Assembly (NCBI GenBank): GCA_964430665.1
Contig: CAYSFC010000001.1
Span: 361-64,360, forward strand
Origin: an uncultured Methanosarcinales archaeon
GTDB taxonomy: Archaea > Nanobdellota > Nanobdellia > Woesearchaeales > SKGA01
DNA length: 64,000 nt
Reading direction: 5' to 3'
Shown: one piece after another, positions 1 to 64,000 of the stretch
Numbering within the stretch: the stretch's first letter is position 1
Layout of the letters: every line of letters begins with the position of its first letter
Notes under the pieces: model-generated
Told to the model about the DNA's origin: nothing
What the model saw: only the letters and a program-made list of their open reading frames with translations
Databases searched by the model: none
Made by a program: the position numbers and the translations under genes

Positions 1-113
1 TCCAACAAAATAAAGAGCAACCAATATTATTAAAATTATTATTATATGTATGTTTCCTTTTTTGTTCATAATGTCTTTTTTAGAAAGAGTTATTTAAATA
101 GTTAATGAAAAGA

Positions 114-1217
114 TTACTTTAGATGAATCTCTAAGACATCTCCGTCTTCTAAGTGATGTTTCATCATAACTTTTTGGCCACCAAATTTAGCAGAATTTCC
201 CCAAACTCTTGCGAATTTGAACTTACGGACAAAATCTTTGTGTAGTTTGTTACAGACATCCTTTATAGAACAATCTTTGAACATTATTAAAGGTACATCC
301 ATATCTGCTGGTTTAGTTGGTTCTTTTAGAAAAATATTTATTAAATCTAATTTGTGGTAGATTAATTCTTTTAATTGTTCCATACCAATTTTATTCTTCG
401 CACTTATGGCTAAATCTGCATTATATTTCTTCATTATTCTTTCTAATTCATCTGGAGAAACTAAATCCATTTTATTTACAACAGTAATTGCAGGCATGTA
501 CTTTTTATTTTTTTCAATACAATCTATGAATTGATCAACAGTAATATCGTCTCTTAAAACAACTTCTGCATTATTTATCCTAAATTCTTTTAAAATTGAT
601 GTTGCTATTTCTTCATTCATGTATGTTAAAGGAATTGTTGACCCAAATCTAATTCCATCTTTAGCGGTTTTTGTAATCTTTATATCTGGTTTTTTTTGAT
701 TTAATCTTATATGGGTGTCATAAATTTCTTTTACAATAACATCGTATTCTTTGGGTCTTGTTGCATCTAATAGTATTAAACAGAAATCTGCACTTCGCAT
801 AGAAGCCAAAACTTCTTTTCCACGACCTTTACCAGAGGCAGCTCCTTGTACTATACCTGGAACGTCTAAAATTTGAATTTTGGCGTGTTTATATTCAAGC
901 ATTCCTGGAATACATGTTAGAGTTGTAAATGCGTATGCTGCAACTTCTGATTCTTTGCCAGTCATTGAATTTAAAAGAGTAGATTTACCTGCAGAGGGAA
1001 AGCCTAAAAGGATTACAGTTCCATCTCCTGAACGTTTCACTTCCCATCCAGTTCCTACACCGCCACCTGAACCAACTCCTCTACGATCTTCTTGTTTGTT
1101 TTTTAATTGGGCAAGTTTTGCTTTATATTGGCCAATAGCGTGTTGTGTTTTTTTATTGTATTTTGTATTAGATATTTTGTCTTCTAATTCTTTTATTTGT
1201 TCTTTATAATTGACCAT
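114..1217 (-). CDS. DRG/Obg-family GTP-binding protein with C-terminal TGS domain
   Basis: G1 motif GFPSAGKST, G3 DVPG, G4 NKMD; TGS-like C-terminus; length typical of archaeal DRG. Confidence 0.8.
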   Translation of the reverse strand: MVNYKEQIKELEDKISNTKYNKKTQHAIGQYKAKLAQLKNKQEDRRGVGSGGGVGTGWEVKRSGDGTVILLGFPSAGKSTLLNSMTGKESEVAAYAFTTLTCIPGMLEYKHAKIQILDVPGIVQGAASGKGRGKEVLASMRSADFCLILLDATRPKEYDVIVKEIYDTHIRLNQKKPDIKITKTAKDGIRFGSTIPLTYMNEEIATSILKEFRINNAEVVLRDDITVDQFIDCIEKNKKYMPAITVVNKMDLVSPDELERIMKKYNADLAISAKNKIGMEQLKELIYHKLDLINIFLKEPTKPADMDVPLIMFKDCSIKDVCNKLHKDFVRKFKFARVWGNSAKFGGQKVMMKHHLEDGDVLEIHLK

Positions 1218-1259
1218 TGTAGAGAAGAATAGAGTTGATGTTTATAAATTTAAAGAATA

Positions 1260-1994
1260 TTATTTATTTTGCATAGAAACAATTTTTGTTTTTTGATAAA
1301 GTTCTTCGTAAATTTCAGGTATAAAATCAGAATTGTAACTTATATATGTTGATACATAAGGATTATGTTCTATATTCATTTCTTGAGGAGTTAAAACTGC
1401 TGAAAGTTTTTCTGTTAGTATAAGATATATTCCTTCTTTTAATTCAAACACATTGATTTTGGATATGTTTTCTGAATTTGGAACTGATCTTTTGAGATTT
1501 TCCAAAAGGTTTTTTTGTAATGTGACTAAATCCTCTAAAAAATAATTTTTTGTATTTGAAAGACCTTTTCCAAAAGTATTTCTATAATTATATTCTAAAC
1601 TATCTGCTTCTAAAACTGAATTTTGTTCAGAATAAACATCAATTATTCCATCATTTTTACCTTTACCAAACCCATCTATAAAAATCCTTGTTTTATTTGC
1701 TATTTTAGTTATTATGGCAGTTCCAGGTTCATTCATATTTAATGAAGAAATTGCGTCTTCCTCACTCCAATGTATTTTCGTTACATATTTTTCTACATAT
1801 TTTTGATAATTTTGCTTGAATTCAGGATCGGGTTGGATTGTGAATTTGTGTTTAGTTATTTTGGATTCCAAAAAATTTTCTAAATTGTGTTTTTCTTTGT
1901 TTTTATGAATTTCTTGAGGTTTATTTAAATCTATAAATGAAGATTGTGTTAAAGACATGTATGTTAATAAAGCAATTGTTAAAAATTTTTTCAT
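1260..1994 (-). CDS. hypothetical secreted protein (N-terminal signal peptide)
   Basis: hydrophobic N-terminus MKKFLTIALLTYMSL; no recognisable domain. Confidence 0.4.
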   Translation of the reverse strand: MKKFLTIALLTYMSLTQSSFIDLNKPQEIHKNKEKHNLENFLESKITKHKFTIQPDPEFKQNYQKYVEKYVTKIHWSEEDAISSLNMNEPGTAIITKIANKTRIFIDGFGKGKNDGIIDVYSEQNSVLEADSLEYNYRNTFGKGLSNTKNYFLEDLVTLQKNLLENLKRSVPNSENISKINVFELKEGIYLILTEKLSAVLTPQEMNIEHNPYVSTYISYNSDFIPEIYEELYQKTKIVSMQNK

Positions 1995-2066
1995 AATTTA
2001 TCTAAAAAAGAAGAATGATTTTTAGTTTATAAAGCTAATTTAAATAAAAAAAATAAAAATGACGTT

Positions 2067-2528
2067 TTACTCTATTTTTAGTTGGGTTGATTTTGGTTCT
2101 AATTGCTTCGCTTTAGGAATTTCTATTTTTAAAACACCATTTTCATACTTTGCTTTTGCTTTTGAAACATTTGTATTTTTTGGTAAAGACATTTTTCTAT
2201 AAAAGCAAGATTGTTGATAGGATTTTGAGTTTTTTGTTTTTGTTTCTAATTTATTTTCTGCTTTTATTTCTATTGCATCATCCATTAAATTTAATTTTAT
2301 GTCTTTTTTATTTATTCCTGGAAGTTCTATGTTTAATTTATATTGATTTTTGTCTTCTTTGAAATCCACATGGGGTGTTCTTGAGTTAATTGTTTTTGGT
2401 TGTTCATTTTTGTTTTTTGTTTCTAATAGTGGTTGGCTGAATAATCTGTCTTCAAAAAATGTGTCAAACATTTTGTCAAACTTTCTTTGCATTTCTTTAA
2501 ATTCTTCGAAAAAATCAAATTCGTTCAT
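2067..2528 (-). CDS. Hsp20/alpha-crystallin small heat-shock protein
   Basis: alpha-crystallin domain signature (YKLNIELPG...KAKYENGVLKIEIPK). Confidence 0.8.
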   Translation of the reverse strand: MNEFDFFEEFKEMQRKFDKMFDTFFEDRLFSQPLLETKNKNEQPKTINSRTPHVDFKEDKNQYKLNIELPGINKKDIKLNLMDDAIEIKAENKLETKTKNSKSYQQSCFYRKMSLPKNTNVSKAKAKYENGVLKIEIPKAKQLEPKSTQLKIE

Positions 2529-2642
2529 TTTATCACCTCAAATTTATTTTCAGCGAACTGCTTATTGGAAGCAAATTGAGATTTAGTTTTCGCCGATATT
2601 TTGAACATAATTTATGTAGAAAAAATATTTAAATTTTTCGAA

Positions 2643-3545
2643 TTAATCATCATCTATTTTGGTTGTTATGATTGGACCTTTATCTCCCACAATCATAGAA
2701 TGTTCGTGTTGAGAAACGATTCCTTTTTGAATTTCTGTTAATGGAGCATGACCAATAATACATCTTGTTTTTTGCAATTCATTTAATGCAAATCTCGTCT
2801 TGCCGAGACCAAATTCTTTAGACAACCACCTAAATGCGAAAGGTAGACCATTATAAGATTTAATTCTTTCAAGAACTTCTCTAGTTATGTGGCTTCTTAC
2901 TGGTTTTTCATCAACTTGAGAAAAAACTGTGGGAAGTCCTCCTTCTTGAATTTTTCCTGCTCCGTTTGTAGCGAAAGGTTCAATTGCAATAGTCATTCCT
3001 TCTTTTAATTGAAATGATTCTTCTTGATAAACATTAGGCATTCTAGGTTCTGTATGAATTTGATATTTTCCTAGACCATGACCTGCTAAATTGCTTATGG
3101 GCTTGAAACCAAAAGAAGTTATTGTTTCTTGAATTGTTTTTCCAATTTCACCCACATGAACTCCGCTCTTTACTTCTTTTAAAGCATTGTTTAAAGCAGT
3201 TTTTCCCGCATTCATAAGTTCTTTATATGAGTTATCTAAATTTACTGTTGTTGCAGTGTCTCCTATAAATCCATTTACATGAGCACCGACATCTAATTTA
3301 ATTACATCTGATTCTTTGATAAAATTTTCATCTTCGTAAGTTTCGCATGAGTGTGCTGCAACTTGATTTATTGAAATTTGGGCAGGAAAGGCAATTCCTC
3401 CTCCTAAAGAAAAAATTTTGTTTTCTATTTGATCTAAAACATCTACTGCTTTAACTCCTTTTTTTATTAAAGAAGCACCAAAATCTCTGGCTTTACTTGC
3501 AATTTTTCCTGCTTTTTTAAAATCTTTAATCTCTTCTTCATCCAT
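2643..3545 (-). CDS. map: methionine aminopeptidase, type 2 (archaeal)
   Basis: pita-bread fold metal ligands, ~300 aa archaeal MAP2 architecture. Confidence 0.85.
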   Translation of the reverse strand: MDEEEIKDFKKAGKIASKARDFGASLIKKGVKAVDVLDQIENKIFSLGGGIAFPAQISINQVAAHSCETYEDENFIKESDVIKLDVGAHVNGFIGDTATTVNLDNSYKELMNAGKTALNNALKEVKSGVHVGEIGKTIQETITSFGFKPISNLAGHGLGKYQIHTEPRMPNVYQEESFQLKEGMTIAIEPFATNGAGKIQEGGLPTVFSQVDEKPVRSHITREVLERIKSYNGLPFAFRWLSKEFGLGKTRFALNELQKTRCIIGHAPLTEIQKGIVSQHEHSMIVGDKGPIITTKIDDD

Positions 3546-3575
3546 ACTAGAAGTAACTTATGGAAGTATTTAAAA

Positions 3576-4190
3576 TTAGTCTTTTAAACCATTAATTTTA
3601 GGAAATCGCATATGATAATCATAGTGTATTTTGATGTATGCGTCTGAACCTTTGAAAACTTTTCGTATGAGATCAGATACATCTTCTGAATGTAAATCGT
3701 TGTAGAATTTTTGAATTTTTGAATATTGGGAAGGTTTGGAATCTAATAAACTGAAGGATATTGATTTTATTTGAATTCTTTCTAAGTTTTCTCTGAGATG
3801 TGTTAAATTTGTTTCCAGTAAACTCAAATCAGTTTCATAGTGGTGTTTTGGTATAATTGGTAATTTATATTTAGGATTGTTGATTTCTAATCCTTCATTG
3901 TTTTTTTCAATTTCGTTTTTTTCTTCAATTTCTTTGTCGGAAAGATCTTCAAAAATTTGTCTATAAGGATTAACTAAACATAATTTCTTTGCATTATGGG
4001 AGTGAACAAAAATAGATTCTTCTGAAAAATTTTTTTGAACTTTCACATAATTTTCAAATAAATTTGGAAAAAATATATGTGCGTAAAAAGAGTCTCCAGA
4101 ACATAGTGTTTGAAATGGATTGTATGCAATAACTATTGCTTCGGAATTAGATTTAAATACTAATTCATCGTGGTTTAGTTCTAGTGGCAT
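3576..4190 (-). CDS. hypothetical protein
   Basis: long ORF, no recognisable motif. Confidence 0.35.
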   Translation of the reverse strand: MPLELNHDELVFKSNSEAIVIAYNPFQTLCSGDSFYAHIFFPNLFENYVKVQKNFSEESIFVHSHNAKKLCLVNPYRQIFEDLSDKEIEEKNEIEKNNEGLEINNPKYKLPIIPKHHYETDLSLLETNLTHLRENLERIQIKSISFSLLDSKPSQYSKIQKFYNDLHSEDVSDLIRKVFKGSDAYIKIHYDYHMRFPKINGLKD

Positions 4191-4342
4191 GAGAAAAGAG
4201 CAAAATACACTTTCATTTAAAAAGATTACCTTAAAAACATTTATAAATGAAAGATTTATTCTAAATAATACATTTACCTGATGGAGAAATCCAGAAGACG
4301 GTCCTTGTAGAATTAAACTTATTCTTAGAGGACTATATATAG

Positions 4343-4537
4343 GTGATTAATATGAAAAAAAAAGTATGTAGAACATGTCGATGTTTTGTTGAGGGAGATT
4401 TATGCCCTATTTGTAAAAAGGCTTCATTTTCAACAACTTTTCAAGGACATACTATAATTTTAGATGCAAATAAATCTGAAATTGCAAAGAGAATGGGAAT
4501 TGAAATTAAAGGAGATTATGCAATAAAAGTTAGGTGA
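4343..4537 (+). CDS. spt4: transcription elongation factor Spt4 / RNA polymerase subunit E''
   Basis: N-terminal CxxC...CxxC zinc ribbon followed by the conserved SEIAKRMGI...GDYAIKV tail; sits upstream of S24e-S27ae as in many archaea. Confidence 0.75.
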   Translation: MINMKKKVCRTCRCFVEGDLCPICKKASFSTTFQGHTIILDANKSEIAKRMGIEIKGDYAIKVR

Positions 4538-4896
4538 ATATAATGAATATAACGTTAAAACAAAATAATGAAAATAAAGCATTATCTAGAAAGGAAGTGG
4601 TTGCAGAAGTGGTTTTTGAAAAAGCAACACCTAATAGAAAATTAATACAAAAAGAAATTGCTAAGCTTGTGAAGGCAGATGAGAAACTTACAATAATTAA
4701 ACAAATTAAAACTTACTTTGGAAGTTCTAAAGCTTTGATTACAGCAAACATATACAATGATGAAAATGTTATGAATAAATTAGAAAGAAAAAATCTAATT
4801 GAAAAACACATATCAAAGGAAGAACCTAAAGCAGAAGAACCTGCTGAAAGTCCGAGCCCTGAACCACAGGAAGAAGTGAAACCGGAGGCGGAATAA
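4534..4896 (+). CDS. rps24e: ribosomal protein S24e with acidic C-terminal tail
   Basis: [29 protein letters not shown] matches eS24 core; translationally coupled to spt4 and S27ae. Confidence 0.7.
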
Positions 4897-4897
4897 A

Positions 4898-5098
4898 ATG
4901 GCAGAATCAAAAAAGAAAAAATCTTTCAACATTCACACTCTTTACGAAATTAAAGGAGACACTCTGCAAAGAAAAACTAGATTCTGTCCTAAATGTGGTC
5001 CTGGAGTCTTTTTAGCAACACACAAAGATCGTAAAACTTGTGGAAAATGTGGTTATTCTGAAAGAATTTCTAAAGAAGCACCTAAAAAAGAAGAGTAA
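4898..5098 (+). CDS. rps27ae: ribosomal protein S27ae (eS31), zinc ribbon
   Basis: [25 protein letters not shown] zinc-ribbon signature. Confidence 0.8.
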
Positions 5099-5108
5099 TT
5101 TTTCGGAA

Positions 5109-5135
5109 GAGGAGATTTCTCCTTTTGTTTTTATT
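5109..5135 (+). terminator. hairpin GGAGA-TTT-TCTCC followed by T-tract, downstream of S27ae
   Basis: seen directly in sequence; archaeal terminators are oligo-T. Confidence 0.3.
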
Positions 5136-5164
5136 TATTATTAGTAAAATTTTTAAGGAAATGA

Positions 5165-5797
5165 GTGATTCTTAGTGAAATGGCAAGTAAATTCAAAAGA
5201 AAACACAAATTTATTTCTAAAGAAGCTAAACGAGAAATACGTATGAAAAGAACTATGAGTATAGTTTTAGCAGGATTAATGCTTTTTTCGGTTTTTGCAA
5301 TCGGACTTTCATATATAAATACAGAAAAAATAGAATATAATGGTTTTGAATTCAAAGAAAATTCTGTGAATGGAAATGCAGTTTTGGAAACTAAAGTTGA
5401 TGGTAAAAAAGTTTTCATATACACTTATCCTAATTCAAGTATGATGATTCCTTCTGAAGGAGATTTAAGTATAATTCAAAATAAAGATCTTATTTTTATA
5501 GTTAATCCAAATAGTGATCTGGTTGCTTTAATAGATTTAATGAGATATGAATATTCTCAATTTTCAGACAATAATTTTATTCCTGCAGCAGATGGAGTTT
5601 ATAATAATAGTCCTTATATACATCATTTTAGTTGTGAAAATGCTACTAAAGAAATTCCTATAATTCACTTTATAGAAAGTAATGAAAGCACAAATATTAA
5701 AGAAGAAAATAATTGCATAACAATTAATATGTACAATGAAGATGCAATTTATATTAGAGATAGACTTGCTATGACAATAACAGGTATTGCAAATTAG
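5165..5797 (+). CDS. hypothetical membrane-anchored protein (single N-terminal TM)
   Basis: TM segment MSIVLAGLMLFSVFAIGL; no domain recognised. Confidence 0.35.
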   Translation: MILSEMASKFKRKHKFISKEAKREIRMKRTMSIVLAGLMLFSVFAIGLSYINTEKIEYNGFEFKENSVNGNAVLETKVDGKKVFIYTYPNSSMMIPSEGDLSIIQNKDLIFIVNPNSDLVALIDLMRYEYSQFSDNNFIPAADGVYNNSPYIHHFSCENATKEIPIIHFIESNESTNIKEENNCITINMYNEDAIYIRDRLAMTITGIAN

Positions 5798-6466
5798 GTG
5801 TATAAAATGGTTAAAACACACAATGAAAAAAACAATTCAAAAAAAATAGAATCAAATAAAACACCCTTATTCACTATGATAATAATATTTGTAGCAATTG
5901 TAATTATAAGTAGTTCAATAATGTTATTTAGTGATGATGAAGACATTTCTTATGAAAAATATAATAATTTTAGATTTGACAGATATGGAAAATATTGGAT
6001 AACATCTATTGCAAGAAATGGTGAAGCATATGATGCAATATTCTATAATCATCCTTTAGATGTAGAACATTATCCGTATGATAATAATGTTACAAAACTA
6101 ACATTGGACAAACCACATACAGATTTGGTTATTTCTTTGACTGCAGAAACTAATGCGAGCGCAGTTACTTCTGCAGCAAACATAGCAAGAATTACAGGTA
6201 AGTTTTTTAAGTTGCCAACAAGTAGTGCTTTATATGTTCCAAAAGAATTAAGATCTAATTATAGTGATTACAATTACACCATGATAGATTGTTCTGAGGC
6301 AACTGAATTAAGACCTGTTATATGGATTAGAGTTGGGGAGAACGAAACTAAAGTTCATTTACATCCAGAATATCCTAATTGCATATTGATAGATTCAAAA
6401 TGGTTAAATGAAAGTGACAAAATAGGAGATTTATATTCTTACAAAATTTTGGAAATTATAAGATGA
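5798..6466 (+). CDS. hypothetical membrane-anchored protein (single N-terminal TM)
   Basis: TM segment LFTMIIIFVAIVIISSSIMLF; start abuts previous stop. Confidence 0.35.
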   Translation: MYKMVKTHNEKNNSKKIESNKTPLFTMIIIFVAIVIISSSIMLFSDDEDISYEKYNNFRFDRYGKYWITSIARNGEAYDAIFYNHPLDVEHYPYDNNVTKLTLDKPHTDLVISLTAETNASAVTSAANIARITGKFFKLPTSSALYVPKELRSNYSDYNYTMIDCSEATELRPVIWIRVGENETKVHLHPEYPNCILIDSKWLNESDKIGDLYSYKILEIIR

Positions 6467-7053
6467 GTCATTATTTTGAAAAAAAACAAAATAGTCTTTT
6501 GAAGGAAGAAGAAATTAAAATTAAAATCAACAATAAAGAATTCACTTTATTTTCAGCTTCAGGAATTTTTTCTAAAAAGAAATTAGATAATGGAACTAAA
6601 TGTTTATTGGAACATTATTCTATTGGAAAAGCAAAAAAGGTTTTAGATTTGGGTTGTGGATATGGTGTTGTTTCGGTTGTTGTAGGTACTGAGAATCCTT
6701 ATTTAGAAATAGTTTCTAGTGATTCTAATTTAAGGGCTATAGATTATACAAAAAAAAATTGTAAAAAATATAAAATAAATTCAAAAGTGATTTTATCAAA
6801 CTTATTTGAAAATATAAATGAAAAGTTTGATGTTATTTTAACAAACCCTCCGTATGTTGCGGGAAGAGAAATTTGTTTTAAGTTTATTACTGAAAGTTTT
6901 GATAATTTAAATATTGATGGTGAATTACAGTTGGTTGCTAGACATCAAAAAGGAGGAAAAGTTTTACAGGAAAAAATGGAAGAAGTTTTCGGTAATGTAG
7001 ATGTTCTTGGTAAAGGTTCTGGTTTTAGAGTTTATAGAAGTATAAAAAATTAA
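6463..7053 (+). CDS. class I SAM-dependent methyltransferase, RsmC/RlmG-like small-domain N-methyltransferase
   Basis: motif I VLDLGCGYGVV and NPPY motif (LTNPPYVAG). Confidence 0.7.
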   Translation: MSHYFEKKQNSLLKEEEIKIKINNKEFTLFSASGIFSKKKLDNGTKCLLEHYSIGKAKKVLDLGCGYGVVSVVVGTENPYLEIVSSDSNLRAIDYTKKNCKKYKINSKVILSNLFENINEKFDVILTNPPYVAGREICFKFITESFDNLNIDGELQLVARHQKGGKVLQEKMEEVFGNVDVLGKGSGFRVYRSIKN

Positions 7054-7065
7054 AAAAATAAAAAA

Positions 7066-7608
7066 TTAATTTTCAGGCTTAACTTCAGTTTCTACAGATT
7101 TCTGAGCTTCAACTTTTTGCTTTTCAAGCTTTGGTTTTGTTTCAGTTTTCTGTTCTTCATCTATTTCTTCCTGTTTTACATCTCCTTCAGGAGTTCTAGC
7201 TACACCTTTTTTAATTTCGTGTGCAACAGGTTTCTCTTCTGATTTCTCTTCACTTTCTGCAGATTTGCTGTTAGAAACTTTTGATTGAAGTTTTTCCTTT
7301 AAGTTTTGAGGTTCTGCTGATTCTTCAATTTGTTTGAAATCAACATATTTGTGACCTGCAAGTTCTACTCTTACAATACCTTCTTTATCTTTTGTTGCAA
7401 TAACTTTAACTTTTGCAGGAGGATTTTGTATTCCATGTCTCCACAAGAAATCATTTAATTTACTTCCTATTTTCACATTATCTGATTTCATGTTTTTAAC
7501 TAAAAATTCTCTTAAAACTCTAATAGCTTTATGAGTTCTTTTATAACGTGGAGTATTTTGGAAACCTCTTCTAAGCGGAATTATATATTCTCTTTCTATG
7601 TCTGTCAT
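7066..7608 (-). CDS. rpl31e: ribosomal protein L31e with K/E-rich C-terminal extension
   Basis: REYIIPLRRGF...KRTHKAIRVLREF matches eL31 N-terminus. Confidence 0.8.
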   Translation of the reverse strand: MTDIEREYIIPLRRGFQNTPRYKRTHKAIRVLREFLVKNMKSDNVKIGSKLNDFLWRHGIQNPPAKVKVIATKDKEGIVRVELAGHKYVDFKQIEESAEPQNLKEKLQSKVSNSKSAESEEKSEEKPVAHEIKKGVARTPEGDVKQEEIDEEQKTETKPKLEKQKVEAQKSVETEVKPEN

Positions 7609-7620
7609 TTAAATCACCAT

Positions 7621-7794
7621 TTAAGCTTTGGTCTTTGTTCTTTTCCAAGATCTCTTTACTTCTGTGTGTTGAGATGGATGAACTTTTTTACCTGCACCAT
7701 GAATTCTAGGAATTATCCAAAATGGAGCCCACTTTGTTTGTTTTCCAAGTTTAGCTAATCTTCCTTTTCTACTAGGATGTTTATTTGTAGCCAT
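7621..7794 (-). CDS. rpl39e: ribosomal protein L39e (57 aa; absent from ORF track)
   Basis: manual translation MATNKHPSRKGRLAKLGKQTKWAPFWIIPRIHGAGKKVHPSQHTEVKRSWKRTKTKA; lies between S19e and L31e as in the conserved archaeal order. Confidence 0.75.
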   Translation of the reverse strand: MATNKHPSRKGRLAKLGKQTKWAPFWIIPRIHGAGKKVHPSQHTEVKRSWKRTKTKA

Positions 7795-7795
7795 C

Positions 7796-8392
7796 TTAAT
7801 CAGCCTCTGGTTTATCAGTTTTCTGGCTTTCAGCTTTTACTTTCGGCTCAGTGTTTACAGTTTCCTGTTTCTTAGCAGGTGTTTCCGCTTTGTCAGTTTT
7901 ACTTTCAACAACTTTCTTTTCTTCCTTAGAAACCTCTTTTTTTACAGGTTTTTTTTCTGCTTTTTTCTCCACAGATTTTGTTGATAAAATTTGCTTAGCA
8001 ACATTCATCATTAAAGAAACTCCTTTAGGAGTTGCAATTCTTCCTTTTCGGTTAGCAAAAGTGTGTTGTTTTATTAATTCTGCTTTCTCCAATTGTTGTA
8101 ATATTGTTCGAATGATTTTTCCGGAAGCTTCTCGGAATGCATCTGGTCTCATTCCTCTATTTTTTCTTCCACCATATCGAGTTCTTAATTTACTTACTCC
8201 AACTGGACCTAATTTGTGTGTTACTCTTAGTATTGAAGCTGCCCTTATATACCACCAATCTGGATTTTTAGGCATTGTTTCTCTATGAACACCAGTTTTG
8301 ACAAATTTTGCCCATTCTGGCATTTCAATTTGATTCTTCAATTCTTGAGCAACTTTTAGCACAAGCTCTTGTTGAGATACATCATATATCAA
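7796..8392 (-). CDS. rps19e: ribosomal protein S19e with K/E-rich C-terminal tail
   Basis: PEWAKFVKTG...DWWYIRAASILR...GGRKNRG matches eS19. Confidence 0.8.
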   Translation of the reverse strand: MIYDVSQQELVLKVAQELKNQIEMPEWAKFVKTGVHRETMPKNPDWWYIRAASILRVTHKLGPVGVSKLRTRYGGRKNRGMRPDAFREASGKIIRTILQQLEKAELIKQHTFANRKGRIATPKGVSLMMNVAKQILSTKSVEKKAEKKPVKKEVSKEEKKVVESKTDKAETPAKKQETVNTEPKVKAESQKTDKPEAD

Positions 8393-8597
8393 GTTTTCAC
8401 CTTTTTACTGCTGTATTAAGTTTCCTTTTATCAGCACATATTTTTGTTCTTTCGAACTACAATGAGTGTTTTTAATCACTCAGATCTTCGATGATTTTCA
8501 TCGACATGTCAAACATTTAATTTAACATATGAGCTAGAAGTCGTAATTCATTTATAAATCTAATTATTTTATAAATGAAGGTACATTCCTTCTAAAT

Positions 8598-9443
8598 ATG
8601 CATATAAAAAGAGTGGCAATAAACGAGAGTAAAAGAAAATATTACATAAAAGATAATAATATTTCATTTAATATCAGCGAGGGTGAAATTCCTAGAGATA
8701 AGATTAAGAACGATTTAGTTCAAACATCATCTGGAGAAAACATTCATTTATATGATGCAACTTTTAAAGATAATTTTCAGAATATTAAAAAACCTGCCGC
8801 AATAATTAATCCAAAAGATGTTGGTATGATTATTTCTTACACTTCTATGACTAAAGATTTTGTTGTAATTGATGCGGGTGCTGGTTCTGGAGCATTAAGT
8901 TGTTCAATGGCGGCTTTGTGTAAGAAAGTTTATTCATACGATAATGTTGAAGAACATGTTAAAGCAGTAAATAAAAATATTGAAGATTTAGAATTAAAAA
9001 ATATAACTTGTGAATTACAAGACATTTATACTTTGAATCCTGTTGAAAAGGTTGATCTTATGACTATAGATGTACCAGAACCTTGGAGAGTTTTAGAAAC
9101 TGCAAAAAAAGCTCTTAAAAATGGAGGATATCTTGTTTTATATACGCCTCAAATAAATCAAGCACAAGAAGTTGTTGCAAAACTAGATGATGATTTTCAT
9201 CACGAAATTACTTGTGAAATAATAAAAAGAAATTGGGAAGTTAAAGACTCTAAATTAAGACCTTCTCATAAAATGTTAGGACATACTGCGTTTTTAACAT
9301 TTGTTAGATATTATCCAAAACAAATTAAATTAAATCCTAAGGGTTTTAATTCTAGAAAAGAAGCTCGAATGGAAAGAGCTAGAAAACACGTTAATGCTTC
9401 TGAAGAAGAAAAAGAAAATTTAGTTAGAAAATTTATGAACTAA
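8598..9443 (+). CDS. trmI: tRNA (adenine-N1)-methyltransferase TrmI (Gcd14 family)
   Basis: SAM motif VIDAGAGSGALS; overall TrmI/Gcd14 layout. Confidence 0.7.
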   Translation: MHIKRVAINESKRKYYIKDNNISFNISEGEIPRDKIKNDLVQTSSGENIHLYDATFKDNFQNIKKPAAIINPKDVGMIISYTSMTKDFVVIDAGAGSGALSCSMAALCKKVYSYDNVEEHVKAVNKNIEDLELKNITCELQDIYTLNPVEKVDLMTIDVPEPWRVLETAKKALKNGGYLVLYTPQINQAQEVVAKLDDDFHHEITCEIIKRNWEVKDSKLRPSHKMLGHTAFLTFVRYYPKQIKLNPKGFNSRKEARMERARKHVNASEEEKENLVRKFMN

Positions 9444-9677
9444 AATTTATTTTTCTAAATCTAATTATTTGTCGGGCAAAATAAATCCTAATACTAGTAT
9501 AAATATGCTAACAATAATTAAAGGTAAACCTATTAAAGCTCCAATAATTGTGCTTGTTAACAGAAATCCTATTACAAAAGATATTCCTGCACCAATAAGC
9601 CAACTTATTCTCATAATATAACAAATGTAATCAATTACTATATAAACTTAATTAAAAACTTTTTTAAATATAAATAA

Positions 9678-10529
9678 TTGAAAAAGAACATGAATAAAAA
9701 AAATTGGATTATAGTTCTTGTTGTCGTACTAGTCATTGCTACAAGTTTATTCTTGTACTTAAGACCTACAAAAGCTAAAGATTTTATACTTGATAAAGAA
9801 GGTAATGTTGAAGTTTTAATAAAAGATGAATGGGTTGAAGCTACAGAAACAGAATATAAAAAATTATTAGGCGTCAAAACAAATACTGGAATTGCTACTT
9901 TGAGAAGTTTTAAGTCTTCGATAATTAATATGGAAGATAATTCAGAAATAAAATTAAATAGAGATGATAATTATTTGATAATTAATGTGACTGGAAAAAC
10001 AAAACACAAATTTTTATCTTTAAACGGAGTTAGTAAATATAAATTAGTGACTAGTGCTGTGGATTTTGAGGCAGAAAAGAGTAGCTTTGTTTTGAACTCA
10101 TATCGGGACAGGACAGAATTTATTTTGATAGAAGGATTAACTTCTTTTGAAGAAATATCTCCTGAACCTTTAGAAAAAATAATTTTCTACACTAATGGAA
10201 GTTTTGAATATGGAAATTTATCTGTTGAAGAAAATAAAGAAATACTAAACTATACTAAAGAGACGCTAAATAATATGAAATATTTACGAAATGATTTAAT
10301 TTCAGAATATAATAATGTTGTAAACACAATTCAAACTATGACTGGAACAACTGATGAAGATTTAGAACAAACTCTTATTGATGTTGATGCAGGAGTTGTA
10401 GATCAACAAGATTTAATTGATAAATCTCCTATATCTTTGCCAGACGCAATTACAGATTTAACTACTTTAAATAACCAAATTAAAGAACAACAGAATCTTG
10501 TAAATGAGTTAGAAAACATGACTGTTTAA
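9678..10529 (+). CDS. hypothetical membrane-anchored extracytoplasmic protein
   Basis: N-terminal TM WIIVLVVVLVIATSLFLYL; coiled-coil C-terminus. Confidence 0.35.
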   Translation: MKKNMNKKNWIIVLVVVLVIATSLFLYLRPTKAKDFILDKEGNVEVLIKDEWVEATETEYKKLLGVKTNTGIATLRSFKSSIINMEDNSEIKLNRDDNYLIINVTGKTKHKFLSLNGVSKYKLVTSAVDFEAEKSSFVLNSYRDRTEFILIEGLTSFEEISPEPLEKIIFYTNGSFEYGNLSVEENKEILNYTKETLNNMKYLRNDLISEYNNVVNTIQTMTGTTDEDLEQTLIDVDAGVVDQQDLIDKSPISLPDAITDLTTLNNQIKEQQNLVNELENMTV

Positions 10530-10568
10530 AATACGAAGATTTATAAAAAAACATGTAAACTATAAAAT

Positions 10569-10802
10569 ATGACTCAATATGAACCCTTAAGTATAACTGC
10601 AACAGTGTTGTTGTTGATTGGTTTTGTATTCGGAGGATTTCTTGGATTAATTGTATTAATAGTTGGAGCAATTTTACTTTCACAAGCATATACAAAATTC
10701 AAAAAAAGCCCTAAGAAATACAAAGGCATGTGGATTATTTACACAGGCACAGTTATATTGGTATTAAGTATTTTAATTAAGCTTTTAGCTATGTTTATTT
10801 AA
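10569..10802 (+). CDS. small two-TM membrane protein
   Basis: two hydrophobic helices in 77 aa. Confidence 0.3.
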   Translation: MTQYEPLSITATVLLLIGFVFGGFLGLIVLIVGAILLSQAYTKFKKSPKKYKGMWIIYTGTVILVLSILIKLLAMFI

Positions 10803-10926
10803 AAACTTGATGATATTATAAATCTAATAATTAATTAAATTAGATTTGGGTATAATATACTCTTTATTTAAAAACCAAATCATAAAGTTTATAAGCGTAT
10901 ATACCTCTAAATGAATAGGTGGTATC

Positions 10927-11154
10927 ATGATAGCATATGTTTTAATTGCAACTGAACATGGTAAAGAAGAGGATGTTTTTGATAAAGTGTCTCAAATTAA
11001 GCAAGTTGAAACTGCACACATTATTTTTGGAGAATGGGATGTAATAATTAAAGTTAGTATTGAAAATTCAGAAGAATTAGCAGCAGTTATCATGGACAAC
11101 TTAAGAAAACTTGAAGGAGTAAGATTAACAAGCTCACTAATAGTTGCGAGATAA
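10927..11154 (+). CDS. stand-alone Lrp/AsnC ligand-binding (RAM) domain protein
   Basis: 75-aa ORF with beta-alpha-beta-beta-alpha-beta RAM-like pattern (VLIATEHGKEEDV...VETAHIIFGEWDVII). Confidence 0.5.
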   Translation: MIAYVLIATEHGKEEDVFDKVSQIKQVETAHIIFGEWDVIIKVSIENSEELAAVIMDNLRKLEGVRLTSSLIVAR

Positions 11155-11159
11155 TTAAA

Positions 11160-11489
11160 ATGCCTATAGACTTATCTACAAAATGTTCCAAGTGTGGTAA
11201 GAACATGACTCTTGAAGAAACAAGAGCTCTTGGAAATGGGAAATTTATTTGTAAGGGTTGTCTTGAAGGACAAGAACCTAGAGGAGTTTTGAGAGAAGAG
11301 AAAAATAAAGATAAAATTTCTGATAAAAACTTCTTCCAAAAAAAAGAATATGTTTGCGACGATTGTCACTATAAATTCTTAAGAAGTGTAACAAGCGTAG
11401 TAGAAAAATGTCCTTTTTGTGGAAAACCTAACGTTCACGAAAAAGTTGAACATTATGCTGACGAACTTCTACAAGAAGAAGACTATTAA
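11160..11489 (+). CDS. double zinc-ribbon protein
   Basis: four CxxC pairs (CSKCG, CKGC, CDDC, CPFCG). Confidence 0.4.
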   Translation: MPIDLSTKCSKCGKNMTLEETRALGNGKFICKGCLEGQEPRGVLREEKNKDKISDKNFFQKKEYVCDDCHYKFLRSVTSVVEKCPFCGKPNVHEKVEHYADELLQEEDY

Positions 11490-11500
11490 ATGTAACTTCT

Positions 11501-12772
11501 TCAAATTTTAGTTTTTCCATACATGTAAGGAATTAAAACTTTGGGAACAGTTATAGTTCCATCTTGATTTTGGTAATTTTCTAATATTGCAACTAATGCT
11601 CTACTTGTAGCAATTGCCGTATTATTCAAAGTATGTAAGTATTCTCTATCTCCATTTTTACGAACAACTTTTGAATTTAAACTTCTTGCTTGAAAATCTG
11701 TTGCGTTTGTTACGGAAGTAATTTCTCCAAAATCCTCTGTTGTTGGACGATAAACTTCCATATCTGCAGATTTTGCTTTCCAAGTAGCTAAATCTCCTGA
11801 ACAACATTCAACAACTCTGAATGGTAAACCTAATTTTTGAAATAATTCTTCAGTATTGTTTTGAATTTCTTCGTATATTTTCCAAGAGTCTTCGGGAGAA
11901 CAGAAAACAACTTGTTCCACTTTGTTAAATTGATGTGTTCTCCATAAACCTTTTTCATTTATTCCATGAGAACCAATTTCTTGTCTAAAACACATTGTGT
12001 ATGAAAAATATTTTTTTGGTAACTCGGTTTCAGGTATAGCACTATTTGCATGTAAACCTAATAAAACATGTTCTGAAGTTCCAATTAAATGTAAATCTTT
12101 ATCTTTTAAGGAATAAATCGTTTCTTCAAACCCAGCAGTGTCCATAGCACCTTCTAAAATTTCTTTTTTTATCATTAAAGGAGGTTCAATATATGTGTAC
12201 CCTTTTTCTTGCATAAAATCTATTGCAAAACGAATTAGTGCTTGATTTAATAATGCTAAATCTCCTTTTAGAATGTAAAAACCACTGCCAGATAAATTGG
12301 CGGAAGCTTCAAAATCTGCCAAACCTCTTTCTTCTAATAACTCCACATGATTTTTTACTTGGAAATTTTTCTTAGGTATTTTTACACACTCTTTAATGAC
12401 TGGATTCTGAGAATCATCTTTTCCTAGAGGGACGCTTTCATGAATCAAATTAGGTATTTGTTTTAAAATGGGATTTATATCTAAAATTAAACTATCTTGT
12501 TCTTCTTCGAGAGATTTTATTTTTTGAGGAATTTCTTTAGCTTTTTGAATTAAATCGTCAGCAATATGTCCTTCTTTTTTTGCTTTGTTAATTTCTTCTG
12601 AAAGCTTATTTCTTTGATGGCGTAAATCATCTATATCTTTTTTTATAGATCTCCATTTCAAATCTTTTTTTAGTACTTCATCAACAAGATGTAATTTATC
12701 TTCTTGGAACTTTTTCCTTATATTCTCTTTAACTAAATCAGGATTTTCTCTTATAATTTTAATGTCAAACAT
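11501..12772 (-). CDS. serS: seryl-tRNA synthetase
   Basis: N-terminal coiled-coil arm plus class II aaRS core motifs. Confidence 0.85.
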   Translation of the reverse strand: MFDIKIIRENPDLVKENIRKKFQEDKLHLVDEVLKKDLKWRSIKKDIDDLRHQRNKLSEEINKAKKEGHIADDLIQKAKEIPQKIKSLEEEQDSLILDINPILKQIPNLIHESVPLGKDDSQNPVIKECVKIPKKNFQVKNHVELLEERGLADFEASANLSGSGFYILKGDLALLNQALIRFAIDFMQEKGYTYIEPPLMIKKEILEGAMDTAGFEETIYSLKDKDLHLIGTSEHVLLGLHANSAIPETELPKKYFSYTMCFRQEIGSHGINEKGLWRTHQFNKVEQVVFCSPEDSWKIYEEIQNNTEELFQKLGLPFRVVECCSGDLATWKAKSADMEVYRPTTEDFGEITSVTNATDFQARSLNSKVVRKNGDREYLHTLNNTAIATSRALVAILENYQNQDGTITVPKVLIPYMYGKTKI

Positions 12773-13045
12773 GATGGTTCACCACTTATTGTCGAAAAAA
12801 ACATTGCATAATTTATATATTATGTGGTTATTTCAACGTAAGGTTTATATAGAAGATATATATTATTATTATTAGTTAAAAATTTGTGTTGTGAGGTTGT
12901 GTGTTTGAAAGTAGAAACAATAATTAGAAATTCTTACCGGTCTGAAACTTTAAATAAGGTTTTAAATAATCGTTTTAACAATATTCGTGTAAGAAATGTT
13001 GATTCAAATTTTTCAAAATACAAATTTAATTTCATTGCAGGATAA

Positions 13046-15214
13046 TTATTTCTCATTTAGTATTTTATCTAATTTAGATTTATGTTTTTTTAGACGTAAG
13101 AATAAAGAAAGAGAATAACTTACAATTATAAATCCTAATATTAAAATTAATGATAATACTATCATTGAATAAACTTGTATTTGATCTTCGTTTAGATCTT
13201 CTTTGTTGAAAATATTAGTTGCCAAATATCTAGTCAATTTAATTGTTTTATTACCTATCGCGTTAAAAAATAAACCTAATCTTTGCATCATATTTAAATC
13301 AACCAATCTTATTTCAAAAGGATATTCTTCAACAATTAAATTATTTTTGCTATCAATATATGATGAAACTAAAACTAATTCATTTAAACCTGCATTTAGA
13401 TTTTTGCCTTTCAAATCTATTTCTAATGTTTGGGATTGGTTAAATGTTTCAAAGTTCCAAGAATTTTCAAAATTAGGGTGTTTTATTTTTAATGTCAGAT
13501 TATCTATATTTGTAAAGGAAACTTTGTTTGCAGAAAATGATAGTGTTGAAACTTGATCATATTTTATTGCATCCGGATAATCAAAGTTTGTTATTTTAAA
13601 ATAAGAAACATCATTAACTCTATAAGTTATGAAATGATCTTCTTGAAATTCGGAAGATTCTATTAACATTTTTAAAGTTTGTACTCCTAATTCCTCTGTA
13701 TTTATTGGGAGATTTATAGATTTTGAATCAGTATTTGAGTCAAAATATAGTTGTGAACAAGTTGAACTAATACAATATTTAACAGAATTTATATTTGAAA
13801 AATCAGGGTTTATTTTTATAGTACAAGTCAAATTTGAAATATCTTTTTGTAAAATAAATTTATCTTCACACTCTACATCTAATCTTTGCATTAATTGAGC
13901 ATTTTCTTCTTGTATAAATTGTTTCATATACTCCTCTGAAAAAATCTCTTCATCTTGATAAACTTCAAATTCAGAAGATATTTGATTGCCTGTTTCAGTG
14001 ATTACTCGGACAGGAAATGTGTAATAAAATCCTTTTTGTAATTTATCTTCTAAATGAACTAACCAATAAATTACTTTTTTCTCGAAAGGTTTCAACAAAA
14101 TAAATTTTTCTGAATCTCCAAGTATTTTCAAGTTGTTTGTTTGTCCTAAAGATAATCTTTGGACAACATATTGATTTAAGGGGTTTCTTATTTCTGCTTT
14201 GATTAGATTGTATGAATTAAAACCAACTTTTGACTCTTGAACTGAAACATCTATTTTAGTTAAATCTTCTCTAGCTAAACCCATTGAAATAACTTCTGTA
14301 GTAAAGTTCAACTCAGTGGTTTCAAAACCATAATCTACTCCTTTACCTTGAAATATTACTGAAGGAGTTTCTCCATCAATGTCTTTTTCCATTATTATAT
14401 GAGTTGGATCAACATAACCTAGTTGTCCATAAGTTACATCAAAAGGAACCCATCCAAATTCTGGAAAATAAACTTCTGCCCAAGCATGATTACCCCATTT
14501 AACATCAAATAGTTCGGAATCAGTATATGCAATACCTGAAACAAACCTGGCAGGTATTCCTAATTCTCTATTTAATGAAATAAATAAATTTGTATATTCA
14601 TCACAAGCACCGTTTTTAGAATTGTATACCCAAGATGAAGGGTGATTTGTATCTGCAATATAGGAATCAATAGAGTAAGTTAAGTAATTATTTACGAAAT
14701 TTGCAAGAGAATATTCTATTTCAAATAAATCGTCTTTTTGTTGAGCTAATTCTTGTGCTTTTCTTTTTATTTTATCATTTGTATCAATTGTTTGAGTAAA
14801 TTTTAGATATTTGTTAAATTCAAAAGGTAGATTTTGTATGGGAAATGAGACTTTTTTAGAAATTTTTGGACGATTTATTTTCATATCGAGAAGAGATGTT
14901 AATTTGAAACTCATGTTTTGGGAAACAACATTATAATTCCAAGTAATAATTCTTAAATCTTCAGTTTTATCAAATTGTACTTCTGGATATAATATTTCAT
15001 TTTTTAAAAGTTGATGAGATTCATTTCTTGGAAATAAATTTAATTTAGCATAGAAATATGTCAAAGAATATGAAGAACTAGTAGGAATTATTTTTATTGT
15101 GGATTCAATAGTTTGCTTTAAATTCAAATTTTGATAATTATTAACTGTTTGAGAAGCTAAAACTGATGATGAAGTCAATATTAGAATTATTATCAATAAA
15201 TTTAATAATCTCAT
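13046..15214 (-). CDS. large secreted transglutaminase-like cysteine protease superfamily protein with C-terminal TM anchor
   Basis: signal peptide; Cys-His-Asp core (NGACDEYTNLF...GIPARFVSG...HAWAEVY...GWVPFDVT); C-terminal TM then basic tail. Confidence 0.65.
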   Translation of the reverse strand: MRLLNLLIIILILTSSSVLASQTVNNYQNLNLKQTIESTIKIIPTSSSYSLTYFYAKLNLFPRNESHQLLKNEILYPEVQFDKTEDLRIITWNYNVVSQNMSFKLTSLLDMKINRPKISKKVSFPIQNLPFEFNKYLKFTQTIDTNDKIKRKAQELAQQKDDLFEIEYSLANFVNNYLTYSIDSYIADTNHPSSWVYNSKNGACDEYTNLFISLNRELGIPARFVSGIAYTDSELFDVKWGNHAWAEVYFPEFGWVPFDVTYGQLGYVDPTHIIMEKDIDGETPSVIFQGKGVDYGFETTELNFTTEVISMGLAREDLTKIDVSVQESKVGFNSYNLIKAEIRNPLNQYVVQRLSLGQTNNLKILGDSEKFILLKPFEKKVIYWLVHLEDKLQKGFYYTFPVRVITETGNQISSEFEVYQDEEIFSEEYMKQFIQEENAQLMQRLDVECEDKFILQKDISNLTCTIKINPDFSNINSVKYCISSTCSQLYFDSNTDSKSINLPINTEELGVQTLKMLIESSEFQEDHFITYRVNDVSYFKITNFDYPDAIKYDQVSTLSFSANKVSFTNIDNLTLKIKHPNFENSWNFETFNQSQTLEIDLKGKNLNAGLNELVLVSSYIDSKNNLIVEEYPFEIRLVDLNMMQRLGLFFNAIGNKTIKLTRYLATNIFNKEDLNEDQIQVYSMIVLSLILILGFIIVSYSLSLFLRLKKHKSKLDKILNEK

Positions 15215-15250
15215 TGACTAAAATATAAAAGAAGTATTTAAATAATTTAC

Positions 15251-15913
15251 TCATTTAAATGAAAATAGAGTTTTTTGGGTTTTTTTGGATTCTATTGTTT
15301 GAATCGTTTTCCAACTTAATCGTACAAACTTCTCTTTTTTTAACTCATTTAAATGATTTGCAACACAATTAGTAGTGGTTGTATCGCTAGGATATCCTGA
15401 ACCTAATTTTAATTTGAGTTTTTTTGCCATTTTATTTATCTCTTTATCGCGAGTCACTTTTGCTAATATTGATGCAGCTCCTACGACGGCATAATTTACA
15501 TCTGCTTTAAACTCAGCTTTTATTGGAACAGATTTTTTTAAGTTTGATTTTATTTTATTTACATAAGATTCTTTATTTTTTGCAGGTAAATCAACTATAA
15601 CTTCTTTTAATTTGAATGTTGCCATAAGGTTAATTAATTTTGAAGACGTATTTGCTTCGAGAATATTTAGTGAAGAGTTTTCTGAGGTAACGTGTTTATC
15701 TATTTCAGTAGGTTTTACTTTAATTATTTTATAATCGAACTTATTTACAATTATGTTGTAAAGTTCTTCTCTTTTTTTGGGAGATAAAAGTTTGGAATCT
15801 TTTACACCTATTTTTTTTAGAAAGGATTCATCTTGTGGTTTAATTGCAACGATTGCCATAACCATTGGTCCTAAAACTGGCCCTCGTCCTGCTTCATCTA
15901 TTCCCCCAATCAT
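15251..15913 (-). CDS. rnhB: ribonuclease HII
   Basis: GIDEAGRGPVLGPMV N-terminal motif and DSK motif. Confidence 0.85.
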   Translation of the reverse strand: MIGGIDEAGRGPVLGPMVMAIVAIKPQDESFLKKIGVKDSKLLSPKKREELYNIIVNKFDYKIIKVKPTEIDKHVTSENSSLNILEANTSSKLINLMATFKLKEVIVDLPAKNKESYVNKIKSNLKKSVPIKAEFKADVNYAVVGAASILAKVTRDKEINKMAKKLKLKLGSGYPSDTTTTNCVANHLNELKKEKFVRLSWKTIQTIESKKTQKTLFSFK

Positions 15914-16191
15914 ACTTTTTTACAGTGTATGAAGTATATTAAGTTTGTGATTTAATACTAAAAACAAAAGAATTTATATATTTCCTAATATTGAAAAATG
16001 TAGAAAAATAAAAAATAAATTTATAATAATTAGTTTCCTTAGGGAGACCCATTTCTAATTTTCAAAAAATAAATAAATAAGTTTATATATTTTAAAATAT
16101 AAATTCTGTTATGGGATGAAAAGTCAAACCATAAAATTAGTTCTAGTAAGTAAACTGACAACGAATTTCAAAACAATATTGAGGTTGAAGA

Positions 16192-16533
16192 ATGTCTAAA
16201 TACAAATCATTTTCTGTATTGGATAATTATGATTACGATAATGGGGATGCATCGAATTGGTGTATAAAGGGTTATAATAAAGATATAGCAACAAATTATA
16301 CATTTAACAAAGAAGATCCAAGTTTTCCATATTGTAAAATTAAGAAACCTTGCAAATATAAAATCAAAAATTATTTTGAAAGACCTGTATGTGAATTCAT
16401 GCATAAAAAATACGAAAAAGATATTATAGATTTTGAAGTTGAAGAAAATCTAGAAATAAAAGCAATACAGAGAGAAGAAGTATTAGAAGAAAATTTGAAG
16501 GCAGAACTTAGTTTATTATGCATTACAAATTAA
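16192..16533 (+). CDS. hypothetical Cys-containing protein, bracketed by direct repeats
   Basis: 113-aa ORF; no homolog recognised. Confidence 0.3.
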   Translation: MSKYKSFSVLDNYDYDNGDASNWCIKGYNKDIATNYTFNKEDPSFPYCKIKKPCKYKIKNYFERPVCEFMHKKYEKDIIDFEVEENLEIKAIQREEVLEENLKAELSLLCITN

Positions 16534-16657
16534 AAAAATAAACACAGAATCACAAATCCTTAGGGAAACCCATTCTAAAAAAAATTTATAAAAAACATCA
16601 AATTTTAGATTTATCCCCAGGCATTGCTTTGGGTTGGTTAGTTTTTGTTCCTGTGGT

Positions 16658-17566
16658 TTAGATTAAAATGTCTCTAACTATTTTTTTCAATTCTTCTTGA
16701 CTTTCAGTTAAACTTATTTTTTCTCTAGCTCTTGCACTTCCTTCAAATCCTTTTATCCAATGTTGTGCTTGTATTTTTTGGTGTAATAGAGGAACTTCGT
16801 ATTTGGAACAAAGTTCTAGATATTTTTCAAAAGCTTCTTTTCTTTCTTTAAGGGAAATTTCTATAATTTCACCTGTTTTTAAAAAATGATTTATTTGTTT
16901 GAATATAAATGGATTTCCCGATGCACCTCTACCAATAGAAATGTAATCAGTCACCACCAACCTGCTAACTACCCCCTGAACGCTGTTGATGTCGCCGTTT
17001 CCAACTATGAGAACTTTTGAAATTTCTTTTAATTTTTTTATTTTTTCCCAATCTGCTTTTCCTGAATAGCCTTGGTAAGCATATCGACCATGAATTGTAA
17101 TAAAATCCACACCTGCTTTTTCACATTCTTTTATAACTTCTACAGCAGTAAAAGTTTTTACACCTAATCTTATTTTAATGGAAATTGGTTTTGAAACAAC
17201 TTCTTTTATTCTTTTAACAATTTCTCCACATTTTGCAGGATAATCTAAAAGTCCTGAACCTGCACCCTGTTTAGCGACATTTGGCGCAGGACATCCCATA
17301 TTAATGTCTATTATGTCGCACTTATCTTCAATTATTTTTGCAGCTGCAACGAAATCATCTACGTTTGATCCGAATAATTGTATTGAAAATGGTTTTTCCT
17401 CACCTTTTTGAATCATTTTGAGTGTTTTTTCATTTCCTTGTAGAATTGCTTTACAACTAATTAATTCTGTCACGGTTAAACCAGCACCATAAAGACTACA
17501 AAGCTCTCTAAAAGCCACATCTGTAATTCCTGCCATGGGTGCTAAAAATACTTTGGATTTAAACAT
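16658..17566 (-). CDS. tRNA-dihydrouridine synthase (Dus family)
   Basis: LAPMAGITD N-terminal motif, TIM-barrel FMN-binding pattern, catalytic Cys region INMGCP. Confidence 0.8.
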   Translation of the reverse strand: MFKSKVFLAPMAGITDVAFRELCSLYGAGLTVTELISCKAILQGNEKTLKMIQKGEEKPFSIQLFGSNVDDFVAAAKIIEDKCDIIDINMGCPAPNVAKQGAGSGLLDYPAKCGEIVKRIKEVVSKPISIKIRLGVKTFTAVEVIKECEKAGVDFITIHGRYAYQGYSGKADWEKIKKLKEISKVLIVGNGDINSVQGVVSRLVVTDYISIGRGASGNPFIFKQINHFLKTGEIIEISLKERKEAFEKYLELCSKYEVPLLHQKIQAQHWIKGFEGSARAREKISLTESQEELKKIVRDILI

Positions 17567-17641
17567 AATAATTGATATTTCTAAATTCTATTTAAAAGTA
17601 ATCCATAATCCTTAAAAAACAAACTTCATTTCACTCTTTTT

Positions 17642-18310
17642 ATGAATGTGTTTACATGTGTAGGACCCTCCTGGTTTTCAGGGATAGCAATAATGCTAGA
17701 ATTAATTTTCGCTATAGTGACAGGTTTAATTGCTTATTTTTCATATAAGGCATATAAACTTTTAGAAAAAAGAGAAATATTGCTTTTTGGAATATCTTTT
17801 TTTTCAATTGCTTTAGGATATTTAATTGAAGTTATATTTAATTTTTCACAAATATATAAAATAACAAGAGCCGTGTTAGAGCCTGTAATAGGAACTATGG
17901 CTCATCAATTAAATTTAGGATTTTTTGTTAGTTTAGTACACATAATTTTATTCGTATTAGGATTAACTTTATTGGTTTATTTAACTGTGCCTAAGAGAAG
18001 TAAAAAATTATATTGCATTATTTCAGGTTTGGCATTGATTGCGTTATTTACGAGTGCAAATATTGTTTTAACATTCTTTTTAATAAGTAGTTTAATGTTG
18101 TTTGGATTGACGTTGTACTATTATCAACTACATTGTAAGAAAAAAAACATTTCAACATTATATAATTTTGTAGGTTTTGGAGCGATATTTTTAGGACATC
18201 TTCAATTAGCAGTTACGAGTGGATTTTCAATGTTATATATTGCTAGTCACATAACAACGTTTTTCGGATTTATATTGTTGATGATGAATTTATACAGGGC
18301 AATAAAATGA
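17642..18310 (+). CDS. polytopic membrane protein (6-7 TM), unknown function
   Basis: hydrophobicity pattern. Confidence 0.35.
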   Translation: MNVFTCVGPSWFSGIAIMLELIFAIVTGLIAYFSYKAYKLLEKREILLFGISFFSIALGYLIEVIFNFSQIYKITRAVLEPVIGTMAHQLNLGFFVSLVHIILFVLGLTLLVYLTVPKRSKKLYCIISGLALIALFTSANIVLTFFLISSLMLFGLTLYYYQLHCKKKNISTLYNFVGFGAIFLGHLQLAVTSGFSMLYIASHITTFFGFILLMMNLYRAIK

Positions 18311-18588
18311 GTAAGAGAAGAAGTAGAGTTCAAATAGTTTTTGACATATTAAATGCTGTTAAAATGAAAGGTGGCAAAATAAAACCAACACATCTACTTT
18401 ATAAATCAAATTTATCTCATAATATGATGAACGAATATTTACTTGAATTAATGAATAAAAAATTAATTGTTGAAGAATTGAATAAAAAAAATAAAATATA
18501 CATATTAACTAATAAAGGTTATAATTATTTGGAGGAATTCAACCAAGTACAGAAATTCATGGAATCTTTTGGATTGGATGAAATATAG
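18307..18588 (+). CDS. small winged-helix DNA-binding protein
   Basis: 93 aa, wHTH-like helix pattern; start overlaps the upstream stop. Confidence 0.4.
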   Translation: MSKRRSRVQIVFDILNAVKMKGGKIKPTHLLYKSNLSHNMMNEYLLELMNKKLIVEELNKKNKIYILTNKGYNYLEEFNQVQKFMESFGLDEI

Positions 18589-19091
18589 TGAAAATGCAAA
18601 ACGAAACAAAGTATAATGGATATAGGAGTAGAATGAAAAATATATTGGATTTTTCAACAGGACTTCTTCTTTTGTGTGAAAAAATTCAACACACTAATTA
18701 TGATTTGAAAAGAGATCCTTCCAATATTAAATTTTATATTTTTAATAAAAGGGATAAAAATTTAGAAGCGGAAATATTTGGGGATTTAATTATTGTTAAT
18801 GAGGAATCGCAATTAAATGAATTTTTTGAGACATATTCTAAATGTGAAATAAATGAAATGCAAATTACTCATGAAGAAAAATATGTTCAAGATATGATTA
18901 CAAGAGGACTATTTCAAAATTTATCGCACCACAATTTTTCAGTTCTAAATATGTGTAATGGGAGTGGAATAATTTTAGACCCTAAAAAAAGAATTGTTGG
19001 TAATTTTCATAAAGGTAGTTTGAAATATGATGCTGGTTGCAAAAAACTAAATGAAATTGTTTCTGAATTTAATGAAGCATACAGGACTTAA
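18588..19091 (+). CDS. hypothetical protein
   Basis: ORF only. Confidence 0.3.
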   Translation: MKMQNETKYNGYRSRMKNILDFSTGLLLLCEKIQHTNYDLKRDPSNIKFYIFNKRDKNLEAEIFGDLIIVNEESQLNEFFETYSKCEINEMQITHEEKYVQDMITRGLFQNLSHHNFSVLNMCNGSGIILDPKKRIVGNFHKGSLKYDAGCKKLNEIVSEFNEAYRT

Positions 19092-19214
19092 ATAAATTTA
19101 GTTGGATTTAAACTTGATTTGAAATGTGTATTTTTTTATTCTAAATTTTTTTAAGATGTATTGAAATATATAGCAAATCTTTTTAAAGGAACTTATACTT
19201 CCTGTCTCCATCCC

Positions 19215-19289
19215 AGCGGGATGGAGCAGTCAGGAGTGCTCGCAGGGCTCATAACCCTGAGGTCGGAGGTTCAAATCCTCTTCCCGCTA
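19215..19289 (+). tRNA. initiator tRNA-Met (anticodon CAT)
   Basis: cloverleaf folds by hand; A1:U72 pair and three G:C pairs 29-31:39-41 in anticodon stem are archaeal initiator hallmarks; T-loop TTCAAAT. Confidence 0.8.
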
Positions 19290-19432
19290 TATTTTTCTCA
19301 TTCTGAATAAAAATATATTTGTCCTGCGAGAACCGACGTTAAAAGCCCCAAGAGCACCAATAAAACTAAATTTCGAAATGTTTTCGAAATTATCTTACAC
19401 ACGTATTTTAAAAAGAATTAATAACAAAACGT

Positions 19433-19921
19433 ATGTTAAAAAATTTATCTTTGGACTATAATTTAAGAGGTTATACTTTTGAATATTTAGCAAGAATAAT
19501 GCTTAGAAGAAAAAATCGAAATAATTTCATATTTCAAATGTGTAGATTTGATTCAATAAATGAAATAATAACTAAATATAAATTAAAAATTTCTCCTAAG
19601 GTGGCAAAATTAGTATTTTTACTAGAAAAAGAATGGAACAAATGCGATCTAATTGAGTTTGAATTCGAAGATAATGTAAATAGAGAAATAGAAAACATCA
19701 TCTTATACGATGTAAAAACCAAATATTTTTCTGTTGATAGGAAATATTTTGAATTTTGTGAGTCTAATTATAAATTTATGAGGAGGTGTTCTGAATTAAA
19801 TTTTTCAACGAAAATTATTTCAATGGTTTTGTTTGAGAATTGGAGATTTAGTTTTAATATAAGTGACTTTGAAAAAGCACCTAAAAAAATATATTCCAGA
19901 TTTGTGAAAAATCAGAAATAA
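19433..19921 (+). CDS. hypothetical protein, possible PD-(D/E)xK nuclease fold
   Basis: D...EFEFED...YDVKTK spacing resembles the D-(D/E)xK motif; weak. Confidence 0.3.
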   Translation: MLKNLSLDYNLRGYTFEYLARIMLRRKNRNNFIFQMCRFDSINEIITKYKLKISPKVAKLVFLLEKEWNKCDLIEFEFEDNVNREIENIILYDVKTKYFSVDRKYFEFCESNYKFMRRCSELNFSTKIISMVLFENWRFSFNISDFEKAPKKIYSRFVKNQK

Positions 19922-19927
19922 TATAAT

Positions 19928-20539
19928 TCATTTTAATTTAGTTATATCTTTTTTCTTTTTAAAGAAAAACCAAATCATAGAAGTTATAGCGCCTAAAGTA
20001 TCCATTAAAATATCTTTTTGCGCGTCCCAAACATCTCCTTGAGAACCTAAAACTTCAGCTCCTGCAGTAGGATCTACTGCAACAGCAAAAACCCATTCAA
20101 ATAATTCGTATGCTGCAGCCAAAGCCATTATGAAAAATATCGGAAACAAACCAAGTGCCCACTTTTTTGTTACGACTTTCTTTTTTAAGAGATATTCTGC
20201 CATACCATAGGCATAGAATCCAACTGCAAAATGTGCAAATCTATCATAATTGTTTCTCGCAAAACCAAAAAGATTTGTTACAAAATCAAAAGGAACTCTT
20301 GAAAAGGTGTAATGTCCTCCAATAGTGTGCATAAAAATAAATATCGACATTAAAGCATAAGCAGTGTTTGAAAATTGAAACTTTTTATAAGTTAAAACAA
20401 AAAGTAAAACAATTATCATTATTGGAACGTTTTCTGCCCACCAAACATCTCTAGCATAAGGATTTATTGCGCAAATAGTAAATAAAATTACGTAAACGAT
20501 TAAAAGAATGTGGGGAAATTTTAATTTTTTGAAATTCAT
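19928..20539 (-). CDS. DUF2238/YjdF-like inner membrane protein
   Basis: multi-TM protein resembling YjdF family. Confidence 0.5.
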   Translation of the reverse strand: MNFKKLKFPHILLIVYVILFTICAINPYARDVWWAENVPIMIIVLLFVLTYKKFQFSNTAYALMSIFIFMHTIGGHYTFSRVPFDFVTNLFGFARNNYDRFAHFAVGFYAYGMAEYLLKKKVVTKKWALGLFPIFFIMALAAAYELFEWVFAVAVDPTAGAEVLGSQGDVWDAQKDILMDTLGAITSMIWFFFKKKKDITKLK

Positions 20540-21189
20540 TTTTTAGGTAGAACCTCAAATTTAATTTCTTTTAAACCAATTAATCTTTTTAACTCATCTG
20601 TTAAGAGTCCAGTTACTTGAGCGGGAAATTCAATTTTAGTTTTGACAGACAATTTATCCCCTTCTAAATTTAGTTCTTCAAAAGGTAGTCTGAAAAGTTC
20701 AAAAATAGATTTCACTTGTTCTTTTTTATCAGTTATTATTTTTTTAACATTAACTTCGTACTCAACATCCTTACTAGATAATGGATGATTAAAATCAACT
20801 ATGATTCTTCCACCACTAACTGTCTTGACAACACCTATTTCTCCATCAACATTAATTTGTAAGCCAGGATATGGTCTAATTTGTTCGTGTTTGAAAGCTT
20901 TTGCAGGCATTAATTTTAGCAAAGATGCATTTTTTTTACCGAATGCTTCAACATCAGGAATTTCAAAAGTATATTTTCCAGGTTCTTTTCCTTCTAATCT
21001 TTTCTCTAAACCAGGTATTAAATGTCCTTCACCTAGAATGATTGTAAGATCTCCGTATTTTGTTTTTGGGGAATGAATTCCTTCTTTCTTTGCGATAGCT
21101 TCTGAAGTAGTATCAAATGCTTCTTTAGTATCAGCGGTTCTGCCAGTGTATTCTAATTGGATAAAATCTCCTTTTTTCATAATTTTCAC
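20536..21189 (-). CDS. FKBP-type peptidyl-prolyl cis-trans isomerase (archaeal long FKBP with IF/flap insert)
   Basis: FKBP signature DLTIILGEGHLIPGLE...RLEGKEPGKY plus a second domain. Confidence 0.8.
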   Translation of the reverse strand: MKIMKKGDFIQLEYTGRTADTKEAFDTTSEAIAKKEGIHSPKTKYGDLTIILGEGHLIPGLEKRLEGKEPGKYTFEIPDVEAFGKKNASLLKLMPAKAFKHEQIRPYPGLQINVDGEIGVVKTVSGGRIIVDFNHPLSSKDVEYEVNVKKIITDKKEQVKSIFELFRLPFEELNLEGDKLSVKTKIEFPAQVTGLLTDELKRLIGLKEIKFEVLPKK

Positions 21190-21230
21190 CTGAGTTTGAT
21201 GATTTAAGATATTTGTTAGTTTTTTTAAAT

Positions 21231-21290
21231 CTTTGTCTTGTTTGTCTTATTTCTCTTGTTTGTCTTATTTCTCTTGTTTGTTTGCTTTAT
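21231..21290. repeat. tandem repeat, 18-bp unit TTTGTCTTATTTCTCTTG (two perfect copies plus partial flanking copies) in a divergent intergenic region
   Basis: seen directly. Confidence 0.6.
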
Positions 21291-21327
21291 AAATAAGTTT
21301 ATAAATAAATCTTTATTTTACTCATAA

Positions 21328-21750
21328 ATGAGCATTCATGAAAAATTACACGTTATTGAAGGAAGTTTAGAAGATTCAAATCATTTTGAAGTAGCTTATC
21401 CTATTCAAGTTTTTAAAATTAGTTACCAATTTGAACAAAAATCTGTCGATTTAGGAGATGAGGTTGAACAAAGTTATAATTTCAATAAAATTCAAAGAAG
21501 TGCAAAAACTGAGGCTTTGGATTTGTTACTTAAAACCGCACACAAGAAAACTCATTCTAAAAACTACAAAGTAATTTCTAATATTAAATATCCTTATTAC
21601 AATGTATTAATTTCTCGTTCAAATAATGATGAGAATAAAGATTTATATGATGTTAAGATAGATTTAAATGTTGAAGGAACTATTTTTAAGAAAATAAATT
21701 ACACTAAAATACTTGAAAATGCGTTATCGCAACATTTTAAAAGAGATTAA
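21328..21750 (+). CDS. hypothetical protein
   Basis: ORF only. Confidence 0.3.
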   Translation: MSIHEKLHVIEGSLEDSNHFEVAYPIQVFKISYQFEQKSVDLGDEVEQSYNFNKIQRSAKTEALDLLLKTAHKKTHSKNYKVISNIKYPYYNVLISRSNNDENKDLYDVKIDLNVEGTIFKKINYTKILENALSQHFKRD

Positions 21751-21774
21751 TTTAATTTATGTTCAAGAGGAAAA

Positions 21775-22188
21775 ATGCTTAATCTATTTAAAAAGAAGAA
21801 AAAAGTAATTTTAGACACAAATATCTTACTTTTGCCAGGGCAAATTGGTTTAGATATATTTACAGAAATAGATAAAACAATGACTGAACCATATGAATTA
21901 TACATTATTAACAACTCTCTTAAAGAATTAAGAAGTATTATGGATGGTGAAACTAGGTTAAAAAAGAAGTCGGATAAGTTTAATGCAAAGTTAGGATTTA
22001 TCATGGTTAAACAAAAAGGCTTAAAAACACTCCCAGACTCCTCAAATCTTGTAGACAATACAATTGTCGATATAAGCAATTCAGATGTTTATGTGGTGAC
22101 TCAAGATAAAGAACTACAAAAACGTGTTGAAGAAAAGGGGGCGAAGTTGCTATTGCTCCGACAACAAAAATATTTTGTTGTAAAGTAG
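21775..22188 (+). CDS. PIN-domain ribonuclease (Fcf1/Nob1-like small PIN)
   Basis: VILDTNILL acidic motif at N-terminus plus a second acidic position; PIN next to rpoE' is a conserved archaeal neighbourhood. Confidence 0.6.
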   Translation: MLNLFKKKKKVILDTNILLLPGQIGLDIFTEIDKTMTEPYELYIINNSLKELRSIMDGETRLKKKSDKFNAKLGFIMVKQKGLKTLPDSSNLVDNTIVDISNSDVYVVTQDKELQKRVEEKGAKLLLLRQQKYFVVK

Positions 22189-22232
22189 GTGAAGAACTTA
22201 ACGTTCATCATCTTCAATATAACATATTGTAG

Positions 22233-22802
22233 GTGAAAAAGAAAATGTATTATGCAATAAAAGTAACAGATCACATCAGACTGCCACCAAGCGAGTTTGA
22301 GAAAGATTTAAACGAAGGAATAATTGGTCAAATAAAAGGTAAATTCTCAGGTTTTGTTTCAAAAGATCTTGGTTTTGTAATTGACGTTTTAGATATAGAT
22401 AAAATTGAAGACGGTATTATAATTCCTGGTGATGGTGCACCATATTATAAGACAACTTTTGAATTATTAACTTACATCCCTGAAATGCAAGAAGTCGTTC
22501 TTGGTAAAATTAGAGATATAACTGATTTTGGAGCATTTCTATCTTTAGGACCTGTTGATGGTATGATTCACATAAGTCAAACTATGAATGATTTTGTTTC
22601 ATTTAGTAAGGATAAAGTTCTTCAAGGAAAGGAATCAAATAGAAGTTTAAAGGTTGGAGATATTTGTTATGGACGAATTGTCGCTGTTTCTTTCAAAGAT
22701 CCTGCAAATCCTAAAATAGGAGTTACTATGAGACAACAAGGTCTTGGTAAACACGAATGGATTGTTCAAGATTTCAAGTTGGATAAAAAAGTAGAAGAAT
22801 AA
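22233..22802 (+). CDS. rpoE: DNA-directed RNA polymerase subunit E' (Rpb7 homolog)
   Basis: N-terminal Rpb7-like domain followed by S1 domain. Confidence 0.8.
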   Translation: MKKKMYYAIKVTDHIRLPPSEFEKDLNEGIIGQIKGKFSGFVSKDLGFVIDVLDIDKIEDGIIIPGDGAPYYKTTFELLTYIPEMQEVVLGKIRDITDFGAFLSLGPVDGMIHISQTMNDFVSFSKDKVLQGKESNRSLKVGDICYGRIVAVSFKDPANPKIGVTMRQQGLGKHEWIVQDFKLDKKVEE

Positions 22803-23006
22803 TTTTTTCTTTTTTTAAAATTTATTTAAATAATGCTCTTTAATTTTTAATCAATGTAAATTAAATTAAAAATTTAATCACATTTTCAATTAAGTATATT
22901 TTTATTACTACTTTATCACGACTTCTTTAAGTTTTCACTCCAGAGAAACAAAACTTTAAATAGTAGTATAAACTGCTTAGACTTAAAATGGAGGCGTGTT
23001 GTTAAA

Positions 23007-23891
23007 ATGTGGTACAAAGCATATGGTTATTCTCAAAACCCTTTTGAAATGAATCCTTTAAAGGAGAAAACAAACTTAATAGGGTATGAAAAAGAATTAA
23101 ATGATACAATATATCATATCTCTAAAGGATCTATTGTTTTTATAGAATCTATGAGAGGAAATGGAAGAACAAAATTTCTAAAAGCAGTTATTGACAATTT
23201 TACAGGAAAAATAATTTATGTTGATGCTGAGAAATTGAAGAAAAATTTAGATATAGAAAATCTTCTTGCGAAGAAAAATGGAAAAATTTTCTCTAAATTA
23301 CCTGATAACATGATTTTAATTATAGATAATGCAGATGAATTATCTAATGTTAATTATGAAAGATTGAAATATTTTTTTGATAAAAATAATTTAAGATCGA
23401 TTGTTTTTGCAGGAAATAATTTCAAGAAATCAAAATTACCTGAAAGTGTAAAACATAGAATTGGCGATAATATTATTTCTTTAAATGAAATAGCGAAAGA
23501 TGAATTATTTAAAATTTTCATAAATAAATTAGAAACTAATAAAGAGGAATCCTTACTTGACAAAGAGACTCTTGAAAAAGTATATATTCTTTCAAATAAA
23601 AATATAAAAAAAACAATTAAAACTTTAAATTTAATGGCTGAACAAATGGCTGAACATCAAGATGATAAGTTAAGATTTGAATATTTATCTGATGTTGAAC
23701 AAATTGATGAAGAAGATTTAGATATTTCTATGATTGACAAGGATGGTAATGAAATAGTGAAGATTGGAGAGTATTATAGAAATCCTGCTAAAGACATATT
23801 TTGTAGTAATTGTGGAGCAATTGTTAGTTTGGATGATACTTCTTGTCCAGAATGTTTAAAAGAATTTGAAGTAGAAGAGGAGGTTCAATAA
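23007..23891 (+). CDS. ExeA/GspA-like AAA (AAA_22) ATPase paralog with degenerate Walker A and C-terminal Zn ribbon
   Basis: N-terminal YGYSQNPF...LIGYEKEL matches the ExeA-type leader; P-loop position reads GNGRTKF; Walker-B-like ILIIDNADE; C-terminal CSNCG...CPEC. Confidence 0.45.
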   Translation: MWYKAYGYSQNPFEMNPLKEKTNLIGYEKELNDTIYHISKGSIVFIESMRGNGRTKFLKAVIDNFTGKIIYVDAEKLKKNLDIENLLAKKNGKIFSKLPDNMILIIDNADELSNVNYERLKYFFDKNNLRSIVFAGNNFKKSKLPESVKHRIGDNIISLNEIAKDELFKIFINKLETNKEESLLDKETLEKVYILSNKNIKKTIKTLNLMAEQMAEHQDDKLRFEYLSDVEQIDEEDLDISMIDKDGNEIVKIGEYYRNPAKDIFCSNCGAIVSLDDTSCPECLKEFEVEEEVQ

Positions 23892-23892
23892 A

Positions 23893-24597
23893 ATGGAAAA
23901 TTGGTATCATAAATTAGGATATGAAGAAAATCCTTTCACAATAAAACCTGCTTTTTTTGATGATGAAGTAATTGGTTATGATAAAGAAATTGATGATTTA
24001 GTAAAAAAACTTTCAAGTAATAAAATTTGTTTTCTTGAAGGTGAATTTGGTAAAGGTAAATCTTCAATAATAACATATATCATAAATGAGTTTGTTGGTA
24101 AAAGTAAAATAATTCATATTAGTAGGAATCGTTCAGATAGAGCACTAAATTATTCTAAACTTTTAATAGAGGCAAACAAAGGTTTTGGAAAATTATTAGG
24201 TTTTAAGGCTAAAAAAACAATTCTTATAGTTGATGAAGTTGGAAAAATAAATAAAAAAGATTGTGATCAAATTCTTAATTTATATAAAGATGGTTACATT
24301 AGATCAATTTTATTTGCAGATGTATCTTTAGATAAATCTAAAATTAGCCCTGAATTAAAAAAGAAAATTGGAAAAAACATAGTTCGTTTAAAAGATTTGG
24401 GTGTAAAAGATATTGTTGATTTAACATATAGTAGATTAGAGAATAAAGAATTAATTTCTGAAGCTTTGATAAAAAAAATATATGATAAATCAAAAAACAA
24501 TACTCGAAACTTTTTAAGTAAAATCGAATTAGTGTTTAAAAAAGCTTTCGATGAAGGTAAGGATAAGGTGACTGAAGAAGATTTATCTGTCCTTTAA
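23893..24597 (+). CDS. ExeA/GspA-like AAA (AAA_22) ATPase
   Basis: LGYEENPF...VIGYDKEI leader, Walker A GEFGKGKSS, Walker B ILIVDEVG, AAA+ lid-like C-terminus; 1-nt gap from the upstream paralog. Confidence 0.5.
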   Translation: MENWYHKLGYEENPFTIKPAFFDDEVIGYDKEIDDLVKKLSSNKICFLEGEFGKGKSSIITYIINEFVGKSKIIHISRNRSDRALNYSKLLIEANKGFGKLLGFKAKKTILIVDEVGKINKKDCDQILNLYKDGYIRSILFADVSLDKSKISPELKKKIGKNIVRLKDLGVKDIVDLTYSRLENKELISEALIKKIYDKSKNNTRNFLSKIELVFKKAFDEGKDKVTEEDLSVL

Positions 24598-24659
24598 TTT
24601 CTTTTTATTTAAAAAGGAGCACATAACCTTTATAAATAAAATTCTTTTGCTCCTAAAGT

Positions 24660-25046
24660 ATGACTGATGAAAATAAAGTTCAAATAATTATTGGATTAGT
24701 GGAACCTATTAAAATTATATCTTCAACTGATTCAAAAACTTATTTAGCTAGAATTGATACAGGGGCTCTTCGAAGTTCTATTGATAAAAAAATAGCTCAG
24801 GAGTTTAAGTTAGGACCTGTTATTAGAGAAGTTATTGTGAAGAATGCTCAAGGAAAAAGTAAACGTCCAGTTGTTAAAGTAAACATTGAAATGGCTAAAC
24901 AAAATTTTGATGGCGAATTTACAATTGCAGACAGATCTCATATGAAGTTTCCAATATTAATTGGACGAGATATACTAAATAAAGGTTTTCTAATAGATGC
25001 AACTAAAGGTTTTGAGGGTGAAAATAATGAAAGCAGCAGTAATTAG
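24660..25046 (+). CDS. retropepsin-like RimK-associated putative protease (Zn_protease/DUF785 family)
   Basis: IDTGA (D-T-G) aspartyl motif and ILIGRDIL flap-like motif; immediately upstream of, and overlapping, the RimK gene. Confidence 0.55.
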   Translation: MTDENKVQIIIGLVEPIKIISSTDSKTYLARIDTGALRSSIDKKIAQEFKLGPVIREVIVKNAQGKSKRPVVKVNIEMAKQNFDGEFTIADRSHMKFPILIGRDILNKGFLIDATKGFEGENNESSSN

Positions 25047-26106
25047 TTTAGGAAGTGTTTCAAGTAAATGGATTGTAGAAGAGATGAAAAAATTATTTGA
25101 AGAAGTAGATCAAATTGATATTAGAAATTTAGAAATAAACTTTAGTGGTAAAGGTGCAGAAATATTATATTTGGGAAAACCATTTGGAAAATATGATTGT
25201 GTTCATACATTAGGTTCATTCAGATATGCTAATTTACTTAATGCATTGACATTACTTTTAGATTCGGATGTTTTTAGAGTTACAAAAGCAACTGCATATA
25301 ATGTGGCGCACGATAAATTATTGACGCAACTAGCATTACAGAAAAACAATATTCCTATGCCTAGAACCTATGTTGCAGCAACCACTGATGCAGCAAGATC
25401 GATATTTAAACAAATGAATTATCCTATAATTATGAAATTCCCACATGGAACTCAAGGTAAGGGAGTATTAGTTGCAGAATCATTTCCTTCTGCCTCATCC
25501 ATAATGGATGCTTTATCTTATCTTAGACAACCATTCATAATACAAGAATTCATAGATACTGGTGGAAAAGATTTACGTGCAATAGTTATTGGTGACGAAG
25601 TTATTGCAGCATATGAGAGAACTGCAGCAAAGAATGAAATAAGATCTAACATTCATCAAGGTGGAGAAGGAAAAGCAATTGAGATTGATGATCACACTAA
25701 AGAATTAGCTGTAAAGGCTGCAAAAGCTGTTGGAACTAAAATTTGTGGAGTAGATATTCTTATGAGTTCACACAAAGGTCCTTTAGTTTTAGAGGTTAAT
25801 ATTAGTCCAGGACTTCAAGGAGTAACTAAATATACTGGAATTAATGTTGCAGAAAAAATAGCAAATTATTTGTTTAAAGAAGCATCTGAGAAAAAAGAAA
25901 AAGGAATGGATGAAGGTATGAAAGATATTTTATTAGATTTAGATAAAAAAGAATGTGAAAAAGCACATTTAATAACTGAATTAGATTTTAGAGGACGAAG
26001 AGTTTTACTTTCAGAAGCAATAACTCAAGGAGCGAAACTTAAAGAAAATTCAGAATATGAAGTTATAGTAAAACAAAATGAAGTTATAATTAAAAAATTT
26101 GACTAA
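25027..26106 (+). CDS. RimK-family ATP-grasp ligase (alpha-L-glutamate ligase-like) with C-terminal extension
   Basis: ATP-grasp pattern; start moved to MKAAVISLGS at 25027, which overlaps the protease ORF by 20 nt. Confidence 0.75.
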   Translation: MKAAVISLGSVSSKWIVEEMKKLFEEVDQIDIRNLEINFSGKGAEILYLGKPFGKYDCVHTLGSFRYANLLNALTLLLDSDVFRVTKATAYNVAHDKLLTQLALQKNNIPMPRTYVAATTDAARSIFKQMNYPIIMKFPHGTQGKGVLVAESFPSASSIMDALSYLRQPFIIQEFIDTGGKDLRAIVIGDEVIAAYERTAAKNEIRSNIHQGGEGKAIEIDDHTKELAVKAAKAVGTKICGVDILMSSHKGPLVLEVNISPGLQGVTKYTGINVAEKIANYLFKEASEKKEKGMDEGMKDILLDLDKKECEKAHLITELDFRGRRVLLSEAITQGAKLKENSEYEVIVKQNEVIIKKFD

Positions 26107-26115
26107 GGTGTAATA

Positions 26116-28533
26116 ATGGAAGTACCTAAAAAATATAATGCAGAAGAAATTGAACTTAAATGGGTTAAATTTTGGATGGAAAATAAAACATTTAAATTTG
26201 ATGAAAATGATTTTGAAAAAGAGTTGTATGTAATTGATACTCCTCCTCCAACAGTTTCTGGAAAAATGCATTTAGGTCATGCTTTTGGAAATAGTCAACA
26301 AGATTTCATTGCAAGATTTAAACGTATGAGAGGTTTTAATGTTCTTCAACCATTAGGTACTGATGACAACGGATTACCTACTAAATTACTAATTGAAAAA
26401 ACAAAAAAAGTTAAAGCTTCTATGATGGATAGAAAAGAATTCAGAGATTTATGTTTGAAAACTTTAAATGATGAGTTGAAACCAAGTTATATTGGAGATT
26501 GGAAAAGATTGGGAATAAGTTGTGATTATGATGTTACTTATTCAACAATAGATCCTCATTGTCAAAAAATTTCTCAAAAATCTTTTTTAGATTTTTATGC
26601 TAAAGGTAGAGAATATAGACAAGAAGCTCCTGCAATGTTTTGTCCAAAATGTCAAACAGCAATTTCTCAAGTAGAATGTGAAGATGTAGAAATTCCTTCA
26701 CACTTTAATGATATTGTTTTTAAAGTTGATGGAGAAGATTTAATTATTGCTACTACAAGACCTGAACTTTTACCTGCTTGTGTGTCGGTTTTCTATCATC
26801 CAGATGATAAAAGATATAAACATCTTTTCGAGAAGAAAGCAAAAGTTCCTCTTTTTGATATTGAAGTTCCAATACTTGAAGATGAAAGAGTTGATCCTGA
26901 AAAAGGAACTGGTATTGTTATGTGTTGTACGTTTGGAGATCAAACAGATATGGAGTGGCAAAAACAATATCATCTTCCAATAAAAGAAGCATTTGGAAGA
27001 GATGGAAAAATGACTTCTCTTGCAGAAAAATATGAGGGTATGCAAATTATTGAAGCTAGAAAAGCAATAATTGGAGATTTGCAGAAATCCAATCTATTGA
27101 AAGCCAGCAGACAGATTTCACATGCAGTTAATGTTCACGAAAGATGTGGAACTCCTATTGAATTCATTCATTCTAAACAATGGTTTATTAGATATTTAGA
27201 TTTGAAAGAAGATATGGAGAAGTGGGGAGATGAATTTGAATGGCTTCCACCACATATGAAAAATAGATATGATAATTGGGTTAAAGGTTTAGCTTGGGAT
27301 TGGTGTATTTCAAGACAATTACCTTTCGGTATTCCTTTTCCTGTTTGGTATTGTAAAGAATGTGATGAAATAATTTTGGCCAAAGAAGAAGATTTACCTG
27401 TTGATCCTGTTGAAGATAAACCTCCAATAAATAAATGTCCTAAATGTGGATGTTCTGAATTTGTTCCTGAGACCGATGTTTTCAACACTTGGGCAACATC
27501 TTCTTTAACTCCAACAATAGTTAAAGAATTGTTTAAAGGTAAACCTATGTATGATAAATTAATTCAAAGACCTATGGATTTGAGACCTCAAGGACACGAC
27601 ATAATCTCGTTTTGGTTATTTAATACAGTTGTAAAATCACAAATACATTTTAATATGAAGCCTTGGAATAAATGTTTTATTAATGGATGGATGTTAGATG
27701 AAAATGGTAAAAAAATGTCTAAATCAAAAGGCAATGTTGTGGAACCTAGAGATATAATTAAAAAATATTCTGCAGATGCTTTGAGGTTTATGGCAGCCAG
27801 TTCAAAATTAGGCGAAGATTTAGCATTTCCTGAAAAAGATATTGTTACTGGAAATAAAACTGTAACTAAAATTTTTAATGCTGCAAAATTTGCTTTGATG
27901 CATTTAGAAGATTTTCAAGATGAAGAAGTTCAAGAACTTTGGGAAATTGATAAATGGGTTTTAACAAAATTAAATAAAACAATTAAAAATACCACGGATT
28001 GTTTTGAAAAATATGATTTCTCTAAAGCTAAATCTGAGGTTGATTCATTTTTCTGGAAAGTTTTCTGTGACTATTATTTGGAAATGGTTAAAGATAGATT
28101 ATATAATCCTGATATATATGGTGATAATGCAAGAAAATCAGGACAATTTGTTTTGAAAAAAGTTTTGACAACAGTTCTTCAACTGTTTGCACCATTTATG
28201 CCATTTGTGACAGAAGAAATCTATTCTTGGTACAATGAAAAAAGCATTCATTTAAGTTCTTGGCCAGAATACGAAGAATTTTATGTTGATGATAATGCAG
28301 AAATTTCCGGAGATTTAGCAACAGAAATAATAAGTTATGTTAGAAAATTCAAAAGCGATAAACAAGTTAGTCAAAAAGAAGAAATAGAAAATATAAATTT
28401 ATGTTATCCTGAAGATAAAATTAAATATCTTAAATCAGTAGAAAAAACTATAAAAATGACCACTAAGGCAAAAAACATAGTTTATAAAGAAATTTCAGAT
28501 GAATTAGAAATTGAAGTTGAATTAAAATCTTAG
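26116..28533 (+). CDS. valS: valyl-tRNA synthetase
   Basis: PPPTVSGKMHLGHA (HIGH) and KMSKSKGN (KMSKS); ValRS-type PPP-x-SG context; 805 aa. Confidence 0.85.
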   Translation: MEVPKKYNAEEIELKWVKFWMENKTFKFDENDFEKELYVIDTPPPTVSGKMHLGHAFGNSQQDFIARFKRMRGFNVLQPLGTDDNGLPTKLLIEKTKKVKASMMDRKEFRDLCLKTLNDELKPSYIGDWKRLGISCDYDVTYSTIDPHCQKISQKSFLDFYAKGREYRQEAPAMFCPKCQTAISQVECEDVEIPSHFNDIVFKVDGEDLIIATTRPELLPACVSVFYHPDDKRYKHLFEKKAKVPLFDIEVPILEDERVDPEKGTGIVMCCTFGDQTDMEWQKQYHLPIKEAFGRDGKMTSLAEKYEGMQIIEARKAIIGDLQKSNLLKASRQISHAVNVHERCGTPIEFIHSKQWFIRYLDLKEDMEKWGDEFEWLPPHMKNRYDNWVKGLAWDWCISRQLPFGIPFPVWYCKECDEIILAKEEDLPVDPVEDKPPINKCPKCGCSEFVPETDVFNTWATSSLTPTIVKELFKGKPMYDKLIQRPMDLRPQGHDIISFWLFNTVVKSQIHFNMKPWNKCFINGWMLDENGKKMSKSKGNVVEPRDIIKKYSADALRFMAASSKLGEDLAFPEKDIVTGNKTVTKIFNAAKFALMHLEDFQDEEVQELWEIDKWVLTKLNKTIKNTTDCFEKYDFSKAKSEVDSFFWKVFCDYYLEMVKDRLYNPDIYGDNARKSGQFVLKKVLTTVLQLFAPFMPFVTEEIYSWYNEKSIHLSSWPEYEEFYVDDNAEISGDLATEIISYVRKFKSDKQVSQKEEIENINLCYPEDKIKYLKSVEKTIKMTTKAKNIVYKEISDELEIEVELKS

Positions 28534-28581
28534 ATAACTTTAAATATAAGTTTAATCTAAATTGATTTAAGAGGTGTATTT

Positions 28582-29067
28582 TTGAGATTTAGAAAAGGTC
28601 AAGCAGCTATGGAGTATTTGATTACTTATTCTTGGGCTTTTTTAGTTATTCTTTCAGCAATAGGAGTTTTAACGTATTTTGGAGCGTTTAATCCCAATAA
28701 ATATATACCTAGTTCTTGTGATTTTGGAGAACAATTGAAATGTGTTGATTATTATGTTGGTTCAAACAACATCCATACAAAAGTAATTATAAAATTCAGA
28801 AATCAATTTGAACAAGACATACGAATTTTAGGGGTAGAAAACGATCTTATTGATGAAATCAATATAGATGAAGATAATCCTTTAGTAATTCCAGCTGGAG
28901 AAATTGGAACAGTTCAGTTCAATACTACAAATATAGAAAGTATTGGTCAAAGAGTTCAATACGAAATGAATATAAATTTTTCAAGAGACGATGATTCTGC
29001 AAGAGAACACGTTTTATATGGAAAACTTTCTTCTAAAGTTTCAGATAATAGTTTAGATATAGTTTAA
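28582..29067 (+). CDS. archaeal type IV pilin-like protein with class III signal peptide
   Basis: MRFRKGQAAMEYLITYSWAFLVILSAIGVL = KGQ|A cleavage motif plus hydrophobic helix. Confidence 0.6.
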   Translation: MRFRKGQAAMEYLITYSWAFLVILSAIGVLTYFGAFNPNKYIPSSCDFGEQLKCVDYYVGSNNIHTKVIIKFRNQFEQDIRILGVENDLIDEINIDEDNPLVIPAGEIGTVQFNTTNIESIGQRVQYEMNINFSRDDDSAREHVLYGKLSSKVSDNSLDIV

Positions 29068-30926
29068 TTTTTATTGAAAAATTCTTTTATTTTATCAACA
29101 TAATAATCTACACTAATTTTTATTTTCCAAGTTTTTGGAAAACACCTATAATAATTATTCCAAGTATATCTTTCATCTAAAAATATAATTACTCCTTTAT
29201 CGCTTTCACTTCTAATACATCTTCCAGCACTCTGTATAACTTTGTTGAATGCAGGAAATAAATAACCGTAATCCCAACCTTTGTTGAATTTTTTATCATA
29301 ATATTCTATTAAGGATTTTGTTTCTAAATCAGGTTTAGTTAAAGGTAAACCCACTATTACTACTGTTTTTAATTCGTCACCAGGTAGATCTATACCTTCT
29401 CCAAAAGAACCAGATATTGCTGCAAGCAGAGTTGCGCCAGTTTTTTTATATTCTTTAAATTTTTGTATGACTTCTTCTTTTTCGTCACGACTCATTTCAG
29501 AACTTTCTTGGAAAACTGTTTTTTCAACACCAACCATATGTTCATATATTTGATCTCTTAAATAGTATGAAGGAAAAAATATTGCAGAATTCCCAGGTGT
29601 TATGTTAATTACATCAACTAGTACTTTAGCTATTTGTTTGAATTGATCTTCACTTCGCGAAGTAAATTTAGTAGAAGTTTTGCCTATAATTAAGTTTAAA
29701 CGATTTTCGTCTGGAAAGGGAGACGGGAAAATTTTCTCTTCGGTTTTGGTTTCATCAAATCCTAATAGTTCTTTGTACATGTCTGTTGGAGTTAAAGTTC
29801 CACTCATCATTATAACTGAGCTAGATTCTTCTAAAACTTCTTTTGAAATAATGCTCGGATCCAAACATCTATAAGATAAAATTATGTTATCTTCTCTATG
29901 TCCTTTTTTTCTTGAAATAATGCGTGTAAATCCGTCATCCGATCCTAACCAATAATCTAAGAAAAATCCTATTGCACCAATATATGATTGTTGTTTATCT
30001 TCTCTAATTACATCTGCATTATCATAACATATATCTATTAATTCTTTATATGGGTATATTGCTTCAATCAATTCTACGAATTTTTCTTTCTCCACATATT
30101 TTTCTTCTTCATTTCCTAAAAGTAATCTTAAAAGTTGAGGTATGTTTGAAAATATTTCTTCTAAATCAGATAAACCATATTTTTTAGCTTCATTTGCAGC
30201 ACGAGATAACATTATTGTTGATAGTGATTCTGAAGACAAATCTTTTATTCTGTCATGTAAATTATGTGCTTCATCTACTATGATGATACAATCCTCTAGT
30301 TTTTTATTAATTTTTTTTAAGAATTTATTTCTTATACTTGGATTAAACATATAATAATAATCAGTTATAATTATATGTGAGCGTTTAGCCATGTTTTGAG
30401 CTAGTTCGTAAGGGCACAATTTATATTCTCTACCTGTATCAATTAATTTAGTTACATATGCAGGACTTACTTTACTTAATTCATCAAGTGCTTCTTTTGC
30501 AATAACAGACAATTTTTCACCATTTTTCATTGCTTCAAAAAAAGGACATTGACCATCTTCTCTTAAAGCTCTACAATATTCGCCAAATTCATTATTTTTT
30601 AAAAGCTGAACTCCTGGTTGTATACACATCCATTTTTTTCCTATAAAATCTGTTGCTTGAATAGGAATGTTAAATTTATCTTTTATTTGTTTAACAGTAT
30701 CTAATGCAATTTTATGTTGTGTATTTCTAGACGTGAGGAAGAATATTGTTTTGTTTTGATCTAGTGCTTCTTTAATTATAGGAGATATACTTGCTGCAGT
30801 TTTACCTAAACCAGTTGGAGCATGTATTATAGCATTTTTTTTAGACTTTACACAAGATTGAACAAGATTAACCATTTCTTCTTGAATTTCTCGCATTTCG
30901 TCATGTGGAAAAAGAACATCATCCAT
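29064..30926 (-). CDS. Rad3/XPD (DinG)-family ATP-dependent DNA helicase with FeS domain
   Basis: motif I HAPTGLGKT, DEAH-like VDEAHN, four Cys in the FeS insertion, motif VI QSAGRCIRSESDKGVIIFLDERY. Confidence 0.75.
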   Translation of the reverse strand: MDDVLFPHDEMREIQEEMVNLVQSCVKSKKNAIIHAPTGLGKTAASISPIIKEALDQNKTIFFLTSRNTQHKIALDTVKQIKDKFNIPIQATDFIGKKWMCIQPGVQLLKNNEFGEYCRALREDGQCPFFEAMKNGEKLSVIAKEALDELSKVSPAYVTKLIDTGREYKLCPYELAQNMAKRSHIIITDYYYMFNPSIRNKFLKKINKKLEDCIIIVDEAHNLHDRIKDLSSESLSTIMLSRAANEAKKYGLSDLEEIFSNIPQLLRLLLGNEEEKYVEKEKFVELIEAIYPYKELIDICYDNADVIREDKQQSYIGAIGFFLDYWLGSDDGFTRIISRKKGHREDNIILSYRCLDPSIISKEVLEESSSVIMMSGTLTPTDMYKELLGFDETKTEEKIFPSPFPDENRLNLIIGKTSTKFTSRSEDQFKQIAKVLVDVINITPGNSAIFFPSYYLRDQIYEHMVGVEKTVFQESSEMSRDEKEEVIQKFKEYKKTGATLLAAISGSFGEGIDLPGDELKTVVIVGLPLTKPDLETKSLIEYYDKKFNKGWDYGYLFPAFNKVIQSAGRCIRSESDKGVIIFLDERYTWNNYYRCFPKTWKIKISVDYYVDKIKEFFNKN

Positions 30927-30979
30927 AATTTAAAGAAAAGAGAACTGCTTTTAAATCTTCTGTGTATGTGACCAGTGAT

Positions 30980-31657
30980 TTATTTTTTTATTTTCTTCTT
31001 TGTATCAAAAATATGTTTTTTTACAAGATATTTTCCTTTTTCAAAAATATTTCTACCTTCTTCTGGCCAAGTTTTAACAGATTCTTCAACAATTTTAGAA
31101 TAATCTTTTTTTAACTTATCAGGATTTGATTTATTGTTACCATATTTATCAAAATACATAACTGTATCAATTTCTTCTACTAATTTATCGTCAGGTTTGC
31201 CTCTAGGATAACCTATAGGAATGACAACTTCAACACGAGCATCACCCACACCAAAATAATCATCTATTTTTTGTTGATCAAAACCACTTACCCAACAAGC
31301 TCCTAAACCTAGCGCATGAGCACCTAATAAAATATTTTGTGCTGCTGCAGAAGCATTTTGTACAGCATATATGTGATCTCCTTTAGGACCATAAAGCTCT
31401 CGTTGTTTCTTAGGTTGGGAACAAACAACAATAACTCCTGTTGCTTTAGCAATCCATCCTTGTTCCATGCAAAGTTCAGCCACTTTATTTAAAACGTTTT
31501 GTTCGCGAGATACAATGAATCTAAAATCTTGGAGATTTCCTGAAGTTGGTGCATGTAATCCACACTCAACTAATAAATATAAATCATCTTCATCTACAAC
31601 TCTATCGCTGTAATTTCTGAAAGTTCTTCTTGACATTATGCATTTGAATATGTCCAT
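30980..31657 (-). CDS. nitroreductase-family flavoprotein
   Basis: RRTFRNY N-terminal motif and nitroreductase fold pattern. Confidence 0.75.
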   Translation of the reverse strand: MDIFKCIMSRRTFRNYSDRVVDEDDLYLLVECGLHAPTSGNLQDFRFIVSREQNVLNKVAELCMEQGWIAKATGVIVVCSQPKKQRELYGPKGDHIYAVQNASAAAQNILLGAHALGLGACWVSGFDQQKIDDYFGVGDARVEVVIPIGYPRGKPDDKLVEEIDTVMYFDKYGNNKSNPDKLKKDYSKIVEESVKTWPEEGRNIFEKGKYLVKKHIFDTKKKIKK

Positions 31658-31681
31658 TTTTACCTCAATCTAATATACTTA

Positions 31682-32068
31682 TTAATTATTTTGTCTTAAT
31701 GAATTTCCACAAGAGGAACAATAATATGCTGTTGCAGGATTTCTTGCACCACACCTATTACAATAAATACTTGGATTAATTGTGTTTGGCTTTGGTTTGT
31801 TACGACTATTTATTTTTCTTTCCATATAATCTATATCATCAATACCTGCTAGCTGTTGAGCAACCTTTTTTTCTTTCTTAGAAAGAGATTGCATAGCCCA
31901 TTTAACCAAACCTATTATTATGAATATTAAGCCCACATAAATAAACAAAGTCATTGCATTTTGGTTAACATACTCTCCGGAGTTTTTAATAAAGGCCGCA
32001 TAAGCTGAAATTAAGAAGCCCGTTATAAAAAATAACCAATATGGTAAAGGTCTACTATGTTGTTCCAT
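31682..32068 (-). CDS. two-TM membrane protein with C-terminal zinc ribbon
   Basis: CNRCG...CSSCG. Confidence 0.35.
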   Translation of the reverse strand: MEQHSRPLPYWLFFITGFLISAYAAFIKNSGEYVNQNAMTLFIYVGLIFIIIGLVKWAMQSLSKKEKKVAQQLAGIDDIDYMERKINSRNKPKPNTINPSIYCNRCGARNPATAYYCSSCGNSLRQNN

Positions 32069-32188
32069 AAGGAGAATTGCATTATATTCATTTATAAATG
32101 TTACTTTATGCGTATTTTTTGAATTTAGACCACTATTTAATGACGAAAAGAAGATATATTTATAAATAAATTTGAATTTTCGTCAATT

Positions 32189-33349
32189 ATGGGAGAATTT
32201 ATTTTAGGTCACAATCAAAAAAGAATCAATAATCTGAAAATTCCTGCTTTAGATACAATTTTAGAAAAATATGATTTATTTAAACAAGAAAGTATAGTTA
32301 TGAGTAAAGTTTTAGTAGAAATATACCTTAGCAACTTTTCGAATGCATTTTATTCTGAAGAATTGTTTGCAAAATTCTTTCATAGAAATCCTGAAACGAT
32401 AAAAAATAATAGTCTATTTGTTGTAGAAAATTTATTGAAAGATTCTTTTTCGAAAATAGATTTGAATCCTTCAGTGGTGGAAAGAATTAAAGAGTTTCAT
32501 TCTGAAGAAGAAAAAACAATTTTAGAATATTATTCTGAGAATGTTTATGAGACATCAAAAACTAAAAAATATTTTAGAAGAAAGGATAATGCTGAAAAAT
32601 ACCAAATGGGAGAAATGATTAATTTCAACGAATATAAAAAAGTCTTAGATATTAGCACTAAGACTATAAATTCTAGAATGAATCCAAAATTAGATGAAAA
32701 GGTAATGAGATATATTTTAAAGAAATTATTTCCAAATCATGGCGTAATGACTGAAGATAAGTTGGAACCATATATTTATGAAAAAGATAGAGATATTAAG
32801 AAATCAATGAATTTTGCATTTTTTGAAAAACCAAACAATCATTATTCTGAAATAAATAAAGAAAAAGTTATTTTAAAAGTATGGCCAATATGGAAAAGCG
32901 GAAAATTATGGACAAATACTCGTAAGAAAAATGAAGAAAAATATTCTTTATTGACTGAAGTAATTTCTAGTTCAGATATAAAAGCGATTTTTGGAAATAC
33001 ATATCCGCAAGATATAACCCCTATGTATATAATTGATGTTCTGAAAAAGAATACAAATGATTTTGGCGTGTGTGATACTGAAGAAAAAGCTAAGCAAATG
33101 ACTCAAGCAATAAATAGAAAAGTTATAAATGATCTTGAAGTTAAAATATATTTAACAGGTAGGGGCGCTAAGAAAAATTTTGATTTATTTCACGAACATT
33201 ATGATAAAACAAACAAAATTAAATTATTAGATTTACATACTAATATAAAAAAATTCAACACATTACCTCCAATTATAAGAAAATACATTCTAGCTAAAAC
33301 TCATAAAGATAGAACACACTTATATGACAAGGCTAAAAGAGGATATTAA
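32189..33349 (+). CDS. hypothetical K/N/E-rich protein
   Basis: ORF only. Confidence 0.3.
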   Translation: MGEFILGHNQKRINNLKIPALDTILEKYDLFKQESIVMSKVLVEIYLSNFSNAFYSEELFAKFFHRNPETIKNNSLFVVENLLKDSFSKIDLNPSVVERIKEFHSEEEKTILEYYSENVYETSKTKKYFRRKDNAEKYQMGEMINFNEYKKVLDISTKTINSRMNPKLDEKVMRYILKKLFPNHGVMTEDKLEPYIYEKDRDIKKSMNFAFFEKPNNHYSEINKEKVILKVWPIWKSGKLWTNTRKKNEEKYSLLTEVISSSDIKAIFGNTYPQDITPMYIIDVLKKNTNDFGVCDTEEKAKQMTQAINRKVINDLEVKIYLTGRGAKKNFDLFHEHYDKTNKIKLLDLHTNIKKFNTLPPIIRKYILAKTHKDRTHLYDKAKRGY

Positions 33350-33387
33350 AGGTTACATTTTTAAATAACTACTTTTTCTCTTAAGAA

Positions 33388-35673
33388 ATGGGATATGAAC
33401 TTATAATTTCTGAGAAACCATCTCAATCAAAAAAAATCGCTGAATCTCTTGCAGATACAAAAGCAACAAAAATATCTGAAAATGGTGTTAATTACTATTC
33501 TTTGACTCATAAAGGCAAGGAAATAATATGTGCAAGTGCTGTAGGACATATTTATTCTCTTGAAGAAAAAAATAAATCATTTACATATCCTTCATTTGAT
33601 ATTGAATGGAAACCTGCTTTTGAAGTAGATAAAAACGCAACACATACTAAAAAATACATTAATGTTCTTAAAAAGCTAGCAAAAAAGGCGGAATCTTTTA
33701 CAATAGCAACGGACTTTGATATTGAAGGAGAAGTTATCGGTCTTAACGCTCTTAGATATGCTTGTGGACAAAAAGAAGCTCAAAGAATGAAATTTTCAAC
33801 ATTAACTAAACCAGATTTAGAAAAAAGTTATGATACTAAATTAAAAACGATTGAGTGGAAACAAGCTGAGGCTGGGGAAACAAGACATTTCCTTGATTGG
33901 ATGTATGGTATGAATATTAGCCGTGCACTTATGATTGCAATTAAAAAAGCAGGAATTTGGAAATCACTTTCAACAGGAAGAGTTCAAGGACCTGCTCTTA
34001 AAATAGTTGTAGATAAAGAAAAAGAAATAAAAAAGTTTATTCCAACTCCTTATTGGCAAATAACATATAAGGGAGTTGTTAAAGGAACACAAGTAGATAG
34101 TTTACATGAAAAAGATAAATTTCTTGTTGAAAAAAAAGCAGAAGAAATTTTCAATAAAATTAAAGGTAAAGACGGAAAAATAAAAAAAATTGATTCAAAT
34201 AAGAAAAAAGTTCCTCCTCCATTTCCTTTTGATCTTACAACACTTCAAACCGAAGCGTACAAATCACTAAGATTTTCTCCGAAAGATTCTTTAGCTATTG
34301 CTCAGGATTTGTATTCAAATGGATGGATTTCTTATCCTAGAACAAGTTCTCAACAATTGCCACCTGAATTAGGTTATGAAAAATTGTTGAAATCTTTATT
34401 AAGATCGAACATTTATAAAGAATTAGCACAAAAAATTCTTTCACAAAAAATTTTGAAACCAAATAACGGCACTAAAAAAGATCCTGCACATCCTGCAATA
34501 TATCCTACAGGAGTATTACCTGATTTAAAAAAGATAAGTGAAAGAGGGTTAAAATTATTTGATTTAATTGTTAGAAGATTCTTAGCTACATTCTCAACAG
34601 AAGCTGAAAGAGAAACAAACAAAATAACGTTTGATGTAGAAGGGGAGAATTTTGAAACTAAAGGAACTAGAACAACAATTGAAGGTTGGTTTGAATTTTA
34701 TGGGAAACACGTAAAATTAGATGATGTAACTTTACCTAAAGTTGAGATAGGTCAAGATGTTAAGTATAAAAAAGCAGAGTTACTAAGTAAGGAAACTTCA
34801 CCTCCTAAAAGATATACTCCTTCATCTTTAATTAAAGAATTAGAAAAAAGAAATCTTGGAACAAAATCGACAAGAGCATCAATAATTGAAACTCTTCATC
34901 AAAGAGATTATGTTGGAGAAAAAACTTTAGAAGCAACGGAAATGGGAATTAAAATAAACGATACTTTGGAAAAATATTGTCCAGATATAGTTAAAGAAGA
35001 CCTAACAAGACATTTTGAAGAAGAAATGGAATTAATTCGTGAGGAAAAAAGTTCTGAGAAGAAAATTTTAGATGAAGCTAAAACTGAACTTATGAAAATA
35101 CTTGAAAAACTAAAGAAACATGAAAAACACATTGGTGAAGAGCTTAAAAATTCTCTTGAAGAGATGCAAGATATTCAAAACCACGTTGGAAAATGTCCTA
35201 TTTGTAAAGAAGGTAATCTTGTAATAAAATATTCTCCTAAAACAAAACAGAAATTCATAGGATGTGATAAATATCCTGAATGTAAAGCAATATATTCTGT
35301 ACCTAAAGCTACAAAAATAGTTGGAACAGATAAAAAGTGCGAGGCGTGTGGATTTCCTCTTATTTCAGTAACTCATGGTGGAAGAACACAACTTATGTGT
35401 TTTAATATAGATTGTCCTAAAAAATTGGACGAACATGATCATGATCCTTCTGTTAAAAAACTATTAACTAAACCATGTCCTAAATGTGGTGAAAAATTAG
35501 TTATGAGAAAAAGTTTCTATGGTGAATTTATAGGTTGTTCAAGTTATCCTAAATGCCACTATATGTGTAAATTAGATGGTGAAGAGATAATTATGAATAA
35601 GAAAAAGACTAAAAAAACAATTAAAACAGTTAAGAAAACTTCTAAGAAGACGAGTAAAAAGAAACAAGTCTAA
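33388..35673 (+). CDS. topA: DNA topoisomerase I (type IA) with C-terminal zinc ribbons
   Basis: Toprim (EKPSQ...DFDIEGE), catalytic Tyr region, three CxxC-type Zn ribbons, basic tail. Confidence 0.85.
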   Translation: MGYELIISEKPSQSKKIAESLADTKATKISENGVNYYSLTHKGKEIICASAVGHIYSLEEKNKSFTYPSFDIEWKPAFEVDKNATHTKKYINVLKKLAKKAESFTIATDFDIEGEVIGLNALRYACGQKEAQRMKFSTLTKPDLEKSYDTKLKTIEWKQAEAGETRHFLDWMYGMNISRALMIAIKKAGIWKSLSTGRVQGPALKIVVDKEKEIKKFIPTPYWQITYKGVVKGTQVDSLHEKDKFLVEKKAEEIFNKIKGKDGKIKKIDSNKKKVPPPFPFDLTTLQTEAYKSLRFSPKDSLAIAQDLYSNGWISYPRTSSQQLPPELGYEKLLKSLLRSNIYKELAQKILSQKILKPNNGTKKDPAHPAIYPTGVLPDLKKISERGLKLFDLIVRRFLATFSTEAERETNKITFDVEGENFETKGTRTTIEGWFEFYGKHVKLDDVTLPKVEIGQDVKYKKAELLSKETSPPKRYTPSSLIKELEKRNLGTKSTRASIIETLHQRDYVGEKTLEATEMGIKINDTLEKYCPDIVKEDLTRHFEEEMELIREEKSSEKKILDEAKTELMKILEKLKKHEKHIGEELKNSLEEMQDIQNHVGKCPICKEGNLVIKYSPKTKQKFIGCDKYPECKAIYSVPKATKIVGTDKKCEACGFPLISVTHGGRTQLMCFNIDCPKKLDEHDHDPSVKKLLTKPCPKCGEKLVMRKSFYGEFIGCSSYPKCHYMCKLDGEEIIMNKKKTKKTIKTVKKTSKKTSKKKQV

Positions 35674-35762
35674 AAATTTATAATCTGTGTAGAAATAAAC
35701 CCTAGTAAACGAATTCCGAAGAATTCATTCACTATAAAATTAAATTCAAAAAAATTAAGAAA

Positions 35763-36170
35763 TTACTTTTTCTTTTTAACTACTCTTTTTTTAGTAGTTT
35801 TCTTTTTAGCTGGAGCTTTTTTTACTGCTTTTTTCTTTACTGCTTTCTTTTTAGCTGGAGCTTTTTTCACTGCTTTCTTAACAGTTTTTTTCTTAACAGC
35901 TTTTTTCTTTTTAGCTGGAGCTTTTTTTACTGCTTTTTTCTTTACTACTTTTTTCTTAACAGCTTTCTTCTTAACAGCTTTCTTTTTTACTGCTTTCTTT
36001 TTAGCTGGAGCTTTTTTTACTGCTTTTTTCTTTACTGCTTTCTTTTTAGCTGGAGCTTTTTTCACTGCTTTCTTAACTGCTTTTTTCTTTACTACTTTTT
36101 TTACAACTTTTTTCTTAGTAGGTTTTTTCTTTGCTACCATGAATACACACCTCGTGTAGTTTTTAACCAT
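35763..36170 (-). CDS. lysine/alanine-rich KA-repeat protein (histone H1-like / AlgP-like tail), probable DNA-binding
   Basis: about 20 consecutive (K/A/V)KKAVKK-type repeats; underlying DNA is tandemly repeated. Confidence 0.5.
   Translation of the reverse strand: MVKNYTRCVFMVAKKKPTKKKVVKKVVKKKAVKKAVKKAPAKKKAVKKKAVKKAPAKKKAVKKKAVKKKAVKKKVVKKKAVKKAPAKKKKAVKKKTVKKAVKKAPAKKKAVKKKAVKKAPAKKKTTKKRVVKKKK
35790..36120. repeat. coding tandem DNA repeats (units ~21-60 bp) underlying the KA-repeat protein
   Basis: repeated gctggagctttttttactgcttttttctttact blocks seen directly. Confidence 0.55.
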
Positions 36171-36325
36171 ATGTAAAATATAGTTAATAAGGTTTATTCA
36201 GAAAAACTAGTATTTAAAGGTTTTTGTTTTAGAGCAAAAAATTAACAAATATTTAGTGTTTTATAAATTTTTTACAAAATTAAAAAAAATTTTATTAAAA
36301 TTTTAATAGAAAAAAATTAAAAAAA

Positions 36326-36625
36326 TTATTCACAATCAATCGCACAATTTTCAATTGTTTCTTCACAAATGCAATTTGCATTTATACATTGATCATCATT
36401 ACAAATAGAATCTCCGCATTTATTTAGACAACCATCCATAGTAATCTCATCGAATGGAAGTTCTTCTAGACTTTGTACAAATTCACTTGTTTCAACGTCT
36501 GTGTCAGTTGTTTGAGTTAATTGATTTTCAGAAGAATTCACTGAAATCACTTCATTGCTTGAACAAGCAGTAGCAAATATTGCTAAAACAAAAACAAATG
36601 TTAAAATTAATAATTTGAAATCCAT
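36326..36625 (-). CDS. small secreted Cys-rich protein (signal peptide; about 10 Cys in C-terminal 40 aa)
   Basis: MDFKLLILTFVFVLAIFATAC signal/lipobox-like; C-terminal CxxxC / CxC cluster. Confidence 0.35.
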   Translation of the reverse strand: MDFKLLILTFVFVLAIFATACSSNEVISVNSSENQLTQTTDTDVETSEFVQSLEELPFDEITMDGCLNKCGDSICNDDQCINANCICEETIENCAIDCE

Positions 36626-36759
36626 TTTATTTACCTCTGTCTCACAACAATGAAATTGTGATGGAGTATATAAAAATTTTGATTGGTTAGATAATAATGA
36701 CTAAAAAGTTTACCAAAAAAATTAATTTAAATATAATTTGCTTAAAAATTATAAACAAA

Positions 36760-38361
36760 TTAGATTTGCTTAATAAATTCTTCAACTTTTTCGAGAATTA
36801 TTTTTTTTGCAGCAGGAATAAACTTAATACTTCCTGCAACATCATGACCGCCTCCAGAAATTCTAGCAAAGGAAACATTTTCTTTCAGGAATTGGACTAA
36901 TTTATTACCATCAAAACATTTTTCAGATTGGTAAACTCTATATACAATCATTGAATCACTATATGCTAAAGTAATAAATTTATTTGTAGTTGTTTCATGC
37001 TTATTATGAACAAATCCAGTAATCTTACCAATTGAGAAAAAATCGTTCCAAAGAGTTAATTTATCTGCATCTAATAGAATTATTTGGAATTTACCCCAAG
37101 ATTTTTCTTCTTTAAACTTTTCGGTTGCTAAAAATAATTCTTTTTGTGTTTCTTCCAAGTAATTTTCATATAAATTTACCAAATCTTTTTGTTTCTGAGA
37201 TGGTTTTTTCAATAAATCTTTTATTGGCAACTCACCATAAGCATATTTGGTGAAAAATACTTCAAGATTTACCATATTTCCTAATTTTTGTAAATAATCT
37301 AAAGGTTCATTGGAAAGTTGAACGAATTTTTCAAAAGGTTCTCCTTGACATTTATCTGCAACAGCACCTAAGGTTGCAGAGAAAACATCGTGATGAACTT
37401 CTTCAGTTAAATAATAAGCCAATCTAAAAGATAACATTGATGTGGAGAATTCTTTAGAAAGACCTACTAAATGAGGGTTTGAATGAGCTAATACTAATTC
37501 ACAAGTTTGAGATTTACCGTGTTCATCTAATTTTCCAGGATCGTGATGATCTACGACGACAAAGTCCGCTCCAAATATTTTTGCTTTTTTTATGGCTAAG
37601 ATATCTTCACATGTACTTCCATTATCAATTATTATTATTAGAGGAGTTTTGTTTTCAACTCTATCTAAATTTGATTGAAAAAAAGAAATATCTTTTGTAG
37701 CATCACTTATTTCATAATAAGGTGTTTTAGAAGCATTTCTGGTATAATAATTGTGTATAAATTTTAAATCTGGTTGTCTTTGTTTTATTTTATATAAAAT
37801 TGCATTTTCCAAAATATATGCACTTGCATAACCATCACAATCAGCATGATGGGACAATATTATGGGTCTTTTTTGATTTATTGCATTTAATATTTCATCA
37901 GAAACTTTTTTTAAGGAAGGTTCTAATTTTCTCCAATCTTGATGTTCAAATATATCGTTTTTATTTAAGTTTTTAACTTTTTCTATTACATTTTCTTGAA
38001 TATTTTTTTCTACTTTCTTTACATCTACTATTTGACCTTGTAATCTTCCTTCATACATTGTTTTTTTGAAAGAAAATGTAACTACACAACCTTGTTCTAT
38101 TTCAGGATATGCGCTCTGACCAGGTAAGTATTTGACTAACTGAAGTGTTTGATTTCCATCATCAACAGTAAATATAGTAACATTCTGTAATCTTACAACT
38201 TGACTAACTTTAGCTTTTAATGTATAAATAACATTTTCATCTTTATCATCCAATATATCTTTTATTTTTAACATTTCTTTGAATTTCATTTTAACCTTCT
38301 TTACATTATGTACACGAGTATTTAAATTTTTGTAAATGTTTTTCGGAATTAGTTTTTCCAA
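36760..38361 (-). CDS. DHH/DHHA1-family phosphoesterase with N-terminal OB-fold-like region (RecJ-like nuclease or nanoRNase candidate)
   Basis: DHH motif VVVDHHD, DHHA1 GGGH motif (ARISGGGHDVAG). Confidence 0.7.
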   Translation of the reverse strand: MEKLIPKNIYKNLNTRVHNVKKVKMKFKEMLKIKDILDDKDENVIYTLKAKVSQVVRLQNVTIFTVDDGNQTLQLVKYLPGQSAYPEIEQGCVVTFSFKKTMYEGRLQGQIVDVKKVEKNIQENVIEKVKNLNKNDIFEHQDWRKLEPSLKKVSDEILNAINQKRPIILSHHADCDGYASAYILENAILYKIKQRQPDLKFIHNYYTRNASKTPYYEISDATKDISFFQSNLDRVENKTPLIIIIDNGSTCEDILAIKKAKIFGADFVVVDHHDPGKLDEHGKSQTCELVLAHSNPHLVGLSKEFSTSMLSFRLAYYLTEEVHHDVFSATLGAVADKCQGEPFEKFVQLSNEPLDYLQKLGNMVNLEVFFTKYAYGELPIKDLLKKPSQKQKDLVNLYENYLEETQKELFLATEKFKEEKSWGKFQIILLDADKLTLWNDFFSIGKITGFVHNKHETTTNKFITLAYSDSMIVYRVYQSEKCFDGNKLVQFLKENVSFARISGGGHDVAGSIKFIPAAKKIILEKVEEFIKQI

Positions 38362-38612
38362 GAAGAATGACCAAAATGAATTATTAGATCTATGCCTAAT
38401 TTTTCAACGTCTGAAGGTATATCGCAAGCTCCAAAATTACTTCCAGCCCAAATCCATACTTCAACATCAATTTTACTTTCTATATCTTCTTTTAAGTTTT
38501 GGGCGAGAGGCTTTAAACCATCAGGTAATTGAATTAAGACATTTTTAGAACTATTTAGTTTAATTGTGTCGATAACTTTATCTAATTCAAAATTATAATC
38601 TTTGTAATTCAT
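38349..38612 (-). pseudogene. dph2: truncated diphthamide synthesis protein Dph2 (N-terminal 87 aa only)
   Basis: VLIQLPDGLKPLA...GSNFGACDIPSDVEKLGIDLIIHFGHSS matches the Dph2 N-terminal domain; in-frame stop after 87 aa; downstream space is taken by the DHH gene in another frame. Confidence 0.55.
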
Positions 38613-38650
38613 TTTAAATAAAAAAATAAGGGAAATTAATCCCTTTCAAA

Positions 38651-39556
38651 TTATTCTTTCTTTTCTTCGTCTTCAGAATCTTCTTCAGTTTCTTCTGTGT
38701 CGTCTTCTTCACTGATATCTACAGATTCTTCTTCATCTTCAAGAATTTTGTTAGATTTTTCTTTTGGTTCTTCTTCTATTTCTTCTTCATCTTGATCATC
38801 ATCAAAATCTTCAGTATCTTTATCAAAATCTTCAGAATTCAAATCATCAATATCGTCTGCTTGAACATATGCATTTTCTTCTGCTTTTTTATCTTTCCAC
38901 TTCTGAGCTTCTTTTTTATCCAATTTTCTCTTTTTAACTGGTTCAGAGACAACTTCTTTATCTGTTACAACTATTTTTGTATTTTCAACCAATTTTGCCA
39001 TTCTAATATCTACGCTTTTGATTGGAAAAATCTTTTTTAGAGAATCTTTTATAATTTTCTGTAATTTTCCTTCAACTATTGCTTGTACAGTTCCTTCAAC
39101 ATTTGTTTTTACAACGTATTCTCTGATGATTTTTCTTGCTTCTAATCTACATGCAGACTGAATTAATTTAGTTGTGTGATTAACAGTCACTATAAGAGGT
39201 TTAATTCTTAAAATTCTTTTATCTGAAGTTTTTGATATGAATGAATCTGCAACTTTATCTCTTCCACGTCTAACTAATCTTTTTAATGCTGAATTAATCA
39301 TATTATATCCAACAACTTCAGTTTTACCTTTTCCATCTTCAACACCAATAACTTTAAATTGAATATTTGCGTTTTGTTTTCGCATATTTTTAGTTATTGT
39401 TGATAAATTAGCTGTTAAATATTTTCCATTGAGATCGCTTGTTTCAAAAACATGTGATTCTCCTAATAAAGCTTCACCAAACATTGCAGGCGCGTAAATT
39501 GGAGCCCATTTTTTCTTTCCTTTTTTAATAATTGTTTTTTTCTTTTTAACTGCCAT
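38651..39556 (-). CDS. rps3ae: ribosomal protein S3Ae (eS1) with long acidic C-terminal tail
   Basis: KKWAPIYAPAMF N-terminal signature. Confidence 0.8.
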   Translation of the reverse strand: MAVKKKKTIIKKGKKKWAPIYAPAMFGEALLGESHVFETSDLNGKYLTANLSTITKNMRKQNANIQFKVIGVEDGKGKTEVVGYNMINSALKRLVRRGRDKVADSFISKTSDKRILRIKPLIVTVNHTTKLIQSACRLEARKIIREYVVKTNVEGTVQAIVEGKLQKIIKDSLKKIFPIKSVDIRMAKLVENTKIVVTDKEVVSEPVKKRKLDKKEAQKWKDKKAEENAYVQADDIDDLNSEDFDKDTEDFDDDQDEEEIEEEPKEKSNKILEDEEESVDISEEDDTEETEEDSEDEEKKE

Positions 39557-39566
39557 TTTAGTTCAC

Positions 39567-39665
39567 CTATGCTGTTCGTTTACGCTTTTCTTTTTTCATT
39601 CTTTTTCGTTGCCACTTCCAACGCATTTGACCTTTCTTTTTCCATCGTCTACTTGATCGTTTCAT
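39567..39665 (-). CDS. rpl41e: ribosomal protein L41e (32 aa; absent from ORF track)
   Basis: manual translation MKRSSRRWKKKGQMRWKWQRKRMKKEKRKRTA; RWKW...KR core of eL41. Confidence 0.65.
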   Translation of the reverse strand: MKRSSRRWKKKGQMRWKWQRKRMKKEKRKRTA

Positions 39666-39738
39666 TTTTATTTTACCTTTTATTTTTTATTTGAAAAACA
39701 ATAATATTTTCTAGTAACATATTTACTAAGAAAATGAA

Positions 39739-39813
39739 TGCTCCCGCCGGGATTCGAACCCGGGTCCTCGGCGCGAAAGGCTGAGATGATTGGCCGGACT
39801 ACACCACGGAAGC
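39739..39813 (-). tRNA. tRNA-Glu (anticodon TTC)
   Basis: hand-folded cloverleaf; archaeal Glu/Asp-type D-arm GGTGTAGTCCGGCCAATCAT; anticodon loop CTTTCGC; one A-C mismatch in anticodon stem. Confidence 0.7.
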
Positions 39814-39919
39814 AGAATTGCCATTGATTTTAGTTGTTTTTTAAAATGTCGTCTCGCCCGATTCACAGTTAGATGGACTGCTACTTAGGTTTGAGTGAAA
39901 ATTGAGAAATTTTTTCCAT

Positions 39920-40189
39920 TTATAAAGGTAGTGGTTTATTTCTTCTGTAAATTTGACTAGGTGGAGCTTGTGAAGGCACACTTCCATCATAATTTTCTTG
40001 AGAATTGTGCGCAAAAGTGTAAATAGGTTCCATTATTCTTGGGAAACCTCTAGATGCCAATAATGCAAATTCTTCACTGACACCAAGATTTAACATGAAA
40101 TGTACTTTTTTTGAGCCTTCTTTTATTTCTTTCATAAAATTGTCTTTAAATAAATAATCCATTTTATCATCTTTTTTATTATATTGCAA
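39920..40189 (-). CDS. hypothetical protein
   Basis: ORF only, between tRNA genes. Confidence 0.25.
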   Translation of the reverse strand: MQYNKKDDKMDYLFKDNFMKEIKEGSKKVHFMLNLGVSEEFALLASRGFPRIMEPIYTFAHNSQENYDGSVPSQAPPSQIYRRNKPLPL

Positions 40190-40190
40190 C

Positions 40191-40308
40191 CAAAATAAAA
40201 TGTGAGCCTACGGGGATTCAACCGAACGAATTTGTAAGTGAGCGTTGTGCTGGAATAAATATGACAGCATGTTCAAATCCCAAAATAAAATGTGAGCCTA
40301 CGGGGATT
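40191..40308. repeat. 28-bp perfect direct repeat (CAAAATAAAATGTGAGCCTACGGGGATT) at 40191-40218 and 40281-40308 = duplicated tRNA-Ile 3' end plus flank, enclosing scrambled tRNA-derived fragments
   Basis: seen directly; the intervening 62 bp contains inverted copies of tRNA-Ile D/anticodon/intron segments. Confidence 0.6.
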
Positions 40309-40402
40309 TGAACCCCGGACCACTGGCTCTCTTCGAGCGACATTGCTAAAACGCAATGCTGTCATATAAGACCAGCACTCTACCAGACTAAGCTATAGGC
40401 TC
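40293..40402 (-). tRNA. tRNA-Ile (anticodon TAT) with 36-nt intron at canonical 37/38 position (intron 40329-40364)
   Basis: acceptor GAGCCUA/UAGGCUC, T-arm CGGGG-TTCAAAT-CCCCG, anticodon stem CTGGT/GCCAG, loop C-T-TAT-A then intron, A38; intron carries an internal hairpin. Confidence 0.6.
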
Positions 40403-40407
40403 AGATA

Positions 40408-40519
40408 TGCACCGACCGGGAATCGAACCCGGGCCGAAGCCTCTTTGCAAGATTGAAGATTATTAAAATTTTCTTCACATCTATGGCAAGGCCCCATTGT
40501 ACCATTCAACCACCGGTGC
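40408..40519 (-). tRNA. tRNA-Gly (anticodon GCC) with 41-nt intron at 37/38 (intron 40443-40483)
   Basis: acceptor GCACCGG/TCGGTGC, T-arm CCGGG-TTCGATT-CCCGG, anticodon stem GGGCC/GGCTT (two G-U), loop TT-GCC-A; intron hairpin GAAGA...TCTTC. Confidence 0.55.
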
Positions 40520-40611
40520 AAGACGTAGATTTAAGAGAAAGAACTTTATTTAAAAAGGTTTTGATAGATTAAAATAGTTTCATTTATAAATGTTGAATTT
40601 TTAAATAGAGT

Positions 40612-42183
40612 ATGGTGAGTACTCTTAAAAATGCTAGAAGATTAGAAGAAATAATAAAAGTATTTACAAAACATGGTTTTGGAATAATTTTTGATAAAGT
40701 TAGAGATAAGAAACACATTTCTTCACCAGAAAAACATTTAAGATTAATTTTAGAAGATCTTGGCGGGGCATTTGTTAAATTAGGACAAATTCTTTCATTA
40801 AGACCTGATTTAATACCTCCAAAATATTGTAATGAATTAGAAAAATTACAAGACAATTCTACACCTGTTCCTTATGAAGACATTAAAAAAATAATTAAAG
40901 AGGAACTTAGTAGACCGATAAAAACTGTTTTTGAAAAAATAAATCAAAGACCAATTGCCACAGGATCTGTAGCGCAAACACATCTTGCTAAATTAATTAA
41001 TGGTGAAGAAGTTGTAATTAAAGTTATGAAACCAGGTGTTGAAGAAAGATTTGAAGAAGATTTTAAATTGTTAGAATATGTTGCAGTTAAAGTAAAAAAA
41101 TATGTACCTTCATTCATAGACGTTGAAGAAATAATTTCTGAGTTCAAAAAATATACTGAAGAAGAATTAGATTTTAAAAAAGAACTTAAACACATATCTG
41201 AATTTCAAGGCGATGAAGAATTTAAAATTCCAAAACCATATCCTCAATTTAATACAAAAAGATTATTAATTATGAGTTATATAAGTGGAAAACCATTAAG
41301 TGATAAAAATTATCTTTACAAAGCTAGAAGTGAAAAAGAATATTTGTCAAACAAAATAACAACAGGTATAATGAAACAAGTTTTTATAAAAGGAATTTTT
41401 CATGGAGATCCACATCCTGGAAACATATTTGTCGATGGTAGAAAATTAGGATTAATTGATTTTGGAATTGTTGGTAAAATAAGTGAAAGTACAAAAACTA
41501 AGCTCGTCATGATTCTTTATTCTATGATAGAAAGAAACTTAGATTTATTGATTAAAACAGTATCTGAAATAGGTATAAGTAAGAATGCAAATAAAGATTT
41601 TGAAGATGATTTAAAATATTATTTTGAAAAATATTATGACGCTAAATTAAAAGATATAAATTTCAAAGATGTAATAAATACTATTTTTTATATGGGAAAT
41701 AAACATAATTTGAAACTTCCAAAAGAACTTGTGATTTTAGGTAAAACAATTGCAACCACAGAAAGTGTTTGTGAAGAAATTAATCCAGAGTTTAATTTTG
41801 TTCAGACTGCCAAGCCTTTCTTGAAAAAAAATCTTTCAAAATTTTTTAACACTAAAATGTTATTAGATAATTTTAAAAATGAAGTTAAAGAATATGGTGG
41901 CTTGATATTGTCTTTGCCTAAAGATGTGAAAAGACTAATTCAATTGGAAGAAAGAAAGGAGAAAGATTCTTTGAAAATTCAAAAAACACTTAGAAATCTT
42001 GAAATAGATATTGTTTTTGTAGAAGTTGAATTTATTCTAGCAATGTTTTCAATAATATTTACTTTAATAGGAATATTTCTTTTAGTTTTGAATTTTAATC
42101 CTATTTCGTATATTTTTCTTAATGTAGGAATATTTATATTTTTAATAATACTAATATTAATTTTAAAGAAAAGAAAAAATTAA
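40612..42183 (+). CDS. ABC1/UbiB-family atypical protein kinase with C-terminal TM helices
   Basis: ABC1 N-terminal KxGQ motif (FVKLGQILSLRPDLIPP), kinase-like core, hydrophobic C-terminus. Confidence 0.8.
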   Translation: MVSTLKNARRLEEIIKVFTKHGFGIIFDKVRDKKHISSPEKHLRLILEDLGGAFVKLGQILSLRPDLIPPKYCNELEKLQDNSTPVPYEDIKKIIKEELSRPIKTVFEKINQRPIATGSVAQTHLAKLINGEEVVIKVMKPGVEERFEEDFKLLEYVAVKVKKYVPSFIDVEEIISEFKKYTEEELDFKKELKHISEFQGDEEFKIPKPYPQFNTKRLLIMSYISGKPLSDKNYLYKARSEKEYLSNKITTGIMKQVFIKGIFHGDPHPGNIFVDGRKLGLIDFGIVGKISESTKTKLVMILYSMIERNLDLLIKTVSEIGISKNANKDFEDDLKYYFEKYYDAKLKDINFKDVINTIFYMGNKHNLKLPKELVILGKTIATTESVCEEINPEFNFVQTAKPFLKKNLSKFFNTKMLLDNFKNEVKEYGGLILSLPKDVKRLIQLEERKEKDSLKIQKTLRNLEIDIVFVEVEFILAMFSIIFTLIGIFLLVLNFNPISYIFLNVGIFIFLIILILILKKRKN

Positions 42184-42189
42184 AAAAAA

Positions 42190-43380
42190 TTAAACTCCGC
42201 AACCTGCATCCACTGTGTTTCCCGTTGTTTCAGTATAACCAAAACCAGGTGATGGTGATGCAGAAGATAACTCAGTGTTACATTCTTCAGGAGCTTCTTT
42301 GAATGCAAAGCAAACAGCCTCTAAAATACTTTTAGAATCTCTTCCTGCAGAAGGTGTTGCACCATTAATTATTAGTGTTGGAGAACCTCGAACACCATAT
42401 TTTATATTATCTTCTTCATGTAATGAAAATGAAGGAAACGTTCCCATCCATGTTGATTGGTCTGCAAAATCTTCCATTATTTTGTATTCAGAATCAACTT
42501 CATCAAAACAAGAATCTAAAACATTTTGGTCTAAAGCAAGTTCTTCAACACATCTTGGAGAATCAGAATCTTCTAAGAAGCATTCTAAATATTGTATCAT
42601 CATATCTTTTGAATATTCTTTTTCAACACAATATTGAGTTATTTGTTCTTTGATTTCTTTTTCACCATGCATTGCATAATTTACAAATTTAAGTTGGAAA
42701 TCAATTTTATCTCCTAAAGTTTTTACAACTGGAATCATACCTTTTTCTATTTGAGTCCCATATGGACAATGACTCATAACAAAAACCTCTACAACAGGTT
42801 TGTCTGTTTTTTGTACACACTCCCATTGAGATTGGCACTCTGTAGCTTCACAGTCAACTTTTCCATCTCCTGTATCATCAATACCATTATCACAAATTTC
42901 AGCTTCAGGATTGAAAGAAGCACCTATTTGAAGAGAATTATATTCTCCAGCATCTAGCATAAAAGATGAAATTTCATCATAACCTGTAACACTCTCTGCA
43001 GATTTATCAAAAAGCAAAGCAGGTAATGCATTTAAATTAGATTCCACATACAAATCTTTTCCTTCATTTGAGTTGTAATCAATTTCTTCAACAACTAAAT
43101 TTGGAAGAATCGATTGTAATTGAGATATTACTTGATCTGCAAAAGAATCACAAGAATCGCAACGTTCATCATTCAACACAATCAATTTTAGTTCTTCTTC
43201 AGATATTGTTTCTTGTTCAGAAGAATTAATCACATTAGATGTTACATTGTTGAATGAAAAATTCGAAAAACCATTTGTCAAAATCGCCACTATAAGTAGT
43301 GCAGCAAAAACAAAAGTTCCTACTCTCCATAAATTGATACCTTCGTTTTTATTCTTAGGTATATCGTGTTTTTGTACCAT
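42190..43380 (-). CDS. membrane-anchored extracytoplasmic Cys-rich protein with thioredoxin-like CxxC motifs (putative thiol-disulfide oxidoreductase)
   Basis: N-terminal TM; CDSC and SHCPYG motifs; many additional Cys. Confidence 0.35.
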   Translation of the reverse strand: MVQKHDIPKNKNEGINLWRVGTFVFAALLIVAILTNGFSNFSFNNVTSNVINSSEQETISEEELKLIVLNDERCDSCDSFADQVISQLQSILPNLVVEEIDYNSNEGKDLYVESNLNALPALLFDKSAESVTGYDEISSFMLDAGEYNSLQIGASFNPEAEICDNGIDDTGDGKVDCEATECQSQWECVQKTDKPVVEVFVMSHCPYGTQIEKGMIPVVKTLGDKIDFQLKFVNYAMHGEKEIKEQITQYCVEKEYSKDMMIQYLECFLEDSDSPRCVEELALDQNVLDSCFDEVDSEYKIMEDFADQSTWMGTFPSFSLHEEDNIKYGVRGSPTLIINGATPSAGRDSKSILEAVCFAFKEAPEECNTELSSASPSPGFGYTETTGNTVDAGCGV

Positions 43381-43496
43381 ATTTTATAAACCCCTTATTT
43401 ACTATTAATTAATGAAAATTCTGAACAAAGGTTATTATATAAAACTTACGTTATAGATGGAAATAAGAGTAAATTTAATCATAACTTCGTAGTAAA

Positions 43497-44303
43497 TTAA
43501 ATTATACTTACTTCTATTGCTGCAGCTATTATAACTAGAATAAAAGATATTGTTAGAAATATTAGAGCATCAGTTACTATATGGTGAAACTTTTTTGAAA
43601 ACAATTCTTCTCTCAAAACCGCTTTAGAAACAATTCCTCCAACTATTGCAGCACCTATATATGCTAAAGCTTCAGTTACTAAATGTGGAACAAACGGCCA
43701 TATTGATGTAAAAAAATAAAGAATAGGATTTATTTGTGCATTTGCAGCAGAATATTTTGCAAAAAATCCAAAAACCACACCCCAAACTGATGCATTCCAA
43801 GTTAAAAAAATTACTGCACCAGCGCCGTAAACAAAAGATAAAATTAAAGAAGCAATAAAAACAACTAAATTATTTTTAACTATTGAAAAAAATGTTGTAG
43901 AATTAAAAGCATTACCAACCATATTTACTGTTTTCATTTGTGAAGAAAAATAATATTGTATTCCTGCTGTTGAAGAAAATAATGCAACCAAAGCATATGC
44001 TAAAAATATTCCCAAAAATAAAAAAGTATATACCTTGAATATGTCTTTATGATCTTTAAATAATTGTTTTAAATTTAATTTTTTTTCACGTATTTCAACG
44101 TTTTCTTCCATTTGAAGAAGTTTAGCTAAAGAAGGAATCAAAAGTATTGATGTAAAAGCCATACTCATTATACCTAAACTGGCGGGAAAGATTAGTTTTG
44201 CAGATATTAGACCAACTATGGTATAGATTAAACCTAAAAAGAAAGCGTGCCCTTTACTTTCAATCCACTTAATTTTGAACATTTGTTCTAATACCATGAC
44301 CAT
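43497..44303 (-). CDS. polytopic membrane protein, SpoIIM/DUF95-like
   Basis: 6-TM pattern resembling DUF95. Confidence 0.45.
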   Translation of the reverse strand: MVMVLEQMFKIKWIESKGHAFFLGLIYTIVGLISAKLIFPASLGIMSMAFTSILLIPSLAKLLQMEENVEIREKKLNLKQLFKDHKDIFKVYTFLFLGIFLAYALVALFSSTAGIQYYFSSQMKTVNMVGNAFNSTTFFSIVKNNLVVFIASLILSFVYGAGAVIFLTWNASVWGVVFGFFAKYSAANAQINPILYFFTSIWPFVPHLVTEALAYIGAAIVGGIVSKAVLREELFSKKFHHIVTDALIFLTISFILVIIAAAIEVSII

Positions 44304-44350
44304 AAACTTAAGAAATAAATATTTAAATGTTTGTATAATATTATTTTAAT

Positions 44351-44812
44351 ATGGTAAGAAAACAATATTCAAAAAGTGAGATAAAAAAATTGTTGGAAGA
44401 GTATCCATTTGTGAAAAAATTTGTAACGAAAAAGTCACAAGTGGTTGAAGAAGATGATTTCTTGAGAATAAATGGAGAGTCTTTGTTCTTTTTTAAAGAA
44501 GAAAAATTAATTCCAACATTACATTCTTTATTAAAAGAAATTAAGTTATTACCTTATGTTGTTGTTGATAAAGGAGCTATAAAATTTGTTGCAAATGGTG
44601 CAGATATAATGCGTCCAGGAATTGTAGGCTGTGATTCTTTCGATGAAGGAGCTTTTGTAGTAATAATTGAAGAGACTTATAAAAAACCTCTGGCTGTAGG
44701 AATTGCAGATTATAATTCTATTGAAATTTTAGAAATGAAAGAAGGTAAAGTTATTTCTACAATACACTTTATTGGAGATTCAATATGGGAAAGCTCTCAA
44801 AAATCTAAATAA
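44351..44812 (+). CDS. PUA-domain RNA-binding protein
   Basis: VVDKGAIKFVANGADIMRPGIV PUA signature. Confidence 0.55.
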   Translation: MVRKQYSKSEIKKLLEEYPFVKKFVTKKSQVVEEDDFLRINGESLFFFKEEKLIPTLHSLLKEIKLLPYVVVDKGAIKFVANGADIMRPGIVGCDSFDEGAFVVIIEETYKKPLAVGIADYNSIEILEMKEGKVISTIHFIGDSIWESSQKSK

Positions 44813-44837
44813 TATTAATATTTAAAATAAAAATAAA

Positions 44838-45572
44838 TTATTTAATTGTGTGTATTTGTTGTTTTGAGCATTTTGCTTCAAATTCTGTAGTTACACTATC
44901 GAAATATATGAAGATGTTCGCGCCATTATCTTCTGCACCTGCTATATAAAACAAAGAATCGATTTCTATAATTATATCATCAAAAGCTTCAAATTCTTCA
45001 TAGTCATCTAACAAAATAACTTTTGTTTGTTTTCTTGAATCAGAATTTGTGACACTTACCATCGTAGAGTTTTGACCAACTCTTTCTAAAGAAACATCAT
45101 ATTTGTTTCCAAACGAAATAATTTCACCTTCTTGTAGAAAAAATTCTCTGGAATACAATAAATATTTAGAATAAGAAGGGTTAATTTTGTTGTTGGAATC
45201 TAAAGCAATTTGATCACAAGGTATGTTCGCATCAAATTCCCAAATAATATTGTTATTATCTGCTCTATGAACTCCTAATATATCTGTACAAATCAAGTTT
45301 TCTTTTTTACAAGCAGCATCTCCTGACCAATGTTCCAAATCAAAAGTCATATTTTGAAGATTTCCGTGATCATATTTTATATAATTAAATATTTCTTCAT
45401 AAGAATATAATGGAATTGGTTGAGGTAAAGGTTTTGTACCAACGGATTTTGTGAATTGACCAGAAAAATCATAATTATTGTTTGATGATGTAACAACTAA
45501 TGTGAGACCTATTATGAAAATAATTGAAATTAAACCTACGAGTAAAACATTATCTTTAGCCATATTAAACAC
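44838..45572 (-). CDS. hypothetical secreted/membrane-anchored protein
   Basis: N-terminal TM; Cys-containing ectodomain. Confidence 0.3.
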   Translation of the reverse strand: MFNMAKDNVLLVGLISIIFIIGLTLVVTSSNNNYDFSGQFTKSVGTKPLPQPIPLYSYEEIFNYIKYDHGNLQNMTFDLEHWSGDAACKKENLICTDILGVHRADNNNIIWEFDANIPCDQIALDSNNKINPSYSKYLLYSREFFLQEGEIISFGNKYDVSLERVGQNSTMVSVTNSDSRKQTKVILLDDYEEFEAFDDIIIEIDSLFYIAGAEDNGANIFIYFDSVTTEFEAKCSKQQIHTIK

Positions 45573-45673
45573 CTACCAAAAATTTATAAATTAATTAATA
45601 TAAATCTTTCGAAAAAAATAGAGAAAAACGCTTGGAAATAATAATTTCCTGCGTTTTAATTAAAATAAAAAAA

Positions 45674-46912
45674 TTAATCTAAGTTAACAAAAACAGGAGG
45701 TCTGTTAACATTTTCAACAACTAAAGTAATAGTTTTACTTACTGTGTTAGTTCCATCAGTTGCAGTGATTGTAACTTCGTGTTCACCAGCATCATCATAA
45801 GTTGTTGTATATGTTAGGTCATTCATAAATCCACTAACTGAAATTGTGACTTCATCTCCGTTTGGATCTGTAACTTCAACTGGAAGAGTTATTTCTTCGT
45901 TTTCTTTAACATAAATTATATCGTCTATTGAAATAATAGGTGCTGAATTAAATTCATTAACTGTTAAAAAAATTGTTTTAGTTACAAAATCTTCTCCATC
46001 TGAAAAAACAACATCAACTTCATATTCGCCTGCATCTCCTAAATCTGTTACCCAAACACCATTTTCATCTAAAGGTTCTGAGAATTCTACTTCAATTTCA
46101 TCTCCATCAGGATCTTCAGCAGTATAATCTATTTGAACTGTGTCTTTTTCTGCTACAACTAATTCTTCTGTATCAAAAGATATTACAGGTGCTCTGTTAA
46201 CATTTTCAATTATAAGAAGTATTTCTTTTTGAGAGCTTTGAACTCCGTCTGAAGCACTAACTGTTAATTTATAAGTTCCTGCATCACCATAAGTTGAATT
46301 GTATTGTAAAGAATCTATAAATCCATGTACATTGTAATTTACTTTTTCGCCTTCAGGATCGCTGAAAGTACATACAATATCTACTAATTCTCCTTCTTTA
46401 AAACTTACACTATCAGGACATTCAATAATTGGTACTTTATTTGTAGATTCAACAATGATTGTTACTGTTTCAGTTGTAGTTAATATACCATCTGAAGCAC
46501 TAACTGTTGCCATATATGTTCCAGCATCACCTATTTCAGTTTTCCAACTTCCATTTTCATTTAAAGGCTCTGAATAAGTATATGTAATTAAGTCTCCATC
46601 AGGATCTTCAGCCTGTAAATTTAATTTTACTGTTTCTCCTTCTAAAACCTTTACAGTTAAAGTACTACTTTCTTCGTCAACAATAAATTCTTCTTGAGAA
46701 TCGTTTAGTTCTGTATCACTCATATTTAGAATTATATCATCTTCATCACTTAGAATAATATCAAAAGAATCTAAATCTTCACTCTCATTTTCTGAGATAT
46801 TATTATCTGATGTATTGTTACAAACTCCTTCGCAACCAACAAGATCTTGAATAACTGAACAAGAAGTAATTGACAATACCAACACTAAAACAAGTAATAT
46901 ATTTAATTTCAT
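45674..46912 (-). CDS. surface protein with four tandem ~90-aa Ig-like (cadherin/PKD-like) repeats; lipoprotein-like signal
   Basis: four repeats each containing (A/F/V)xDP(D/E/N)GD...GDAG(T/E)Y...SASDG; signal peptide with SCS lipobox-like site. Confidence 0.6.
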   Translation of the reverse strand: MKLNILLVLVLVLSITSCSVIQDLVGCEGVCNNTSDNNISENESEDLDSFDIILSDEDDIILNMSDTELNDSQEEFIVDEESSTLTVKVLEGETVKLNLQAEDPDGDLITYTYSEPLNENGSWKTEIGDAGTYMATVSASDGILTTTETVTIIVESTNKVPIIECPDSVSFKEGELVDIVCTFSDPEGEKVNYNVHGFIDSLQYNSTYGDAGTYKLTVSASDGVQSSQKEILLIIENVNRAPVISFDTEELVVAEKDTVQIDYTAEDPDGDEIEVEFSEPLDENGVWVTDLGDAGEYEVDVVFSDGEDFVTKTIFLTVNEFNSAPIISIDDIIYVKENEEITLPVEVTDPNGDEVTISVSGFMNDLTYTTTYDDAGEHEVTITATDGTNTVSKTITLVVENVNRPPVFVNLD

Positions 46913-47021
46913 CGTAAAACCTCACTTTATCTTTGTCTCTCCCCTAGAATACGAGTAATTTAAGTCATTTATAATTATTTCTATTTTATAGTGAAAACAA
47001 ATAAATTCATTTATAAATAAC

Positions 47022-47294
47022 TTAAAAAGAAGAAATTATTTTATCCATTAAAGTAGCAATTTCCATTCCTTTTTTAGTTAGAACTAGAACTTTTAATCTT
47101 CCTTTTTTTTCGAAAGTTATAAGTCCTGCTCTTTGCATATCTTGAAGAACTTTAACAACGTGAGAATAAGTACAATCCACACTTTTGGCAAGAGATGAAG
47201 CATATGTTTCTCCTTGTTTTCTTAACAAGTGAACAAGCATTAGTGATGGTTTTTCCCTAAAAAAGACGTTAAATATTTTTTTTGTTTTTATCAT
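47022..47294 (-). CDS. small winged-helix transcriptional regulator (MarR/ArsR-like)
   Basis: 90 aa wHTH pattern (SSLAKSVDCTYSHVVKVLQDMQRAGLI). Confidence 0.5.
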   Translation of the reverse strand: MIKTKKIFNVFFREKPSLMLVHLLRKQGETYASSLAKSVDCTYSHVVKVLQDMQRAGLITFEKKGRLKVLVLTKKGMEIATLMDKIISSF

Positions 47295-47421
47295 TCAAAT
47301 CGAACCTGTTTTTTCATGTGTTGTTTCTAAACTATATATCTGAAAAGTTCTTTCTTTTTTAAAGTTTTCTAATCACTGATAAATTATTTAGCTCAGATTT
47401 AAAAAAATTAAATCAAATTTA

Positions 47422-47586
47422 ATTGTGTGTTCAAATACCTAAAAATGTGGCTCTACTGGGATTCACCTGAGCAAAGCGAACGGTGTGCAGGAATAGAATG
47501 ACTAGCACAACTGAGCAAAGCGAACGGTGGACAAGAACTATAGTGATTGTGTGTTCAAATCCCTAAAATATGGCTCTACTGGGATT
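47422..47586. repeat. ~41-bp direct repeat (ATTGTGTGTTCAAAT[A/C]CCTAAAA(T)ATG[T]GGCTCTACTGGGATT) at 47422-47463 and 47546-47586 = duplicated tRNA-Arg 3' end plus flank, enclosing a decayed pseudo-tRNA with an internal 19-bp repeat (47467-47485, 47511-47529)
   Basis: seen directly. Confidence 0.6.
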
Positions 47587-47644
47587 TGAACCCAGGTTAC
47601 AAGCTCCGCAAGCTCGCGTCATGTCCAGACTAAACTATAGAGCC
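47571..47644 (-). tRNA. tRNA-Arg (anticodon GCG)
   Basis: acceptor GGCUCUA/UAGAGCC, T-arm CTGGG-TTCAAAT-CCCAG, anticodon stem CGAGC/GCTTG, loop TT-GCG-GA. Confidence 0.6.
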
Positions 47645-47695
47645 ATAAAAAATAGAAAAAGAATTAAATTTATATTTTTTTAGAAAAAAGAAAAA

Positions 47696-48097
47696 CTAGA
47701 TATCTGTATTGATATCTCCAGTACCTCGGTAAATTTCTGCAAATCCTGGAGTTACAACAATGTAATCTTCTCCAAATCCAGCAATATCTCCACCTATAGC
47801 TTCACAAGTTTTTTTGAGTTTATTTATAGTTCTCTTAAGCTCAATTAAATCTTTTTCTTTAATTGGTCTTATATTAACTAGGGCTATAGTGTATGATTCT
47901 CTAATAATGTCCAAAATTTGTTTAACATCAGAGAAGTCCTCTATAACAAATTGTCTAACAACTACTTTTTGATCTAAATCAGAATCTACACGAGTATCTA
48001 GTTCAACATATTCGTCAACAGACTCAATCATATCATCTTCATCAAATGCTTTCTTTTTACGTGAAAAAAATCTTTTCATAACCACAACACCTCGCAC
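47696..48097 (-). CDS. sepF: cell division protein SepF (FtsZ-interacting, DUF552)
   Basis: C-terminal SepF core VVVRQFVIEDFSDVKQILDIIRE...IALVNI...AIGGDIAGFGEDYIVVTP; true start may be the internal Met (MKRFF, 48079). Confidence 0.6.
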   Translation of the reverse strand: MRGVVVMKRFFSRKKKAFDEDDMIESVDEYVELDTRVDSDLDQKVVVRQFVIEDFSDVKQILDIIRESYTIALVNIRPIKEKDLIELKRTINKLKKTCEAIGGDIAGFGEDYIVVTPGFAEIYRGTGDINTDI

Positions 48098-48216
48098 CTT
48101 GTAGGAATTTTAATAATTAAATGATATATACCTTGTTTATAAAACTTTCGTTAGATTATTGTTTAAATAGAAATTATTCCAATAGGCTTTTAAATAAAAA
48201 GAATCAATATATTTGC

Positions 48217-49719
48217 ATGAAAAGAGAAAAAGTTCTAATTGTTATTCGTGATGGATGGGGATATAGACGGAATCATATTCTTAATTCTATTTTTAAAGGT
48301 AAAACTGAGTATACTGATGAGCTTATGAAAAAATATCCTAACACTTTAATTCAGGCAAGTCAAGAGTGGGTAGGATTACCTAAAGGATATCAAGGAAACT
48401 CTGAAGTTGGACATATGACTATTGGTGCGGGAAGAGTATTAGATCAATCTTTAAGTAGGATAGATAAATCGATAAAAGATAAATCATTCTTTGAAAATAA
48501 ATCTTTTTTAAAAGCGATAAATAATTGTAAAAAATACAATTCATCTTTACATTTAATAGGACTATTGCAAAAAGAAGGAGTGCATTCTCATCAAAAACAT
48601 CTTTACGCATTGTTAGATTTGTGTAAAAAAGAAAATTTTCACGATGTTAAAATCCACATATTTACTGATGGAAGAGATTCTCCTTCCCATGCTGCCAAAA
48701 ATAAAATTAAAAAACTTTTAAGAAAAATGAGATTTGGAGAAATAGTTACAATAAGTGGAAGATATTTTGGTATGGATAGGGATAATAGATGGGATAGAAC
48801 AAAACTAGCTTATGATTTAATTATGGATGGAAAAGCCAAAACTGAATTTGAGAAACCTTTAAAATGTGTTGTTGAAGCGTATAAAAATGGTGAAACAGAT
48901 GAGTTCTTAAAACCCAAAGTTAAGAAAAATTATAAAGGTGTAAACGAGAATGATTCAATTATTTTTTTTAATTTTAGAACGGATAGACCAAGGCAACTTA
49001 CACAAGCAATAACTGAAAAGAAATTCAAAGAGTTTGAACGTAAATTTAAAAAAGTTTTTTTTGTTGGAATGGTAGATTACTATAAGGGGATTAAGGCAGA
49101 AGTTGCGTTTCCTGAACCTGAAATTAGAAACCATTTGGGCGAAGTTATTTCAAAAAATAAATTAAAACAACTTAGAATTTCTGAAACAGAAAAATATGCA
49201 CACGTAACTTATTTTTTTAATGGGCAAGATGAAAAAATTGAGAAGGGGGAAGACCGAATTTTAATTAAATCTCCAGATGTTGCAACTTATGATCTAAAAC
49301 CTGAAATGAGTGTTCATGAAATAAAAAATAAATTGGTTAAAGAAATTGCTAAAGATAAGTATGAATTAATTGTTGTGAATTTAGTTAATGGAGATATGGT
49401 AGGACATACGGGCATAATTCCAGCCATACGTAAAGCAGTTCATGAAGTTGATATGGCTTTAAAAGATATTATAAAATTGGGTTTGGAAAAAAATTACCAT
49501 ATTTTAGTTTTTGCAGATCACGGTAATGCTGAAGATCAAAGACCAAAATGGAGAACTTCTCATACAATAAATAAAGTTCCATTCATATATGTTTCTAATA
49601 CAAGTAAAAAAATAAAATTGAGAAAAGATGCATCTCTTAAAGATGTTGCTCCAACAGCTTTAAAATTATTAAAAATAAAAAAACCTAAAGAAATGAAAGG
49701 TAAATCAATTATAATGTGA
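48217..49719 (+). CDS. gpmI: 2,3-bisphosphoglycerate-independent phosphoglycerate mutase, bacterial-type (GpmI)
   Basis: alkaline-phosphatase-superfamily iPGM motifs; start set at MKREKVLIVIRDGWG (ORF-track start 48121 probably too far upstream). Confidence 0.8.
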   Translation: MKREKVLIVIRDGWGYRRNHILNSIFKGKTEYTDELMKKYPNTLIQASQEWVGLPKGYQGNSEVGHMTIGAGRVLDQSLSRIDKSIKDKSFFENKSFLKAINNCKKYNSSLHLIGLLQKEGVHSHQKHLYALLDLCKKENFHDVKIHIFTDGRDSPSHAAKNKIKKLLRKMRFGEIVTISGRYFGMDRDNRWDRTKLAYDLIMDGKAKTEFEKPLKCVVEAYKNGETDEFLKPKVKKNYKGVNENDSIIFFNFRTDRPRQLTQAITEKKFKEFERKFKKVFFVGMVDYYKGIKAEVAFPEPEIRNHLGEVISKNKLKQLRISETEKYAHVTYFFNGQDEKIEKGEDRILIKSPDVATYDLKPEMSVHEIKNKLVKEIAKDKYELIVVNLVNGDMVGHTGIIPAIRKAVHEVDMALKDIIKLGLEKNYHILVFADHGNAEDQRPKWRTSHTINKVPFIYVSNTSKKIKLRKDASLKDVAPTALKLLKIKKPKEMKGKSIIM

Positions 49720-50357
49720 TTGAAATGGTAGAAAGAGAAAAAGTTGTTTTTAAGCCAAATAGTATTTTTGAATATAACAATTTGAGAAAAGAATTGTTGG
49801 GAATTATTGAAATAATTATATATGTTTTTTTAGGTTTATTTTTGCTTTCATACTTTGTATTTTTTAAAGAATCGAATTTATTCATATTTCAGTGGATACG
49901 AGGAATACTTACATTTATTCAAACCATAACAATTCAAAATTCAGTTACTATTTTGGAAACATTTTACACAGCTCTATTAGGAGGTCTATTTTTTATTTTT
50001 CTTCCAAACGAATTACTTTTTATAAAATTTTTAAAGAATCACAATCCTTTAATTTTATTGATTTTTTTCATGGTTGGATTGAGTTTATCTTATTGGGCAG
50101 ATTATTTTATAGGTTTAAAATTCGCAAAATTAGTTAAACATATTATTGGAGCAAAAAACTTTCATAAAACTAAAGGAATAATTAATAAATATGGTAAAAC
50201 AGGAATATTTTTATTTAATTTGTTGCCTTTTCCTTCACAGCAATTAACAGCCATATTAGGGACGTTTAAATACAATAAAGCTAGGTTCTATTCGTTATTT
50301 TTAGCAGGTCAACTAACCAAATATGTGGTTATTATATTTGCAATTAGTTTGTTTTAG
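49716..50357 (+). CDS. DedA/VTT-family membrane protein (tentative)
   Basis: multi-TM; LLPFPSQ...AGQLTKY resembles VTT-domain motif. Confidence 0.4.
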   Translation: MIEMVEREKVVFKPNSIFEYNNLRKELLGIIEIIIYVFLGLFLLSYFVFFKESNLFIFQWIRGILTFIQTITIQNSVTILETFYTALLGGLFFIFLPNELLFIKFLKNHNPLILLIFFMVGLSLSYWADYFIGLKFAKLVKHIIGAKNFHKTKGIINKYGKTGIFLFNLLPFPSQQLTAILGTFKYNKARFYSLFLAGQLTKYVVIIFAISLF

Positions 50358-50397
50358 ATAAATACATTTAAAAAAGAAAGAGGATATACAATATAAA

Positions 50398-50865
50398 ATG
50401 AAAAAAAAGAAAATAAAACTCGATAAAATAGTCTTGTTTAAATCTTTAAATTTGGAAAGATCCAAACGACTTAAAAATTATAAAGGAAAAAAAGTTTTGG
50501 GTGCTAAGGGAGAAAAACTTGGCATTGTGTGGGATATTGTTATAGATGATAATCATAAAATAATTGCTTTAGTTGTAATGAAGTGGTTTAAAAAATATTA
50601 TTTTGATATAAATTATATTGAATCAATGACTAATAAAAATATTATGCTTTCAATAACTCCTGTAACTACTTTGATTGGTAAACAAGTTTTTGATGTTGAT
50701 GGAAGATTGTTAGGACGAGTTGTTAAAATAAACAAACCTGATTTCAAAAATAATTTTACAGAGATAATTGTTAAGAAGAATTTCATTTGGGGTAAAAAAA
50801 TAATCTCAAAAAAAGAAATAAGTACTAACAAAAAGAATATAATTTTAAGTACAACTTATGCTTGA
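50398..50865 (+). CDS. PRC-barrel domain protein (two PRC-like repeats)
   Basis: VLGAKGEKLGIVWDIVIDD and LIGKQVFDVDGRLLGRVVKI PRC-type motifs. Confidence 0.5.
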   Translation: MKKKKIKLDKIVLFKSLNLERSKRLKNYKGKKVLGAKGEKLGIVWDIVIDDNHKIIALVVMKWFKKYYFDINYIESMTNKNIMLSITPVTTLIGKQVFDVDGRLLGRVVKINKPDFKNNFTEIIVKKNFIWGKKIISKKEISTNKKNIILSTTYA

Positions 50866-51302
50866 AAATGGAAACGATAACTTCAGACGATATACTTGGA
50901 AAAATGGCACTAGATCCTAGTGGGGATATAGTTGGCATAATAACAGAGATCCATATAGATAAAAATAGTAAATTAATAACAGGTATAAGTGTTGATCAAG
51001 GTTTTATGAAACCTAGTTTGTTTATTGGATTAAATCACATACAAAAATTTGGTGTTGATGCTATATTTTTGAAAAAAATTCCTTTTGAGAAAATAAAAGG
51101 ATTGAATATATTAAATTATAAAGGAGATTTCTTAGGTTTTGTAGATGATGTTATAATTAAAAGACACAAAATAAAAGAAATAGTTGCTAAAAAAAGTAAA
51201 ATGTCTCAGGAATTTGTAATAATACCTTCTGCACATATTAAAGAAGTAGATAATGAAATCATTTTAAAGAAAGGATTTGGAAAGAAATTATGGAAAAAAT
51301 AA
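50862..51302 (+). CDS. PRC-barrel domain protein (paralog)
   Basis: ILGKMALDPSGDIVGIITEIHID and YKGDFLGFVDDVII motifs; 4-nt overlap with upstream paralog. Confidence 0.5.
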   Translation: MKMETITSDDILGKMALDPSGDIVGIITEIHIDKNSKLITGISVDQGFMKPSLFIGLNHIQKFGVDAIFLKKIPFEKIKGLNILNYKGDFLGFVDDVIIKRHKIKEIVAKKSKMSQEFVIIPSAHIKEVDNEIILKKGFGKKLWKK

Positions 51303-52360
51303 ATATTGATTTGTTAAAGAAATTAGAAATCGAAAAAATAAATCCTAAAGGAAATATTTCTGTTGAAGAGTTTGAAAAGATTCGACATAATTGCATTGTT
51401 TTTGATGTGCGATCTCCAAAAGAGTTTGAAGAATTTCATATTGTTAATAGTATAAACTTACCTTTATTGGAAAATGAAGCAAGAGCAATAGTAGGAACAA
51501 TTTACCGTCAGGCAGGACAGCAAGAGGCAGTGAACAGAGGTTGGAACTTATTTGAAAATAATTTTGAAATAATGGTTTCAAAAGCTAAAAAACATATTGT
51601 TAAAGATAAAAAAGTTGTTGTTTATTGTGCTCGAGGCGGAATGAGAAGTGGTATTGTTTCAAATTTATTAGAATTACTAGGTTATAAAATTTTTAAATTA
51701 GAAGGTGGAATAAAAGAATATCGTAATCAACTATATTTGTGGTTGGACAAATTATTGGAAAATTGGAAAGGTAAATTTATAGTGCTCGAAGGAATGACTG
51801 GTACTAGAAAAACAGAATTAATTCATACTTTAGATGTTCCTAAATTAGATTTAGAAGGTTTAGCTCAACATAGGGCTTCAACTTATGGTGGAGTGGGATT
51901 AGAGGAAAGAAGTCAAAAAATGTTTCTATTTCTTCTTTATGAAGAGTTACTTAAATTAAAAAATTGCACTAAAATAGTTGTTGAAGGAGAATCTAAAAAA
52001 ATTGGAAAAATTCATTTACCTGAAAAATTATTTGATTTAAAATTAAAAGGGGATTTCGTTCATGTAATTGCTTCTGATGAAGTTAGAATTAAACATATTA
52101 TCGACGAATATTGTTCAAGCCAAGATAAGATTAATGAATTAATTCAATTAACTCCACGATTAACAAATATGATTGGGAAGAAAAAAGTAAGTGAAATTAT
52201 TAAATGGTTCAAAGAAAAGAATTATTATGATGCCGTTAGATTTCTATTATTAGAATATTATGATAAAGTGTATAAAAATTTTGCAAAAAATTATGTTCTA
52301 GAGATTTGTACTGATAATTTGATTAAAGCTAAAAAAGAATTGGAAAAATTCATTGATTAA
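51290..52360 (+). CDS. tRNA 2-selenouridine / geranyl-thiouridine synthase SelU (MnmH)-like: rhodanese + P-loop
   Basis: rhodanese active loop VVVYCARGGMRSG followed by P-loop GMTGTRKT. Confidence 0.6.
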   Translation: MEKINIDLLKKLEIEKINPKGNISVEEFEKIRHNCIVFDVRSPKEFEEFHIVNSINLPLLENEARAIVGTIYRQAGQQEAVNRGWNLFENNFEIMVSKAKKHIVKDKKVVVYCARGGMRSGIVSNLLELLGYKIFKLEGGIKEYRNQLYLWLDKLLENWKGKFIVLEGMTGTRKTELIHTLDVPKLDLEGLAQHRASTYGGVGLEERSQKMFLFLLYEELLKLKNCTKIVVEGESKKIGKIHLPEKLFDLKLKGDFVHVIASDEVRIKHIIDEYCSSQDKINELIQLTPRLTNMIGKKKVSEIIKWFKEKNYYDAVRFLLLEYYDKVYKNFAKNYVLEICTDNLIKAKKELEKFID

Positions 52361-52907
52361 AATAACCATTTTTTTCCAAATAGTCTAAAATTTTCAAAAA
52401 TTGTTTTTTGAGTATTGGAAACTCTTCAAAATATTTAAGTTTTTTTTCAATCAAAAATTCTTTGGTGTATCCTTTCCAATCTTCTTTATAATTTATTTCA
52501 TGTATTGTAGGGTCTAGTACTTCGATAGCTCTTGCAAATTTAGCTTCTAAAGTTATACATTCTTCAAATTCTTTAAAGACATTACTTAATTTTGATGCCA
52601 AAGGTTCTGGAAGTTTCTTGCCTAAATTTATTGCAGCTAAAGATTCTTTTTGTTTTTGATTTTCTATTTTTATTTCTGGATGTAAAGGAAAATCTCCAGT
52701 TTCTATTTCAACAATATCGTGATACATTATTAATTCGTACACTTTCAATTTGTCTAATTTTTGATCTATTTTATCGAAGAAAAAATCAGCCAACATCAAA
52801 GAACTCCAAGTGTGTTCTGCAGAACTTTCTTTTCTACTTTCAACAGAGTTTAGTCTGTAAACAGATTTTAATTTATTTAATATTGTAAATTTTAATATAT
52901 CTTCCAT
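52350..52907 (-). CDS. HD-domain phosphohydrolase (YfbR-like 5'-deoxynucleotidase family)
   Basis: SAEHTWS...YHDIVEIETGD H...HD...D metal motif. Confidence 0.7.
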   Translation of the reverse strand: MEDILKFTILNKLKSVYRLNSVESRKESSAEHTWSSLMLADFFFDKIDQKLDKLKVYELIMYHDIVEIETGDFPLHPEIKIENQKQKESLAAINLGKKLPEPLASKLSNVFKEFEECITLEAKFARAIEVLDPTIHEINYKEDWKGYTKEFLIEKKLKYFEEFPILKKQFLKILDYLEKNGYFNQ

Positions 52908-52980
52908 AATTAAACAATATTTAGAAAATATATAAATTTAACTATACATAATTTAGGTATGTTTTGATTTTAAAAACATC

Positions 52981-53871
52981 TTACTTATATTCTCTCAAAT
53001 AAGAATCTACAATATATCTAACAAAAATTTCTTCTTCTCCAGTTTCATCAAATTCATCTAAAGCTTTGTAATAAGAATATCTATCTTTGTATTCAACAGT
53101 CATCATAGGATATCCATTTCTGTGCAAAATGAAATTTAATAACAATCTTCCAATTCTTCCATTTCCATCTAAGAAAGGGTGTAATTTTACAAATTTTAAA
53201 TGAACAAGTGCTGCAAGCTCAACAGGATGTAGTTTCAGATTGCCTGAACGGCGACCACTATTTTTCTTGTACCAATTAATAAATTGGTTAAATAAAGGTA
53301 TTAAATCCATAAAATGTGGCGCTTTAAATTGTGCAACTCGGACATTTCTATCTCTAAACTTTCCAGCTAATTCCTTTTTAGAAAAATTAAATAAATCATG
53401 ATGCCATTTTAAAATTAGTTTCAAAGAAAGATCTTCTTTACAATTAACCATCTCCATGAAAACTCTTTTATGTGCAACAGATTCAACTTGATCTTTAAAT
53501 GGTTTTTTGACGGAATTTCCGTTTTTTAAAAGTTCTACAGTTTCATGTTTTGTTAGAGAATTATCTTCTATTGCATTTGTTGAATAAGTAAAATTTACAC
53601 AGAAATCCATTAATTGTTCATCGGTCAAAGTTTCGTCTTTAGTTTTTTTAATTTTTTCAAGTTTGTCGTATTCTTCTTGTGTTAAAACTAACCATTTTTT
53701 TGAATTTAGCCCCACAATAAATTCTTTTTTTAATTTTTCCAATTCTTCTTCAGAAGGTTTTTTTCTTCCAATAGATTTTTCAATTTTTTTTACTTTGCCG
53801 TCTATACGTACAGATTGAACTAAATAATAATATTCATTTCCTTTGATATTTTTTGTACGTAAATATACCAT
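52981..53871 (-). CDS. Fic/Doc (Fido) family protein, putative AMPylator
   Basis: complete Fic motif HPFLDGNGRIGR. Confidence 0.8.
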   Translation of the reverse strand: MVYLRTKNIKGNEYYYLVQSVRIDGKVKKIEKSIGRKKPSEEELEKLKKEFIVGLNSKKWLVLTQEEYDKLEKIKKTKDETLTDEQLMDFCVNFTYSTNAIEDNSLTKHETVELLKNGNSVKKPFKDQVESVAHKRVFMEMVNCKEDLSLKLILKWHHDLFNFSKKELAGKFRDRNVRVAQFKAPHFMDLIPLFNQFINWYKKNSGRRSGNLKLHPVELAALVHLKFVKLHPFLDGNGRIGRLLLNFILHRNGYPMMTVEYKDRYSYYKALDEFDETGEEEIFVRYIVDSYLREYK

Positions 53872-53974
53872 TTTATCACTCAGTATACATTTTTACCCCC
53901 TCAGTATTTATAAACCTTTTGTTTTGTGGGGCTAATTAATAACAATTATAAATAGAAAGAAATACCTTAATTTC

Positions 53975-54601
53975 ATGAAACATAATTATCCTATTCTTGT
54001 TATAGAAACCAAGAAACTATTCCAAAACAATTCTTTTGAAGGATTTAAACACGCTGATGAAATTAACTTTGAAAAAAGAATATTAAATAATTCTTTATGG
54101 AAATTAAGATATTTAATGGAAGAAAATCCTGAATATCAACAACCGATATGTTATTCTATTATTATTAATCCAAAAACAAAAAAAGTTTTTGCTTATCAAA
54201 GAGCAAACAGAAATTCAGAAACATCTGAAGCAAGATTAAATAATAGATGGACCTGGGGTGTAGGAGGACATGTTGAAAAAATAGATGAAAATAGTGATAA
54301 TCCATTACACACAAGCATGTTAAGAGAACTTCATGAAGAAGTAGATGTACAAGGAGATATTAATCCTAAAGTTATTGGTTACATTAATGACAACTCCACA
54401 GAAATTAGTAAAGTTCATTTCGGTTTAATATATGTTGTTGAAACTGATGCAGAAGTTGTTCTACCTAAAGCTAGTGAAATAGCACAAGGTTCATTTCATA
54501 CTGTTGAAGAAATAGAGCAGATGTTAGAATCAGATGAGCATCAAATAGAAGAATGGTCCAAAATTTCTTTTGAACCAATTAAAAATTATTTAAAAAAATA
54601 A
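53975..54601 (+). CDS. NUDIX hydrolase
   Basis: Nudix box GGHVEKIDENSDNPLHTSMLRELHEEVDV. Confidence 0.8.
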   Translation: MKHNYPILVIETKKLFQNNSFEGFKHADEINFEKRILNNSLWKLRYLMEENPEYQQPICYSIIINPKTKKVFAYQRANRNSETSEARLNNRWTWGVGGHVEKIDENSDNPLHTSMLRELHEEVDVQGDINPKVIGYINDNSTEISKVHFGLIYVVETDAEVVLPKASEIAQGSFHTVEEIEQMLESDEHQIEEWSKISFEPIKNYLKK

Positions 54602-54602
54602 A

Positions 54603-55367
54603 TTATTTTTTCTTTGGTGTTTTTTTTACTAAATAATCTCCAACACTTTCAAAAGCTCTCAGAACCTCTATAGGTATTGCAAATACAACTGTATTTGATT
54701 GATCACTAGATAGATCATTTAGAGCGTGTAAAGTTCTTAAATGTAAAGCACCTTGTGTTGTAGCTAAGGTTTTTGCACCTTCTGCAATATTTTTAGCTGC
54801 AATTTTCTCTCCTTCTGCTTTAATTATTACTGCTCTTTTTTCTCTTTCCGCTTCTGCTTGCTTTGACATTGTTCTTTTAAGATCACCAGGCAAAATTACA
54901 TCTTTTAGTTCAACTGCATCAACTTTTATTCCCCAAGGATCTGTTGCTTTATCTATTATTTCTCTAATTTTTACACTTACATCATCTCTGTTAGATAATA
55001 ATTCGTCAAGTTCAACCTCGCCCACAATATTTCTCATTGTTGTTTGAGCTAATTGACTTGTCGCATACATATAATTCTCAACCTCAATTATTGCCTTTTT
55101 AGAATCTGAAATCTTGAAATAAATAACTGCATTAACATTAACTGAAATGTTGTCTTTAGTCATACAATCTTGATCAGGAACGTCTAAAGCTTTTGTTCTT
55201 ATATCTACACGTTGATAAGTTTGTATTACTGGTAAAACTAATCTTAAACCAGGTTTCATTACGCTTGTGAATTTACCTAAAGTAAATCTAACACCTCTTT
55301 CATATTCTTGTATTACTTTAAAAGAAATAATAACAAGAAATACACATATATAGATTAACCACATCAT
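54603..55367 (-). CDS. SPFH/band-7 (stomatin/prohibitin-like) membrane protein
   Basis: N-terminal TM then SPFH domain, coiled-coil AEAEREKRA region. Confidence 0.8.
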   Translation of the reverse strand: MMWLIYICVFLVIISFKVIQEYERGVRFTLGKFTSVMKPGLRLVLPVIQTYQRVDIRTKALDVPDQDCMTKDNISVNVNAVIYFKISDSKKAIIEVENYMYATSQLAQTTMRNIVGEVELDELLSNRDDVSVKIREIIDKATDPWGIKVDAVELKDVILPGDLKRTMSKQAEAEREKRAVIIKAEGEKIAAKNIAEGAKTLATTQGALHLRTLHALNDLSSDQSNTVVFAIPIEVLRAFESVGDYLVKKTPKKK

Positions 55368-55468
55368 TTTAATACCTCTTCTTGGTTTTTATTGTTTTCA
55401 TTTATATAGTTAACTCTTGTTAAAGCCAAAATTTATAAATATTTAAGCAACTATATAATGGGGGAAGA

Positions 55469-55852
55469 ATGGTGGAATCCACTATACTAACTAAAAGCGA
55501 GCTTAAAAAACAAGAGTATTACGCTGTTTCTGATAAGATACGAGAGTGTTATTCAATTACTGTTTCTGTAGCAGAGGAGTATATTAGAAGACAAAAAAAA
55601 GATAGGGGATATAAATTCACAGAAGGGAAATATATATGTGAAGAAGATTATCAAAAATTACAAGAAGAGTTTTCTGAAAATATTGAAAAAATTATTGAAA
55701 CAACAGATTTTCCTTCATTGAAAACAGATCTAGGAACAATTAGAAATTACTCAAATAAAGCTAATTGGAGTTATAATTCGACACATCATAAACTTAGAGA
55801 ATTTGTAAAGAATTTAATAAAAGATTATGTTGGTTTCGTAAGTATAAAGTAA
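55469..55852 (+). CDS. hypothetical protein
   Basis: ORF only. Confidence 0.3.
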   Translation: MVESTILTKSELKKQEYYAVSDKIRECYSITVSVAEEYIRRQKKDRGYKFTEGKYICEEDYQKLQEEFSENIEKIIETTDFPSLKTDLGTIRNYSNKANWSYNSTHHKLREFVKNLIKDYVGFVSIK

Positions 55853-55883
55853 TATTTAAATAAGACCTAATATATTTTTTAGT

Positions 55884-56627
55884 ATGGGAAATTTTAAATC
55901 TCCAAGAACAGCAACATATCCATTATTAGGTATAACTATAGGAATATTTATTTTACAAAGTATTTCAAAACTAATGTATGGAGATTTGTTTACAAATACA
56001 TTTATGTTGGTGCCTGGAGATATTTTAGTTAGACCTTGGATTTTAATAACATCTATGTTTTTACATGCAGGTTTTGCTCATTTATTTTTCAATATGTATG
56101 TTTTACTTATTTTTGGTCCAGTTCTTGAGAGTAGAATAGGTAAAAAAAGATTTTTTTGGTTATACATAGGATCAGGTATTATTTCTGCTTTAGGATATTC
56201 TTTAATTTCAACCACACCTGCTTTAGGAGCAAGTGGAGCTATTATGGGAATGTTGGGTGCAACTATAATGTTACTGCCTAATTTACAAGTTTTATTTTTC
56301 TTCATTATACCTATGTCTTTAAGGACTGCAGGAATAATTTTTGCAATAATAGATTTATTAGGAGTGTTTAATCCAAGTAGCGGAATTGCACATACTGCAC
56401 ACTTATTTGGATTAGCCGCAGGTCTTATTTTTGGTTGGTATTTAATTAAGAAGAAGAAGAAATTTCAAACTTCGTTTAATACATTAAAAAAATACTCTGA
56501 ACCAATTCAAAAGAACAAAGGTAAAAACAAAAAACATATAATTAAAGATGCTCAATATAGTTATTCTGATTCAATTAAATTAACGGAAGAAGACATAAAT
56601 GAATATATTCGAAATGGACGTTTATAA
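55884..56627 (+). CDS. rhomboid-family intramembrane serine protease
   Basis: catalytic GASGAIMG (GxSG), conserved H in TM6 (AHTAHLFG), HxxxN in TM2. Confidence 0.75.
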   Translation: MGNFKSPRTATYPLLGITIGIFILQSISKLMYGDLFTNTFMLVPGDILVRPWILITSMFLHAGFAHLFFNMYVLLIFGPVLESRIGKKRFFWLYIGSGIISALGYSLISTTPALGASGAIMGMLGATIMLLPNLQVLFFFIIPMSLRTAGIIFAIIDLLGVFNPSSGIAHTAHLFGLAAGLIFGWYLIKKKKKFQTSFNTLKKYSEPIQKNKGKNKKHIIKDAQYSYSDSIKLTEEDINEYIRNGRL

Positions 56628-56663
56628 ACATAAGTTATAAAAAGCCTTTCTTATTCCATTTCT

Positions 56664-58439
56664 ATGATTAAAATGTCAATTAGAAGTCCAATTGTATCTG
56701 TTTTGGGTCATGTCGACCATGGAAAATCTTCTATTCTCGACGCTATTAGAGATTCTAATATTTTAGCCACAGAAGCAGGAGCAATTACCCAAGCAATAGG
56801 TGCTTCAATTATCCCTGTAGAAACAATAAAGGCAAAGAGTGGTTCTTTATTGAACAAAATGGGTGTTAAATTAACTATACCTGGATTATTATTTATTGAT
56901 ACACCTGGACACGCCGCTTTTACATCTTTAAGAAAACGAGGAGGCAGCTTAGCAGATATAGCAATTGTTGTTATTGATATTAATGAAGGTTTTAAACCAC
57001 AGACTTTGGAAGCTATTGAAATTCTTAGAGCTGCAAAAACTCCTTTTATAATTGCTGCAAATAAATTAGATTTAGCTCCACGATATAAAATTCCTCAAAA
57101 TAAAGAAACTCCAATTTTAAAACAAATAAATGATCAAGATCCTCAAGTTATAACATATGTTGAGACAAAGATGTATGAGATTGTTGGAGTGATGCATGAA
57201 AAATTTGGTATGGAAGCGGAAAGGTTTGATAGAATTTCAGACTTTACAAAGCAAGTTGGAATAATTCCTATTTCTGCAAAGATGAAATTAGGTTTATCTG
57301 AACTTTTGATGGTTGTAAGTGCATTAACTCAAAAATATTTAGAAAATAATTTACAATTAGATACTACTAGTTATGCAAAAGGTTCAATTCTTGAAGTTAA
57401 AGAGGAACAAGGTTTGGGAACAACTTTAGATGTAATAATTTATAATGGTAATTTAAAAGTTGGAGATACTATAGTTATAGCGGGAATAGATTGTCCTATA
57501 GTTACAAAAGTAAGAGCTCTTTTCGAACCTGCACCTTTAAGTGAAATGAGAGATAAAAAATCTAACTTTAAAGCAGTTAAATCTGTTGTTGCTGCAACAG
57601 GAGTTAAAATAAGTTGTCCTGATATTGATTCTGTTCTTTCAGGAATGCCTTTAGTTTCTTGTTCACCAGATAAAATAGAAGAAGCTAAAAAAGAAGTTCA
57701 AAAAGAAATTGAAACTGTTAAAGTTGAAACTGTTGAGAAAGGTCTATTAATTAAAGCGGACAATATAGGCGGTCTTGAAGCATTGGCACACATTTTAAAA
57801 GAAAAAAACATACCTATTAGAAAAGCCAGAGTAGGGCCAATATCTAAAAAAGATTTTATTGATGCAGAAGCAAGCTTTGAAACGAATAAGTTAAATAGCG
57901 TTATATTAGGATTTAATATTCCTAAAGAAAAATCAACAAACAAAGTTAAAGTTTTTACAAGCGAAGTAATTTATCACATAATTGAAGAGTATGAAGAATG
58001 GATTGAACAAGAGAGAAAACGTATGGAAGAGGAAAAAATCAAAGATCTTTTCAAGCCATGTAAGATAAAAATTCTTCAAAATTGCATATTTAGACAATCT
58101 AATCCATGTATCGCTGGAATTGAAGTGTTAGAAGGTACATTAAAGCAAAACATGGAATTGATGAAAAAAGATGGTTCTAAATGTTCTCATGTAAAGAGTA
58201 TTGGTAGTGGAAAAGAAAATTTATCTTCAGCAGAAAAGGGAAAACAAGTTGCAATAGGAATTCCTGGAGTTACAGCGGGAAGACAAATACATGAGGAAGA
58301 TATATTATACTCAGATATGAATGAAACACAATATAGATTATTAAGAGATAATAAAAAATTGTTGAAAGAAGATGAAATTGAGTTGTTGAAAGAAATTGCA
58401 GATATAAAAAGATCTCAGAATCCTCTTTGGGGTGCGTAA
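56664..58439 (+). CDS. infB: translation initiation factor aIF5B (IF2 homolog)
   Basis: G domain GHVDHGKSS, DTPGH, NKLD; 590 aa. Confidence 0.85.
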   Translation: MIKMSIRSPIVSVLGHVDHGKSSILDAIRDSNILATEAGAITQAIGASIIPVETIKAKSGSLLNKMGVKLTIPGLLFIDTPGHAAFTSLRKRGGSLADIAIVVIDINEGFKPQTLEAIEILRAAKTPFIIAANKLDLAPRYKIPQNKETPILKQINDQDPQVITYVETKMYEIVGVMHEKFGMEAERFDRISDFTKQVGIIPISAKMKLGLSELLMVVSALTQKYLENNLQLDTTSYAKGSILEVKEEQGLGTTLDVIIYNGNLKVGDTIVIAGIDCPIVTKVRALFEPAPLSEMRDKKSNFKAVKSVVAATGVKISCPDIDSVLSGMPLVSCSPDKIEEAKKEVQKEIETVKVETVEKGLLIKADNIGGLEALAHILKEKNIPIRKARVGPISKKDFIDAEASFETNKLNSVILGFNIPKEKSTNKVKVFTSEVIYHIIEEYEEWIEQERKRMEEEKIKDLFKPCKIKILQNCIFRQSNPCIAGIEVLEGTLKQNMELMKKDGSKCSHVKSIGSGKENLSSAEKGKQVAIGIPGVTAGRQIHEEDILYSDMNETQYRLLRDNKKLLKEDEIELLKEIADIKRSQNPLWGA

Positions 58440-58504
58440 ATTCTGCAAAAAGGGGTTTAGAATACAGATACTGAACACCTCTCACTGAAAATAGGTAAAC
58501 TGAA

Positions 58505-58975
58505 ATGATTGGGAAAATTACAATATTAAATAGTAAAGATAGAAAAATTCTTCTTCAAACATTAAATGAAATTTACGGAATAGAAGAATTGCCTGAATTA
58601 ACTTATTTTTATCAAAATAAAAAAGAAAAATTATATGTAGTGAATAAAGAAGTTTTTGAATATGATTTACATGAAATAAGAACTAATGCGATGGGTTTGT
58701 ACATTGGTACATTTATGGTTGATGGTTTTAGATTCTCAATAGATGGTTCACAAATATTTGGAAAATTAGCTAAGAAAAATATTTTTGATGTTAGTGAGAA
58801 AGAAAGAAATGAGTGGATTAAAGGAGAAGATTTATTTTGTGAAGAATTTGAAAATGAATATGTTTTAATTAAGTGTGGTGAAGATTTCTTGTGTTCTGCA
58901 AAAGTAAAAGATGGCATTATTAAAAATCATGTTTCTAAATCAAGAAAACAAAAAAAAGTTTTTGGTGAAGATTAA
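58505..58975 (+). CDS. hypothetical protein, weakly Nip7/UPF0113-like RNA-binding
   Basis: weak resemblance only. Confidence 0.3.
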   Translation: MIGKITILNSKDRKILLQTLNEIYGIEELPELTYFYQNKKEKLYVVNKEVFEYDLHEIRTNAMGLYIGTFMVDGFRFSIDGSQIFGKLAKKNIFDVSEKERNEWIKGEDLFCEEFENEYVLIKCGEDFLCSAKVKDGIIKNHVSKSRKQKKVFGED

Positions 58976-60012
58976 ACAACATTTCCGAAAAGAGCATTTA
59001 ATATTAACATGAATATTAAATAAAAGAATACAGAACTAAATGCAAATAAAGGTATGTATTTTAGTCCATTTCTAATATCTCCTTTTTCAATTATAGATAT
59101 AATCATAGAAGCACCTATTGAAATTATGGACAATGCCGCAACAGAAAATTGTCTAAAAACATTTGTATCAATTTCACTATTGAAAGACAAACCTATATCT
59201 AATGTTGCTGATGACAAAGAACCGGCCAAAGAAGAAGTAAAACCAAGTATTATAGTTAAAAGTTGATATGCCAGCGCGAACAAAGCAGGACTTATAACAA
59301 CCACAATACTTCCAATAAAAATTATATATGAAACTGTTGCTGCAGCCATTTCGGCTTTCAAAGATTTTGTTTTTTTCAAATTGTCAATTATTTTATCAAT
59401 AACATCAACAATTCTACCTCCTGAAGATAGTTCTCCAACAATTAATTGTATATTTCTTCTAAGATTAGGTGAATTATATTTATTTCCAAACTCCATAAGA
59501 GCTTCTCCTAAATCATTACCAGTCATTACTTTTTTTGAAACTAAAGCCATTTCTTGAGCCAATATTCCAAATTCAGGCCTTATTGCTGCCCAAAGAGATT
59601 GTTCTATAGATAATCCTCCTTTAATGTTTGCAGAAACTAATACTAAAAAATCAGGTAATTCGTCTTCTATCTTACTTATTCTTTTGAAAATTTTAACGTT
59701 TAAATTCAAGTAAAATCCAATTATTGTTAAAGTTATTATTAGGCCTTGGATGAGTGCCCAACTGAGAAAAGATAAGATAAAAACTGCGAACAAACCTTTT
59801 CCTTGAATTAAAGGACCATAAACAAACCCTACAAAAATAAAGTAAGTGAGTGCTGCAGACAAAATAAATAAAATTCCAAAAAAAGAATATGGTACTGCAT
59901 TTATACCTGCTTTAGATAAATATCTTCTCAAGTCAGATCGTATATCTTTGTTGAAAAGAGTCTCAGGTACAAACGCTTTTCCAAATTCTTCTAATATTGA
60001 TTTTTGTGACAT
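58972..60012 (-). CDS. type II secretion system F-family (TadC/FlaJ-like) polytopic membrane protein
   Basis: TM topology and position directly downstream of the FlaI/TadA-like ATPase. Confidence 0.55.
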   Translation of the reverse strand: MSQKSILEEFGKAFVPETLFNKDIRSDLRRYLSKAGINAVPYSFFGILFILSAALTYFIFVGFVYGPLIQGKGLFAVFILSFLSWALIQGLIITLTIIGFYLNLNVKIFKRISKIEDELPDFLVLVSANIKGGLSIEQSLWAAIRPEFGILAQEMALVSKKVMTGNDLGEALMEFGNKYNSPNLRRNIQLIVGELSSGGRIVDVIDKIIDNLKKTKSLKAEMAAATVSYIIFIGSIVVVISPALFALAYQLLTIILGFTSSLAGSLSSATLDIGLSFNSEIDTNVFRQFSVAALSIISIGASMIISIIEKGDIRNGLKYIPLFAFSSVFFYLIFMLILNALFGNVV

Positions 60013-60013
60013 T

Positions 60014-60823
60014 TTAAACTTCCATATCTGGCCTTGCCGATTTAAAAAATGTTATAAACATAAATTGAATAAAAATTAATACCATTAATATAATTAAAAA
60101 AACCATAAAATCCATGCTAATAGACAAAAGAGATGCAACAACTACAAATAAAGTCATACCTAAAGAAGGAACAATTATTGCCAAAAGCATATAAAACATT
60201 GTTAATGAAGATAATTTTTTACCATATCTCATAATTTCAACTAATTGAGCTTCAGCAATTTCGTCAACAGTAGCTTGTAAAAATTGTGTAACATCAATAC
60301 CTATTTTAAGTGCATTTGTTATTTGAAATAAAATTTGTTTTAAGTGTCTTGAAGGACAAAAACGAGTTGCTTTATCTAAAGATTCTTCGAGAGTTGAACC
60401 CAACTCTACATCTCGAATTATTTCTCCAAAATAACTTGAAGCCACACCATAATTTTTGGAAACATCTTCGATAGCACCTATTAAAGGATCACCACCACTT
60501 AATTTAATTAATAAAAACCTTCCCGCAAATAAAACTCCTCGATCTATTTCTTTGGCCTTTCTTGAAATGATTACATCTATTTTTTTAATGTTCATATTAT
60601 AGAAAAATAATCCTGTTAGTATACCTACCAAAAGCGGCCAACCTATTTTGAAATTATCTTTTCCCATAAAAAATACTGTTAAGACTGCAAAGAAAAATCC
60701 AAACATAACTCCGTTAAAAATTGATTTTTTTATATATTCTTTAGGTTTTATCTTTAACTTTGCAATTATTAATTTAACTTTCAATTCAGGATGTTTAGAA
60801 AGCAATAAATTGATTAAAGACAT
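60014..60823 (-). CDS. type II secretion system F-family (TadB/FlaJ-like) polytopic membrane protein
   Basis: as above; start overlaps the ATPase stop. Confidence 0.55.
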   Translation of the reverse strand: MSLINLLLSKHPELKVKLIIAKLKIKPKEYIKKSIFNGVMFGFFFAVLTVFFMGKDNFKIGWPLLVGILTGLFFYNMNIKKIDVIISRKAKEIDRGVLFAGRFLLIKLSGGDPLIGAIEDVSKNYGVASSYFGEIIRDVELGSTLEESLDKATRFCPSRHLKQILFQITNALKIGIDVTQFLQATVDEIAEAQLVEIMRYGKKLSSLTMFYMLLAIIVPSLGMTLFVVVASLLSISMDFMVFLIILMVLIFIQFMFITFFKSARPDMEV

Positions 60824-62325
60824 TAAACCCCTCCATGTTTGTTTAGATAGTCTTCAAAAGTTTCTGTATTTAAAATTCCTAAATAATATTGTGACATAAT
60901 TAAACCAATTGTTTCAATATCATAATATTTTTTATCTAACATCCATTCAAGAATTCTTTCCTTATCCATAAGATCTTCCTGAATTTGTTTCTCAGTCATA
61001 CCACTATAAAGTCTTAATCTTTTGTAGACAACTTGAGATTCATTTAAATCTTGTAAAATATCTTCATTAACATTTAACTGTTGTATAACATTGGGATCTC
61101 CATTTGGAAGAATTTCGGCTATTTGTAAAGTTCTTCTTTTACCTGAACGTCTATTCCTGTTTTGTACGACAACTAAACCAATCGATCCAACCATAGGTTT
61201 AGGAATTTCAATTGGAGGGTTTGTTAAACGAACTATTGTTTCTTCAGCATTATTTGCGTGAATGGTTGCATATACTGAATGACCTGTATGCATGGCTTCA
61301 AACAATACTCTTGCTTCTTCTTTACGTCTAATTTCTCCAACAATTATTCTATCAGGTCTCATACGTAATGAATTTACAAGTAAATCAAGCATTGAAACTC
61401 CCCCTTTTCCTTCAGGGTTTGGTAATCTGGTTGCCATTGGAACCCAATGTAATTTTTTAGGTAGAACTAATTCTCGAGTATCTTCTATTGAAATGAGTCT
61501 TTGATTTGGAGGAAAGAAATTTGCAAGAACGTTGAGCATAGAAGTTTTACCAGAACCAGTACCTCCTGCGATAAGTATTGAAAATTCATTTTGTATTGCA
61601 AACCAAATAAATGCTGCAGATTGTAATGATATTGTTCCTGCTTCAATAAATTTAGTTATTGTCCACGGATCTTTTGCGAACTTCCTTATAGTGATTGTAT
61701 TTCCTTTTGATGAAATAGGATTTATAGTTGCATTAACCCTATCTCCAGATTTTAAGTGAGCGTCCATTAAAGGAGCAAGATTAGTAATTTCTTTACCAAC
61801 ATCTCGACCAATCATTGAAGCGAAATGTCTAATTCTTGATTCAGTTACAACCTTTATATTTGTGTCAACCCAGCCAAATTTTTTATGATATGCTCTAACA
61901 GGTTCTTTATGATTGTTAATAACTATTTCTTCTAAATTTTCGTCTTCGAGAAGAACGTCAACTTTACCAAAACCTAAATTTTCTTCAATTAAATAGTTAA
62001 TTAGCATGTCTTTAGTTGCATCTTCGATTTTAGGAAAATATTTTGAGATTAATCCACTTATTTCATAACGGAATTTTTTTTGTATTTCACTAAAATCATT
62101 TGATTCAAACTTTTCAACAGATTCTAAATCAACTTTCTCAATAAATTCTTGCCTTATTTTTTCTAAAATTAATTTTGTTGTGTCACTAATATTTGTTATT
62201 TCAATTAAATAATCAGGAACTGGTTTTTCTCTATCTTGAACTATTTGTATTTCTACAATTATTGAATTTACATGAATTGAATATTTGTCAAGCAATTTTG
62301 TTCCTTCTTTATTTTCTGATACCAT
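60823..62325 (-). CDS. type IV pilus/archaellum assembly ATPase (FlaI/TadA/VirB11 family)
   Basis: Walker A GGTGSGKTS, Asp box, Walker B, His box of secretion ATPases. Confidence 0.8.
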   Translation of the reverse strand: MVSENKEGTKLLDKYSIHVNSIIVEIQIVQDREKPVPDYLIEITNISDTTKLILEKIRQEFIEKVDLESVEKFESNDFSEIQKKFRYEISGLISKYFPKIEDATKDMLINYLIEENLGFGKVDVLLEDENLEEIVINNHKEPVRAYHKKFGWVDTNIKVVTESRIRHFASMIGRDVGKEITNLAPLMDAHLKSGDRVNATINPISSKGNTITIRKFAKDPWTITKFIEAGTISLQSAAFIWFAIQNEFSILIAGGTGSGKTSMLNVLANFFPPNQRLISIEDTRELVLPKKLHWVPMATRLPNPEGKGGVSMLDLLVNSLRMRPDRIIVGEIRRKEEARVLFEAMHTGHSVYATIHANNAEETIVRLTNPPIEIPKPMVGSIGLVVVQNRNRRSGKRRTLQIAEILPNGDPNVIQQLNVNEDILQDLNESQVVYKRLRLYSGMTEKQIQEDLMDKERILEWMLDKKYYDIETIGLIMSQYYLGILNTETFEDYLNKHGGV

Positions 62326-62326
62326 T

Positions 62327-63889
62327 TTACAACTCTAAAGCTTCTTTTAATCTTATTTTTATTGAATTATCCAAAGGATGTTTTTTAGCAAGAGGGACTA
62401 ATAATTTTAAGGCAGACAATTTATCTCCGTTTTTTATTGCATAAATTGCATCAAAATATTCTTTTGAAAGAGGATTTTTATTAATTTTGTGTTTTTTCTC
62501 AGGAACATCTTTAACTTCATTGTTGAAGTAATTTGTTTTTTCTTCAAATTCAATTTTTTTAGCAATTTTAGACATGTAATCTGCAACTTGTTTAAGTGTT
62601 TTTATTATTGATTTCTTTTGTTGTTCAGATTTTTTTATTTTTTTTGTCAATTCTTTTATTATATTAAAAACTTTACGAGCTTTTAGATAATCTTTATTTT
62701 TTAAGGATGACTTTAAAATAGGCATTTGTTTATCTATTTCGTAAATTATAAATGAATCTCCTTGAGATATTAGATTTATTTTTTTGAGTTCTGGAATTTT
62801 ACTAATGTCTGTAGGAATTGGTTCAGAAAACTCTTTTATTTCCTTTAAATTTTTAAATTTTTCATCATTTTTTTCTTTTAAAATATTTTGTATTTCTTTA
62901 TCAATTAAATCTTCAACTTGAGAAGGATTTAAACCTTTATTTAAATTTTCTTTGTATTCGGGATTGGAGTCTAAGTTTGCTAATTTTTTCGATAATATTT
63001 GAGTTAAATTGGTAAATAATTGTTTATTTTCATATAGTATTTGTTTTCTTAACTCTTCTATATTTTTTATTTGTTGTTCTTTTTGAATTTTTTCTGTTTT
63101 CGAATAACTATTCTTATTTACGCCAGTTAATTCTTCTTCTAATTTCTTTTGTTTTTCTTCTAACTCTTGTTTTAATTTATTTAAATCAACATCATTTTGA
63201 GAATTTGAAATGTTAGAGAATTTTTTCGAAAGAGAGTTAGATAATTCTTCGAATTGTTTTTTATTTTCTTCAAGAACTTTATCTCTTAATACTTTAAAGT
63301 GTTTTTCTTGTTCTTCTTCTTGTTTTCTTTTCATTTCTAAATAAACTTTTTCACTTTCTTTTTCTAGCTGTTGTTTAAATTGTAATAGATATCGTTCTCG
63401 TTTTTGTTCTTTATCTAGATCTTCAAAATCTAGTGGAGCATTCATAAAAGGTAAAATAAAACCTCCTCCTCTTGAGCCACCACTCATCTGATCTATATTC
63501 GCGTTTTGTATATGCATTGATGCAGTTTTTAATGTTTGTTTAAATGATTCTTCTTCAGTTTCTTGTTCTTCAGTATCATTTATCCCATTTTTAAGTTCAT
63601 AATCTTTTATTTTATTTAAGATATTTTTTATTACTAAATCTAGTGAAGCTCTTCTTGGACTTTTTCTAGCTAATTTACCATATATACTTTTGACTTTTTT
63701 GTAAATTGTTTTTGCTTTGGATAAATCATCATCATTTAAAGCAATATCTACCTCTGTTTCATAATCAACGTCTCCAAATAATGCGGATTCATCATCACGA
63801 ATTATTGGTTTGAAAGTCTTTGTAACAGACATTCGAGAATCTAAGAAATTTAATATGTCTTCTTCCAAAAAATCATGTAAGGATTTCAT
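62327..63889 (-). CDS. long coiled-coil K/E-rich protein, first gene of the pilus-assembly cluster
   Basis: heptad-rich low-complexity sequence; 2-nt spacing to the ATPase. Confidence 0.4.
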   Translation of the reverse strand: MKSLHDFLEEDILNFLDSRMSVTKTFKPIIRDDESALFGDVDYETEVDIALNDDDLSKAKTIYKKVKSIYGKLARKSPRRASLDLVIKNILNKIKDYELKNGINDTEEQETEEESFKQTLKTASMHIQNANIDQMSGGSRGGGFILPFMNAPLDFEDLDKEQKRERYLLQFKQQLEKESEKVYLEMKRKQEEEQEKHFKVLRDKVLEENKKQFEELSNSLSKKFSNISNSQNDVDLNKLKQELEEKQKKLEEELTGVNKNSYSKTEKIQKEQQIKNIEELRKQILYENKQLFTNLTQILSKKLANLDSNPEYKENLNKGLNPSQVEDLIDKEIQNILKEKNDEKFKNLKEIKEFSEPIPTDISKIPELKKINLISQGDSFIIYEIDKQMPILKSSLKNKDYLKARKVFNIIKELTKKIKKSEQQKKSIIKTLKQVADYMSKIAKKIEFEEKTNYFNNEVKDVPEKKHKINKNPLSKEYFDAIYAIKNGDKLSALKLLVPLAKKHPLDNSIKIRLKEALEL

Positions 63890-64000
63890 ACTGAGTTTTG
63901 TACTTTCGCTTTATATGATTTCCACAAAGTACTTATGTCTTTTAAATTTCTTTTTTCCGATTCACTCTTAAAAAAATCTTCGAATTTGTTTAATTCTGTT
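63886..64000 (-). CDS. partial ORF (C-terminal end; continues beyond window)
   Basis: open frame from window edge ending ...KSYKAKVQNSV, TGA overlapping the downstream start codon. Confidence 0.2.
   Translation of the reverse strand, partial: TELNKFEDFFKSESEKRNLKDISTLWKSYKAKVQNSV

Follow-up and report, generated by a model that had tools for sequence, protein, structure and literature searches.

Williams is said to have treated, in 2002, integrative elements in tRNA genes according to their T-loop or T-stem sublocation. CIMEs are cis-mobilizable, att-flanked and integrase-less derivatives of integrative and conjugative elements (ICEs) in streptococci; they are kb-sized and their mobilisation was shown experimentally. 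A different route to repeated sequence is template switching (FoSTeS/MMBIR), in which an inverted copy of neighbouring sequence comes to lie between direct duplicates and microhomology is found at the junctions. Among 3919 islands in Islander, 3760 have 3' fragments and 1836 have T-stem-region sites, and the 26-bp core of Ms6 extends from the T-arm to the 3' end (PMC4383910, PMC1762012). Standard island finders discard candidates <2 kb (Islander; PMC4383910, PMC1762012), so that scars of less than 200 bp would be overlooked. In archaea, related introns across tRNA genes of Thermoproteales have been discussed as 'intron transposition', with the mechanism of spread acknowledged as unknown (Fujishima 2010; PMC4090602, PMC4033280), and a model for tRNA-Thr of Caldiarchaeum subterraneum proposes that integration of a mobile element causes gene disruption and intron gain (Sugahara 2012, PMC3293823).

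The window, i.e. the whole stretch of 64,000 nucleotides analysed here, is archaeal DNA with ~28% G+C and is contained in a public scaffold (ENA ERZ23495300 MUDA16-1 scaffold_21). Its SepF neighbour showed at best 82% identity to protein-database homologues (P0002) and at best 78% to homologues in named Woesearchaeota/Nanoarchaeota genomes. The tRNA-Arg(GCG) gene of the window carries a 3'-end duplication of the att type, which is real and non-random and represents a known kind of structure in an unusual miniature and recurrent form.

Anatomy of two tRNA loci in the window

The tRNA-Arg(GCG) locus comprises the following features:

47570/71-47644/45 (-): functional, intron-less tRNA-Arg(GCG) (ARAGORN 47570-47645; Rfam tRNA 47571-47644, 59.1 bits)
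47546-47586 (-): proximal repeat copy, 41 nt, AATCCCAGTAGAGCCA + TATTTTAGGGATTTGAACACACAAT
47553-47563 (-): segment GGGATTTGAAC, antisense to positions 53-63 of its own T-arm
47464-47545 (-): spacer X-Arg, 82 nt, without ORF, two diverged tandem units of ~44 nt each
47422-47463 (-): distal displaced repeat copy, 42 nt, AATCCCAGTAGAGCCA + CATTTTTAGGTATTTGAACACACAAT

Read on the minus strand, the 3' end of tRNA-Arg is ...CTGGGTTCA-AATCCCAGTAGAGCCA, followed by TATTTTAGGGATTTGAACACACAAT, 82 nt of X and AATCCCAGTAGAGCCA-CATTTTTAGGTATTTGAACACACAAT. The first 16 nt of the proximal copy (47571-47586) are the tRNA itself from A58 in the T-loop to the discriminator A73; behind this tRNA tail follow a T-run, the antisense T-arm segment and 7 nt. 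The repeat thus extends from A58 (AATCCC) to 25 nt beyond the discriminator. The preliminary description had reported this direct repeat, and alignment of its two copies (41/42 nt), which differ by 2 substitutions and an indel of one base, confirmed it. Blocks complementary to the T-arm (GTTCAAAT(A/C)CC), also reported there, are indeed present in both copies at 47429-47439 and 47553-47563; one copy reads GGGATTTGAAC, the other GGTATTTGAAC, and each is the reverse complement of its own T-arm. The segment at 47553-47563 forms an 11-14-bp inverted repeat with 47581-47594 (93% complementary), the match is significant in local alignments against shuffles (z=4.5), and in the folded sequence the T-arm pairs with the trailer. 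The distal copy is preceded by GGTG and therefore has neither a T-arm 5' half nor the 3' half of a bulge-helix-bulge (BHB) motif.

The cores of the two X-Arg units (47464-47493 and 47508-47537) are 87% identical at a spacing of 44. An internal duplication seen in the preliminary description, CTGAGCAAAGCGAACGGTG at 47467-47485 and 47511-47529, is exact and belongs to this tandem repeat with a period of 44 nt; the sequence occurs exactly twice (chance expectation 0). X-Arg overlaps no ORF of at least 60 codons. A repeat search of the window revealed no inverted repeat linking the spacer ends, and Rfam 15 covariance models matched the tRNA alone, with spacer and distal copy scoring far below the gathering scores. 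The poly-A stretch upstream of tRNA-Arg (~47675-47685) has 7 A in the window and 6 in the public scaffold (L066 ~9615), which is an assembly-version or strain difference.

The same architecture, as already noticed in the preliminary description, is found at a second tRNA gene 7 kb away, where a perfect 29-nt repeat flanks 61 nt:

40292/93-40402 (-): tRNA-Ile(UAU) with canonical 37/38 intron and intact T-arm (Rfam; ARAGORN -i)
40280-40308 (-): proximal repeat copy, 29 nt, AATCCCCGTAGGCTCACATTTTATTTTGG
40219-40279 (-): spacer X-Ile, 61 nt, without ORF
40190-40218 (-): distal repeat copy, 29/29 identical to the proximal copy

The structure of the tRNA-Ile locus was seen in three independent assemblies, and its repeat ends 13 nt beyond the discriminator. 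X-Ile consists of GATTTGAAC (antisense T-arm), ATGCTGTCATATTTATTCCAGCAC, which is antisense to the anticodon stem, the anticodon loop and the intron start of tRNA-Ile, and 26 nt of no assigned origin. The antisense alignment of X-Ile to its own tRNA gave z=6.3, with 12 nt matching exactly across the junction of anticodon loop and intron. A GG microhomology (2 nt) lies at the junction of trailer and antisense segment, and the core of 22-26 nt has no template or second copy within the 64-kb window. Default ARAGORN missed both tRNA-Ile(UAU) and tRNA-Gly(GCC), which were detected by Rfam and ARAGORN -i; tRNA-Gly(GCC) (40407-40520 (-)) has a canonical 37/38 intron of 41 nt, and the intron of tRNA-Ile(UAU) has 36 nt. 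A small ORF downstream of tRNA-Glu (window ~39575-39670 (-), MKRSSRRWKKKGQMRWKWQRKRMKKEKRKRTA) looks like ribosomal protein L41e.

X-Arg and X-Ile are homologous and collinear (z 7.7-7.9, p=0.001 in a shuffle test). Their common order is antisense T-arm, TGCT(A)GTCAT..TATTCCWGCACAMCGYTC.. and GKTG directly before AATCCC, and the core motif has no occurrence in the window besides the Arg and Ile loci.

Observed strain polymorphism, recurrence, directionality and family relationships

A contig from another sample (L068) is 97.1% identical to the window over 7 kb. It leads from inside the tRNA through a single 41-nt copy to the distal flank (...ACACAAT directly followed by TAAATTTG) and has no X. 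The Arg feature is therefore an insertion/deletion polymorphism of ~124 bp, present here and absent from the sister strain; the difference is made up of the 82-bp X and a second copy of the 41-bp target segment. As this contig has a single copy and no X, X is not native downstream DNA, and the feature cannot be explained by simple tandem duplication. At the three variable sites of the repeat, the L068 states (T, T5, GGG) are shared with one or the other window copy, which is compatible with an ancestral single copy. L068 retains the antisense T-arm, a segment elsewhere seen at duplicated loci alone, and for this reason may have arisen by deletion, through recombination between the repeats, and not be a virgin site. 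The direction of the polymorphism (gain or loss) we infer. For tRNA-Ile, the orthologous gene in L001 is without duplication (empty site). Logan short-read contigs break inside the repeat or the tRNA's T-loop (L067 at position 1, L195 at its end, 2619, and L068 at position 1); assemblies therefore probably under-represent such loci or contain them in fragments.

We surveyed 65 SepF-linked loci of Woesearchaeota-type genomes (~0.96 Mb including the window, with 32 ARAGORN tRNAs) for a second copy of the last 16 nt of each tRNA gene with at most 2 mismatches. Twelve of the 32 genes have such a 3'-end copy downstream on the same strand, 63-167 nt away, where ~0.002 are expected by chance; none of the 32 has a copy upstream or on the opposite strand in inverted orientation. 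Together with the homologous spacers (p=0.001), this bears out the earlier claim that the pattern recurs and is not due to chance. A long-range scan revealed copies at short range alone (90-183 nt) and none beyond ~180 nt at any locus. The identity blocks begin in the T-loop (AATCC...) or at the T-stem and continue beyond the tRNA end. The lengths of the duplications vary from ~16 to ~50 nt, and the inserts of related loci have 50-170 bp and are sometimes stacked in arrays. Affected isotypes are Arg, Ile, Cys, Val, Ser-CGA and Ser-TGA. An antisense T-arm is found in 8-9/12 duplicated loci versus 0/20 others (8/12: Fisher p=5e-5); the match is significant against shuffles in 8/12 loci, and the segment follows the T-loop variant of each tRNA (GAGTC, GAATC, AAATC).

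Arrays with 2-3 tail copies and spacer modules a, b and c are present at tRNA-Cys (L005 19083-19420, L010 10151-10400, L012 8263-8500). The order of the modules is constant in the three species and their presence or absence is variable. Module c (CGGAYTYGAAC-RTCTGCG...CTTGA-hairpin-AATCC) was located at the following positions:

L012 8428-8499: spacer module c
L013 2077-2144: spacer module c
L184 1097-1162: spacer module c
L005 19353-19411: spacer module c

It is common to tRNA-Cys, tRNA-Val and one further tRNA of unassigned isotype in four genomes, with 74-85% identity. The SepF genes of the corresponding species pairs are 72-75% identical at the nucleotide level, and this comparison argues for mobility or selection. 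The 5-bp stem of the module c hairpin shows compensatory changes (GTTCC/GGAAC, GTTAT/ATAAC, GTTAC/GTAAC). Rfam had no match for module c, and a search of ~1 Mb with a covariance model brought up no more members. A metagenome scan with a gapped module-c pattern was too loose, as it returned 120 stretches of which all but L184 were chance matches; the chance hits served as a control set.

Within this control set the architecture recurs at a bacterial-looking tRNA-Met (L115 664-960, OBLI01000067.1; also L139, L148, L189). The part of tRNA-Met from the T-loop on, together with the hairpin terminator, is present a second time 167 nt downstream, and an antisense T-arm segment, GTTGGACTTGAA, lies between the copies. 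In the close pair L017/L019 the spacers diverge by ~10% versus 3% for SepF DNA, i.e. roughly neutrally, and the distal copy of L019 carries C56>T as an example of tRNA-lethal changes accumulating in distal copies. A candidate decayed distal copy in L193 was rejected (11/16 matches, not significant, p~0.09). At L013 1918-2041 ARAGORN calls a tRNA-Ala(CGC) and Rfam stays below threshold; the stretch looks like a tRNA-Val(TAC) with an intron of ~48 nt in the D-arm region (cf. L011 2406-2481).

Our preferred explanation, to which we assign a probability of roughly 45%, is that these structures are footprints of a family of miniature insertion elements that target the T-loop of tRNA genes and bring a replacement 3' end, giving an att-type duplication. 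Insertion at the 3' end of the live tRNA-Arg(GCG) gene would have produced a regenerated tRNA, foreign DNA and a displaced 3' fragment in direct orientation, the geometry that Campbell-type integration, with crossover in the T-loop, of DNA carrying its own replacement 3' end produces; a directional, T-loop-anchored duplication which leaves the gene intact is the classical mark of such integration at tRNA genes. X may be a miniature non-autonomous member or an end-remnant of a mobile element family targeting tRNA T-loops, for whose movement in trans a recombinase gene at another place is presumed. In this view the distal copy would be a non-functional relic that could be lost again by recombination between the repeats, and the hypothetical circle junction of an excised Arg insert would read GCTCAGGTG-AATCCC...ACACAAT-CACTATAG. 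The collinearity of X-Arg and X-Ile, the modules found across species, the arrays and the strain polymorphism favour a family of small sequences, mobile or mobilisable, over twelve independent accidents.

Site-specific recombination at tRNA 3' ends had been one of the processes proposed in the preliminary description. The geometry fits this proposal; from it we infer a recombination mechanism and mobility in trans, and neither an integrase nor an attP carrier was detected. The cognate integrases and the viral or plasmid sequences with an att-like core that were envisaged earlier did not turn up: the Pfam-annotated genes in the +/-10 kb around both loci include no integrase, IMG/VR, phage and plasmid collections yielded no attP-like or X-like sequence, and BLAST searches of phage and plasmid collections gave no match for X. 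Likewise, 60 T-arm sites in ~1 Mb revealed no kb-scale elements flanked by repeats. Viral-contig scans with the spacer/att junction, module c and three tRNA tails gave chance matches in unrelated phages and phage tRNAs and were rejected.

Three further points count against a mobile element. A circle of 124 bp is implausible as a recombination substrate. The antisense T-arm matches the T-loop variant of its own tRNA, and it is no general property of T-loop att sites, being absent at E. coli ssrA/CP4-57. Finally, the 12 nt of X-Ile that are antisense to its own anticodon loop/intron junction look locally templated and not imported. An insertion of the IS/MITE type was discarded on other grounds, since terminal inverted repeats are lacking and the length of the duplication is neither fixed nor short.

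T-loop introns in orthologous tRNA genes

SepF-linked orthologues of tRNA-Arg(GCG) in L001, L002, L003, L006 and L196 have an insert of 30-50 nt at T-loop position 59/60. This intron site of the relatives is where the duplication in the window begins. Introns at 59/60 were found at:

L001 7721-7840: 59/60 intron
L002 10449-10610: 59/60 intron
L003 6098-6250 and 13311-13480: 59/60 introns
L006 4463-4580: 59/60 intron
L196 ~1325-1465: 59/60 intron
L012, near contig end (-): 59/60 intron
L025, L026, L049 and L061: 59/60 introns

The tRNA-Ile of L003 carries a 59/60 intron that is paralogous to the intron in the tRNA-Arg of the same contig, and tRNA-Ile of L001 has none. L010 with a duplication and L012 with a T-loop intron of 144 nt form a second pair of duplication and intron. 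Woesearchaeota tRNA genes commonly carry such T-loop 59/60 introns, of 16-144 nt, which are invisible to ARAGORN. After their removal in silico, ARAGORN called a tRNA in 11/11 cases; the isotype call is not always reliable for genes that also have a canonical intron. As the 3' half of a BHB we took 4 nt able to pair with positions 54-57 and a further 2 nt directly preceding T60. All 11 introns obey this rule with at least 3/4 pairs (chance 14% each), and in the 5/11 introns folded the T-stem was closed around an intron hairpin (z -1.5 to -4.8 versus shuffles). Hidden T-loop introns are a possible reason why tRNA-Val and tRNA-Trp have been reported as 'missing' from complete Nanobdellota genomes, and they suggest that 'missing' tRNAs of ultrasmall archaea may hide behind T-loop or D-arm introns.

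The duplicated loci differ from this pattern. At the distal copies of the window the BHB rule gives 2/4 pairs for Arg and 1/4 for Ile, which is chance level, as is the number of distal copies that pass across all duplicated loci (2/13); the distal copy of L032 is BHB-competent. The window loci need no splicing, for the proximal copy completes the tRNA (59 bits). A role of the distal copy as an alternative 3' exon behind a long T-loop intron was rejected, as the BHB rule fails and the T-arm folds with the trailer. X showed no significant similarity to the T-loop introns of relatives (best p=0.03 in 18 tests), and a homology of X and introns seen by eye was lost under shuffling. Comparing the 5' ends of introns with their own 3' exons, of which they might be decayed copies, gave no significant result either. 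The link between duplications and T-loop introns is thus positional and phylogenetic alone; it is suggestive and unproven.

A possible, if doubtful, way to join both observations is that duplications and 59/60 introns are two faces of one process, in which small mobile sequences enter T-loops together with a spare 3' end and the outcome is either loss of the insert or dependence on splicing. The insert might be lost by recombination between the repeats, or the proximal tail might be lost, which would leave a splicing-dependent gene. If true, non-canonical tRNA introns would be gained and lost by a pathway acting on DNA. The converse would be that selection favours T-loop introns because they destroy the insertion site.

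An alternative, which we consider unlikely, is turnover of T-loop introns. X and the distal copy would then be an old 59/60 BHB intron and its 3' exon, bypassed by an intron-less 3' end with trailer; in a variant, duplication of the 3' end would be the first step of intron gain, and recombination between the repeats would give a clean intron-less gene. This would account for the introns in the orthologous Arg genes of five relatives and the Ile gene of L003, for the L010/L012 pair, for the coincidence of duplication start and intron position and for the intron-like size of the X units (~44 nt). It would also fit that all 11 introns obey the BHB rule and give an ARAGORN tRNA after removal in silico, that the five folded have energies below those of shuffles, and that the Arg and Ile introns of L003 are paralogous, as are the X spacers in the window. 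Against it stand the lack of significant similarity of X to introns and of intron 5' ends to their own 3' exons, as well as the failing BHB rule at the distal copies (2/4 and 1/4 in the window, 2/13 passing overall). Arrays with three copies and the bacterial example, where BHB splicing does not occur, are a misfit, and a DNA-level route to an exact exon-exon junction is not evident.

Further explanations and comparison with known systems

Local errors of replication or repair represent a second alternative, one without a mobile element. A fork stalling at the highly transcribed, palindromic T-arm could lead to switches of the template strand and thereby to a duplication-inversion-duplication, and the T-arm homology could permit ectopic copying between tRNA loci. 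The inverted copy of the gene's own T-arm at 8-9/12 duplicated loci and 0/20 others would be explained directly, as would the antisense relation of X-Ile to its own anticodon loop/intron junction with 12 nt matching the window allele; for both antisense stretches local template switching is the better explanation. The GG microhomology at the junction and the same architecture on a bacterial contig are also in line with it, and an integrase would be unnecessary. In contrast, the spacers of different tRNAs are homologous beyond the similarity of the tRNAs themselves, modules are 74-85% identical between species whose SepF DNA is 72-75% identical, and the X-Ile core of 22-26 nt has no template in the 64-kb window. 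As an account of the whole feature we therefore regard template switching as improbable.

It is very unlikely that the structure is a functional ncRNA or cis element, in which antisense T-arm and distal 3'-end mimic would affect maturation or stability of the tRNA, or X and the distal copy would act as scaffold-plus-guide RNA. The co-variation of the antisense segment with the T-loop variant, the conservation across species and the module c hairpin, whose pairing is kept by compensatory changes, would agree with a function. However, the element is dispensable in a 97%-identical strain and sits behind a T-run terminator, distal copies have acquired tRNA-lethal changes (C56>T in L019), spacer divergence between L017 and L019 outpaces that of SepF, and no Rfam match was obtained. 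A C/D-box or H/ACA guide RNA was rejected, as inspection of both strands revealed no C/D or ACA boxes and Rfam gave no match.

Hardly conceivable is a simple tandem duplication of the tRNA gene with decay of the second copy to a pseudo-tRNA, as suggested in the preliminary description from the direct repeat with its 124-nt period and a CTATAG stretch resembling the 5' part of the tRNA: similarity of spacer and tRNA in sense orientation is at chance level at all 12 loci, the sister strain has a single copy, which places X outside the native unit, and X has a homologue in the spacer of another tRNA. The degenerate tRNA body in the same orientation that had been seen in the spacer dissolves accordingly. 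Its sense alignment is not significant (p~0.125), the significant similarity is the antisense one to the T-arm (z=4.5), and CTATAG is a palindrome in spacer unit 1, where unit 2 reads CATTCTATTCC.

The same orthologues exist in three allelic states within one small clade: plain, with a T-loop intron, or with tail duplication and mini-insert. The feature thus bears on the gain or loss of T-loop introns in archaeal tRNA genes, and as one of them is a polymorphism within a population, the question is testable by comparative genomics and tRNA sequencing. The findings point to a class of tRNA-linked insertions of less than 200 bp which standard island finders discard. If these are merely decayed integration sites, the scars are still a record of how heavily tRNA T-loops have been targeted in DPANN genomes, which bears on the idea that introns shield tRNA genes from integration.

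Compared with known systems, the loci resemble integrative elements in tRNA genes that depend on tyrosine integrases (Ms6, SSV1). Common to both are a regenerated tRNA, a 3' fragment in direct orientation, an identity block from the T-arm to beyond the 3' end, tandem arrays and strain-specific occupancy. These elements have at least 2 kb, whereas 61-83 bp lie between the repeats of the window; here, integrase, cargo and a detectable free form are absent and an antisense T-arm is nearly always present. CIMEs share the att-flanked, recombinase-less organisation and the proposed movement in trans and tandem accretion, but they are kb-sized with experimentally demonstrated mobilisation, in contrast to tiny inserts whose mobility is presumed. 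Non-canonical archaeal BHB introns occur in the T-loop of the same orthologues and, as here, related sequences are found in different tRNA genes; they require splicing, which the window loci do not need, and the window loci have neither a BHB 3' half nor significant sequence similarity to the introns of relatives. The tRNA-Thr locus of C. subterraneum is comparable in its population heterogeneity at one tRNA gene and in the direct repeat of a tRNA fragment around an insert. It differs by an insert of 1.8 kb, a recombinase gene and a 5' piece, while the inserts described here are gene-less, shorter than 200 bp, associated with 3' pieces and widespread. From FoSTeS/MMBIR events, finally, the loci are distinguished by their scale of tens of bases, by recurrence at many tRNA genes and by spacers that are common to several loci and species.
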